Source: Phallusia mammillata
Lineage: Eukaryota
Direction: 5' to 3'
Length of the DNA: 64,000 bases
Assembly (NCBI GenBank): GCA_965637545.1
Contig: OZ281495.1
Coordinates: 22,072,001-22,136,000, forward strand
A program made the position numbers and the translations under genes. A model generated the notes under the pieces. It was not told the DNA's origin. It saw nothing but the letters and a program-made list of their open reading frames with translations, and made no database searches. Each line of letters opens with the position of its first letter. Within the stretch, counting starts at the first letter, position 1. Positions 1-64,000 of this stretch are shown one piece after another.

Positions 1-1911
1 CGATGTTGAGCTGCTTTAACATATGCCATACAATATGTCGCGGGGTCTATAGTTCCATCACCTGGCGAATACACAGCTCCGTACATATCATCGACGTTCA
101 ACAGTGGATGTATTTCCTTTGCCTCTGCTGGCGTTATTTCTTGTATTTCAACTCCAAGCCCCTTTGCAAACTTTAAGGACGGTTTCATTGTACTAGTTTT
201 ATAACGTTTTATATAACAGTGGAACTACTTACTGATGTCTGAAGCGTGAAATCTTTGTATTCTTCCTTAGTCTTTGCTGTTAAAATGGTGCCAGTACGTT
301 GCCAACCAGCACTATCCCCATTTTCCTCGGGAAGTATCTTGCTTATTAAATCCCGTGTTTGCAGTTGTAATAGTGTTTCCGATTCGCTGCCACGAAAACT
401 CCATAAAATTCCTACAATACATTCGTACGCAAGGTAACAAGTGAGCTTAATCTAATGCAGGGGTCGGCAACCTTTTAAGCGACGCGTGCTAATTTACTTG
501 TTATGTTCATGTGGAAATGACATCGCGTGCCATCATTTTTCTGAGTATTAGTGGTTTGTGCCAGCTGATATCAATAATAAGGAGAAGCAGAGTGTTTTGT
601 GCATCTAGGCTGGATTTTACCACTTTGGCACAATAAAAAATGAAAACAAGCAGTGTAACAGGTTAAAATTAGTACGCCAATATAAACACGCAAATCGCCA
701 GGGGTTGCCGACCCCTGGTCTAATGTAAACACCACAATCTCCAGTTCTTGTTGTAAAGCCAAATCAACAAGCAATCGTTAGTCCAGGGGTGGGGAACCTG
801 CGGCCTAAAGGCCGCATGCCTTGTACCGTTAGCGTCTGGATACATATCCAGGATACACAAATATCTGCACACAAGTTACGAAAGGAAACAGCGACTAGCT
901 AATCCCCAACACACAATCAAACGCGCAACACAGACGCTAACGTTACAAGGCAAACACACACAATCTCAAACACAAGTTATAATTTGCGAACTTTATGTTT
1001 TTATATGTTGATTGCTACAGTATCTACATTTTCAAGTAACATACAGAGTCGATTGTTCGCGCACTATATTTGTATTGTTTTATTATTGCTTGTGACATAT
1101 TAAATTGACATTAAAACAATCCCACGCAAAGTGATTTTACAACACTAAACTTAACTCATTCTGTATTTTACTTTCGAAAGGAATGAACTAACTTTCAGTT
1201 GGTAACTCAACAGTTTTATTTTGCCAATATATTTTCAGTTTTATAAATATATTTAGCTTGGACTGCAAGTGCTCGAAAAAAATTGCCAAAGGACCGTTAT
1301 GAAAAAAAATTAAAAAGTTTGAGAACCGCTGTTCTAAATATTATTTTTCATTTTTTGTATTAGTTTTATTGTTGTTTTGATTCACCTAATTCGTGATTGT
1401 CGTGGTCAACTCGTGTGTCGCTGTACTTACATACTTTATTGTTTGCAGTTACGTTTCTTATTGTCATACATTTTTTAATTTTGTAACTGAAGCCCTCCAA
1501 TTTTGAATGTTTGTATTTAACTAACCTACCCTTGCGGTTTATTTTTACAAATAGAGCTTGTTCAGCATGCCATAAGTAAAAACTATCAAAAATCCTGTTA
1601 CCTGCTGTATGCCAGGTTGTTCCAGAAGTAATTTTGTGTTTTTCAACAAGTACAACTGAACCACCGTTTTGCTTTGCAAGGTGGTAAGCAGCACTGCATC
1701 CGACACTTCCACCACCGATTACAACCACATCAGCTTCAGTGGGAAATTTTGCCTGGTCCGTGGATTTATCACTTTTGCTTTTGTGAATTGATGTTTCATA
1801 TGGCACATCCTTAACATCTTGTGAACTGTTGCGAATGGAACCAAGGCTAGCCCTTGTACACCTCAAAGAGGTCAGTTTATTAAAGTTTTGCAATCTACTT
1901 GTAATTGACAT
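1..1911 (-). CDS. SARDH: Sarcosine dehydrogenase-like mitochondrial flavoprotein, 5' part (exons 1911-1602, 411-233, 170-<1); continues beyond window start
   Basis: Translation gives the FAD motif VVIGGGSVG, TSGTTWHTAG (covalent-FAD His; SARDH has TTWHTAG, DMGDH has STWHAAG) and YSPGDGTIDP. Introns are GT-AG and phase-compatible. The N-terminus is basic, resembling a mitochondrial transit peptide. Confidence 0.85.
458..717. mobile_element. hAT (Charlie-like) MITE, 260 bp, in SARDH intron 1
   Basis: TIRs CAGGGGTCGGCAAC / GTTGCCGACCCCTG; 8-bp flanks atctaatg / gtctaatg (7/8 TSD). Confidence 0.85.
817..952. repeat. Small foldback element with 22-bp inverted repeats
   Basis: tgccttgtaccgttagcgtctg (817-838) is the reverse complement of 931-952 with one mismatch. 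The interior (gcgac..ctaatccccaac.cac) resembles 5215-5270. Confidence 0.5.
1269..1331. mobile_element. Terminal fragment of the CAGCGGTTCTCAAAC hAT MITE family
   Basis: Ends in gtttgagaaccgctg and aligns by eye with 57850-57913. Confidence 0.6.
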
Positions 1912-2064
1912 GTTTTAAAATCACAGGCACTACAAAAACAAGACTAGCTGAGAGTGATGAAAGAATGGCAAATTGACATCAGCAAAAAAAATATGTAAAT
2001 TCTATTTAAATATTATTCAGCAAATCTGAATTTGTATGACGAAAAGTTTGAATAATACACTTTC

Positions 2065-2754
2065 TCAAAATGCAGGAAGGCCAAACAATTCTGGATTAAA
2101 ATCTTCCATACTTTTCAAATACAGTGTGGCCTTTTCTGCATGTTTTTTCACATACTCAAATGGAACTTTATCATGGGGAATCATGACAGCTTGCATGTTG
2201 GCAGCCAATGCAGCTTCAACTCCATTCGGTGCATCCTCAAATACTAAAACTTCAGAAGCATCTGGTATGGGTTGGAACCTTTTCATTGTAACCTCATAAC
2301 CATCAGGGTGAGGTTTTCCATTTATAACTTCCTTGTCATCACCACACAGTACAATGGGGTTAAACATCGCAAAAAAATCCTTTAAATGTGAGGTTTTTGC
2401 CATGTAAGCCTTTTCAGAAGAACCAGTACATATTCCAACAGGTATGTTGTGCTGTTTTAGGTGTTTAACCAATTTTTCAACACCAGGAAGAAGTTTTGAT
2501 TGGGAAAATATTGATGGCAATTGTGCAGAAAGCATTTCTGCGAACTGGGAAACTGTTACAGGTAATGATAACTTTTCAATGGTATGGTGTGCAGCTGAAT
2601 CTGGTTTCATTCCCATTATGTTTATTTTGATTGACCAGTCAAAGACTTTTCCATATGGTTTGCATATGTTTTGAAAAGCGATGGTGTACAAGTCTTCTGT
2701 GTTGAGAAGCAGCCCATCCATGTCAAAGATAACATGAGTGACTTTTTTAAACAT
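2065..2754 (-). CDS. PUDP: Pseudouridine-5'-phosphatase (HAD-superfamily, HDHD1/GS1-like), single exon, 229 aa
   Basis: HAD motif I HVIFDMDGLLLNTE, motif II ICTGS, GKPHPD, motif IV VFEDAPNGV, and C-terminal FNPELFGLPAF. The likely ATG is at 2754, just downstream of AG acceptor-like sites. Confidence 0.9.
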   Translation of the reverse strand: MFKKVTHVIFDMDGLLLNTEDLYTIAFQNICKPYGKVFDWSIKINIMGMKPDSAAHHTIEKLSLPVTVSQFAEMLSAQLPSIFSQSKLLPGVEKLVKHLKQHNIPVGICTGSSEKAYMAKTSHLKDFFAMFNPIVLCGDDKEVINGKPHPDGYEVTMKRFQPIPDASEVLVFEDAPNGVEAALAANMQAVMIPHDKVPFEYVKKHAEKATLYLKSMEDFNPELFGLPAF

Positions 2755-4742
2755 TGTAAGACCTAAGATTGTTAACTGTGGTAAAAAGTATTTGCTTGGA
2801 AAAAAAATGTAAGTCACCACTAAAATATTGCACAGTATAACCTATTTTCTGGCTCGAGTCCTGACAAGTGTCATTCTGTTACAAATCTTTTGTATAAACA
2901 TACTGTAGTGTTGTTGTTTTCAATCTATAATTTCTTGCCAATGCAAGTCTTTTCTATGCCAATATTTGAAAGTGATAGTTTGATACTAGGTACAGTGTTA
3001 CAGGCTAGGAGACAAATGGTAAAAATGTTTTTCAACTTTACACATGTTAATTGCTAATGCAACCCATTTTGTCATTAGGTAATCAAAACCTAGTCTGAAT
3101 GTAACTTTCTAGCATAAAATGTTTGCTGTTTCGTCAGAATTTGCTGGCAGACAAAAGTGAACAGTGAAATGTGATAATATGTTGTTATTGATCCGGGATT
3201 TCCCCTAAATCGACACTTAAAATCAAAGACAAACCGAGATGGCGATAACATTACACTATTTATTCGATTACAAGCCACGACTTACAAAGTTTTTTTTTAC
3301 CGTTAAGTGGCTTACATTTTAATTTCATAACAATATTGTTTCTGCACGCCTGCTTTTTGATTCATTTCAGGACGGTGAAAAATTACATTGTTTTTTAACA
3401 CCTCAACATGGAGCTTACAATCCAGTAAATACGGTAGTTGTTTGAGGTATGAAATCGAAATGTGCGCCATCATTTCATGTTTAGTAGGAAATGCTTGTGA
3501 ATAACGCAACACATGTAAATGCTAAGTACAAACAAGTATGGCGAGTCTTCCTTAATATAAAAGACAGAAAGACAAAAACCAAACAGCTGTTTGAATGCGA
3601 TGGGGCGTAAAGTTGGTAAGGGTTTGGAAATTTTATTCGATTTTGTTTAAAACACCGAGTAGCCTAATGGGACGGCAAATATGCATTGTCGGCTTAAACC
3701 TGATTTGACTTGTGATTATTCTAATAACCTTAGTTTAGGACCAAATATTTATAATGCCTTGTCAAATAAGCTCGTCAAATAAATCATTTGCTTATTGAAG
3801 GGCACAGCGTAATTGTCAAACAACGCAGGTTCATTGAGGATATTTTTGTTATCGGGCGACCCAGAAAATTTCTACAGATCAGTTGAAATATATTTCGTAA
3901 CCCATAGGCGCCCACTTGCTAAAATCGGCGGTGAGGCAGAATTTTATAACTCGGTAAAGACGGAAATATTTTCAGCCCGGACGTCACCTAACGTCGCAAG
4001 TTACACCCTTTGCAGTGCTTCTGTACTGGTATACATAACATTAGCAGCTGATGCCGACCCAACTATACAGTAATAATTTTTTTCTTTCCCCGCAACAATT
4101 ATTACAAAGCATGTTTTATTTTTACGCAACAAGGCGCACATGCGTATAAAAAGCCATTACACTAATCGTTCCTTACGTTTCTAGGTCGTTTGGTTGGTTT
4201 CAACCATGTTTTCTATTTACACAGCAAATTGCATGTAACGTATTTAAGTTTAGTTTATTTTAAATCAGGAATTACGAAGGTAAAGCCTGCGAAGGTATTT
4301 GTTCTAAATATATATCTTGGAAAACAACGAGTTAACCGTTAAAAGTTAATTTGCTACGAAAGTGTTCCCACAACAACATATGGTCTTAAGTTTAGCCTAC
4401 CTAGTTTTGCACTTCACAGGACGCATAAAAATGATCCAAAAACAGTTTGTTACATCACAGACAAGACTTAAAGTATGAATGCTTTCGTTACTGTGTGTAT
4501 ACAGGTGCCTTTCTTTGTTAATTGTGATGACATAAATGAGAAGTTAGTAATTTATGGCACATAATTTTATTGTTCGACAGTAGCGCTATCTCTTAATAAT
4601 GTTGTAGCTCCTGCTGGTCCCACAAAAGCGCTCTGTAGACCACAATTGCGGAACGGCCCTGCGTTTGAGCTTGTAAGCTATGTGGCCGCCTATTGTCATT
4701 TTCATGTTATGCGGCACACCCTAAAAAAATGCTACCCCCTTC

Positions 4743-7700
4743 GCAAACGATGTCAATTTGTGTCGATGTTGCTGCATAAATTAACGCAAAACTTGTTTAT
4801 GACGTAGCCAGCGACGCAGATACCCGGGGAGTGGGCGCCAGTGTCGTAGCCTATAGAGCGCAAGTAGTATTGGGTCACAAAGGCAACTGTTATTTAAATC
4901 GCCGCATAGTAGCAATTAGATTACATGTATATGGGGACGATGTGTACGTTTTTGCCAGTAACCTATATTACAAAAAAGATTAGGGGCGTAATGAGATAGT
5001 GAAGTAGTTTGAGCACAGAAGAGTCGTGACTCCAGAACGAAGAGTGTCTAGAGTAGACTCCGGAATGTAGAGTGTTTTATTGAACAAAACGCAAAACCTT
5101 ATAGGCCTATAGCGCAAAACACATGGTACGAAATTCAGAAGGAACAACTAAATCACTTTTGCAGGCGCAAGGGTGGAAACATAAGCTTCCTGACTCCGTG
5201 ACAACGGAAAATCGCGACGGCCTAATCCCCAACGCACAAACACGAAATTTCGGACACACAACAGTACGCTACGTTTAAATGACTTTGGTTAATTTTAGAA
5301 GTTTATGATTTTAAATCTAATGCTTTCGCATGTCAACCACTACATCCATTTGTAAACGAGTGTGCATTAGAAAACAGTTTAAAAAGGCTGAGTAAGATTA
5401 AAATCCTTTAAAATATTGTATGAATGAAATGGTTGTCAAGTGAAAACAAACCTGCTACTAACAAATCGGCTGAACTTGGGCCACACAATGCATTCAATGT
5501 CAATCAACCGTCCTAAAATGCTGTCCCTAAACAAATGCCTTCCGGAACCGTGGCTAACAACGCGACTAAATACTTTCGTGGCAAAAAAAAAACAGAACGT
5601 AAGTCAGTGACTTTTTACAACTCTTTTTGGTGTAAGTTACAACTTGTAACATAGGCTACGCTTATGTTTTTCAAACAATGAATAGGACCAGCAGTTAACC
5701 ATATGCGAACAATTTAATAGATACCTCAATTAATTTCGGCAACAGCTTTATTATAGTAACTTACCTTGACAGTGCAGAAACTTGTTCAAGAGGCATGTTT
5801 GTAACTTGATGTTCGATAAAAGTTAACACTCAATTGAAAACACATTCTTATTGCAAAACAATAGTTAGGCTGTATTTTGACAATTATTTTGCAATGCACG
5901 TTTCAATCACATGTTTAAAAATCGTTAGTGTTTAAAAGCCTGTTTAGGCTTAAATATGTTCGATTGTTCATGATAAACAGTTTGCTCAATATACCTCTAC
6001 CTCACAACTTCCTTCGTTGTAACACCCAAAACTTCGGTTTGAAATGTAGACTAAAGGTAACACCAGCACACAACGCTATGTATGTACACAAGCAGGTACA
6101 TTATCAACTCTAAATAACCAAATATAAGTTACCTTACAAAACATAAATGACTAATCCATGCTAAACATACTATACAAGATCGTTACAGGGCAATGATACA
6201 TGCTTCTCCAATTAGCTGTCTGTTTCTAAGTATATTTAGCTGCAAAATTTCTGTTTTTCATTGACTTCGGTTGGCTAGAGCCTACTGTGTGCGTTGTCTT
6301 TTTCTCTTGCAGGGCTTCCTGAGTGGATGTGCAAACGATGTCAATTTGTGTCGATGTTGCTGACCGAGTTTAAGCAAACACTTCTTGCATGTTTTTATCC
6401 AATGGCTCATTGGCATATAACCAGGGTTGCCATCGACATGGAACTCGAAATAAGGACACACGAACAACTGGAATTTCATGTCAAGGAAAACAAACGTTTT
6501 TGAACAAATCTTTGCATATATACGAGCCTTGACATATCACATGTAATATTTCTTTTTGCCAGGAACAATCTGTTCCAACTACTTGTTCGTAGAAAACAGT
6601 TAGTGCATCTTACGACAGCCCAGCTGCCCAGGTCTAGATTTACTTTTAGCAGGGATTTGACCTGTAATTGTTAAAAGTAAGACAAACTAAGGACTCAAGT
6701 CAAAAACAAGGACAGTTCTTAGAAATAAGGACAAAAACTTTTTCTAAGACATTGTCCTTCAAAACAAGGACAAATCTTAGAAATAAGGACAGTATGACAA
6801 CCCTGCATAGAACACTTCTAGTGTACGTTTGTGACGTAACAAAATGCGTTGTTTGATTTTTCAGAAAGGTGTGTCTGTTCAAACTAGGCAGTCGTACTGT
6901 ACAGTAGTACATAGTTACTACAAAACTGTATGTGCATAAATTAACGCAAAACTTGTTTATGACGTAGCCAGCGACGCAGATACCCGGGGAGTGGGCGCCA
7001 GTGTCGTAGCCTATAGAGCGCAAGTAGTATTGGGTCACAAAGGCAACTGTTATTTAAATCGCCGCATAGTAGCAATTAGATTACATGTATATGGGGACGA
7101 TGTGTACGTTTTTGCCAGTAACCTATATTACAAAAAAGATTAGGGGCGTAATGAGATAGTGAAGTAGTTTGAGCACAGAAGAGTCGTGACTCCAGAACGA
7201 AGAGTGTCTAGAGTAGACTCCGGAATGTAGAGTGTTTTATTGAACAAAACGCAAAACCTTATAGGCCTATAGCGCAAAACACATGGTACGAAATTCAGAA
7301 GGAACAACTAAATCACTTTTGCAGGCGCAAGGGTGGAAACATAAGCTTCCTGACTCCGTGACAACGGAAAATCGCGACGGCCTAATCCCCAACGCACAAA
7401 CACGAAATTTCGGACACACAACAGTACGCTACGTTTAAATGACTTTGGTTAATTTTAGAAGTTTATGATTTTAAATCTAATGCTTTCGCATGTCAACCAC
7501 TACATCCATTTGTAAACGAGTGTGCATTAGAAAACAAGTGAAAACAAACCTGCTACTAACAAATCGGCTGAACTTGGGCCACACAATGCATTCAATGTCA
7601 ATCAACCGTCCTAAAATGCTGTCCCTAAACAAATGCCTTCCGGAACCGTGGCTAACAACGCGACTAAATACTTTCGTGGCAAAAAAAAAACAGAACGTAA

Positions 7701-8428
7701 GTCAGTGACTTTTTACAACTCTTTTTGGTGCAAGTTACAACTTGTAACATAGGCTACGCTTATGTTTTTCAAACAATGAATAGGACCAGCAGTTAACCAT
7801 ATGCGAACAATTTAATAGATACCTCAATTAATTTCGGCAACAGCTTTATTATAGTAACTTACCTTGACAGTGCAGAAACTTGTTCAAGAGGCATGTTTGT
7901 AACTTGATGTTCGATAAAAGTTAACACTCAATTGAAAACACATTCTTATTGCAAAACAATAGTTAGGCTGTATTTTGACAATTATTTTGCAATGCACGTT
8001 TCAATCACATGTTTAAAAATCGTTAGTGTTTAAAAGCCTGTTTAGGCTTAAATATGTTCGATTGTTCATGATAAACAGTTTGCTCAATATACCTCTACCT
8101 CACAACTTCCTTCGTTGTAACACCCAAAACTTCGGTTTGAAATGTAGACTAAAGGTAACACCAGCACACAACGCTATGTATGTACACAAGCAGGTACATT
8201 ATCAACTCTAAATAACCAAATATAAGTTACCTTACAAAACATAAATGACTAATCCATGCTAAACATAATATACAAGATCGTTGCAGGGCAATGATACATG
8301 CTTCTCCAATTAGCTGTCTGTTTCTAAGTATATTTAGCTGCAAAATTTCTGTTTTTCATTGACTTCGGTTGGCTAGAGCCTACTGTGTGCGTTGTCTTTT
8401 TCTCTTGCAGGACTTCCTGAGTGGATGT
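4743..8428. repeat. Recent ~2.1-kb tandem duplication with internal deletions (A-B-A-C-B')
   Basis: A (32 bp) occurs at 4743-4774 and 6331-6362. B occurs at 4775-6330 and 6935-8428. The B copies differ by about 4 substitutions, one A-run length and a 62-bp deletion in B'. Confidence 0.95.
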
Positions 8429-9861
8429 GTTTTAGTATGAACAACAGTTATCCAAGTACCCGACACAGTTTACTTTGCGCTTGTGCCTTTTGCAACTGTT
8501 CCGTTCAAGCACCAAATGGGACTGCTACCCTGCACTTTATACGCAAAAGTCTGCAAGGGTTCCCCTTCGGAACCAACAGTTCTCTTCTACGTAGCTGCGA
8601 GGACGTGTGTAAACACTGCAGAACACGTGTTATAGGCGGCAAATTTCGTCTTTTTGCAAGAACTTATTTATTCAAAGTCGTGTGGTAAAATGTAGACCTG
8701 CCCACAAAATTAATCTTTGGCGATTTCACTCTACACTATAACTTACAATTTGTAAGGTGACGTTTAGACACTTCTTTAATCAGATCAGTGTATATTATTG
8801 TCTTACAGTCCACAAGTGGCAAACTAAAACAAAACTTTATCTCATAGCATAAATAAATACAAAAAATACATTGGATTCGTGGATTTGTACAATGTGATTT
8901 CATCAGTTACACATGATGTAGGTTATAGGTTAAACTTTGATACAATCGACAAGGATCTGGTCCTTTCGATATTAAGTGCAATAAAGTGCCTTTAGGTGTA
9001 CCAAGACCTGAGAACTACAGGATCAAGGATTAACACTGCCGCAGTAGGCTGCAAACGATAAGTAAACACGGGAAATTTCATTGTACATCCTGATTCGGGG
9101 AGACTAGCGCATTCAAATGCAAACTACAAAGCACGAAAGCAAGTGACTATAAGTACAAAGCCAACTGGAAATGTTCAAACATGCTGGAACTTGGCAAGGT
9201 TTTGGTTATTCCTGTACAAAGACCTCAAAGTCAGAACCAAACAGGCATTACAGTGTTGTAAGATTGTTGACTATTGACAATTTTACTTATGCTGATTACA
9301 GGCAATAAAATAAAACTTTGGTAGGATGAATACAGTGACGATAGATTGCACGAGCAAATAGACTAAAATGCCTACATAACTCTACAAATATTTACACAGC
9401 AAGCGCAACGTGAAATGAGTCTTGAAGGACAAAGATATTTTCTCTTCTTTAGGAGCTCGTACACTTTTCTGTGCTAATATTGATTGACCTATATTTAGAA
9501 TATCTGACAAAGGCGAAACGTTCAAACTTTGATCCACAACTCATTTCACGGCGAAGATTGCAAAACTAAAATAGGTTAAAAGTCATGGAACAAGGAAATA
9601 TACACCGTGTTGCCTATGTACAAATTGTAAAGTTAAAACTTGGAATGATGATGTATAAGCATAACCTATATAAATTAGGTATATGCTTATTTAATTTGTT
9701 AGCAGAACTGGATTGAATGCGGAAGCAAAAAAACCTGCTATTAAATGTTTGATGTGTTTCTGTTGCAAAAGAAAAACTCGCTCTTTAGTTCTATTTATGG
9801 TCTACTCAGTAAGGTATTGCAGGCGCAAGCAGCCTTAAACTGCGTTTTAACATCTTTGCTT

Positions 9862-12800
9862 TTATTCATCAATTATCTCATCATCGCTGTCGGGTTCGTA
9901 GTCTATGATGTTACCGTCCTCGTCAACATAATTTCCATCTTCATCCATGTATATCACCTCTTCCTCTTCTTCATCATCATCGTACTCTTCAACCACCTCC
10001 ACTTCGTCTTCATCAATCGGATTGCCGTCCGCATCAACGTAATTTCCATCCTCATCAACGTATACAACTTCTTCATCGGATCCAATCTCTTCCTCTTCGG
10101 AGTCTGTAACGTAGATGATCTGGTTTCCGTCTTCATCAAATTCTGCACCTTCGTCTACTTCGATCTCGTTCCCATCTTCATCTACGTACACAATCACCTC
10201 TTCCTCTTCGTATTCAACATCCTCGTCGTCTTCCTCGTATTCTACTTCTTCGTCAGTTTCGTACTCGATCTCTTCCTCGTATTCTTCTTCGTATTCTTCT
10301 TCGTAATCTTCTTCGTCGTCGTAATACTCTTCCTCATATTCGGAATCTAGCTCTTCCTCATCTCCTGTTTGACCTTCGGTGGGCACTACAACGTCCTTAT
10401 CTGTAATACAAAGGTAGCTTTCAATAATTGATAGCAAGTTTAATAGCAGTTTTTACACAGTGGACTACTTAATCCAAAGCTAACAAACTCAATTGATGCT
10501 AGAACTGTACAATTCTGTGTGACATTTATATGATACAAGTAACCAACAAGTAAACTAGTCCGAACCTGATAAATGATCGCTGATGTCTGAATAAACTTCC
10601 GCCTTGTCAATGTCCGGTTCAAGGGTTTCTGTGGGTTTATGTTCAGTGCTTTGAAGCTCCTGGTACGTAGGATGTTCTTCCATTTGACGTATCTTGTCCA
10701 GCAGTTTAGCTTCACGTTCTTTGTCCTGCTGATCTCTGGCCTCTATGGCATGTTGTCGGTATGTGTGAATGTATTTGGCACGGGACCGTGCTCTCCATTT
10801 TTCGTTGATAATTATTCCACCTTCATCATCGTAATCCACGTCGCTTAGTTGCTCTTCGTCTAGTAAAGCGTCCAGTTTAGCTCGAGGTATTTGTTCGGTA
10901 GGTTGCCCGCCAGGAGGGGTTGACACTACCGTTTCAGGGTAATTGTGAGTTTCAGTTTGTTCTGTTACTGACTGAGACGACCGTTTGAAAGAAATTTGGC
11001 TACGGTCATTTCTACGGACTGTTGAGGAAGTGTCGTTAAGTGACGTTTCATCGCTTTCTTTTGGATGTTCCTGATCTGTGGGCGGTTGATCTAGTTTCTC
11101 TTGATCTTCATTAATCATCTGGTCACTGGATTGGTTTATTTCCGATGCTTCATTATAGTTTGCGTCTTCAGTGTTCTTTAAATTTTCGTCATGGTTGAGA
11201 ACTGCCTCGTCGGAATTCGTTTGAACATTTGACCGTCTTGGAATCGATTTAGGAGGTACTCCAAAATCTTGACTTTCAGCTTCTTGTTTATTTTCTTGTG
11301 TTTTGGTGATGACTACATTTTCTTCCATCGGCTCTTCGTTACTTTTGGTGGCGACTGGCCTTTCCTCGTCAAGTTCTTTATACGTTTCGGTGGTGACTGT
11401 TTTTTTATTATCTGGTTCATCTTTCTCCGGTTCTTTGTATATTTCGGGGGTAGCTGATTCTTCTTCCTCCGGTTTATCGTATGTTTCAATTACGACTGGT
11501 TTTTCTTTGTCCGGTTCTTTAGACGTTTTGATGGTGACTGGTTTTTCATCATCCGGTTCATCATACGTTTCGGTGGTGGCTGGCTTTTCTTCAACCGGTT
11601 CTTCGTAGGTTTCGGTGGTGTCATGTTCCTTTTCCACCTGTTCTTCATACGTTGCGGTAGTGGCTTGTTTTTCTTCTTCAGTCATTTCTTCGTACGTTTC
11701 AGTGGCGGCTGATTCTATATCATCCGGTTTATCGTACGTTTCGGTGGCGGCTTGTTTTTCATCATCCGGTTCATCGTAAGTTTCGGTGGTGTCTAGTTTT
11801 TCATCAACCGGTTCTTCGTAGGTTTCGGTGGTGGCTGGTTTTTCATCAACCGGTTCTTCGTAAGTTTCGGTGTTGGCTGGTTTTTCATCAACCGGTTCTT
11901 CGTAAGTTTCGGTGGTGGTTGGTTTTTCATCAACTGGTTCTTTGTGAGTTTCGGTGTTGGCTGGTTTTTCATCAACCGGTTCTTCGTAAGTTTCGGTGGT
12001 GGCTGGTTCCTTTTCCATCTGTTCTTCATACGTTTCGGTAGTGGCTGGTTTTTCATCAACCGGTTCTTCGTAAGTTTCGGTGTTGGCTGGTTTTTCATCA
12101 ACCGGTTCTTCGTAAGTTTCGGTGGTGGCTGGTTCCTTTTCCATCTGTTCTTCATACGTTTCGGTAGTGGCTGGTTTTTCTTCAACCGGTTCTTCGTAAG
12201 TTTCGGTGGTGGCGGGTTTCTTTTCCATCTGTTCTTCATACGTTTCGGTAGTGACTTGTTTTTCTTCTTCAGTCGGTTCTTCGTACGTTTCAGTGTTGGC
12301 TGATTGTATATCCTCCGGTTTATCGTACGTTTCGGTGGTGGTTGGTTTTTCATTATCTGGTTCTTCTTCCTTCGGTTCTTTGTACGTGTCAGTGGTAGCT
12401 GGTTCTTCTTCCGCCGGTTTATCGTACGTTTCGGTCGAGGCTGGTTTTTCTTCTTTAGCTGGTTCTTTGTACGTTTCGGTGTTGAATGGTTTTTCTTCAG
12501 AAGGTTTATCGTACGTTTCGGGGGTAGCTGGTTCCTCCTCCTCCGATTTATCGTACGTTTTGGTGGTGGATATTTCTTTAGCCGGCTCTTTGTACGTTTC
12601 GGGGGTGGCTGGTTCTTCTTCCTTCGGTTTATCGTACGTTTCGGTGGTAGTGGATTTTTCTTCAGTCGGATCTTCGTACGTTTCGGGGATGGCTGGCGTT
12701 TCTTCAACTGGTTCTTGGTGCGAGTCGGTTGTAGCTAGTTCTTCTTTCTCCGGTTTATCGTACTCTGGTTGCTTTGTATGTTCTTGCACCATAACGTTTT

Positions 12801-15800
12801 TGTGAGATCTCTTTGCAGGTTTGGGTGTCACGTTTTGTAGACTTTCCGATGCTTGATTTTCTTCCTCTTTTTGATCTGTTTGATGACTTTTGCTGGTAAC
12901 ATCCTCGTCATCGGTGGAGTCTGGAATAACTCTGTATGTTTTTATAGGTAGAGGCACAGGCTTTCTTGTTATCGCTTCCACAGCTTCGTCCAATCGTTTC
13001 TGCTTAACCTCTTCCAGCGATTCGTCAGGTGCGGTCTGTGATTGTTTCAGCTGCTTTGCTCTTGTTCGCAGAGATGGGGCGCTTCGCATTGACTTTCTTA
13101 TAATTCTCTTGCTTACACGCCGAACCGGTTTCCCTTCCTTTTCGTTGCCTTCGCTTTCATCTGCTTCATTTAGGTAAGCATCTAAATACTTTTTGCGATA
13201 CTGCGCCTTTGGAGCCGAATCGTCAGGCTTTTTCTCATCATCTGCCGCCTCTTTGAATGCCTTTATTCTCTCGGCAAGGGGAACGGAGTGTCTAGCTGAC
13301 GCACGCAGGACTTTTCGCACAGTACCTTGCTTGTCTTGTACCTTAACATATTTAGACAAGCGTAGTTTTCTCGGTCTTCCCACTGGCACAGCTTCGTTGT
13401 TTTCTTTATCTTCTCCTTCCTGACCTGGTAGAGCAAGGCTGGATCCGGTCGACTGGGGTTTTACGCGCCGTGAAACTCGAATGACAGATTTTCTTCCGAA
13501 GGAGGATCTGGTTGCAGAGTTCAAAGTAATTTTGCCTTCAGCGAGAACCCTTTCACTTTCCGATTGTTTTTCGGTTTCATCTGCTCAAAAAATAAATCAT
13601 AAATACGTTGCAAGAAATACAACGAAACTTATTGATATACAATATACAAATGTATTACGAAACTGTAAAATACATTATAGATTTTTTACTAACGGTTTGG
13701 TAAACATATCAAATATCCCACCTTTACTTTCGTTGTTTTGTTCTGGAGATGTTCTCATAGAACGTCTTATTTTTCTAACAGATACTTTTCGTGGCATCAC
13801 TGAGTTTTCTGACGAATCTCCAACCTTATATTCACTAGCTGGTGTTTTAGTTGGGTTGAACTTGACAATTCTTGACATTCGAAGTTTTCCAGGTCTTTGT
13901 CTCGGTTTGTCGGTTTCATTTCCATCGGGTTTAAGCGACGTCTTTTCAAAGTTTTCTGGGGTTCCTTCAGGGTCCACTTTGGGTGACCTTCTCACTTGAG
14001 AAGCACGTATACGTCGCGACTGGCCTTGAGCAAGGAAGCTGGGTGGCGGCTTGCTTTCGGTGGTGGCTGAAGCTTCGTTGCCATCATTTGGGCGCACTTT
14101 TATGCTTTTTACCCGCACACGGCGTGAAACTTTTCGCACCGGGGCTGCTGTTTCTTTGCCTTCGGATTGAGTGACTTCTGACTTGTCCGTATCGGTGTTC
14201 TGAGCTGCTAGGAATGCTCGGCGACGTGTTGACAATGATGTTTTTATCATGCGGACGGATTCGCGTGGCCTTTGTTTTGTTCCATTGCCGTCGGGTTGAA
14301 GAGTCGTTGTGGAAGTTGCCGAATCTTGATCATCATTTTTGTCTGCGGCTGTTTTAAAAACATAACGTAAAAAGGAATCAGTATTTTGCCATTGTACACA
14401 CATATGATATAACTCGAACACGAATCAAACAAAAACAATGGTTCATTTGAGCCTCAACCCAATCGCTTTGCATAAAAAGGCTAGTTTTTTGATCCAGTAC
14501 TTAAATATATTGAAAAGGCGTTTGTAACCCAGCTAAAGAGTCACAATGAGTTTATTTGTATGTTTTGTTGCTTTAATTTTATAATTTTATAACTTATTTT
14601 GTCGTTTTCAGCCAGTTGTGCCCTTGCAGTTAGCAAAGAACTGATCCTTTAGTACGTTAAGGAAAAACCGATATTTTTTCGACATACCCAAGGTATGAAA
14701 CTTGCGTCGCATTTCTTCATCCGGACCATCACGGACCGACTTTCGCACTGACTTTCGAACACGCACAGTTCTTTTCTTTCCTGCTGCGCCAGCCCCATCT
14801 CCTTCAAGGTTCGCCATTCTTTGTTTCAACGTCAACTCACCGCGAACAGAGGACCGGACACGCCGTTTCTGTAAAGCCATACACTTTACTTGCCAACTTC
14901 AACAATTAATTTGCTACTGTAAGTCACCAAATGCACAATCAAATATTTAAAAAACAAAAAGCACAATGCGGCATTTTTTAGTTCAGGATTGGTTCGATTT
15001 CGACCAAACTATAAATATTTTTTTAATGTAAATGGCACTTTGCATTATGCTCTGCTTTATAAAGTTACTTCTTATTGCATGGCGTAGATGGTTCAAGCTA
15101 AGGCGTGGGAATATTCTATGTTTTGCTTGATTGTGGATGCATATCCATATATAGTTCAAGATAAATGTACTTGAAAGAATGTATGCGCGAGCCGCTTAAA
15201 TTTCGGCAGAATTGCACTATGTGTTGTAAGGTTTTAGCGCAAACTAACAACGTATACGGCATTAACTAAAATGTTGATTTGCATAACTTATTTGCATTAA
15301 ACAAAGAGATAAAAACAACGCATTTTGTGTATACATATAGTGTCCCTTTGCCGATGCCTGTAGTCGTTTTGTTTCCCGAAACGCAATTACGCATACACAA
15401 AAGGTGGGATGGTGCTTCTTATCCAAAACAAACAAGCTTGCCTTGTTATAAAAACAGGAAACGATGCGAATGGTTTATGTTTGCAAGGCTTTAAAGTAGC
15501 CTATGCCCTACAAGTCCAATAAAAGTTAAACAAGCCTAGGTTGGAAAATGATCAACATTGTATACTTTTCTCATTTTTATTGTCTACGTTAGTTTAAATT
15601 TTTAAAAAACAATGATATGGCAAACTGACACTTCCATGCTATGAAAGCATAGAACTACCCGTTACAAATACTTAACACTATGGTTTTATGCATTTTTAAT
15701 GCTTGTTTGGAATCGTTACTTTTAAATAACTGGTTCTAGTTCTCTTTGTGTTACATTCAATACACATGCAGATAAAACGACACCATAATTACGTCACAAT

Positions 15801-16642
15801 ACGTAAAAATGTAAAACTTAGAGGCTACTACATAATGTGCTTTCAAAGCTGTGTTCACGTTATTATTTATCAAAGTATGTCAAAAACTTTTTTAAATCCG
15901 CATTTAAAATGCCTCACTTTAGAACGCATGTATACTGTGAACGATCAAAAAACCATACGAGAACACAATAGGTTAAACGGAAGTCATTCAGTTGATTTTG
16001 AGTTTGTGAAAGTTTCGTATAAATAAGTATTGACTTGTGCGCTATACCACATCATAAGTTACTCACTTGTGGCTGCAAACCCTTTTGTTCGCTGCCGTCA
16101 TCTTCATCAGGTGGTTTGTTAATGACCTTGATTCGCTTGGAGATGACGCGGGCACGATTTTTAACGTTGATCGTATTTTCTCCGCCTGTGAGATATGCAC
16201 AAAATTTCAAATTGAGATTTTGATATGTGTCACGTGTATTAGCCTCAATAAGAAAAAAACTGTCGTTGAAATTGCATGAAACGTATTTATTTCATTATTC
16301 AGACGTCTCGACTAAACTACGCTTATGATCAGTCATTTATCTTAGCTTATAAATATTCTCTAAATTGGTCTGTCAAAAACAGGTTGATATTTCAAAAGTG
16401 TAATTCAAGGAAAATTAATTTTCTTATTTACACTTGGGTTCTTACCAACATTCAACAGTTTTCACGGTGAAAAATGTCAAACTGATAGTTGTTCTGCCCT
16501 CATGTAACAAACAGATCTTATACATTTTTAAACTCTTCAAAGAAAACTGAACGTTTATAATTGAAAATAAAAATACGTAGTTTATTTGGAACTTTTGCCA
16601 GAAACGAACAACAGGTACAAAAAACTTACCTTCGGAATTCAT
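9862..16642 (-). CDS. Uncharacterised ~1497-aa low-complexity protein (exons 16642-16630, 16185-16067, 14868-14688, 14348-13722, 13580-10566, 10400-9862)
   Basis: All five introns are GT-AG and phase-compatible, giving a 4494-nt CDS. The same basic RxSxR motif recurs across exons. AATAAA overlaps the stop codon. No known domain was recognised. Confidence 0.75.
11325..12690 (-). repeat. Coding tandem repeat, ~32 units of ~42 bp (14 aa, consensus PATTETYEEPVDEK)
   Basis: Directly visible in the DNA and in ORF 10555..13524; the central units are nearly identical. Confidence 0.95.
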
Positions 16643-18038
16643 GTTCCGTTCTTATTTCTTGATATAGACAGTCCTCTGCGTTCACACAAGGTTATCTTGT
16701 CAGTGTGGCCTACTGTATAACGTCTTATATGTTAATCTACCTTAAACAAACCAGTTCATCTGCATGACAAAAGTGCAAAAAATGTTAGTCAACCATTTAC
16801 AAATACGGAAGCGGTCTCCATGAGAATGAGAACCTGATATCTCTACCCAGCTAATGAAAGGCTTATCTCCACCCAGCTGCCTAACAATCTGGACTTACTG
16901 TGTAAGGTTCTAACTTTAGATAGCTGACAGTGGGATGAGACAAAGATGACGTGCGTTGTTGTTCCTTCCGGACCAATACCGCGCTTGGTGAATCACAAAT
17001 AGCCTCACACACGCTTTGCCCCTCTATCCTTAATTAATAAACATTTGCTTCGTTTTTTTGAAGAGTAAGATGCCTTAGAACGCGTCTGTAGGGCGAACGC
17101 GGAAACGACCCGCGACTTACTCGAATTGCTGGGCTTAGTGATTTAACGCCTCCTCAACCAGGAAGGAGTTGGCGGCCTTTTTTAAAGCATGACACAATGC
17201 ACCACATCTTTATAAACTTGCAATACCAATTTAATTACCGGATTCACTCACGTTTTAAAAATGTATCAATGCTTTCGGTTTTATTATTTCAACAAAACGA
17301 AATCGACTGTGTGCTGTGGAAAAAAAAGACTATACCGGCGTGCAAGGCGACAGGAAACGAGCCTCCGCATACTCGTATATAATCACTCAACAGGTAATGT
17401 AAATATTGCACTTAACAAATGACAACGACATGCAACACGGGGGGTTAAACAGTCTCTATTGCAACAGCATTAGAATATGCTTATTTCAAGCCCTCATTCT
17501 CCCACTGATAAGTAGACGATGTCAGAAACTATTTCACGAATACGGATTTGAGTCTATTGTTATAAAGAAGTGCTTTAAAAGTTGGACGGAAATGACGCCA
17601 TTACCTGCCACATATAGCAAAACGATATGTAAAATAACACTGAGTTGGTTTGGTTTGCGAGCCCTGAGAAAGTTTTTGAAGTACTTTACAGAAGTCAACA
17701 GTTAAAAAGTTAAATATTCACGACCTTGGAACGTAAATACGTAATAAAATAGAATACGTAAATGGGGGCAGAATGTTGTGCCATCTCGACGCTGCTAAGT
17801 GAATGCACGTAAATAAAAATGTCTGTGCAATGCCATGCGAAAAAACGAAAAATTGGCGAAATTAAGAGACAGTGAGAAGAAAAAGTGCAAATAAAAGTCC
17901 ATCAATAAATACGAAACGTTTCGTTGATGCGTACCACACGTCTTTACCCCCGGTAGACTGCGCAACTTCATATTCTATCGGAGTTAATGTTCCAGCCCAT
18001 TGTTTTTATTTTGACTTCTTGTTGTTATTTTTGTGCAT

Positions 18039-21000
18039 TTAAGTTCCAGCGCACGACACGTGTGTACCGCTTACACCTGGAGGGATTGGACGAAAGGGTT
18101 GCGCTACTGACGCGCTGCTGTTAGGCCTCAGTGAGATGACGTCATCCATATTGACACCAGATGGCGTAGGAGGGCAAGAGCGCGCTTTGCGATCCACCAC
18201 GAGTATGGCTTGAAACAACCTCTTAGCTGCAAAGCGTTTGTTTTTTACGCCCATAGTTTCTGAATCGCTGGCACAAGAAACCATTTTATCGGAAATCTGA
18301 TCTTCGTCAGTTAGGTCATCTTCATCATGGTGTTGTACGTTTAAAGAGGCTGTAGTTGGTTTGTTTGTAAGCTGCTCGGTTGGTAAGCGGGTCGATGAAT
18401 CCATAAGACCGTTCATGTCTTTTTTAGTATTCCATTGGTCGTTAGATGGCGATAAGGAGATGTTGTTGTTAGAATCTGAGAAAACAAAGGTATATGCCAA
18501 GTGACTAATTAAAAATAGCAGTAAACTATATGCGCATAACCGTAATAAAAAAAGTTTGTCATAAATAAGTTTTAAGGCACCAAATTTTTATTGACCACAA
18601 CTTACCGATATCCATTTCTTCGTTTTCGGCAGTAGGGCGGGCTGGTGATGCGATACAGCTGGGTGGCGCAGAGTGCGACAAGCCGCGCTGTAAATCTGGT
18701 CGCAGGAAATTTCCCTCGAGGTTTTTTTCTCTTTCCTCTAATTCTTGACACGAGGAGGGAGAAGCTGGGTAAGCCTCCATCATGACGTCATTTTCTTCAT
18801 CCACCTCCTCGTCCTCATCATAATGCTCGGTGATGACGATTAATTGATCGTCGTCCTGGTAAGTTTCAACCCGGCTCGGATGTTTCTGTTTACGGTAAAA
18901 GCACTCCGACTCCTCGGACGAAGATTTCCTCGCATCCTCGCCCGATGATGACGTATCCCCATTGAGCGCAAAGGAGCGATCGTCAGAGCCGTGAAGCACG
19001 TCGTCAAGTGACGATGCTGAGGCCAACCCTGATCCAGTGCTTTGCTTGTGCAATTTTTTTAAGCGCCACTTAGCGGGCATCATGTGGTTCGGACTTGCTG
19101 GCAAGGAGGTACTTGATCCACAGTCGCTGAACGGGTTGACTATCTTAGAACGCTCCTTGTCAAAAACCATTCCTGGACTTTTGTCTGGTGCACGAGATTG
19201 ACGAATTGGGGAGGCAGTATCACCGCCAAATCGTCCTAACTTGGGGTGCAAGGACAGTTCAACGTCGGCCTCAGGTTGCACCAAATTATTAAAGCTGGGT
19301 CGTTTCCGACTTGGGCTTGGCGGTATGGGCGTCGATGAATCTGATAGACGAAGGTTCTTAAACGGCGACAGCGACAACAGCGATGAAACCGAAGCGGTCT
19401 GACGTAACGACTGCATAGATGGCGACGAAACCACAGTTTTGTCATTCGGAGCCGGGCTAAGCAAAGAATCCATTGAGGAAGCTGCAATCATTGTGCATGA
19501 TTAGGAACTGCACAAACGCCACTTACGCCACTACTGTCAGCCTATTTCCTGTTTCCCGTTATACTGGATTTATGCATTGATCTTCAAACCAACCCTGGCA
19601 GTTTAAATTTTACCCATGGTTTGCACGTCCCTTACATTACAAATTCACAGCCAACTGATCTAATGACTTAAAAATTGTTACAATTTCTTCATCTCCCTAC
19701 ACATACCTGTTCTGTTCTTGCGCTTTGATTTGCACAAGTTAAGTGGCTCGCTCTGCATGCCGTCTTTGTCATATCGAACACCTGTATAAAATCATTCAAC
19801 ACTTTGTTGTCTGACACTAAACCAAAAAAAGGGTTTAAACCAGCCACACTTACCGTTGTGCTTCCTGCCAAGGGAATGAGTGTATCCGTTTCCATTATAG
19901 CGACTGTAAAATGGGGAAGTGGTTTCAGACCGTGCTGGACTTCTTACGTCATGTTCTGGCCTTTTTAGCTCAATGAAACCGGCTCTAACAGGTTTCGGAT
20001 TTGTGTGTGTCGATGTCCTGTCGGGCATCCCACCTGAAAACAACAAAGCACTTGTAGTTGACCACTACGTATTGTACTACAATACATATTCACTCCTAAA
20101 TGCTCGCTCTTCCAAATTCTTAACAGGGTTTTTGTGTTTAGAATAACATGTTTTGTGAAAGTTTAGAATACATTTTCCAACACGTTTATTTCGCTAGTGC
20201 TAGCGAAGTTTTTGATATGTAATATCGCTTCCTTGAAGCCGTGAATCCATTGCACGGTCAACATGCGCGTATTAGGACGGTTCAGCGGCGTTGCAAGCAT
20301 TCGTGGAAATGCCATTCGTTTACTGAACACGTTACCTGACAACACGCTACCACTTGTGGTCGATCCAAAACTCTGTAGTTCTTCCGGGGTGGGTTTGCGC
20401 AGCTCCACCATAGGGACTTTACGGTTATCGCCTGCTGTTTCCCAAGAGGAGCGTCGGTCGACTGTGTATAATATATACCAAATGATTTCTAGAAATTCGG
20501 GTTATTTGAAGTCACGCGTTTATTAAAATTTGTGGCAGGCACGAAAAAAATGTCAATGGGGTCGTAAGTTATTACCCATCGGATATAAATTAAATAAACT
20601 AGAGAGTGGCTTATTTTTTTCTGCAAAATACCAATTGTAGCGAAGAATGGTTTAAAGCATTAATCTTAATACTGTAGAAACTTTTTTCAGCCACGTTTGC
20701 CTAAGTTTGTCACTTTATTGTCCAATATTTATTTCCAATTTTGTCTACAACTAGTTTAAACGTTGTATTATTTGTTTTGCAGTCTTGTCACTGGTTTATT
20801 CATTTTATCGGTAAGCTGTGACTAATAAACAACAGTTGGTGCAGAATATTACCTTGCGAGTTCCCTTCCATCGAAGTGATGCGATCGGAGCTGCTGCTGC
20901 GGTCTGACGCTGGGCGGCGAGCCTCGCGAGTGTACGCCTGTAGGAAGTTATGCATATACATGTATCTGTTTTGTGTAAATAAGCTGGTTTGCTTGTGTTG

Positions 21001-21992
21001 CAACAAGAAGTGCTGCTCGTGCGTTATCAGCACATCCGGAACTACCAAGCCAGCATGACCCGCCACAACGCCAGTCACGAATGTGACGTCACTGAACATA
21101 GCGTCGCGTCGCAAAGCCTCATTCCGGTGGTGGGTATTTTTAGCCGACAGCCCTAGAACAATGCCCATGGGTGTGACGTGAGCCAACAGTCGGGAGGAAA
21201 CACTGCAAATGGTCTTGGACTGGGACGCTCCAACAACTAGGTGATTATTATCAATCCGAAACAAATTTAACTGTTCTCTGTTCCATAATGTGCAATTAAT
21301 TGTAATGGCCCAACTCAAAAAATAAAAAGCTCACTATGAAGGCTGTAAGTAAACCCGTGGCTGTTTAAATATTCAAAGTCAGTGCATTATTTTCGTACAT
21401 AAGATACCAAACTAAGCTTAATATGTTTCTATAAAGCAGAAGTGGTAGTAGACTGTGCGCAAATGACTAACACCATTTCCGGAGCAGGCATGGGAAATGA
21501 TCTAAGAACATGTTGCGTTTCATGCGGCATTTAAAGTTCACGACTTTGTTTGGCTTGCTTGGATCGACAGAAGGTTTATGGAGACTCACATGACTCAGTG
21601 CTAATAAATGTAACAAAAACTGCAATAAAATAACTAGCTAATGCGACTGCACAACCGGGATCAGAATGTTTTTCAATTTAATATAGCCTCCAACCGACAG
21701 TTTGAAAAGCAATCTACATGACCTTTAGTGGTTCGGTTTCATAAATCTTATAGTTGCTTTTAGCTTAATTATAACTGCTGTAAAAATATGTATATGTCTA
21801 AAAAAGATATGCAACATCATGATGTGTGAGTTGTCATGTCATAAAATAGGGAAACCGCAAATCTGTAATAATCCATTACCTGAATATCCTCTGGTTTAAA
21901 GGAAAATAGCTCTGGATCCTTCGCGCGAACAGGCCTTCGATAATCGGTGCTTGCTTGCTGAGTGACGTCACTTCGACGTACCGGAGGTGCAG
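18039..21992 (-). CDS. Uncharacterised multi-exon coding region, either a 3' extension of the ETS gene or a separate gene (exons 21992-21880, 21619-21472, 21236-20853, 20461-20336, 20033-19854, 19781-19707, 19481-18606, 18475-~18039)
   Basis: A phase-compatible exon chain stays open throughout. It encodes a folded-looking segment (PEDIQFLLHLLALSHVSL...RNEALRRDAMFSDVTFVTG) followed by Ser/Pro-rich and acidic regions. The 3' end is uncertain. Confidence 0.65.
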
Positions 21993-22349
21993 CTGAAAAC
22001 ACAAAAGATATGTGACGCAACTCGTGCTGACAAACGCAACACGTCGGTGACCTTTCGTTATGTTGTGCCTGTGCATATAGTAACATTCATTTCCGCTGTC
22101 TTATAGATAGCGATGCTGTATGTGACCCATGCCAGGCAATAAACACAATGCCGCTTTTGAAACTGATAGTTTGCTTTGTCATCATAAAAGCGGAACTTTG
22201 AATCTGTTTTAAGCGGTTTGACACGTTGTGCGAAACTATCTCTGAGGCTGGTGCCAAGGGCGCTTAAAAATTTTGTGCGAAGCTCGATCAGTACTTAGTA
22301 ATCTGGAAATATCCACATCCGCTTAAAACGCACTGGGTATTTTACTTAC

Positions 22350-25300
22350 TGATTGGGCTTCCATACATCGCGTACGGTGAGGGTATGAGAGGCAAAAAAC
22401 CGTACTCCAGCGCTACATCGCTCATTCGCCGTGCAGAACCGAAATCTTTTAGCCCGCGATCTTCTGGGAAAGATGCAAAGTGTTTTGGTGGTATATCACC
22501 CACAGCATTATGCAGCATTTTCTTATTTATGTTTTAATGTCTTAAACAAATGTATTGTCGTAACCGAAGGTACATATTATCACATACATTATACTGTACA
22601 TTAATTAGCTGACAAATTCAGCACACACTTAAATCAGTCTGTATATTTCTTATGCGAAACACTTTGGAAATCGATTTCGCCCAAATATATGGCATCGTCA
22701 GTCCTAAACAGGAAACAAATAAATCACGATGTAAAAAGATAAAAATTCTTTTACATTTTTATCTTTTTACATCGTGATTTATTTGTTTCCTGTTTAGGAC
22801 TGACGATGCCATATATTTGGGCGAAATCGATTTCCAAAGTGTTTCGCATAAGAAATATACAGACTGATTTAAGTGTGTGCTGAATTTGTCAGCTAATTAA
22901 TGTCTATATATGTGACTGGAATCGTCTGTTGAGCAGCCGTGGATCAGGACGATTTCTGTATTAGTATATCGATATACATTATACTGTACTTATAGTTTCA
23001 CGTTTTCACTACCTACCTGCAAAGTAATGTTGCAATCTCTGATGCACAGGGGAAAAGGCGTGTTGTGCATATTGGTGACGAGAGTACGGTGTCGTCGACG
23101 AATACGTACGTTTGCTCCTCGACTGTTCGATAGCGCTCCGAATTTTGTCTTTGGTGTCATATACCGGAGGCGGCGTGTTGGTCTTTGAATTAGTTTACAG
23201 CATACATTAACGCAGGGTTTAGGCGGCCAAAGATAGTCAGGCATTTTAACAAACAATAGTACATGATAGAGGGCGGTTTGTGTTAAGCATAAGCTGCGAT
23301 TACCGACATCATTTATCACAAAAAACCTGCTACACTCACCAAAGCAGGCTCCAAAATCTCCCGTTTAATGATAGGTGATGTCTTTTCTTGGGCCCTAGGT
23401 CTCGTCGCTTTCCATACATCCTCCTTTGCTTCACCATCGTTTGACAGATCTTTACTTGTCGACCAGTGGCGTGGCCAATACGCGCTTTTCATACTCAGGG
23501 GACTCATCCAGTAAGGTGGAAGTTTCCGCTGTTCAGCTGCTGCTGTCTGAAGGGTATGACGGGTTCGGTGAGGAGATACAAGAGCTGACGCGTAATTGGA
23601 ACGCTGGGAAAGACCGGAAACGCGATCTTCGTGAAGAGCTCTGTCGCGATAGAACAAATCCGAAGGATGGAGGGGTATGGGTTGTATGGGCATTTTTAAT
23701 CCCCTGTCTGTCTTTTTACAATCTATTCCGTTTCCGCGCATCTCTATTGCTTCCGCTTTGCGGTAAGAACTGTGATCCACACCATCGTAGTTTGGACTTT
23801 TTACTGGCCTATCGCCGTGCTGCATGTCAAGCTGTTCCGAGGCTGTGGACATAATAAATAACAGTTATTATCAGCAGTAGGTAATTGTATCTACTGGTTG
23901 TTCGGGTCTTACTCATTACCTTTGGCTTTCTTGGCATTTCTTCTCTTGACCATCATATCGAGCGCTGCCGCATTAAATTGGTAGGCGTAACGCTTTCCTT
24001 TGGATTTGTAGAGAATGCGCTTGTCGTAGTAATACCTAAAAAAGCAGTTTTGTAAAGATAGCAGTCTCTCGAGGTGAAACAGATTATCTGTTTGGGGCTA
24101 CACTATAAACGCATTTTATTATTATTTAGGACAAAGGAGCTGGGGTATAGAGACGGTATAGTGATGGACATATTCCAAACAGGTTATTTACCAAAACTGC
24201 AGAAAAAATGACCAGACATTATACCGTAACGCTCTGCTCAGCTTTTCGTAGTTCATCGCCGGTTTTCGCTTCCTTTCCCCCCACATCCTTGCGACCTCTG
24301 CTGGCTCCTAAAAAATAAAAGAAGATTTAATAGAAACCGCAAAACAGCATTGTGAAGCAAAAATGTGTCTAACATTTAAAAAGAATAAATACTTAATAAA
24401 TACCTACAGACAAAAATCAGAACCGACAAGGATCTATGGGTAGCGGCACAGACCGACCATATTTATAAATCACAGATATGGTATATATTACCATGCACCA
24501 GACTGACCCAAAGTGAGGTAAACTGGTGGTATAACATAAATTGCAGGCTACTTTAATGTGACACAAAACATTTTGTAACCAACGGAAATGATACAGAGTT
24601 ATTTATACCTGTCAGCAACAGTTATCGTTTACTGCGGACAATGCAAATTATAAATTGGGGGTTGGGCCTAAATAACTGTTTGCATGATTATTGTTCTCCG
24701 CTAGCCAACAGCCACTTCCGCGCTCGGAAGGGGTGACGCCATTTCTGTAACGTCAAAGCCCATTTAGGTTGCAAACCTTCCCTATATGTTAACGTGAATT
24801 AAAATAAAAAAAGGTAAATTCGGTGACTACAAAACCTTACAGGGTATTCATCATTATAATTTTTTATGGTTTGTTTTTTATATTTGTAAATAAATACCGA
24901 CATAATTTAGATTTTTATAACATGTAATGTGCTTTTATGGATGTTAAAGCAGCGAATCGGAAATGACGTAACTGACCGTAGGTCTCGAATGCTATACATC
25001 CCATCACGGGTCGAGCCATCATGACATCAAACAAGCTCATTCACATACAACCACGCGTTGCGTGACGTTTAAGTAAGTAGTTAGCAACGATACGTGATCG
25101 CTAATTCACAATCATGACGAAACAAACTCATTTATAGGACAATCCTTCGAACCTCTAATATCCACTTCAAGTTTATGTATATCCAATTAAATTCCTACAC
25201 GTTTATTTCAAACAAACATTATGCACATTGCCTTAGCAACCTTAATAACGAATTCTCCATGATCGCCTTCCCAGCTGATAATCTCAGAATATTCGCTATT

Positions 25301-26289
25301 TTGTAGCAGTTCGAGGATAAAGTGCCAAAGCTGTGTTTGCCTGTTTCCACCACAAATATCGCTCATCCAAGGTGGCGAAGGCGTGTCTGTGTCAGATTGC
25401 TCCGCTGTGAACATGTGAACAAGAACTAAGTGACGTTTACTGACGTTTACAAAAAACAACATTTCCAGGACATGTGTTCCGGACGTCGGTAATAAAGTAA
25501 TTGACGGTTTTCTAAACATGCTGTTGTCCCGTCATTGAGCTCACATGTAGGCGACTGTCACAACCTGCGACTTTGCGTTATTGTACTATGATGCACATTC
25601 GGTATTTAGTATTGGAAACCATGTTAATGCAATGTGTAACCCATAATATATAAATTCTGCAAAGTGTTGTCTATCATATGGTCTTTGACAAATAACATGT
25701 TGATTATTGTCTCAATACACAACATAATTTGTTTGTGACAATGTAAGGATATATTGGGCAATGAAAAACAATATTGAATTCAAATATCGTGTAATATGTG
25801 ATTTTCAGAACAATAAAAAATGATTTTTTCGACGTGCAAAAATGAAGTTTTTGTATGTTTACAAACGTAAGGTGGTTACCTAATTGCAATATCATGATAT
25901 TTATAAATGTAACTCTTATGCTCTTTAGCTTGCGTTTATGCCTTTGTTGTGCCTTGCGAAATTTATTCTGTACTTTGGGCATTGTTAACCAACGGTCCGA
26001 TGCGTATTCTTTACATTATTTCTGATGCTCGTAAAGATAACGAAACAAAACCAACCAGTTGAACACATAACGGGTATTGTAAAAAAACGCATACTGTCCT
26101 AAAATGTTTTAGCTTGTCAAAATCGATATTAGAAATTGTATAAAGCGCCACTGATGGTGTTGTAGTGCAGCAAACACTATATATTGCAAGCTGACAATAG
26201 CCGATGAAGAAAAACGCTGACGTTTTTATTTATTCTGAAACACAAGTCCCACCTGCTGCAGCAAATCCAGTTTCTTCGGAGGACGACAT
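22350..26289 (-). CDS. ERF: ETS transcription factor, ERF/ETV3 subfamily (exons 26289-26253, 25404-25241, 24307-24225, 24035-23920, 23842-23340, 23182-23017, 22463-22350)
   Basis: The spliced N-terminal ETS domain reads [75 protein letters not shown], matching the ERF/ETV3 signature. The first exon, [10 protein letters not shown], resembles ERF MKTPADTGFA. Confidence 0.85.
22661..22710 (-). ncRNA. Mirror copy of the hammerhead motif, sense to the ETS pre-mRNA
   Basis: Exact reverse complement of 22791-22840 in the left palindrome arm. Confidence 0.7.
22791..22840 (+). ncRNA. Minimal type I hammerhead ribozyme motif
   Basis: UUUAGGA-CUGACGA-U-GCC(AUAUAUUUG)GGC-GAAA-UCGA-UU-UCCAAA. It has the conserved core, a 3-bp stem II, a palindromic stem III and stem I GGA/UCC. 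Predicted cleavage is after 22832 (AUU). Confidence 0.7.
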
Positions 26290-27216
26290 ACTTTAAATAT
26301 GCGCAGCGATTCTGCGCAATGGAAATAATGCACTGCAAATGGCAGCTTATTTTTAAATTAGTAAATGCTGTACATCTGTATTAAAATCACGTAACAAAGA
26401 AAGCCATTATTTGCAAAACAAATACAATATTCGAAACGCTTAAACTAATCTAATGGTAAAATGCCGCGTTTTAGGTTGCGACCTGTCTTCCTTTGCGTAG
26501 CCCCTGTTGTCTGTTAACGCTGACTGACATACAGCGCTTGCCACAAAATCACCACCGCTGCGGGCTCAATATGAAACAATCACATACGCGCGTGTGCTGA
26601 TTGGGAGCGTTTAGTTACTCCTCTCGACTGATCGCGTAGAGGAAGTAGGCTACGTCACATTAATATCCGGAAATCCGAGATGCACAGGCCAGAGGCGCCA
26701 TCGAGCTCACGCGTCAAAGAAGAAATAACGCGGGAGGCTCTTCGCTGCACCACCGTGCTCGGAGTGGTGTAATGCGTTATCACACTACGTTTTTAGGCGG
26801 TAACTCTGATGTGAGTTCCTGCCTTTGCACCTGTTGTACAGGCACAGGTTCACCTAAGTTTGTCGCGTCAATCGCAATATATACCAACGATTTAGAGCCG
26901 AAACGAAAAAAATCTTCTACATTCTGTTTTCCTCTGCTGTACAATCTCCTGATGTATTGCCCTTAAAGTTTTTTGGTAAAGTCTAACCTTGACGTATGGC
27001 AAAACCAAATTGTGAAGCAGATTGACCGTAAGTTGTCAAATACGTCAGTGGTGGCTATAGGCAGACTGGGCCTCTCTAATTATATCGATCAACACGGCGG
27101 AAGTTAGAGGCAACTCGCCTGACAGAAGCTGCACGTCAAATTCTATCCTTCCTCTGCTCAAATTTGACTTGATGTGTTACAAATATCCACATCTTTATCG
27201 CACGGTTGAACTCTAC

Positions 27217-30200
27217 TCATTCCTGCATAAGCTGATGGTTTATACCCGCGTTCTTAATCTTGGCAGTTTTTCCAATGTAACTAAAAGCAAAATTTAACAT
27301 ATCCAGCTAGCATGTCTTATTATATTCGGACGCATTTGTAGTTTTTGCTATTTGCAAAAAGAAATTGTACCCACAAATTCACTAAAAAAGCAAAAGCACG
27401 ACTGCTTTGATATGTATTTACAAAATTTTAAGGTTTTTATTGCAAGATTGGATTGACAAATATGGAAAATAGCCTGCCTTTTCTTTCACTTTTAACTCAA
27501 CCTTGTATCTTACGGACAGCAAATTGTAAATTTATTGATATTACATACTATTAATACTGCCCGAGTTGTTAGTAAATTTTATTAAACAACAGAGCAAGCA
27601 TAACGAATTCGGGACACTGACAATGTCATTTTGAACCACGCTGTAAAGTTGCACTCAGACATCGTTGTGCGCGGAGGAAATTGATTATGCAAACAAAGTA
27701 CAAAAACTGATATGCTGGGATGGTGTTTATGTCGTAAATTGAACAATCTTCTGGCATATAACAACACTTCAATATTATTTCGCTTTCTAGTAAAAATGAA
27801 TTAAGCGCATGATTGTACACAAAAAATAAGATGACGCGTACTGCAAGGTTCGCCACAACTCAATATAGACTTTAAAAAGTGCATGAATTTTTAGCAAAAA
27901 GTGACAATAGAGTTTGGCATAATCTCGAGTTGGGGGATGCACCTTTTCACCATCCTGCTACAAGTGTTAAATGCCTCGTTAGCGCTTACACAAATATCAC
28001 GCGTTGGTTTCAGCTTTGTCATTTTTTTCGTTGTTACCATCTTCATCCACAAGAACAAATTCGTCAGGCTGTTGCGGCTGTCTCGGGTACCTGCACAACA
28101 ACATAACTCAATGCTGCACAAAATTAAAGACATTTGCACGGACTTTATCACTTGTGTAAGTCGTGAGCACGTGATATTCGTTTGTAGATTGAATATCAGA
28201 CTTACTTCTTTCTCTTGAAAAATCCGCATCTGATAAGCAGGCAAATGATAACAATGTAGATGATGAGAGCCAAGATAATTCCGATCAAGATGTACCACCA
28301 CGGGAAGACGGAGGCCACATCCTTCTCGAAGAAGGCATGGTCCACTGTCGTTTGAATCTGCAAAAAAAACGCAGGTTTTCAATAACGTAAGCTCCCCAAC
28401 CGTAATTTTGCTGCACTGCAGTTTACCCGTTCTTTAGTCGTTCCATTGATTCGCACATTAGTTGCAGACGATCTTAACCGTCCTCTCGTTACAATGTTCA
28501 CCAAATCGACCTTTTTAAATTCTTCTAGAAAGGTGTTGTTCCATAATCGAACCTACAAAAGTCTTTACGATCAGATAAGCAAATACGTTGTTGAAAGTGT
28601 CGAAAACTGATTGTTGGTTGATCTCAAAAGAAAAAAACGGGTACAATATAGATACCAGAATAAATTGTTTTTTTTTTGGTCACGTTACATTTGATATTCA
28701 AACTAGCGGAAAATGGACTACCCGATCCGTACAGACCAAAAGGGTAACTGTATAAAAGTTATTCGATCTGTCTAGTATTGCACTTTCGTTTTTTTTTGTG
28801 AGCAGCTAAAATCTTACCTGAAAGATCACCGAAATTGTAGATTTAGGCGGAATTGGATTTAATGTGCACTGAACAGGGACACAGTACGCGGTTTTTCGTG
28901 TACAGTCTAGTTTCAATTCACTTCTATAAGATCCAGCAGTTCTTGCCGATGCCGCCCTTTCAGGTTCATACAGCGGAGCAGGTGAAGGGACCTGCAATAA
29001 AACATTTTTTTTACGAAGAAAACTGCATTGAAGTCAAAATGTTCTAGGTTTAAATCGATTACACATGACTTAAGGACTAACGTCTGTAAAATAAATCTTT
29101 GGAACACCAGAAGAAAAAAATTCGTTCATATTTTTTTAAGGATAGAAAGTTAAAGTTTACGTTGTTTTTGGTGAACAAGTCGGCAAATACAAGGTGATTG
29201 TGATTGACAGGTAAAACGTTCGAAGAATGGTAACTGCCACATTTCACGGCGTTACTTTTCCGTTTACTGAGTTTAGCATACAGGAACGGTAAAAATATGA
29301 TAGCAAATCTCAAGCCAAACCCCGCTGAGTGATTCAGCGCTCGAAACTATGCCCCAGCCAACAATTTTACAACGGAAAATATCAACAAGGGTCTGTTCAG
29401 CGCGAGTGCGATCAATTCATGTCATGCGAATAATACGGAAAGATTATGGATGCGATGACTGTGGCGACCCCGGACCCAAAAACTCCTTCTTCAGCTTTCG
29501 GTAAGTGAATTGCGTGCATGTTGTTCCTAAGAACACGCACTGGAAATTCCTACATGAGTTGGATGTAAATGCACGACGGCAGCCTGTCTATGCCACGCAG
29601 GATATAAATAGTACAAAAACACTGTGTGTTATTCTTCCGGGGTAATAAGGCCTATGAAACTATCTTCTATGTGTAGTTCAGATGGTTCGTTATGTAACGT
29701 TTGCTGATCGTGAAACATGTAAACTATTAAAGTCAGGAACGACTACATTAAAGCGTTTGCGTACGTTTGGTCTTATATGGTGATACTAAGTCACCATCGG
29801 AAGTTTAAGGCCTACGCCATGACTTGGCATTTTTGTGCGCGCATTATGTAGACTTCGATTGCACATAAAAAATCCCCCAAAGCTAACATGGCAGCCAGAC
29901 TTAACAAATTTTGAAAATGCACTTTCGATGTTCCATGTAATTTTATGATTGTAATAAATTACCATTGTCCAAAAATATCAACTGCTTAATAATAATAAAA
30001 ATCTCACTAAGGGGCATTGTAGCAAGTTTGAAGTAAATGATATGCATTTTTTTATAAAACAGTCGGGTTTGATCTAATATCACTTCATTTTCCACTCAGA
30101 GTTTTGTCCCGCAAAAAAATCTCGCCAAACATCCTAAACGCAGAAAACCAGGAATGCATCCACAAGTGTCCTCCACAGGAAGACACCCGACGTAACTTAC

Positions 30201-33200
30201 GTCTCTCTTGTCCCTTGAACTGGCGAGTGGCAGATGATAACCTAACTCGTTGACGTAAGTCTCGTTGCAACCTCCAGCCACAGTGGAAGCACCGGAGCGG
30301 ACGTTGGTTGACACAAGGTAGAGGAGCCATTTGCCGTTTTTGATTTCGTATGGGAATTTGATATGCAACTTAATGCCTTCAGCCGAGTTAAGGCCTAAAA
30401 CAACGATTAAATGTTTAGGTTAGTAGTTGATTGGATTTACCAATTTAAGTAGAAGGCCTACTAAAATACACGGTCTTAAATCGGTACTTTTGAACTTTAA
30501 CAGAATTGTTGAAAGACATCGCGTTTATGTAGAGGAGGAAAAAATGTGCCGGGCGTTTGCAAGCATTTAACCTTCCTATCAGACAGTTGTTGACAATACT
30601 TAAAATCTTTTCGGTCGAGTCATAAGAAACTGTTTGATTTTGTGAATGTAAATTTGGTTTCAACGGCAATTTCTGTACAGTTTCTTAACTTGGAATAAAT
30701 AACTTTGTCTTAATAAAAAAGAGCTTTAAAAAATTAAAAAGTTAAAACTGTAAAGTTTGTGTTATTGGAAGTATCATTTACAGTTCTTACCTTGATTTGT
30801 AACAAGAAAGGTGTAGGCGAGTTTGGGACCAATCTCGTTGGTGTATGTAATGGCTGATTCTCCAATAATTGGCGAGTTACTGTAACGAACCTGTTGAAAA
30901 AAACGCAATTTCCACCCATGGTTGTTCACAGGAAAAAATGTTGGGCAATTGTGTCTAAACTAGAAAAGGTACCTGCTGAGGTTGGCCATAACTTGTCAAG
31001 TCCAAATTTAAATTGATAATAACGTCGGAAATAAGTGTTACTGGTGGAATTTCAGGGTTGCTACTTGTAGTGGTTCCAGTCACTTCAACGATTATCTGCA
31101 TAGTAAAGGGATATTATTAAGACCAAAACAGCTACTTCGTTGCTTCAGTTTCAATTGTGGTGTTTAGTTAGTTGTATTTTAATTACTGGGAAATACATCT
31201 AGGTACATATTAAATTAGCTATAGTTAAGAAAAAAAGTTTTACTACCATTATACCCGTACCCGTTTTTTTAAACATTGAGTGTCAAGTAAACTGTTATAT
31301 ATGATGTGTTTTGTAATGTAAAAAGGCAGAAATGTAAAAAGAACATCTTCATTACCTGTTTGGTAGTAGCGTCCAACGAACCCACGTCCAAATCGATTTC
31401 GATTCTGTCCATGCTTCCACTATCGTATGGGTTACCCAAACTGCACGTCACAAACGTTGTACCGGCTGCAACGAACACAAAATATTACTTGTGGTCATAG
31501 TTGTTAAATGATCAATACTAAAAACGCAGTGATTTGTTACCAACATATTACTAACCATTACGTTATTTTCTAAAAAGGTTTGGTTGACCCTGAATTACTA
31601 CGCAGAACCAAAACATCACTAAACTGTGATTACAAACACAGAAAATGTTCCATCTTTATGTGTTTTGATACAACTAATAGAAATTCACTTGGATTTACTT
31701 GAAATTCACCTGTGTCGGTTGTGAAGCACTCAATGTTGGCTCCCGACGATTCAACCACAGTGTAGTTTTCGTAAAATACAAATGGCGGCAGTTTTGCTGT
31801 AACGAATGCCTGGTGGGCTTCCTCCCCGTCGTTTGTCACTTTAAGCATGAGCTTAATCTTGCCAGTGTCACCTGAAATAACAACACAGTGGTGCGAGAAG
31901 TGTTTGAACAGTTTATGTATGCAATGAAAAGAATTCAATCACAATTATCGACTTCCGTTGGTGCTTAACATCAGCATATAACCGTTGGATCGCGAAAAAT
32001 CTATTATTTTGGACTAAAAAGATTTGCACATCTGAGAGCATTTGTGATTTCTGCATTGGTCAGCTGTTTTTACATTCGCGGTTTTAGTAAAATAGTAAAC
32101 AAAAACAAACTCAAGAACCCTAGCCGGTTCCCAGTACGAATCCCGTAAGTAAGTTACATGATTGTATTTGGGTCAAGCATACCGGACAGTAATTTACTTT
32201 TTCACTATTTTTTGCGCTGAGTTCGAACCCAGGCTGTTTACAAATAGTTTTTAATGTCTGTGCATTGGTCAAGCGCCAGGGTCATTTGGCCAAGTGCCTG
32301 TCCAATCTTATAACAAAAACATACCTACAACGACCTCTGGCGGCAGTGTGCCGTTCACTTTTAGGTCGCTCTGGCAACCATCGTCGCCGCAAGTGTTTGC
32401 TAGAGTCACCACACTTTCACGAGTATTGGGATAGTCGGCATCTAGAATTGGGTCTTTTATCATTTGAAACACGTCTTGCTCAGAGGTTTCGGGTATTATC
32501 ACTCGGTTGTCGCTTTCCAGGTTAAATCCTGTACGAAGAAGTGATAAAACGGTAATTGGTTTTGTCATATTTTCACAACGATGGACTTACTAAAGTTAAC
32601 TTTGATGGGTCGAAGCCTGTCCTTGGACGTTTCTCCAAAATAAACGCGCTGAAATCCATCAGGGCAAACTTCTGTACCTGCAATCATAATATTCCAAAAA
32701 GTTAAAAAAGGACGAATACTAAACCGCAATCCAAGATATGTTTTAATTTTTGCTTATGTTTAAGTATTGTTTTATTTACAAAGTCTTGTAATGAACTAGC
32801 GAACACAATTTTTTAGGGTTGGTTTAAAAGTGCTATGGGCTTGTTCAAATATTTCATGCCGAAAATATACTTGGCGAGCTGTAGGGGGAGCAACAGCCAA
32901 CAAAGAAAAATCATTGGATTAGGCACATTTTAATCATCCTACCTGCAGCAGGTAAGGCGACGTTGCCAGAAAGTGTACTCGGACCCGTCGGATTTCGAAA
33001 ATGAGCGCGAGAAAATTTCCCTTCATTTACGACGTCGGTGTCAAGGGACAGTGAGTACTCAATGGGCAATTCTTCAGTGTACTCGTCGTGTCTCGCATTG
33101 TACCTGTGACATCGTCCAGATTAAGGTTGGACTAAGGCCATATGACTAGACAGAGAAACTCACGTGAAGCAGAATTTTACATCGAAACAAGAGTACGCTC

Positions 33201-36200
33201 CCCCTCTGTATTTGCATGTAGGATTTCGCAGGTTAATTGCTAGGGGACTTGTGTCCAGAGAGGAACGGACTGTAATGATTGGACGCGATCTGAAATACAC
33301 ATAAATTTACTTTCCGATTACAAACTGTAGTTCTATACTCCACAATCGCGCTTTATAATGGTACAATATTCCACTTGTTGGTATTACAAGGGGGAAACCT
33401 TTTCAAATTAGGGCAGTGGCACAGAGTTGCAAGTCGGGCCGGGTTTTTCGGGCCGGGTTCGGGCTTAGGTATTTGTCAGAAAATGGGCTCAAAACGGGCC
33501 CGACTTTACGTTCCGTTTCCGCCATTTTTTAGTAACAATTCTCTGGCTTTGACCTAATGCCCACCCTACTCTAAAACGTATTGTTTACCCCATTGTCTAC
33601 TATTGTTCATTGTGTTTGGTATCTTTTCTGTTTTTCTTTCTCATACTTTGTCGCAAGGCTTTCGTGGATAAGCCTGTCAATCAAGTTTCGGGCCTAAACG
33701 GGCTTTGCAAAAACGTTTCGGGTTCGGGCCGGGCTTCGGGCTTATACTTTCGGGTTCGGGCCGGGTTCGGGCCGGGTTCGGGCTCAGATTTCGGGCCCGC
33801 TTGCAACTCTGCAGTGGCAATTATGTTGCATGTTTACAACCAATTAAATACCTGAACAAAACCACGTGATCGCCTAAGGTGCCGACAAGGAGATCCGGGT
33901 ATAGATTGTTGTCGATATCTACCTTACTGGAAAGCGATACACCAAACCCTTTTGTATCTGGGGAAACCCCTGTGTAATCTTCGCCATTGAGAACTTGCGC
34001 TTGTTTTACTATACCATCAGCGGAACCTGCAACGAAAGTGAGAAACTGTAAATTGCATGAGAATCGTTTGGTAGGTAATTTTATATCCCGTGTTTATGTA
34101 AGTTAAGTGTGTTGTATTACAGACAATATTTTTGTTGGATTTATTTCAAGGCATCAAAACATTTTATTACGATAAGTTATAGAAGAATATATCTTCTTTA
34201 TATGCACTGCATTAAAAATTAAATATGTTTGGTGTTTATTCTATTTTACTTCTTGTTTCTTTTCAAAGTTGAATGCCATTTTGTCGTTTTACGGTTTTAA
34301 TGCGTGCCAAACATTCAACATTTTTACCTCTGTAAATGTATATTTTTCCGCTTGGTAGTTCGTATGGGGCACCAACAGCAAAGTCGTTGAACCCATCCTG
34401 ATCAAGATCCCCCAACGATTCAATACTGTATCCGAAAAATGAGTCAAGGGGTCCGTATAGCCTTTGGGGAACTATGTTGCTAAAAGAAGAAAATCGTATT
34501 TAGTATTGTGCGTCTATAGAAAGGTCACGAATAAAAAATGTAGGAAATTGAAAAGATATCAAATCTTTTTAAGTAATATGAACCCTTTATACCCCTTTCC
34601 AAGGCTCATCTGTTAACACAGTCAAATACAAATAGACGTAAAAAGTAAGGTGTGAAAAAAGAAACTCTATTTATCAATTTTTTATGGGACTCAAGTGATT
34701 ATAAACGGGTGTAACTGTGATGTAGCCCCTCATATCACTGATGATGGCATAAGCATTTGCCAAAATGTTTGGACATTAAATTACGTCGCATTTTACGTCT
34801 ATTTCGGCCGTTATTTTCCTCATTAAACTTATTAACAGATCCGTGTATACAGTTCCAAAGTACAAAGGCGTAAATAAACTTATATAAAAGATTTAAGGAC
34901 TGCAAGCATTGAATGGTCAATTACCTCCATCCGATGCTGGCGTTGTTGATGTAAACGTAAACGGATCCTCCATACTTTCCTTCGTTGTTATATTGGTAAT
35001 ATTGCGGGGCGCCAACCAATAGATCGTCCAATCCATCGTTATTAAGATCTGTCACTGCTAGCGAAAACCCAAAACTTGAACCAATCGAGTCCCCCATGAT
35101 AACGCTGTCGTACAACGGATGGAGCGCGGTATTGCCACCAGCAACTGTAAATTTATTTACCAGTCAATGTGTTTATGTATGTCTGAAATTGAGAAGCTTG
35201 TTTCAACACAGGCTGAGAACAAGGCATTTTGCGAAAGTTCAAAGCAGAAGTCGGGCAAACACATGTATTTTATCTTTATGTGCAAAATGTAAACAACGCT
35301 AATGTTAATTGCCTCACCAGTCAAATTATAGTTTTAAACTATGGTTTCCCCCACCCCTTCATACAAAACAATATATCAAACTTAAGGGAATGCATAGAAA
35401 AAGTTTGTCCATAAACCGAAACTTTCGAAGCCTGTCTGCCTGATGGTTTTAAATTTGGTTTGTGATGGTTAAATTTGACGTCGTACCTGTCATTTTTCTA
35501 TACATAGTCACTGCTCCAGTGTTATTGCCCCTGGGTGCCCCTGCTAAGTAGGTAACTGCGGACGAGCCGGGAAACATTGCCTCACTTGCCGCTACAGCGA
35601 ATCCGATGTAGCCGTCTCTCCTCAGTGGAATACTTTAGGCAAAAACAAATTGGAAAATCATGTAAACAACAAGTACACATTTTTTTGGTTCGTCTTTGAG
35701 TTGGAAAACGCTTGTTTAAAAAATGTTTTGACTGCAGTTAATTTGCAATTAAGGCAGAAACATGGTAAGAATCCACCAAAAAAATCTGCAAAACCAAATT
35801 TCATTTCTGCCCATACGCGATAAACATCATATCGTACTTATCGCATTTTGTTTTTCTTTCGATTTCCAATTCGCGATAGCGGCATCCAAGTGTGAGATAC
35901 ATGTCGGATGACTGTACAAACAGGTCGGCACCCGTGGCCTGGAGGTTAGGCAATTCGAAATCGAACATTCCACCCGACCACGACCACATTCCAGGTCCAC
36001 CTGTCACCAAAATGTATTACTTTATCGATCGACGCCACAGTGCTAAAATCTACCGGCGAATAAAGCACGTTGCTGGTATGTGGTTCATAAAAGGTAAATG
36101 AAGAAGTTTAGTGTTAGCAAGCAGCGCTTTCGATTAATGCTTGGTAATGATTTTTGAAACGCTTTCGATGAAGATTAAAGAGAAATCGTTGAGCTTCCCG

Positions 36201-39200
36201 GTAATAAAAACCTTAAAAGACCTAATAGGGAAGAAGTAAACAAAAAAAAATCTTTACAATAATACTGACATTACAATTCGCATTACCATATTCATGTGAG
36301 CCCATCCCATAAAATCACGTGAAATTATTATACCTATGGTGCACTACTCCTAAATCTACTTAGCCGTGAAATCAACAAACATTATAACTTTTAATTTAAC
36401 AGTGATGAAACATTTTGAGACGACAACGTTACTGCTACTTTCATGCAAAAGCAAAACCGTTCGTCTTTCGGAGTCCTACGACGCAGCCATACACCACTAC
36501 TACAACGAAAAATACACGACAAAGCAAAACCATATAGTTAGCATCACATCATTATGTTAACAACGTTTTCCTTAGTTGGACATGCAGGTTAAACAATTGA
36601 AAACAGGTTAATGACCACCAAAGTTACTTATGTATGTTAACAGCGTGCCGTTGTAAGTAAAAGTCTGGAATAATTGATGATGCATGAGATGAAAAAGCAG
36701 ACAGCAACCCAAACATTGCCAGATGCAATTTTACCCGACAGCAATTCGTTGCCCACCAACGAAATAGAAACCCCACTTTGAGAGTAGCCCAGTGTGTTCT
36801 TGTAATTTATCTTTTCTGGCTCGCTTATTTGGTCGCACGGTGACGCTATATTGGTACGAAACATAAAAATATTTGAAACACCTATCAATGAACACAAAAA
36901 AGGTGTAAGCTCACAAGGAGTTGACGCAAGTAATTTGGTTTTTGCGGAAAGATTTGAACTTGCAATTGTGCTTCTGATGTTGCATCAAATCCTTGTGATC
37001 TCAACAGGAATACAGCCTGTGTACAAACCGACCGGTCGGGTTTGCTTTACTGGTTTTGCAGTCGACAAATCAACTATTAATGACACAGTGTTGTGAAATA
37101 CGTGATTTGTCAGTGATTTTCCAGCTCATTGTAGTCGGTTTGTGCACCTTTGACTGATTCCAGTACATTTACCCAGTATATACTCTGTTTCACTGATAAA
37201 AGCGATGTTGGTGCCAGCCTGTGAATATCGTAATCCTTCGCGGTCGTTTCGAACTGAGGGAGCTAGTTTTAAACAGGGCGAACCTGAGAATCAGTATTGT
37301 TAAGTTAAAGGTCATTTACGATTCCACACAGCATATATGGTTCGACTAACACTTTGACTATATTAACTCGTCACATATATAAACCTATTTGTCGTATGGC
37401 TGGACCTTAAATATTTGAACTACGTTTCTGAAACGCATACACGAGACAGTTTGGTTCTTCCTTTCATTACTCTGTTCAGCTCAGTAACTTGTAGGCCTAC
37501 TTGTTAAAAAATCTTACTAACCAACTTTAACATGTATTGAACTTCTTAAAATTGTAAACTGTTCTTTTCTAAACTGCAATTTTGTTTGATATCTTGCTGA
37601 AGAAAAGTTCATGTTCCATTCCGACCAGCTATATAAGTTTTCGTTGTCTACAAACTTAATTAAAAAAGTTTTGATAAATATCAAGAGCTATACTTTGCAA
37701 ACTTTGAGAAACCTGGTTGTTAAATAATAAACTGCACTTTCAATTTGATTTACAAGTTTAAAAAAATACTTACCGATAAACCTATTTCCACTGTCGGCCG
37801 GCGTTATTTCCCGAAGGGTGTTTTGGTCGGTGCCTAAATGAAGTAACAAACGTCATTCGTCGTAATACTCCAATTTAATGGGGGCAGAGCCCAATAGAGA
37901 AACTCGTTCCCAGTGAGAAGTTTCATACTTCAGGGAGGGTATACCAGTTATATTTATGCATGTTAAAAATAATTCAGTTATACGAGCGAACGTTAAAAAA
38001 TCAATGGGGCTAGAGTCGGTGGTCTTATCTTATATTATGCTTGTTTAATTTAACGTATGCTATCTACTTTGTGGTATAACGGGGGGAAATGAAAATGTTA
38101 TTGTCATGTTAGAAAGAACTCCCTTAAATCAATGTTTAATGTGTACGTGACATTTTAAACAACGCTACATGACGATGTTGGTAGACTACGCCAACATTAA
38201 GGTCAAGTTTTTTGTTGAAAATCATCAGACGCCTACTCGTTTAAACATATCAAATACACAAAAGTGGACCTATTTGCCCTTTGTTGGCTTTCTGAATGTA
38301 TGTGTTGACTCACCATTAAGTAGAAAACACTTTCCACACAGACGCTCAATTTCGTTTTGACCTGTGTTGAAACTGCGGGAATAACGGTGTGCGCAGGTGA
38401 TCAAGTATCGTCCCGCTCCTGCACCAAACAGAAAAAATAAAACTTTAAACCTATTTAGTTTAGTATAGTAAGGAAGTTATAGTAAGTATAGTATAGTAAC
38501 TATTGTCTTTTTTATAACATACTGTAGAAGTATAGTTCCAAAATGTCCCACAATTAGAATTGTGTCACTTAAGTATAAATGACAAACAATAAAAAACAGC
38601 ACTTACCCTGACTTTCAAGACTGACACCAAGCCACTGACCCGTCTTATTGTCGTCTTTTGCCGATTCTCCTAAACACACACAGACAAAAAGTAATGTTAG
38701 AAGCCAAATGTATTTTACAAGACGCATCACGGACGCAAATATTGGGTCAAATTTGTAACTGAAGATAACACTTAAGAGAGCGGTTCTCAAACTTTTTTAA
38801 TTATTTGTAATCACGATCCCTTCGCATTTTTTTACGAACACTCGCGGTCCAAGCTAAATATATTTATAAAACTAAAAATTACCTTGACAAAATAAAACTG
38901 TCAACAACAACATGCTGAATGAATTTAGTTTAGATTCGTAAAATCACTTTTCGTAAGATCGGGTAGGAATGTTTCAAGGGCAATTTATTACGTCACAAAC
39001 AAGACTAAAACAATATATACATAGTGCGACAACAAATAGTACCTCTGTTTGTCACTGAAAAATGAAGCAATGGACCACTTCTTGTCAGAGAAAACTCTTT
39101 TGCCTGACTAATTTTTGCTTATACATCTGATGTTACATAAGGTTGTAGAAATACTTTAAGCTTCTCGCGGTCCCTCTGAAATCGCGTGGCGGACCCAAAA

Positions 39201-39850
39201 GGGACCGTGGACCCCAGTTTGAGAACCGCTGACTTAAGAGATGTATTGATAGCATTTTCGCTGTGCACTGTATCAAGCATAAGAAAACTTGCCTAGATCC
39301 ATTTGAACTCGCATACAATCCTCGGGGTTCGTTGTCACAGGGCAGTAAAAAATTCCACCAGGTTTTTTCGTGTTCCCTTGCTCTGGTAAGGGACCTGTGG
39401 TCGGGCTTCCAACTACAAGCAAACTCTTCTCCAAAGTTTCTGAAAGTCAGTAGTTAAATACTAAACTGTTACAAAAGGTACCAAATAAAACAAAATTCAA
39501 CGTGCAAAAATAACTTTAACTTTTGGTGTAGTTTTGGACTATTTCTTTTTACTTACAACTAACCACTTTTACTTTTTTAATAACCTACTTGCTTCGTTTC
39601 AGGTAATGGATGTGCGTTAATTTTAAAAATGGGGTAAGTAAAAAAGCCAGCTAGTTTGAATCCACTATATTGGAAATTCTTAGGCATATGCATTACCTTG
39701 TGGGGCGCTGGAAGTTTTGTGTAGAGCCACGCTAAATCCAAACGTGCCCCCTTTCGGACCAGTTTTGTACAAAGGAAGACGTCCCTCCAAGTTGTAGCTG
39801 CTTGTCAGTCCGAAACATCCAATAAATGCAATAAATAAAACTCGATCCAT
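27217..39850 (-). CDS. Integrin alpha subunit, laminin-receptor (alpha3/6/7, PS1-like) type, >20 exons
   Basis: Signal peptide followed by YNLE; FG-GAP repeats (GTFGFSVAL, QWLGVSL, TCAHRY, DLNNDGLDDLLVGAP, DLDQDGFNDFAVGAP, DIDNNLYPDLLVG); SRPII thigh start; RDKR furin-like site near 30210; TM segment WWYILIGIILALII followed by GFFKR. The subtype is inferred. Confidence 0.93.
33422..33811. mobile_element. hAT MITE, 390 bp, with subterminal TTCGGGCCGGG repeats, in an integrin intron
   Basis: TIRs CAGAGTTGCAAG / CTTGCAACTCTG; perfect 8-bp TSD cagtggca. Confidence 0.9.
34731..34777 (+). pseudogene. Decayed minimal hammerhead ribozyme (Penelope-like remnant)
   Basis: CTGATGA-T-GGC(ataagcattt)GCC-AAAATGTTTGG. 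This differs from a canonical GCC-GAAACGTTTGG by two CpG-type transitions. Confidence 0.4.
38778..39231. mobile_element. hAT (Charlie-like) MITE, 454 bp, in an integrin intron
   Basis: TIRs (g)AGCGGTTCTCAAAC / GTTTGAGAACCGCTG; perfect 8-bp TSD acttaaga. Confidence 0.9.
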
Positions 39851-42800
39851 AATTATGTAGCCCGATAAACTACAGTCCAAACCTGCCCCTTGACCCCAAA
39901 ATTATATAACACAACAATCAACAAGCGACTTTTACCGTTTTCCCTGAAAAACAAATCGGTCCTTTTTTACTTTAGTAAGAAATGCAGCTCTGTTATCAAA
40001 GTGTACATCGGGCGCAAGTTGGTTTTGTTAAGCAATGACAAAATGCGATGGATATCTAATGCTAAAATACGCGGTTGGTAGCATTTACTGAAAACAGCCA
40101 AGCGTTGCAAAGAACACAAACTTTCTGTAAGATACGACTTTCTGTAGGCCCCGAGGCTAATGGTATTGTATTGACTTACAGCATTAAGCTAACCACAACT
40201 TACGCCATTGGCATTTTTTAAATGCTGTCGGCATTTCTGAATATGCCACAATACTGACATGTTGCCCACGAAATCGAACTTGTAACAGCTTAACTACAAA
40301 GCACAGGTTGCCTGGACTATTTTCTTATATTTCTGACTTTCGAGTAATAAGGGTAAAATTACTAAAGATCTTGAAACCAAATGTAACTGTGGTGGCATTC
40401 GGCTCGACGAGTAACTGAAGTTGTATCGCAAACAAGTCTGTCTAAGTCGTATGTTGATACGCCAGCTGTCATTGACGGTCCCAAGTGTGCAGTCCATCAA
40501 AACTAATACAACACAATGATGTCACGATCTACTAACGTCGTGATGATCCGAAATAAAACTCCACACCCTACATTTTGACATTCGTGTAATGGCTGAATTA
40601 ACCACTGCAACGCTCACGCATTTTGCCTACATTGTTAAACCGTTTTTCAGCACAAAGGTAAACAATATTACATTTGTAATATAATGAGGCATATATTTAC
40701 AGGATGGTCGGAGGCGCACAAAACAGTAAAGTTTACGGACGTTCACCCAAAAAAAAACACAATTAGTCCATAAACTTTACTGCTTTTCCATGACTCATCT
40801 CACTGGTTTAATTTGATTAAATACAGTAATATTGCACAAACACAACACAAACAAACTTAAGTTTCCCAATCAAGAAATCTAAGTTACTCGACAGCTAATT
40901 CTTGACTAAACAAATTGAAATAAATCAAAATAATCTAATTTTTGTAAAAGCCTCCTCTGATTTTACCTACTCTCCTATTGATCGTCAAAGAACAGCACAG
41001 TACCTAGTAGTAAAAGTCTTTTCAAGAATTGTCAAACAAGGTGGAGCGGTGTTTGTCTACCTCGAATCTATGTGTTCACTCAAGCGTAAAGGCGTTCACT
41101 TGAACAATCAGCCATCATCATTCAACCGTCACAAGGTTTTGCAAGTCTTCAGCTGATTTTATTCCCAATTAGGTGACATTTTATGAAGACGTACTTAAAT
41201 ATCATTGAAGACGAAAGAAACATAAACAACTTATGTAAGTTATTTTCTTCCAAACGCAAATGTTTTTAGGACTGGTTAGTGGTTGGTCCAAAAACATAGA
41301 CAACATAACGCAGTGCCCAAACGTAACGAAACTGAAAACAGGGTAACCATGAGTCCGCTACACAGCACCCATAGCTTAGTTTTTTTTACCATATGCTGCT
41401 TTTAACCGGTAACTCAGGATGGCACATTTGTAAAGCGTTTAACATTCCGTCAATGTGTTTTGCTTGTTTTTTTCAAACAGATCTGTTTTGTTTTCAGCTT
41501 TGACAGTGATTCTGTTTAGTAAAACGTAGGCGTTTAGATGACAAGATGTATAGGCCAATATCACGTGTCAGTTTTCAGATAAACAAAGGCATTAAGCCTA
41601 TATTTTTTAATGCCAAAATATGTAAACCATACGCCTTGAAAGACCAAGAAATATCTTTGCCCTTTCAAATTTCTGTTTAGGCTACGCTACTGCGATACCT
41701 GCCTACCATAGTTTTCTTGTTTTATTGAATAAGGAGATTGAGTTGCACTTTCCCAACCCAGTGGAGCTTTGTGGCTTGAACTTAATTGCAGTCACCAAGT
41801 CGACGAAAGCTTTTTTTTCATTAATAGATTTTACCATACAACTTACATGGTACCGTCCAAATAACCGAAAGTGGTCATAAAAAGAGTGTGATGCAAAAAT
41901 AATAATAATTGTGTGGTATTGAAGCAGTTATTTGATAAAATACGTTTTGCTGATTCTGGACGTTTTAGCCCTATAAATCTCATAGTGTACAACAAGATGT
42001 AAATCTTCGCACCCCATTGTTTGATAGAGCCTACATTCCAAATTTAATTATGCTGCCGTCGACATACAATCCTGGGCTATTAACAGATCGATCGCAGGTC
42101 CTGTCACACCCAATCACTTAATTTTTGTATGTGTGGACCTTAGTATATCCATATGGTCTCGCACAGCGTTATGCATACATAGTTTTTTGTCAGGGAACTC
42201 TGAATCTGTAAAGTGTAATGGTTTCATAAAGTGTATGTAAGTTTTTGGGAATGAATAAATCGCTTCAAAGTTCAAGTCAATACCCTTTAGGTTGTAGGGG
42301 ACTAGATTCGTGTGTGTTTAGGTTAAAACGTGTGACACTTGAGCCTAAGCACGTTAAAGACACAACTTAAATCGGTTTACTGCTGACAATTAGGACATTT
42401 ACAACCACAATTCACTCGTACGGATTTTATAAGTCACCGGTTCCACAAAACGGCGCACAAATTATCCTCAATTAAATGAGTTCTTGTCTGCTGACAATAT
42501 AAACTCCAAAATGACGCAGGTCTTTCTAGGAATATTTATGTACAAAATGCAGAAAATAGGTGAAAACGTAAACCAAACGTTAGAAAATCGTTGGTCCGCT
42601 GCAAATACAGGTGAACACTACTGCAATGCGCTACATAATTAGGGAAAGAGTACTTTGCACCAAAGAACGCAACATATTTTTAATAATATACAACTCTAAT
42701 AAAAGCATCAAAGTCAAAAAAGCACAGCATACAAATAAGTTTAAAATCGCGCAAACAAAACCTTGGTCTAAAATTTACAAAACTAGGGTTATTGCAACAA

Positions 42801-43894
42801 CACATTTGCCAAGCGTTTCATATTGCTAAATTAATATTGTAAAGAATTTCATGTTTCATTACTGGAAACAAATCCCCGACAAATAAAGGAACTCGAAAAC
42901 TGGGGCTGTATTAAAATGCGGTCATTGTACTGGAAGGCGATAACCCCACACGACACGCGAAATATTTCCCTGTGGGTAAATTCGCACATTGCGGATTTGT
43001 CCATTTCGTGGGTATGCGCACAGCACGCCGTTAGCTATGGGCATACATTATGTATGGCAGGTCGATCAGAAAGCCAATAAAACGGAGAGCGTGTCACTTA
43101 CAGTAATTGGAAAAGGTAGCAGACTGAAATATGTCAGTTCAGATTGCGTGAGAAATATACACACTGCGGTAGTTGAAAAAATGCATTTATAACTTTTTGA
43201 AGCAAGGAAAGTAGCTACCCGAGCATTAAACATACTTTTGTATGAGGAGATCGCAACGCTTTTAGTTTCTGGCACTTTGGCGTCGCGTCTGACAAAACAA
43301 ACAAAAAGCCAAAAAGCGATTTTTCATTTCACAATCATATCTATTTCAAACCAAAAGGACAACTGCAGATTCTTAACCATTATATAAATTACTGCATGAA
43401 ATATTAGACAAAAATAACAACAAGCAGACATACTGCTGCTACAGGAATGGCACAATTAATTTGATGTCGTTTAAATATTAGGGAACTGCAAAAACAAAGA
43501 AACCATTTCATGTATCGTTTCAATAAAAAGGTTTATACTGTGCAAGTAAATAACGAAAAAAATTAACAAGGTGCAAAATGTGCGCTCGATCATATGAAAA
43601 TTTTACAGGACAGCAAACCGTTTAACACCACTACAAACTTGCCTGAATTCGTGGAAGGCCTAACTGCACAGGGCAAACAAGGGCGGTGGCGCATTGCGTC
43701 ACGCTTGACGATTTTCCAAACCGATGTGACGAAAAACTCGTGCGATTTAACAGGCTTAGCGTTGGTGATGAAGAACCGTGTACCGTTGCGTAATCTATTC
43801 GGATTTGGGTATTTGGCAGAACACAATTTTTGGACAACTACACTACACTGGATATGGGACTTTGCTAATTTATTGTTTTGTGAGAGTTAATAGC

Positions 43895-45506
43895 TCAACA
43901 TGGGCAACCCGATTCTTTATTTTCAGGGTTTGATTCAAGCTTGGTTGGTGCACTTCCAGAATCAGGTTTTCCACTGTATTGAGTGGGCAACATTGTTTTG
44001 TCTACGACCTCTTCCATTCTAAAAACAGTTAAACCGAATTCAAAACACTTCCTTACAAACTGTTTTTAAGTTAGTCTTTAAAAATTCAGAAACAAAAACT
44101 TTAGTTTCCAATACAGAACTGAAAAAATTAAAAAACGTGATTTTTACCTTTTCATGACAAGGTTAAGTAAAAGCATTACAGCTTTCTCCACATTTTCTCC
44201 AGTTGCTGCACTTGTTTCCAGGTATGGAAGTCTGTCAAAAATGTTTAGGCATTTTTATCCAATCATTGATGTATTTTGAAACATGCACACATAAAACAAA
44301 TTCGTTTATATGACCTGGCAATATATCTCTAAGATATGCCAATCTTTGACCTACCCATAAGATTCAGCACACTCCCTTGCTCTGTCTTCAGACACAGCCC
44401 GCATTTCACCCAGGTCATTTTTGTTTCCACAAAGTATTATATCAGGTGACTCACAATAGGAATGCTGACGAAGTTGATCTAAACAAACAGAAGATTGGTC
44501 TGAATTTGGGCTTGTATCACAACATAAAAACAACAGAGGAAATAAATATTTAGTAATCAAGGTTGGTCAAAAACTGGCATAAACATAAACTACTAACCTA
44601 ACCAGTTTCTAATGTTCAGAAAGCTTTGTTCACTTGTCAAGTCAAAGAAAAGCAAAAATCCCATAGCATCCCTGAAGAAAGCAGTGGTAAGACTTCGAAA
44701 TCTAAAAGTACACAGTAAACAAATTGTTAAAATCATCTGCACTTTGGCTACATCTGCACACAAACACAAAACCCATGTATCATTGTTAATGAACAGTAAA
44801 CAACTATATATAAATACTTTTAATAACAAACAAACATAGATAAACTACAACATCATTTTTTTTCATGACCTTTCCTGTCCTGCAGTGTCCCACAATTGCA
44901 AATGAATCCGTTGTGCTCGACCACCATCTACTCCAGAGGGTCGGTAACTCTAAAATGTGACTTAAGTATTTAATTTTTTTTTAAATAATATCTGTCACAT
45001 ATTCTTCTATGAAGTGAAACAGACTTTATCCAACAAAAATTTACAAACTTATTCGATCTCATTTGCATATCACTTGATTTCTACTTCCAAATATCAACTA
45101 AATTTGGCATGTAGGTATACTATTAACATATTTGCTTGACAGCATGTATAGTTTAAACCTACAACTCGTTTTTCTCTAAAATCTATTCCCACTGTTGTCA
45201 CAAATTTGCTTTCAAATGTTCCATCAGTGTATTGAAATAGAAACGATGTTTTTCCAACACCTAAATCAAAAATGAATACACACAAGTTTAAAACCACATA
45301 ACAATAAACAACAGGCGTACTGCAAAAAAATGACACTATATATAATTAAATTGTGTGGTTAAGTTGCTGATACAAGATATAACAATACTAATTTGACAAT
45401 TTTTTGTTCATCAGACTGAAACTTATTTACCTGAATCACCAAGGGCAAGAAACTTGATCAAATAGTCATACTCAGTATTATGCATTTGTTCAGTACCATT
45501 CGCCAT
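43895..45506 (-). CDS. RAB27: Ras-related protein Rab27, 7 coding exons, 229 aa
   Basis: Exons 45506-45431, 45260-45163, 44949-44870, 44701-44598, 44478-44355, 44231-44148, 44018-43895. Motifs are [68 protein letters not shown] and a C-terminal GCPC prenylation site. Confidence 0.95.
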
Positions 45507-46034
45507 ACTTGTTGATTGTTTTTATTAAAATTTAAATCATCTGCTGTTTAGAAATATCAAAATAATTAGTATATATGTCCATTCTACATTGCACCTTACA
45601 CATTATAGTAAATATAGTATCTAGCTCTACAAATGTGCCATTGTAACATTGAACGTTTTTTCACTCGAATAGCAAAATTAATACCGTATGTCATGCCATC
45701 AGTCAAACACTTATTGCTGCCTCTGATGGATCTTAAGTCTTGTCCTTAAGCTTTAAATATGGTTTATGAATTAATCAAAGCTTTTTCATCTTGAAAGTAA
45801 CCACAGTTGCAATGCGTAGGTGAAGACAAAAGTAACGTTTATGGAACTTTTATAAAATGCTGCACAGTTTATTAATATTTGCTAACTCAATGTTAATTGC
45901 AAAAACCAACAGCAAAAACATTTTAAATGAGCAAACACAAACAATTATTAGTTAAATGTAACTAAAACCAGACTTTTTTTAAATTTCAATGCTAGTGGCA
46001 ACAAAACAACGTCACTTCTCTTGGAAATACTTAC

Positions 46035-46091
46035 ACGACGTCACGCACTACTGCAGATTGGCCATAGGTCACGCATTACTGCAGATTGGCC
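46035..46091. promoter_or_regulatory. Candidate Rab27 promoter: duplicated 24-bp module with a CRE-like GTCACG and a CCAAT (ATTGG) box
   Basis: gtcacgca(c/t)tactgcagattggcc occurs at 46040-46063 and 46068-46091, about 0.55 kb upstream of the Rab27 ATG. Confidence 0.45.
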
Positions 46092-46108
46092 GTGGTAAGC
46101 ACTTAATG

Positions 46109-46438
46109 CAGTGTTTCTTAACCTTTTTAGCGCTCGTACCCTTTGAGCTTTCATGAAATTTTCTCGTACCCCTACAATGGTCTACAATAGCCGACGAAAG
46201 TAAATAAAATTGTAATAATAGGAATTAAACTCAGTGTATTTATAACTTATAAGTCTTGTAAGTTCAACAATATTTACAGCACACCAACAATCAGTCAAAG
46301 ACATATAACAAAGTAACTTGTTACGCGTTCTTCACAAATATGCCTAAATAGTGTACAATTTCACACTGCATGTCGTACCCCCTGCTTTGGTGCTTCGTAC
46401 CCCCAAGGGGTACACGTACCCCTGGTTAAGAACCCCTG
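46109..46438. mobile_element. hAT (Charlie-like) MITE, 330 bp
   Basis: TIRs CAGTGTTTCTTAACC / GGTTAAGAACCCCTG; perfect TSD acttaatg. A homologous empty site is present at 55744-55793 on the minus strand. Confidence 0.92.
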
Positions 46439-47515
46439 ACTTAATGTAAAGTGGCAGGTCCTGAGTTACCGTTGTCAAGAAGAAATTAGCGAATTTGGCG
46501 CGAAATACTAAAAATGGTGTTTTAAGCCCAGTTAAACTCTTATATTAGTTATTGAGGTTATTCGCTGTAGCAAATTAGAGGTAAATGTATTGCAACGGCC
46601 GGTAAGTTATTTTTGAAGTCAGCAAATCCTTTTTGCTAGGGGTTTTCGGTTTTAAGGCCTAATACATCGCAGTCCATTTTGTTAAATGCTGTGATACGCC
46701 TAATTACACCACAGTAGTCGATTCTGCGATTTTCAGTTGTAGCCTGCTAGTGGTAAGTAACAAGTAATGTTTTTGTGGTTATTGCATCATTTTTAGGTAA
46801 AAATGTTTGTTTTAAGACTAATCTGTACATACAGGAGCGCTGCTGTTAAACAAACCTGTTGTGTCATGTGACTTCTGCGCCAACTATATCATCATACTTG
46901 TGGTAAGTTTGTGTATAGCCCAATTTTATAAAAGCTAATGCATGCCAGTCTTATCCTAATTCCTAATAATACATGCCAGTACCTATTTTATACTTTTGTT
47001 TTAGATAAATAAATAAGAGATTTACTGGCAGAACAGATACTTTCTATTTATGATCAATCTATTATCTTATATACCTGCTGGATGCCAACCAACTGAACTG
47101 TCATAGCCAAAACACATCAAATCTTCACAAGGAAAAGCACTTTTTGCCAAACACCAAAGTCAGTGATAAAGGACATCTAAAATCGGTTTATTATATGGTT
47201 TTGAAATGCAAACTTGTTACTTTTAAACAAAAAACTCCTAAATTGAAAAGTTCCGGCAATTCAGATAAACCTCCTAGTTGCTCCAAACACACAAGATCGG
47301 TGATAAAAGTGTGACAAGTACAGTTCCAGTCAAACTTTGCAGTATTTTACATCAGTTTTACTTTGAAATGTTTATTATCTTTTTTGTCATTGTCATGATG
47401 CTTGCTGTTTACATGTGACCCAAAAACTACAAATATGCTCTACCACTATTTTACCCAAACTAAAAAAATCAGTACAAGCCAACCCAACTAAACATTTTAT
47501 GACAGGCATACTATG

Positions 47516-48232
47516 TGTAACGACCGCTAGGTGCGCAGCCTGGCCCTGCGCCGTTCGTCACACTAGATAACCCTTTTTGTAAAACGCGCCCGTCCTACAG
47601 CCTGTCCTCCAAGACGACCCACTCTTGCATTTGCAACGAATGTTCTTTTTTGGCGATAAAAGGCAACGCTGACGAATAAACCAAGACGACAACGTCAATA
47701 GCAACGGCAACGGTTTTTCTGTAACCACAAATAACATACATAAGCCAGACGTACACATTATGACGTCATAGCGACCATCAAACAATAAGCAGTTTTAACA
47801 GTACACACAAGGTTTTAAACTAAATCTACATTAATCGGTCATATTTTACATTAGATTACTTCCAAATTACTCATAACAAGTCAAGTTACTGTTAAAATAC
47901 ACATTAACACAAGTTAAACACAAATCAAGCAAAAACATAAAACATACCAACTGTTGGGTAACCAGGGCTTTACTAGCACGCGGCTAGAGGTTCCACAACT
48001 GACAATTCAGCATTTTAGCTATTGCTCTTAACATTTACAGTTTCACTTATTCAAATAGAATCAAGAAATTAGGATAAATTCACTTAAATTGACTGCAAAC
48101 CTAGCAACTAACGCAGCTCACAAAAACGTGGCGTTCAAAGCACATGCTCTGTCGCGGATGAATATTTCAATACGTCACGAATAAAGGAGAACTTAAATCA
48201 GCGAAGCGGAACAATTAATTCTCGCTGTAACA
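47516..48232 (-). repeat. 3' LTR (717 bp)
   Basis: Direct repeat of 54323-54999, preceded on the sense strand by GGGGGGTA. Confidence 0.97.
48046..48061 (-). other. Exact ascidian spliced-leader exon ATTCTATTTGAATAAG inside the 3' LTR
   Basis: The + strand reads cttattcaaatagaat, the reverse complement of the 16-nt Ciona SL (SL sequence from established knowledge). Confidence 0.85.
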
Positions 48233-48244
48233 TACCCCCCGACG
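48233..48244 (-). promoter_or_regulatory. Polypurine tract
   Basis: The sense strand reads cgtcGGGGGGTA immediately before the TGTTACA start of the 3' LTR. Confidence 0.7.
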
Positions 48245-48320
48245 ATGTGCGAACCCATGAGAACATCTTTACAACACACAAACAGCGAGAAAGGAAAACG
48301 TAACGAACAAACACAACACT

Positions 48321-51300
48321 TTAAGCCTTCATAATCAAACACAATTTCGCGATCGGTCGTTTGAACGACCCAACGTGCGTTTTAACCAAAGCACTTCGCA
48401 CAAACCCGGACTTATCCGGGTACGTTTCCACGATTCTTCCGGTGAGCCATTTTCCTCGTGGTGCCGAGTTGTCGACCAACAGGACCAGATCACCAGCGTC
48501 GAGGTTCTCTTCGGGAAATTGCCATTTCTGACGCGTCTGTAGCGTCAGCAGGTACTCATTTGTCCAACGGACCCAAAACTGGTCGGCCAAGTACTGGACC
48601 TGGCGCCAGTGCCGTCGAACGTAGTTGTCTTCCTTCACAAATACTCCGGGTGGCGAGATATCATGTCGCCCAATCAAAAGCAGGTGGTTCGGTGTCAGAG
48701 GCTCTCTGTCGGCAGGATCAAGACTGATGGGAGTCAAGGGCCTCGAGTTTAGGATGAACTCGACCTCAACAAGCAGCGTACTCAGCGTCTCGTCAGAAGG
48801 CACTTGCTGTCCCAACAATACATTCAAAATCTTGCGCACCGAACGAATTAGACGTTCCCAGACGCCACCCATGTGACTGGCGGCAGGTGGGTTAAATGAC
48901 CAGTCAACGCCCCACTGGCGAAGACGTTCTTCGATGTGAGTTTGATTCCATTTTTCAAGAGACTCGCGCAGTATGCGCTCAGCGCCGACGAAGTTCGTTC
49001 CATTATCACTGAAAATGCGCCTGGGCTTTCCCCGTCTTCCAATAAACCTTCGGAAAGCTTCAATAAACGAGTCAGTAGAAAGCGAGTGCGCTACTTCCAA
49101 ATGCACAGCACGCACGGTCATACACGTGAAGATGCAACCGTATCGTTTGACTTCGCTTCTTCCTTGTTTCACGAGTATGGGTCCAAAGTAATCCACACCC
49201 ACAGACGAAAACGGTGGCTCACCCGGAGTCGTGCGCTCAACAGGTAAGTCGGCCATCATTTGTTTCGAGACTGAAGCATTTCTTCTTCGACAGAACACAC
49301 AGTTTCCAAGGATTCTTCTTACCGCTACACCACCTCGCACAATCCAATATCTCTGACGAACAATTGCCCAAGTGTGCGACATTCCGGAATGGCAAACATT
49401 AGCGTGTGTCTCGCGAATAATCAAAGTAGTAATGTGATGTGCGTTTGGGAGAATCATCGGGTGCTTAATTTCAAAGGGAATCGGTGCCCTTTCCAGGCGG
49501 CCACCCACTCGCAACACACCACCAATCAAAACAGGATTGAGTCTATGAAGAGCTTTTGATGGCAGTTTCTTCATGACTTTCTTCTTCCCGGTGCGATCTA
49601 AGTCTTCGCACTTGCACAATGCCTCTATTTCGTCAGAAAACTGTCTTCCTTGAACATATTTGACAATCGCTAGCTCAGCACTTTCAAGATCAGCGACAGT
49701 CAGTCTTTTGGATAGGTGTTGGTTCTTCTTAGAACGCAGATAGTCAACGAATCGCTGGAGCCAAGCAACTGCCTTCTTTAATTTCTTCCATGAAGAATAG
49801 CGACAAATTAAATCATCAAACAAACACTGCTCCTCTGCAACATGCACAGCCAACATTTTCTTCGGTTTCATGTTTAAATATTCCTCGGGAACATCTTTGG
49901 TATTCACGGGATTCGTAGGCCAGTGACGTTCATCGCTGCCTAAAAACGAAGGTCCGGTGAACCAACGCTTGTTTTGGAGAAAAGCCTTTACAGTACACCC
50001 ACGAGATGCGTCATCAGCTGGGTTTAATGCAGTAGGAACATGCTTCCACTGCGACGCGTCGGATCCTTCCTCAATTTTCGCCAGTCGGTTGGCGAAAAAG
50101 GTACAAAACCGTTTATTTACGTTGTAAATGGATTGGAGAACTGCAGTTGAATCAGTCCAAAACACGGATCGTCCGATATCCAAGTCAAGTTCCTGCCTTA
50201 AAACTTGGTCCATCTTGACAGCAAGAGTAGCTGCGGTCAATTCCAATCTGGGAATAGACACCATCTTCAAAGGCGCAAGACGGGCCTTTCCAGTAACAAA
50301 AGAACAATGCACATTGCCTTGTTCATCCATTGTTCGCAAGTATGCGACTGTTCCGTATCCACAGGAAGACGCATCTGCGAAATGATGCAGCTCGTGCGTC
50401 TTGACTTCAAGTCCAGTGGTCTGAAAACACCTTTTAATCTTAATTTCTGATAGACCTGGAAGCTCAGAAATCCATGCGTTCCATCTCTTTTCTATATCCG
50501 GTGGAACTTCCTGATCCCAGCCATAATTTTCTTTGCAAAGCTCCTGCAAAAGCTTTCGCGCATGTAATATTACAGGCGCAACGAAACCCAGGGGATCGAA
50601 CAAGGAGCTGACCACGGAAAGTATTCCTCTCCTCGTTACAGGCTTCTTTTTGACCTTTACGTCAAATTCAAACACGTCGGAGCGAAAATTCCACAACACT
50701 CCAAGCACACGTTCCATGTGCTTTACATCAACATTTAATATAATGGACTGTACAGATCTATCTTCGGTTGGGACTGACGACAACACACGCTCGCTGTTGC
50801 TCACCCATTTTCTGAGCCGAAATCCTCCGAGCTGCAACAATTCACGCAACTCTCCAGCCAATTTGATTGCATCGTCTTCTTTCCTTACGGACTTCAAACA
50901 ATCGTCCACGTAGAAGTTTTGTTTCACTGTCGAAACCGCTTCAGAACTGAATTTCGCCTTGTTATCTTCAGCAGTTTTCTGCAAACAGTACCCAGCACAG
51001 CAAGGAGACGAGGCTGCACCAAATATGTGCACCAGCATCTGGTAATCAACGGGTTCACGCGACAAATCGCCTTCAGGCCACCAAACGAATCTTAGTGCAG
51101 ATGCATCGATCGGATCAACCTTTACCTGGTGAAACATCGCTTCTACATCGGCGACAAAAGCAACTGGTTCCTGGCGAAATCGGACAAGCGTCCCAAAAAG
51201 ACTGTTGAGCAAATCTGGGCCTTGCAAAAGCTGGTCATTCAGCGAAATATTATGATATCTGGCGGCGCAGTCAAAGACGACCCTCACCTTTCCAGGTTTC

Positions 51301-54062
51301 TGCGGGTGTACAACCGGGTGATGCGGCAGGTACCAAACAGCGCCATCTTCCGGCTCCTTGTCGTCGCACTTCAAACGTCTGGCATATCCCTCGTTCAAGT
51401 ACGTATCCAACGTTTGCTTGTACTTCTCATACAGCTGCGAATCAGTTTCCAATCGCCGTTTCAAGTATGACAAACGCTTCATTGCCATAGCACGGTTATT
51501 TGGCAAGTTTGGAGCACCTGGTCTCCATGGCATTCGCAGTTGGTAGTGTCCGTCATGACACTTCACTGAGCTTTCCATCTGTTTCAATGCGTACCTGTCT
51601 TCTTTCGACAGTGTCGTTCCGGGTGACAACGCGGTTTGGCCAAAGTCGCTTTCCCACATGCATTTTATCTGTTGGTGCAACGTTTCGTCCTGCGAGGTTA
51701 CAAAATTCACCCGTATCTGTGAACTTCTTGAACCATTACTACGACATGGACCTACAAGCGACCAACCGAGCATAGAACGCACGGCACTTGGCTCCTTTCT
51801 TCCGCCTCTTCGTTCATCATTTATCCAGAACACCTCGGGAACGTTTGCTCCAATCAGCAACATGACTTCCCCAAGGGGCAAGACAGGAAACTCTAAATTA
51901 CGCAAGTGAGGCCATCGCCAAAGCGACCCTTCCGGTATTCTGTTTGGGGAGACTGGCAAACTGTCCACGCTCAAAACGTCGTTTAATCGTACGGATTGCT
52001 TCCCGTCGAGCGACGCCACCGTTAAATCGACGGCCAAACCCTCTCTTCTCTGTGACCTATCACTGACAGTGGTCAAGGAGTACGTTGTCTTTCTCCCCCC
52101 GACGTCCAGCTGCTTGATCAGTCGTTTGTCACACAAGGTTGTAGTCGATCCTTGGTCCAAAAAGGCGTAAGTTTCCAGCTTTCTGCCATTACTGGCTGTA
52201 ACCTTTACCGGCACTATGTTAAGGTACACACTCTCTGCATGAGTGCTCATGCAAGTCCAGGTGACAGTTGCATTTGATGATGTCGGTTTCTCTTCTGAGG
52301 CCTGCGTAGACGCTTCGCGTACGGGTGCAGTTGAAGAAGTCTTCCATTCTGTCCAGTGCAGAAGGTTGTGATGCTTTCCACGGCATCCGCCGATGGTGCA
52401 AGAGCTTGGTAAACTACATGTTCTTGCTATATGACCCTTTACGAAACAATTGTCACACAGCCGAACTTGACGCAGAAACTTTCTTCGCTCTACAAAGGTC
52501 TTCCGTTTGAACACGTCGCAATTGCCAAGGTCGTGCGATTTACTGCACAAAGGACATCCCTGCTTCTGAGGACTTCTAGGTTCAGCCTTACGCTCGTTTC
52601 CCGGAGCAACCGATGTCGCATGAGTCGATGCTCTTGTCCTCGTCGTAGGAGATTTGCTGCGCCTTTTCTGCGTATCTCTGTCCTTCCGAGGACCCAACAC
52701 TCGACCAAACATCGTGGTTCCAATGTACGCTTCTTTCTTAACGAATTCAACAAGGTGACAGAAACGAGGCTCTTCCCCATTCCTTTCAATTTTAGCAGCA
52801 TGTCTTCTCCATTGACTTTGCAGTGCAAACGGCAATCGCTTTATTATATTCAGCATATTTTCAAAATTGTTGATGTCTGCGAAGTATCCCAGATGAGTCA
52901 GGGTCACCAGACACTCTTCTAATGCCTGTGCTAGATCTATCAGTCCGTCAGTATCATCGGATTTCAGATAAGGCCAGTGACTTAGCTTATCCACGTACGC
53001 ACGTGCGACTATGATAGGACGTCCATACCGCTTGAATAACAAATCGCGAGCCCTTCGGTAACCTTCCGGAGGGTCAAGGCCAATGCAAAAGGCAATCATT
53101 GCATGTGCTTCTTTTCGACAGTATTGGATCAGATAATTAAGCTTCACACTGTCGCTGTCTACCCGCCGACCAATATTTTCGTCAAAGCTTATCATGAAAC
53201 GCGTGTACATTAGCGGATCACCATCAAAATACAATAGCTGTGGCCTGGGAAGCTCCATCCCTGCCTTTAAGACTGCAGCAACACGACACAGGTCACTCAC
53301 CTCCGGCTCATGATTCAGTGCTTCCGTTTTTGGTTTAGGTTCGCAACGCGAGGAGGACGGAATGTCCGTTACCTGCGCTTCTGAACTGCTTCTGTTAATA
53401 ATGCTGGAGTCTGATGCTTGCTTTTCCTCTTTTACTACTTCGGGTTTGGTCTCAGGTGAGAAGAGGACTGGTAATTCAACTTGCTTCTCTGGCTGAAATC
53501 CAGCGAAACATGATCCCGATGAAGACGTTCTTTCCCATAACTCAGCTGCCACTGTGGCAGCCTTTATTTTATGGTCAGCTTCCAGAAGTTTTAACTGATT
53601 TTCTGTTTCCATCCTTTTTTGCAGAAACTCCTTTTCCAGCAGCGCGACTTCCTTATTTACCAGCGCCTCAGTACGTCTGCAACTCGACCTCGAACTTGTA
53701 TGTGAACCAATTCTACTTCTAGAACCAAAATCGCTGACAGACGGTTCCTTGCTCGAGTGTTCAGGCGGTTTGGAACGCCTTACTTCCTCTAACCATTCTT
53801 CTGTGCGCGCATCAAATTCTTGCTTGCCACTTCGCAAACTTGAGAGCGCAGCATTAATTTTTCTTCTATCTTTTTTCTTTTTTACAAAATCCAGTCGTGT
53901 TGTGTGTTTGCCAACACATTCGTCGTACAAAACATCAATGGATGAAGTCTTCTCTTTTAACTGTTGCACATTCGAGGAATCAATCATAATTTCCTCTGCA
54001 TCTTGATATGCCAAGTTCAGTCGTTTAACTAAATTGTCAAGAGTGTGTTGAGATTCAACCAT
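48321..54062 (-). CDS. BEL/Pao Gag-Pol polyprotein (~1913 aa from the ATG at 54062)
   Basis: Gag with three zinc knuckles (CPLCSKSHDLGNC, CDNCFVKGHIARTC, CTIGGCRGKHH); protease AFLDQGST; RT YVDD; RNase H HHFADAS / WTDS; integrase H..H..C..C with GVDYFGP, SDNGTNF and GGVWERL; C-terminal GRIVETYPDKSGFVR typical of BEL/Pao. Confidence 0.97.
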   Translation of the reverse strand: MVESQHTLDNLVKRLNLAYQDAEEIMIDSSNVQQLKEKTSSIDVLYDECVGKHTTRLDFVKKKKDRRKINAALSSLRSGKQEFDARTEEWLEEVRRSKPPEHSSKEPSVSDFGSRSRIGSHTSSRSSCRRTEALVNKEVALLEKEFLQKRMETENQLKLLEADHKIKAATVAAELWERTSSSGSCFAGFQPEKQVELPVLFSPETKPEVVKEEKQASDSSIINRSSSEAQVTDIPSSSRCEPKPKTEALNHEPEVSDLCRVAAVLKAGMELPRPQLLYFDGDPLMYTRFMISFDENIGRRVDSDSVKLNYLIQYCRKEAHAMIAFCIGLDPPEGYRRARDLLFKRYGRPIIVARAYVDKLSHWPYLKSDDTDGLIDLAQALEECLVTLTHLGYFADINNFENMLNIIKRLPFALQSQWRRHAAKIERNGEEPRFCHLVEFVKKEAYIGTTMFGRVLGPRKDRDTQKRRSKSPTTRTRASTHATSVAPGNERKAEPRSPQKQGCPLCSKSHDLGNCDVFKRKTFVERRKFLRQVRLCDNCFVKGHIARTCSLPSSCTIGGCRGKHHNLLHWTEWKTSSTAPVREASTQASEEKPTSSNATVTWTCMSTHAESVYLNIVPVKVTASNGRKLETYAFLDQGSTTTLCDKRLIKQLDVGGRKTTYSLTTVSDRSQRREGLAVDLTVASLDGKQSVRLNDVLSVDSLPVSPNRIPEGSLWRWPHLRNLEFPVLPLGEVMLLIGANVPEVFWINDERRGGRKEPSAVRSMLGWSLVGPCRSNGSRSSQIRVNFVTSQDETLHQQIKCMWESDFGQTALSPGTTLSKEDRYALKQMESSVKCHDGHYQLRMPWRPGAPNLPNNRAMAMKRLSYLKRRLETDSQLYEKYKQTLDTYLNEGYARRLKCDDKEPEDGAVWYLPHHPVVHPQKPGKVRVVFDCAARYHNISLNDQLLQGPDLLNSLFGTLVRFRQEPVAFVADVEAMFHQVKVDPIDASALRFVWWPEGDLSREPVDYQMLVHIFGAASSPCCAGYCLQKTAEDNKAKFSSEAVSTVKQNFYVDDCLKSVRKEDDAIKLAGELRELLQLGGFRLRKWVSNSERVLSSVPTEDRSVQSIILNVDVKHMERVLGVLWNFRSDVFEFDVKVKKKPVTRRGILSVVSSLFDPLGFVAPVILHARKLLQELCKENYGWDQEVPPDIEKRWNAWISELPGLSEIKIKRCFQTTGLEVKTHELHHFADASSCGYGTVAYLRTMDEQGNVHCSFVTGKARLAPLKMVSIPRLELTAATLAVKMDQVLRQELDLDIGRSVFWTDSTAVLQSIYNVNKRFCTFFANRLAKIEEGSDASQWKHVPTALNPADDASRGCTVKAFLQNKRWFTGPSFLGSDERHWPTNPVNTKDVPEEYLNMKPKKMLAVHVAEEQCLFDDLICRYSSWKKLKKAVAWLQRFVDYLRSKKNQHLSKRLTVADLESAELAIVKYVQGRQFSDEIEALCKCEDLDRTGKKKVMKKLPSKALHRLNPVLIGGVLRVGGRLERAPIPFEIKHPMILPNAHHITTLIIRETHANVCHSGMSHTWAIVRQRYWIVRGGVAVRRILGNCVFCRRRNASVSKQMMADLPVERTTPGEPPFSSVGVDYFGPILVKQGRSEVKRYGCIFTCMTVRAVHLEVAHSLSTDSFIEAFRRFIGRRGKPRRIFSDNGTNFVGAERILRESLEKWNQTHIEERLRQWGVDWSFNPPAASHMGGVWERLIRSVRKILNVLLGQQVPSDETLSTLLVEVEFILNSRPLTPISLDPADREPLTPNHLLLIGRHDISPPGVFVKEDNYVRRHWRQVQYLADQFWVRWTNEYLLTLQTRQKWQFPEENLDAGDLVLLVDNSAPRGKWLTGRIVETYPDKSGFVRSALVKTHVGSFKRPIAKLCLIMKA

Positions 54063-54084
54063 CTTGATAGCTCTACCAACGATG

Positions 54085-54322
54085 TTAGAAAGTTCGAAGT
54101 TGAAAACCTTTATTTTCAACGAGTTGAAAAACTTTATTTTTCAGAGGCTTCCGTAGATTAAACACTTTGTTTTCAATCAGTTGAAAAACTTTATTTTTCA
54201 TCAGTTTTTCCGTAAGTTGAAAAACTTTATTTTTCAACGATTTCCGTAGGTTGAACACTTTGTGTTCCAAAGTTGAAAAACTTGATTTTTCAACAGTTTT
54301 TCCGTAAGTTGAAAAACTTTAA
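54085..54322 (-). repeat. Array of ~8 GTTGAAAAACTT-containing, self-complementary units in the retrotransposon leader
   Basis: Units such as gttgaaaaa-cttta-tttttcaac form 9-bp hairpins. The array abuts the 5' LTR. Confidence 0.85.
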
Positions 54323-54999
54323 TGTAACGACCGCTAGGTGCGCAGCCTGGCCCTGCGCCGTTCGTCACACTAAAGTTTTTTTTTTTTTTTTTTTTTTTTG
54401 CAACGAATGTTCTTTTTTGGCGATAAAAGGCAACGCTGACGAATAAACCAAGACGACAACGTCAATAGCAACGGCAACGGTTTTTCTGTGACCACAAATA
54501 ACATACATAAGCCAGACGTACACATTATGACGTCATAGCGACCATCAAACAATAAGCAGTTTTAACAGTACACACAAGGTTTTAAACTAAATCTACATTA
54601 ATCGGTCATATTTTACATTAGATTACTTCCAAATTACTCATAACAAGTCAAGTTACTGTTAAAATACACATTAACACAAGTTAAACACAAATCAAGCAAA
54701 AACATAAAACATACCAACTGTTGGGTAACCAGGGCTTTACTAGCACGCGGCTAGAGGTTCCACAACTGACAATTCAGCATTTTAGCTATTGCTCTTAACA
54801 TTTACAGTTTCACTTATTCAAATAGAATCAAGAAATTAGGATAAATTCACTTAAATTGACTGCAAACCTAGCAACTAACGCAGCTCACAAAAACGTGGCG
54901 TTCAAAGCACATGCTCTGTCGCGGATGAATATTTCAATACGTCACGAATAAAGGAGAACTTAAATCAGCGAAGCGGAACAATTAATTCTCGCTGTAACA
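54323..54999 (-). repeat. 5' LTR (677 bp)
   Basis: By eye it is identical to the 3' LTR except for one substitution (ctgtgacc vs ctgtaacc) and a 64-bp segment replaced by aag plus a T run. Confidence 0.97.
54813..54828 (-). other. Exact ascidian spliced-leader exon inside the 5' LTR (LTR nt 172-187)
   Basis: The + strand reads cttattcaaatagaat. Confidence 0.85.
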
Positions 55000-55743
55000 C
55001 TATGGTCAATGTGTAGACTATGGTAAAGCAACAATGAAAATGAATTTTCAAACTTTCTGCATTATTTTCTTTGTGTTTGGCCAACAGTGAATTGCAAAAT
55101 AGATTACATGTGGTGGTATCCCTTCAGCATCCCTGGAGAACAAATGTTCTTATTTGCAAAATGAAAGACATTGTGTTATCTTTTACAAGTTTGGTTCTGC
55201 TGTGTTTTATACTGGAATTTAAAATTGTGTATGACGTTTTTACCAACTATGTACTGCATTTTAATTTGCTGCAAAATAAAAATAATGCAACAGTTTTTTT
55301 TTTATGTAACATTGCTCTACAAGTTAAAAGTGAGCAGTAAAAAGCTCAAACAAGCTATAGCAAATATCAACATTTTATGCAGCCAAAAAATTTTACTGGA
55401 TTAACTCCACATTGGGTATAAGATTAGAAATTTGGATTGTAGCTAGGAACCAACATTGGCCCCAATTAAAATAATATTTTGTATAATGTCAAACACTCAA
55501 AACCCTAACTATTTAACTTTAATGTCGGACAGCGACCCTCTTTTTCATTTATCCTTGCATATTTACATATAAATGCTAAGATTTTATTTAAAAAGATCAC
55601 TAAAAATATTCAAACAGACAGCAAAAAAGGTTTATACCGCATCATTTACCCTGTAACAAGTAGCAAATAGCCTAAACAAGTAATGCCGGAGTGTGGTTAT
55701 GACGTCATAAGCGCGTTTCATTTTGATTGTTATTTTTGTATAT

Positions 55744-55810
55744 CAACCGTAACTCAGGACCTGCCGCTTTACATTAAGTGCTTACCATTGGCCGTAGGCT
55801 ACGTCACGCT
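55744..55810 (-). repeat. Short tRNA-like repeat; inverted partner at 46084-46474 is interrupted by a MITE
   Basis: ggccaatggtaagcacttaatgtaaagcggcaggtcctgagttacggttg versus ggccgtggtaagcacttaatg[MITE]taaagtggcaggtcctgagttaccgttg. It has degenerate A-box and B-box-like segments. Confidence 0.5.
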
Positions 55811-56035
55811 TTGAATTAGAAAAAAAAATAAACACATTTTTTGCAACAACTCAAATAGGCCTATAATTACCTTTTTCAGTCAGTTTTATTTCACAGTGAC
55901 AATATTTGATGATGTTTCAGCAATTTCTTCATACATACAGACTATGACACCGCATAGAAAAGTTCGGGCTTAAGTGATATGAATAAGTCCACTTTGTTCT
56001 TAATATAGGTGAACTCGTCTATATCTCCTCAAAAC

Positions 56036-56459
56036 TAGTGATGCACCGAAGTTTCGGTTGGCCGAAACATTTCGGCCGAATAAGCTGTTTTTCGATGTTT
56101 CGGTTTCGGCCCGAACTTTTTTGAAAATTCGGCCGAAACCGAACTTTTTGATTGCATGGAATTAATACCCAAACTTTCATTTTCGCCAATACGAAACATC
56201 ATAAATTAACTATTTGTTGTATCTATAAAATACTTGCTACATTGTCTGCGAAATATTACAAGTTTTGTGAAGTATTCGCATTGTAAAAGTAGTTTTGGCT
56301 TTTCATAATTGAGTTCACTTGCATCAACAACACACGGTTCAGTTAAAAACACCCATAAGAAATGCGGTTTTAGGTTCGGCCTGATTTTTTAGGTTCGGCC
56401 TGATTGCCGAATATTCGGTTTCGGCCCGAACCTTTTTAGGCGGGTTCGGTGCATCACTA
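56036..56459. mobile_element. hAT MITE, 424 bp, with subterminal TTCGGCCGAA-type repeats
   Basis: TIRs TAGTGATGCACCGAA / TTCGGTGCATCACTA; perfect TSD ctcaaaac. Confidence 0.92.
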
Positions 56460-57492
56460 CTCAAAACAACTATTAACTTACAAGACATGAGTGGATCAAA
56501 ACCAAATAGTTTGCAGTATTTGTGTTTTCTGGATGCAACAGGTTTAGATATTTTAAATTGGCGATACGGAACGTTTAGGCATAAGTTTCGTAGCACTAAA
56601 AAACTTCGGTTTGTGAAAAACGTCCAGCCTGAAACCGTTACAACACCCAAACAGGCGCAAATCAATTGCAACAACTTTTGGGGTACCGTTTTTCTCGTCC
56701 AACTTATTTTGTTTTGCTGACGTCACACAAACAGCAGACATAAAAAAAACATCTAACGCATTGATTAATGTATGCAATTGAAAATACAATACCTACATAA
56801 GATGTAGTCAATTGACTTTTAAAGTTTGATACAGAACACTTTCGAACACAGAATATTTGTTTAATGTATAGGCTACTATTTATGCAAGAAAGTTCATGGC
56901 AATTTACACTTTGCAATAGCAAACCCGCACTAACACATTTTCACCTAGTTTTGCAGGAAGACTTTTTAGCATTTCTCTAAAAAATTCGTGGACAAATAGT
57001 TGTTTCACAGAGACAGATAGTTGTTTGTGGACAGATAGTTGTTTGAAAGTAACTTAGGTTTGTAATATGTGACACAGGTTTGTAATAAGTAACATGATAA
57101 AAGAGGGTTATGCTCGGTATAGGGGAAAATCTGTCGTAAAGTAATTCCGTGCGGTGTTTAGGGCCACACGACTGTCTTAAAACTAAAAGATGTTTAGATT
57201 AGCAATAGTTGGCGACGTCTGATCATGTTTCATCATTTTAAACGTAAAATTATTTAACACCATACATCAAGGCAGCCACATAACTTAGCTTAATTTCGAG
57301 AAGTGTTTTAAAGAGCACGAACACCTATTTAAAACGGTACATCTTCAAAAATGCTAACACTTAGGGATTTTTTTATGGGGCTTGGTAAGGTATTATCCTT
57401 GGTTCCTATGTGGCGTCAGTGGTGTTTGTGAGATATGGTATTAGTTGACCTTCCTGTTTAAATGCGCTCCAAGTTACCTCAAACCAGAAAAC

Positions 57493-57913
57493 CAGCGGTT
57501 CCCAAACTGGGGTCCGCGGTCCTTTAGGGGTCCGTGAGGCAATTTTGGGGGGACCGCGAAGCGATTGAAGTAATTCTATAATCATATTTAGCGTCAGTTT
57601 GTGCCACTAAATAAGTGTAAATCAAATTAGAATGGAGAATCGACTGTCTCTATTGCCAAACAATAGCCTTTATTGCATGACAACTATCAAAAATGCAATT
57701 GTTCGCGCACAATTGTAATGCTTTTTGTCTTGTCTGTGATGTCACAAGCTGTCTTTGGATCATTATTATGCGCAATTTTGCATAACTAGGTAAAATCCTG
57801 CAATCAAGTTTCGTTTTTCTGAAATACACATTCCAGCTAAAGGACCGCGAGCCCTCGAAATAATGGCAAAGGGACCGTTTTGAAAAAATAATGAAAAAGT
57901 TTGGGAACCACTG
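57493..57913. mobile_element. hAT MITE, 421 bp, same family as 38778-39231 in the opposite orientation
   Basis: TIRs CAGCGGTTCCCAAAC / GTTTGGGAACCACTG; TSD degraded (cagaaaac / agctaaac). Confidence 0.8.
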
Positions 57914-59121
57914 AGCTAAACCGACATGAAAGATCGACTCTGACTATATAATTTCAATGCTCAATTAGTCAGGAAGATAGCTAAATTTAACGGGCATTTT
58001 TCAGAAAACCTGAAACTTAAGTCCAATTGAAATATTTTGTGGCTAGTAAAGTTTAAAGAGGTAAAGTTAATATTAATTGTTTCTTTAACTTTAAACGTAA
58101 AGAGGGAGTATTCGACGCAATATCTAATAATAACGAAGGTCTGGATTTTCTATTTCTTTCTATTAAAAGGATGAAATTCAAAGCAAAAACCATAGGCTAC
58201 AGCAGAGGTAACCCGACTTTTTTACAGCGTACCGAAATTTAATAGTAGTTTACAAACCGGCCACCTGCATGTTTCAAACTTGATCAGCGAATCGATTTTA
58301 GTGGATATAAATAGTCTTTTTCAATAATATTTCCTGTGACTCGACTGTTAAAATGGTATAGTTGCTCTCATTTACCGAGCAATGCTCCTTCATTACGTAT
58401 ACAACAAAAGAAACCGATTGTTCACACACAATTAATGCTTTCTTGTCAGTGATGTGACAAACTGCTTTTGGATCCTCCGCGTTGTAATTCTATGAGAATG
58501 GTGAAATTAATGCTATATGTTGGTGCAGAAAAACTTTCATAAGAACTATAATAATTTTTGATGTTAAAACACAGTTACAAACACGATCTTTCAAACCAAA
58601 AAATACGGTAGGAGGCCGGAATACCATCTGGTGGGCCGGATCCGGCCCGTAGTTAGGTGGTCCTTGGGCTACGGTTTAAATCAAAAAAATGGCAGTAAAT
58701 ACGTGTTGGTTGTTTTAATTAAACAATATCCTGTTTATTGTCATAGATTCATTTATGCATTGTGTGTTCTGATCGACATCAAGTAACAGATAATATGCAG
58801 TTAATTGTGTTTGTTTATTTCTGTTCCCGCGGCTTGCTAAATTTTATAATTTCATAAATTTGTTATCTTGTTAGTCGTTTATTTGTAAACATACACATAT
58901 AATTCATCGTATCACGCATGTAAGGAAATCTTTGTTTGCTCTTCTCTCGGCCGTTGCATGTTTCTTTGTTGTTTTAAAGGAAATTTAACGTTGTTACCAT
59001 TTGTGACGACAATGGTAAATAATTTCATAAGGATGAGAATTTTAACCATAACCACGCATATAATGACGTACAAATGAAAAAAAATTTTCTGTACAATTCC
59101 TTGAATCCTAATCTTCAACAT

Positions 59122-62100
59122 TTATATATTACCTGAAAAACAAAGAGTAACAGAGTTAGCAAAAAAAGGAAACTAGCGGCAAATAACGGACATAGCGGCA
59201 ATTTGCAATTTTTCAGAAATTGGATCGGATACAGGTTTTGTTGCTGTATTGTGGGTAATTACTTATAATTAAAAAAAATGATAATTAATTAAAACTAATA
59301 AATTAAAACTAAACTGATTAGGTAAAAAATAAAAAAGCAACTGATTAATTTATTACACAGAATTAAAATCGTTGTATTTTGAAACGCTTTTTAACCAATT
59401 TAAGAATGCAGAAATCAACTTATTCGAATGCAATTGGACAAACTGGTGGTAAAACTCATAAAAAGTTATCCATATTACTACATAATTGAGCCGATATCTG
59501 GTTAGTAAGAGTTTTTAGCTCTGTAATCAGACAATACTCACACTCTGGAAGTATGCCGACCGTACTGTAAACCCACGAACCGTCTGGCTGACATTGAGCT
59601 GACGCAGATCCTGAAAGCGTTGGGAAAAGTGCGTTCATGCAAGCAAACGTTACCGTAGGTGATACGTTTTCCAGATAAGGAGCTGCTTCCACAATTGTGA
59701 CTTCGTTGCCGACTGCTGGTGCCAAACAAACTAAAAAAAGAAAACACACCCATGTCACACTTCGTTTTTAGGTTTTGATGGTAACAAATACACAACAAAT
59801 ACAACTACATAGTATTATCATGTAGCAATGTTGCTGGACAAGTCCGACTCTAAATTGTTTAAAAATCTACTGATAAGAATATAAAATACATTGTAGACAG
59901 TCAATTTCTAATCGTTTCTATCGTAAAAACAGACACTTTTTGTCAAATAAAAGCTACAGTTTTCATACTTCGTGCGCAATTGTTCACAGCAGTGTTGCTC
60001 CAAGAGGGCGGTGTTGCTGCGTTCCCCATGCACATGCTTGTTGTCGGCACCACGAGCTGATAGTTCGTGAGGCACATGTAAGTGATCGTTGTTGTTACCG
60101 GGTACGTCGCCATTATGGGACTGTGGTATCCATTAGGAGCCGCCGGTGGGGCAAGACAAACTATCAAAGGCAACAGTCAAAATAAATCACACGGCAAAAT
60201 ATTTTGCTTTAATTGGAAATTTTAACTCCAGCTTCTGCTACAGAAAAGTAATAAGTTACTCGTTTAATTATAGCATTATCAATATACTGCAAATCCCAGT
60301 ATAAGTCACTTAACAGTTAATAGATAATTTACCTGCTTCGCATATTCCGGCATCTGCAGGGTTCGGGAACATCCAAGCTCCGCTCGCAAGGCACTGATTG
60401 ATGTCTGTCACTTGACTATGGCGGTTTAACGTTGGCAGTATGCATCCATAATTAATCTCCGTACTTGAGACAAAGTAAGGAGGACCAGGATCACCCGAAA
60501 CCAAATTCGCCGCGTTAAAAGGCAAGTCCCCGCAAGCTACATAAAAAAATACAATAACGTATACAACAGTAGAGTTAAGTGCAAACGGGCTGTTTGTAAA
60601 ATCCTAAACCATGATAAGATGTAGATAAACATGTTTAATAATAGCGTTTTATCAACTCTGATCATATAATCACTTACATAACTCGCATGTGCCTGGAACT
60701 GTCCATGACAAATCAAGTTGGCAATCAGCAAATCCCAAACCATTCGTGGCAAAAGTGGCGATGCAAGTGTAGGTGACTCTATCACCAACCGCGTAGGTAG
60801 CTTGAACAGGATCTGGCGAAGCGTTATCCACTACCGGAGGGTCCACGCAAGCTAATAAGATACAAAACCAAATATTCTGAATTTATTGAAGCTTTGTTCA
60901 GCAAGGGTGCAGCAAACGTGTCATATGGGGCTGAACAAAGAAAAGTAAAAGCATATGACCTAAATTATTTCCAGTAAACTGTCCAAAATGCCGTTTTAAC
61001 GACTTTTAATATGTGTTTAAAACAAAGGTTAAAATATAAGAAAATCAGTGTGTTGTTGTTGTCCTTTTTTGTTCGGCTATTTGGGACAATATATTTCTCA
61101 TTCATTAAATATGACGATTCCGTGCATGATGTTTAAAACTTTACCCAGTTGGATTTCAAAACATTTATTAAAATTCAGTTGTTTCATACTGACCGTTCAC
61201 ACACTCTGGACTATCTGCCAGAGAGACTTCCCAAACTCCGCCGGTGCATGTGTTTTCCAGGAACGGTCCGACAATTTGTCCAGTCGTCACTGAACACCTG
61301 TACGTTGCCACGTCACCCTCTTTAAAGGGGAGGGTCACACCGGTGAAACCAACACCGGGTTTGATGGGAACAGGATCCGGACAACCTGTGCGAATCAGTA
61401 ATTTTTGTAATGTGTCGTTTATTCACTGCACAAATGATTAAAAAAAATACTTACCCAACAAACACATTGGTCCTGGCGCCGGAGTAAATTCAGTGTTTGG
61501 CAAAGCACATGTTTGCACCAAGTCCACACCGACGTAATTTGGATTGCATTCGTACGTAGCCACTGTACCATGAGGGTAAGGGCCAGCTGCAGCAGCAGGT
61601 GCAAGAGTAGGCGAGGCTGCCGTGGCCTCTGCTGGTTTCGTGGGAAGCATCGCACAATCTGCGCAAAAAATAAGTCTAGCGCTCAAAAACAAAAAAAGTT
61701 CATGAGAGACCTTGGTATCCTTTATCATCACATTGTGTCTATTACAGTAAGTCATAATCATAAAAAATACAATAGGGCCTATGCGGTCAACATGTTCAAT
61801 TCGGGAGACAAAAACTCTCCTAAGTGCAGAATATAAGCTGTTTCGACGCCTAAATGCCTATAACTTTGAACAACAGTTTCATACAAGCTGTGCAAGTCGG
61901 TGGGACTCCTGCTGTCGAGTAGGTAAGTTCCGGCATAGTTGTTCCTGGCCCACAACTTATCTTGTCTGAGCCACTAAGAGTGAATCCTGGGTCACATTCG
62001 TACGTTGCCTCGCCGCCATCTGCCAGGTTCGCAGTTGGTGTGAAGCTGCCGTCGGTCAAACTTGGTGTTGGTGGACAGACTAGATGGTAAATGCAAAAAA

Positions 62101-64000
62101 ATCAAATTATGGTTTGTTATCTTAAACACAACTTTGCTTCTACTGCAAAGTGGTTAACTTTTGTTCGTTTAATTGTTCTTTGTAATGAGTGTTTGACAAA
62201 ACAAAGTACCTGAAGATACAAGCTGTCTTGTATATTTGACAGATTTTGCCACATAAGAACAAATACAAACCGGCAGCATCGCAAGTTGGCGAAGCATATT
62301 TCCAGTCGTTGATCGCTGTGCACTCGTTTCCAGTTGCCCCGACTATGTTCTTTCCCGAAACACAGGAGTACGTTACCGTCTCTCCTATGGCGTAAGAATC
62401 CTTATCTGTCACGAACGACACCTCCGCTCCTGCCGGTGGTTTAGTGCAACCTGTTGCCAAAAAAATCAAAGGTCGAAACTTACATTGTTATGAAATCTTG
62501 CTAGTTCTGGGTTTTAGGGCCTGGGTAAGCGTATGGAATTTGCTTATTGTACAACGAAAAATAAACATATCATTTTAATGGTACCTTGGGTACAGGTAAT
62601 TAAGTCTGGATCGTTCACAGTCCAGGTTGGCGTGCCCGCCATATCCACGCACATATTGGTGTTACTGCCAGTCGCTGACTGAACGAATCCATTGTTGCAA
62701 ACGTAGGTAATGGTCTCCCCAAGGCCGGTTAGACCCATAACAGTGGACCCGGCGACAGTTGGTGGTGCGCCACAATCTGCAGAAAAGCGTTTAATTAAAT
62801 GCATTACTTTCCTTGAAATGAATAAGAGCTGAGCATAATTTTTGACCAAAAATCTCTCCCAAAGGCTTAGCCGCAAACATTTTAAAACAAAATTATATAT
62901 TACTTACCAGCCACACAGACAGGTGCACCGTGGGTCCATGTTAAATCAGGAGACGGTTCACAGTCGTTGGTTGCTGTTCCGATTAGCACATAGCCATTAT
63001 TACAACTATACGTAACGGTTACTCCGCCGTTAAACGTGACTCCTGGTGGATCGTTTGAACCGTTTTCTGCGATCGTTGGTAGCGGTGGGCAGTCTTTAAC
63101 ATAGTTTATTGTTAAAAAATCGCTGAAATTTTCACTTATTTACAAAAAAGCCTACTTGTGGTGCCGCATGTCGGTTCATCAATGGTCCAACCTCCATTAA
63201 CGCACATGTTGACGTTAGGTCCGGCGGCATTGCCGGTTGTGCATACGTACGTAACAGTGTCTCCTTCGCCGTAAGATGTCATTGTCACGTGAGTGGGGTC
63301 AGGGGTTCCATCTCCTGGTGGATCAGGACACTCTGCAAAACGTCAGTGTAGTTAAGCATAGGAATACATGTGAGCGTCTGACCAATGGGATAGATCCGCA
63401 AAACATGCAGATAACAAAAACACCATCAGTTTGTGAGTTAAGCACAAACCAATATTTCACGTTTTACGACAACTGCTTTAGCTTATAAACAGTGCAGATA
63501 TCTTTGGTTATGGCGTATGATTATGGCGTTAAACAAACTTTAAATCTTAAATTATCGTTAAAACGTCATTTCTTGTAATGTTCATCCAAGGGTTAACCTT
63601 GTACGCATGTTGGAGCTGGTGAGGACCACTGTAGGTTTCCACCGCATATGTTTGTAGTGCTATCTCCTGTTTGAATCACGAGACCAGTGGTACATCCATA
63701 AGTAATAACAGTTCCGGGCGCGTGACTGGTTCCCGCTGGGGAGTTCGTGCCCATAGCCGATACAGGCAAATCTATGCATTCTAAAACACAACAAAAAGCA
63801 TTTTATATAAAAAAAATTGTCTGCGATTGCAGGCCATGATATATTAGGTCGTACCATTTTGACATCGAGGTGCTGCTGCTGGAGACCACGAACCGTCTGT
63901 TTGACACGTTGCTGTCGCTGTTCCGACTATTAAGTAACCTGCCACTGTGCATCCGTAAATTGCCTGTGTGCCTGCTGGATACGGAGCCGCGGTTGTTGGC
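59122..64000 (-). CDS. Sushi/CCP (SCR) repeat protein, 3' part: 13 one-domain phase-1 exons plus an 11-nt terminal exon
   Basis: Each ~180-200-nt exon encodes C..P......Y.C..G........C....W.....C, for example PYPAGTQAIYGCTVAGYLIVGTATATCQTDGSWSPAAAPRC. The protein ends LPECNI* at 59122, and the gene extends beyond the window. Confidence 0.88.

What the first reader, a model, noticed from the sequence alone, without database searches (positions are those of the whole stretch)
54813..54828. BEL/Pao retrotransposon LTRs carry the exact ascidian spliced-leader exon on the sense strand
Seen: ATTCTATTTGAATAAG occurs at nt 172-187 of the 5' LTR and at 48046-48061 in the 3' LTR, in the element's coding orientation. 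It is followed by TG rather than a GT donor, so it looks like a mature, already-spliced leader and not an SL RNA gene. Established: this 16-mer is the Ciona-type SL, trans-spliced onto many mRNAs. My rough composition-based estimate for a chance hit in this window is about 3e-4. Inference: an ancestral genomic RNA was SL-trans-spliced and the leader was fixed at the U3/R border during minus-strand transfer. The element would now transcribe an RNA starting with its own SL mimic, possibly to pass as host mRNA for translation or to evade silencing. With the poly(A) position at 54400 this gives U3 ~171 nt, R ~430 nt and U5 ~117 nt. SL-gene-targeting non-LTR elements (CRE/SLACS, NeSL) are known. 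I am not aware of an LTR element with an SL built into the LTR.
Basis: partly seen in the sequence, partly recalled or inferred. Interest (0 to 1): 0.9.

Follow-up and report, generated by a model that had tools for sequence, protein, structure and literature searches.

The report
Spliced leader fossilised in retrotransposon LTRs
One copy of a sea-squirt BEL/Pao retrotransposon carries the host's 16-base spliced leader in both LTRs exactly where about 90 sister LTRs have a splice acceptor, so this copy was probably reverse-transcribed from a trans-spliced RNA and the leader is not a built-in feature of the family.

Summary
ATTCTATTTGAATAAG is exact at 54813-54828(-) and 48046-48061(-), at nt 172-187 of both LTRs of a BEL/Pao element with an uninterrupted ORF and a 5-bp target duplication. 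It is the host's own leader: about 2,900 tandem SL RNA genes in this genome read SL|GTAAGC.

Of 92 LTRs of this family, 88 lack the leader. At that place they carry a pyrimidine tract plus AG (TTTTGTTTATAG|TGAAACTG), which is a 3' splice acceptor. In the window copy, 18 nt of acceptor are replaced by the 16-nt leader, joined at the AG. Outside the site, its LTR is identical to acceptor-type copies. A tree and an AU test show the leader state is derived and arose at least twice, probably three times with different upstream joints.

A second BEL/Pao family shows the same pattern twice. The best reading is reverse transcription of an SL-trans-spliced genomic RNA, with the leader carried into both LTRs by minus-strand strong-stop DNA.

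A family-wide leader, a U3/R border at the leader and an "SL mimic" function are not supported here. Trans-splicing itself could not be shown, because only assembled contigs were available, not raw reads. Other notes of this scan report leaders in other LTRs of this genome.

The parts
54323..54999 (-). 5' LTR (677 nt, TG...CA). It is the same as the 3' LTR except that an A-run replaces 64 nt.
47516..48232 (-). 3' LTR (717 nt), with the layout typical of the family
54813..54828 (-). Spliced-leader 16-mer in the 5' LTR (LTR nt 172-187). It replaces the 18-nt acceptor region TGACTATTTTGTTTATAG of sister copies, and the joint lies at the acceptor AG.
48046..48061 (-). The same spliced-leader 16-mer in the 3' LTR
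55000..55004 (-). Target-site duplication CATAG, upstream copy
   Evidence: read directly
47511..47515 (-). Target-site duplication CATAG, downstream copy
   Evidence: read directly
48321..54119 (-). Uninterrupted gag-pol reading frame of 1932 aa (DUF1759, RT, Pao peptidase A17, integrase, DUF5641)
48233..48241 (-). Purine run (CGGGGGGTA) directly upstream of the 3' LTR, a likely polypurine tract
   Evidence: read directly; inference
54376..54399 (-). A-run in the 5' LTR only, standing where the 3' LTR and the other copies examined have 64 nt. It may mark the poly(A) site, that is the R/U5 border.
54486..54714 (-). 229-nt GT..AG intron inside the LTR (LTR nt 286-514; donor TTG|GTATGT, acceptor CACAG|A). 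It is spliced out in one RNA-like contig of run X6. The same stretch in the 3' LTR is 47719-47947.
   Evidence: table 5; one search read directly
54095..54321 (-). Short tandem repeats in the leader between the 5' LTR and gag. No tRNA-type primer binding site was recognised.

Best explanation
This BEL/Pao family has a 3' splice acceptor about 190 nt into its LTR: a pyrimidine tract plus AG, followed by TGAAACTG. Element RNA is sometimes SL-trans-spliced there by the host spliceosome. Such an RNA still holds the rest of R, U5, the primer binding site and the coding region, so it can be reverse-transcribed.

Minus-strand strong-stop DNA copied to the 5' end of that RNA ends with the complement of the leader. 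After transfer to the 3' R it pairs through about 415 nt downstream of the acceptor. Its 16-nt leader tail lies over the 18-nt acceptor region and matches it at about 11 positions. Extension from that imperfect end copies the upstream LTR.

The new copy therefore carries the leader in place of the acceptor in both LTRs, and integrase inserts it with a normal target duplication. The leader in this window is a fossil of one such event. It is a by-product, not an adaptation.

Shown here: the exact replacement at the AG, the derived and repeated origin, and the host leader's identity. Inferred: trans-splicing at this site, the strand-transfer details and the position of the transcription start.
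For: - 28 of 28 other fetched LTRs at 95-98% identity have TGACTATTTTGTTTATAG|TGAAACTG or close variants where the window copy has the leader.
- A whole-genome pattern list gives 92 family LTRs. 88 are acceptor-type, 84 of those keep the AG, and 4 are leader-type at 3 loci.
- SL+TGAAACTG is exact only in the two LTRs of this element.
- With the site columns removed, the window LTR is 100% identical over 681 columns to L004, an acceptor-type copy. It sits inside a starred clade (98/95) of acceptor-type copies.
- Two other leader-bearing LTRs have different upstream joints. L031 reads CCTAATTTCT|ATTTGAATAAG. L032 reads CTTGTG|TTCTATTTGAATAAG.
- L032 lies in another deep clade. Holding window+L032 together as one clade is rejected (AU p = 0.006).
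- L031 carries the 8-nt insert of the L008 subgroup, which the window copy lacks.
- A second BEL/Pao family (41% aa identity) repeats the pattern. L065/L066 have the exact leader and are identical over 681 columns to L073, which has ATTCTGTTTGAAACAG. The tree forces two independent changes.
- The host SL RNA gene reads SL|GTAAGC in about 2,900 tandem units, so the leader in the LTR is the spliced form.
- Precedent: Cer1 RNA in C. elegans is SL1-trans-spliced at an internal acceptor (PMC3315495).
Against: - No read or contig shows SL joined to TGAAACTG in RNA. The three RNA-like runs hold only acceptor-type letters across the site.
- Those runs are assembled contigs, which drop rare variants and probably clip short 5' tips, so this is weak evidence either way.
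- The transcription start is unknown. The trans-spliced RNA could come from read-through rather than from the LTR promoter.
- Extension from a tail whose last 3 nt are mismatched is inefficient for reverse transcriptases.
- The model predicts identical LTRs, yet the 5' LTR alone has an A-run in place of 64 nt. That is unexplained.
Confidence: 0.8

Rival explanations
1. One reading: the leader is a fixed, functional part of the family's LTR at the U3/R border. The element's RNA starts with its own leader mimic, to pass as host mRNA or to evade silencing.
For: The leader is exact in both LTRs, in sense orientation and without a donor. Other LTR families of this genome do carry leader-like sequence in all or many copies. 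Examples are the second BEL/Pao family and a Copia-like family with the leader 15 nt before the primer binding site.
Against: In this family only 3 loci of about 90 LTRs have it. The state is derived and sits at tips of the tree. The 171 nt upstream are identical to sister copies, so there is no reason for a new start site. RNA-like contigs run across the site from U3.
Confidence: 0.06
2. The leader was ancestral in the family, and the acceptor-like sequence of the other copies is its decayed or remodelled descendant. The window copy simply kept the old state.
For: Some family variants share TTCTATTT with the leader. In the second BEL/Pao family the usual site is the leader with only 2-3 changes, a match seen at none of 5,709 background AG sites.
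Against: The window LTR is nested among young acceptor-type copies and identical to them outside the site. One clade of leader-bearing copies is rejected. All deep lineages have the acceptor. The resemblance of the family-1 acceptor to the leader (5 edits) is reached by 5% of all AG sites and 10% of pyrimidine-rich ones. An older capture before the family diversified is not excluded, but it would not explain this copy.
Confidence: 0.04
3. The leader entered at the DNA or cDNA level without splicing. Possible routes are gene conversion or recombination with one of the roughly 900 dispersed leader-bearing repeats, or a template switch of reverse transcriptase onto SL RNA.
For: The 16-mer is very abundant and dispersed in this genome. 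Reverse transcriptases do switch templates.
Against: In five events in two families the 3' edge of the inserted leader coincides with the acceptor AG. No flanking sequence of an SL RNA gene (GTAAGC...) or of another repeat came along. Both LTRs carry the change, as expected if it came in through the RNA 5' end.
Confidence: 0.07
4. A chance match in AT-rich sequence.
For: None beyond the AT-rich context.
Against: The reversed-pattern control gives 0 hits in the genome against 3,860 real ones. All differences from the sister copies are packed into 18 nt, with none in the other 681 columns.
Confidence: 0.01

Closest known systems
Relict spliced leaders in dinoflagellate retrogenes (recycled cDNAs; PMC5585692, PMC6050394)
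   Same: A DNA-encoded copy of the leader marks a sequence that passed through a trans-spliced RNA and reverse transcription. In the second BEL/Pao family here, the relic seems to serve again as the acceptor, as dinoflagellate relics do.
   Different: In dinoflagellates the copied RNA is a host mRNA and the leader heads the retrogene. Here the RNA is the retrotransposon's own genome, copied by its own replication cycle. The leader therefore lands inside both LTRs and overwrites the acceptor.
SL1 trans-splicing of Cer1 (Ty3/gypsy) RNA in C. elegans (PMC3315495)
   Same: An LTR retrotransposon carries an acceptor that the host uses for spliced-leader addition.
   Different: In Cer1 only the spliced 2.4-kb message was found with SL1, not the 8-kb genomic RNA, and no DNA copy with SL1 in the LTR is described. 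Here the DNA copies imply that a trans-spliced RNA with an intact primer binding site and coding region was reverse-transcribed and integrated.
Inheritance of changes in the 5' R by both LTRs through minus-strand strong-stop transfer in retroviruses (from my own knowledge of the retroviral literature; not checked here)
   Same: [quoted passage not shown] The transfer tolerates imperfect ends.
   Different: Those were engineered point changes in R. Here it is a natural 16-nt foreign 5' end added by the host spliceosome.
SL-gene-targeting non-LTR elements (CRE, SLACS, CZAR, NeSL)
   Same: A retroelement is physically associated with spliced-leader sequence.
   Different: Those elements insert into SL RNA genes. 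Here there is no SL RNA gene: no donor, no Sm site, no tandem unit. The element is an integrase-type LTR element in an unrelated target (TSD CATAG).
Leader-tagged hammerhead (Penelope-type) retrocopies in this same genome (scan note s1-408599; seen independently)
   Same: Same host leader, and the same logic: a DNA copy of a trans-spliced retroelement RNA.
   Different: In those copies the leader is the 5' terminus of the inserted unit and upstream flanks vary. Here it is internal to an LTR, with a constant upstream flank.

Membership tests
BEL/Pao LTR retrotransposon | Pao-type aspartic peptidase (Peptidase_A17), RT and integrase in one pol frame | tested here: met
   Pfam PF05380 at 6.6e-47, with Integrase_H2C2, rve and RVT_1 in the 1932-aa ORF. 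rve and RVT_1 score below Pfam's own cut-offs.
BEL/Pao LTR retrotransposon | Gag-type DUF1759 and C-terminal DUF5641, both usual in BEL/Pao | tested here: met
   PF03564 at 6.2e-09 and PF18701 at 4.3e-29
BEL/Pao LTR retrotransposon | Direct LTRs with TG...CA ends and a short target-site duplication | tested here: met
   677- and 717-nt LTRs with a 5-bp CATAG duplication
SL RNA gene | Leader exon followed directly by a GT splice donor | tested here: not met
   The LTR reads SL|TGAAACTG. The real genes read SL|GTAAGC.
SL RNA gene | Downstream stem-loop and U-rich Sm-type site, in a tandem gene array | tested here: not met
   These are present in the 553-bp units on contig 3 and absent from the LTR.
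Retrocopy of an SL-trans-spliced RNA (relict-leader class) | The leader is joined to the copied sequence exactly at a 3' splice acceptor that source copies still have | tested here: met
   88 sister LTRs have Y-tract+AG at the joint
Retrocopy of an SL-trans-spliced RNA (relict-leader class) | The leader state is derived relative to source copies | tested here: met
   Tree and AU test. The same holds in a second family.
Retrocopy of an SL-trans-spliced RNA (relict-leader class) | The trans-spliced RNA is seen in the transcriptome | tested here: inconclusive
   Only assembled contigs were available. None shows the SL joint.
   3 loci of about 90 LTRs
   No raw reads, CAGE or RACE data. Contigs cannot show starts.
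SL-gene-targeting non-LTR retrotransposons (CRE/SLACS/NeSL) | Insertion inside an SL RNA gene by a non-LTR element | tested here: not met
   This is an LTR element with integrase, and its target CATAG lies in unrelated sequence.

The most novel reading that the evidence does not exclude
LTR retrotransposons of this ascidian may use host SL trans-splicing as a regular step of their cycle. In some families the leader itself would then act as the R repeat. The 5' R would be supplied fresh from host SL RNA at each round, and the 3' R would be the leader copy encoded in the LTR.

This would explain three observations:
- Two BEL/Pao families only 41% identical in protein keep an acceptor at the same LTR position.
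- One of them carries a leader relic as that acceptor.
- A Copia-like family has the leader 15 nt before its primer binding site, followed by AATAAA, and the leader is still exact in LTRs only 74-86% identical overall.
Probability: 0.2. Interest if true: 0.85.

Novelty: new variant of a known kind. Interest (0 to 1): 0.6.

Why it matters
The copy is a natural record of three things that are hard to show otherwise.
- A chordate LTR retrotransposon RNA is a substrate for spliced-leader trans-splicing inside its LTR.
- A trans-spliced RNA can still be reverse-transcribed and integrated.
- Minus-strand transfer can carry a 16-nt foreign 5' end into both LTRs.

The event recurs in two families, and sister copies keep the untouched acceptor. 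Trans-splice sites in repeats can therefore be mapped from DNA alone. The rate of such events could be estimated from genome data.

The work also corrects an attractive but unsupported idea, that this family evolved a leader mimic. It points to other families in the same genome where a built-in leader is a live possibility. In six literature searches I found no description of a spliced leader inside LTRs.

Tried and rejected
- **RNA evidence.** The one run search found only Logan contigs with the RNA label guessed. Laid on 53300-55300, they show acceptor-type letters across the site and no SL joint. This neither supports nor refutes trans-splicing.
- **Exact-protein lookup.** A look-up of the ORF, meant to reach transcript contigs, found nothing on record.
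- **Family-1 acceptor as an old leader relic.** The edit-distance test is not significant: 5 edits, reached by 5-10% of background AG sites. I dropped this as a claim for this family.
- **More leader-bearing copies in this family.** The two other near matches to SL+TGAAACTG that I fetched (L107, L108) and L033 are unrelated sequences.
- **Independence of window and L031.** The AU test does not reject one clade (p = 0.40). Independence rests only on the different joint and an 8-nt indel.
- **Explaining the A-run in the 5' LTR.** I considered a premature strand transfer, a poly(A)-primed plus strand, and a simple deletion. None fits both the sequence at the joint and its absence from the 3' LTR.
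- **Tool output not used.** DNA alignment printed a majority line for a 3-row partial LTR alignment. I did not use it.

Full report
**Observation**

The 16-mer ATTCTATTTGAATAAG is present exactly at 54813-54828 and 48046-48061 on the minus strand. These are the only matches in the window even with two mismatches allowed, against 0.14 expected from shuffles.

Reading the sequence and the repeat table defines a minus-strand LTR element:
- 5' LTR at 54999..54323 and 3' LTR at 48232..47516, both TG...CA
- a 5-bp target duplication CATAG at 55004-55000 and 47515-47511
- a purine run upstream of the 3' LTR
- one uninterrupted 1932-aa frame at 48321-54119

The frame carries Pao peptidase A17, DUF1759, DUF5641, RT and integrase domains. 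The leader is at LTR nt 172-187, in sense orientation, followed by TGAAACTG.

**Is it the host's leader?**

Published full-length ESTs of Ciona give this 16-mer as the main leader (PMC1488885). In this 240-Mb genome the 16-mer occurs 3,860 times, against 0 for the reversed control. About 2,900 copies stand in a 553-bp tandem array on contig 3. Each unit reads CAAAACGGC-SL-GTAAGCATCA. Downstream there is a short stem (ACUCC/GGAGU) and a U-run. That is an SL RNA gene with a GT donor, so the form in the LTR is the spliced one. The remaining roughly 900 copies are dispersed in many contexts.

**What the sister copies show**

The LTR has at least 40 close relatives in the genome, mostly in pairs 6.7-6.8 kb apart. 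None of the 28 other LTRs fetched has the leader. At that place they read TTTCTTG-TGACTATTTTGTTTATAG-TGAAACTG or close variants.

A whole-genome pattern anchored on TGAAACTGTAAAT lists 92 family LTRs. Of these, 88 have a pyrimidine tract ending in AG, CG or AA, and 84 of the 88 keep the AG. Four have the leader: the two window LTRs, C2:19393408 (L031) and C4:15854425 (L032). SL+TGAAACTG is exact nowhere else.

The family therefore carries a 3' splice acceptor at this place. In the window copy its last 18 nt are replaced by the 16-nt leader, with the joint at the AG.

**Direction of change**

I removed the site columns and built a tree of 48 LTRs. The window LTR is 100% identical over 681 columns to L004, an acceptor-type copy. 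It lies inside a starred clade (98/95) of young acceptor-type copies. All deeper lineages have the acceptor. The leader label needs three changes, and starred branches force at least two.

Results of the AU test:
- all three leader-bearing LTRs as one clade: rejected, p = 0.003
- window plus L032 as one clade: rejected, p = 0.006
- window plus L031 as one clade: not rejected, p = 0.40

L031 nevertheless has a different upstream joint (CCTAATTTCT|ATTTGAATAAG, through the shared TTCT). It also carries the 8-nt insert of the L008 subgroup, which the window copy lacks. L032 joins inside the shared TTCTATTT.

The leader state is therefore derived and arose at least twice, probably three times. The outcome is different: they show an acceptor.

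**A second family**

Pairs of dispersed leader copies 5-7 kb apart led to other elements. L035 is a BEL/Pao element with 705-nt identical LTRs, and its pol is 41% identical to the window's. Most of its 30 relatives read GATTCTATTTGAAACAG|AAAG or GATTCTGTTTGAAACAG. That is the leader with two or three changes, ending in CAG.

Two elements have the exact leader in both LTRs. One of them (L065/L066) is identical over 681 columns to L073, which has the three-change version. The tree forces two independent changes. The same process therefore acts in another family.

In this second family the acceptor is itself clearly leader-derived. Two edits from the leader are reached by none of 5,709 background AG sites. 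For the window's family the resemblance is not significant: 5 edits, reached by 5-10% of background sites.

**Mechanism**

The simplest account runs as follows.
1. Element RNA is SL-trans-spliced at the LTR acceptor.
2. That RNA keeps about 415 nt of R, plus U5, the primer binding site and the coding region.
3. Minus-strand strong-stop DNA is copied to the RNA's 5' end, so it ends with the leader's complement.
4. After transfer it pairs through R, and its leader tail lies over the acceptor region, matching about 11 positions.
5. Extension copies the upstream LTR.

Both LTRs inherit this stretch, which is what is seen. The three different upstream joints fit three different alignments of that tail.

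The replacement, its polarity and its recurrence are shown here. Trans-splicing, the strand-transfer details and the transcription start are inferred. Read-through RNA could also be the substrate, so the acceptor is not proven to lie in R.

**RNA data**

Only assembled contigs were on offer, with the RNA label guessed. Laid on 53300-55300, they cover the LTR and show acceptor-type letters at the site. None starts with the leader. Such contigs drop rare variants and short tips, so this is not evidence of absence.

One contig of X6 skips 54486-54714. That stretch has GT..AG on the element's strand (donor TTG|GTATGT, acceptor CACAG|A). The DNA-like run X13 has no such joint. The LTR therefore contains a spliced 229-nt intron downstream of the acceptor, and the stretch between them (LTR nt 190-285) behaves as an exon.

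**What is not supported**

The leader is not a family feature. It does not define the U3/R border. Nothing suggests the RNA begins with it or that it mimics host mRNA. The 171 nt upstream are the same as in sister copies, so the start site should be unchanged.

**Unexplained**

The 5' LTR alone has an A-run (54376-54399) plus CTT where the 3' LTR and the other copies examined have 64 nt. It may mark the poly(A) site. The standard replication scheme predicts identical LTRs, and none of the routes I considered fits. Another note of this scan (s1-380909) concerns this tract.

**Context and literature**

Many dispersed leader copies are followed by a hammerhead-like core and belong to a repeat family. 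A follow-up of this scan reads them as leader-tagged Penelope-type retrocopies.

A Copia-like family (rve before RVT_2) has the leader 15 nt before its LTR end and primer binding site, followed by AATAAA. The leader is exact in three LTRs that are only 74-86% identical overall and absent from three others.

Other first-stage notes report leaders in further LTRs of this genome.

In the literature I found SL1 trans-splicing of Cer1 RNA in C. elegans (PMC3315495) and relict leaders in dinoflagellate retrogenes (PMC5585692, PMC6050394). I found no report of a leader inside LTRs.

**Verdict**

- The phenomenon is a new variant of known kinds (relict leaders; trans-spliced retroelement RNA).
- It is of moderate to good interest.

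Noticed in passing
window 54376-54399 (5' LTR) versus 47566-47629 (3' LTR): An A-run of 24 plus CTT stands in the 5' LTR where the 3' LTR and the other family copies examined have 64 nt. The two LTRs are otherwise identical. It may mark the poly(A) site. I found no mechanism that yields it in one LTR only.
   Followed up: partly
window 54486-54714 (-); same stretch in the 3' LTR at 47719-47947: A 229-nt GT..AG intron lies inside the LTR (donor TTG|GTATGT, acceptor CACAG|A). It is spliced out in one contig of run X6 and not in the DNA-like run X13. LTR nt 190-285 therefore look like an exon between the trans-splice acceptor and this donor.
   Followed up: partly
run X6 contig (record 22) laid on window 54306-54999: One 1156-nt contig runs from the end of pol and the purine tract through a single LTR into the first 17 nt of the leader. 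This could be tandem elements sharing an LTR, a one-LTR circle, or only a walk through the assembly graph.
   Followed up: no
L035 (G000:C2:2526000-2534600) and L057-L086: A second BEL/Pao family has 705-nt LTRs. The usual site is the leader with 2-3 changes, ending in CAG. Two elements have the exact leader in both LTRs, acquired independently.
   Followed up: yes
L036 (G000:C2:5624800-5631500), LTRs 582-825 and 5616-5859: A Copia-like element has 244-nt LTRs. The exact leader sits 15 nt before the LTR end and a tRNA-iMet-type primer binding site (TGGTAGCAGAGG), and is followed by AATAAA. The leader is also exact in three related LTRs only 74-86% identical overall. This could be a family in which the leader is part of R.
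   Followed up: partly
L087-L106 (20 dispersed loci on contigs 1 and 2): The leader is followed by NNACTGAWGATGC...GGCGAAATATA, a hammerhead-ribozyme-like core. In some loci it forms an inverted repeat with the upstream flank. Upstream flanks differ between loci. This repeat family accounts for many of the dispersed leader copies.
   Followed up: partly
L109 (G000:C3:11108200-11109500) and the array from about C3:11.108 Mb onward: This is the host SL RNA gene array: 553-bp units reading CAAAACGGC-SL-GTAAGC, then a short stem and a U-run. There are about 2,900 copies. The period differs from the 264-bp unit I recall for Ciona intestinalis, which I did not check here.
   Followed up: partly
G000:C1:31416171 and 31416435: Two leader copies lie 264 bp apart outside the main array, one followed by GT and one not. 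They may be a small second type of SL unit.
   Followed up: no
window 54095-54321: The leader region after the 5' LTR is built of imperfect 57-93-nt tandem repeats. No tRNA-type primer binding site is evident directly after the LTR.
   Followed up: no
L031 (G000:C2:19392400-19394400): This leader-bearing LTR is rearranged. An inverted copy of LTR nt 430-717 lies inside it, between nt 285 and nt 336.
   Followed up: no
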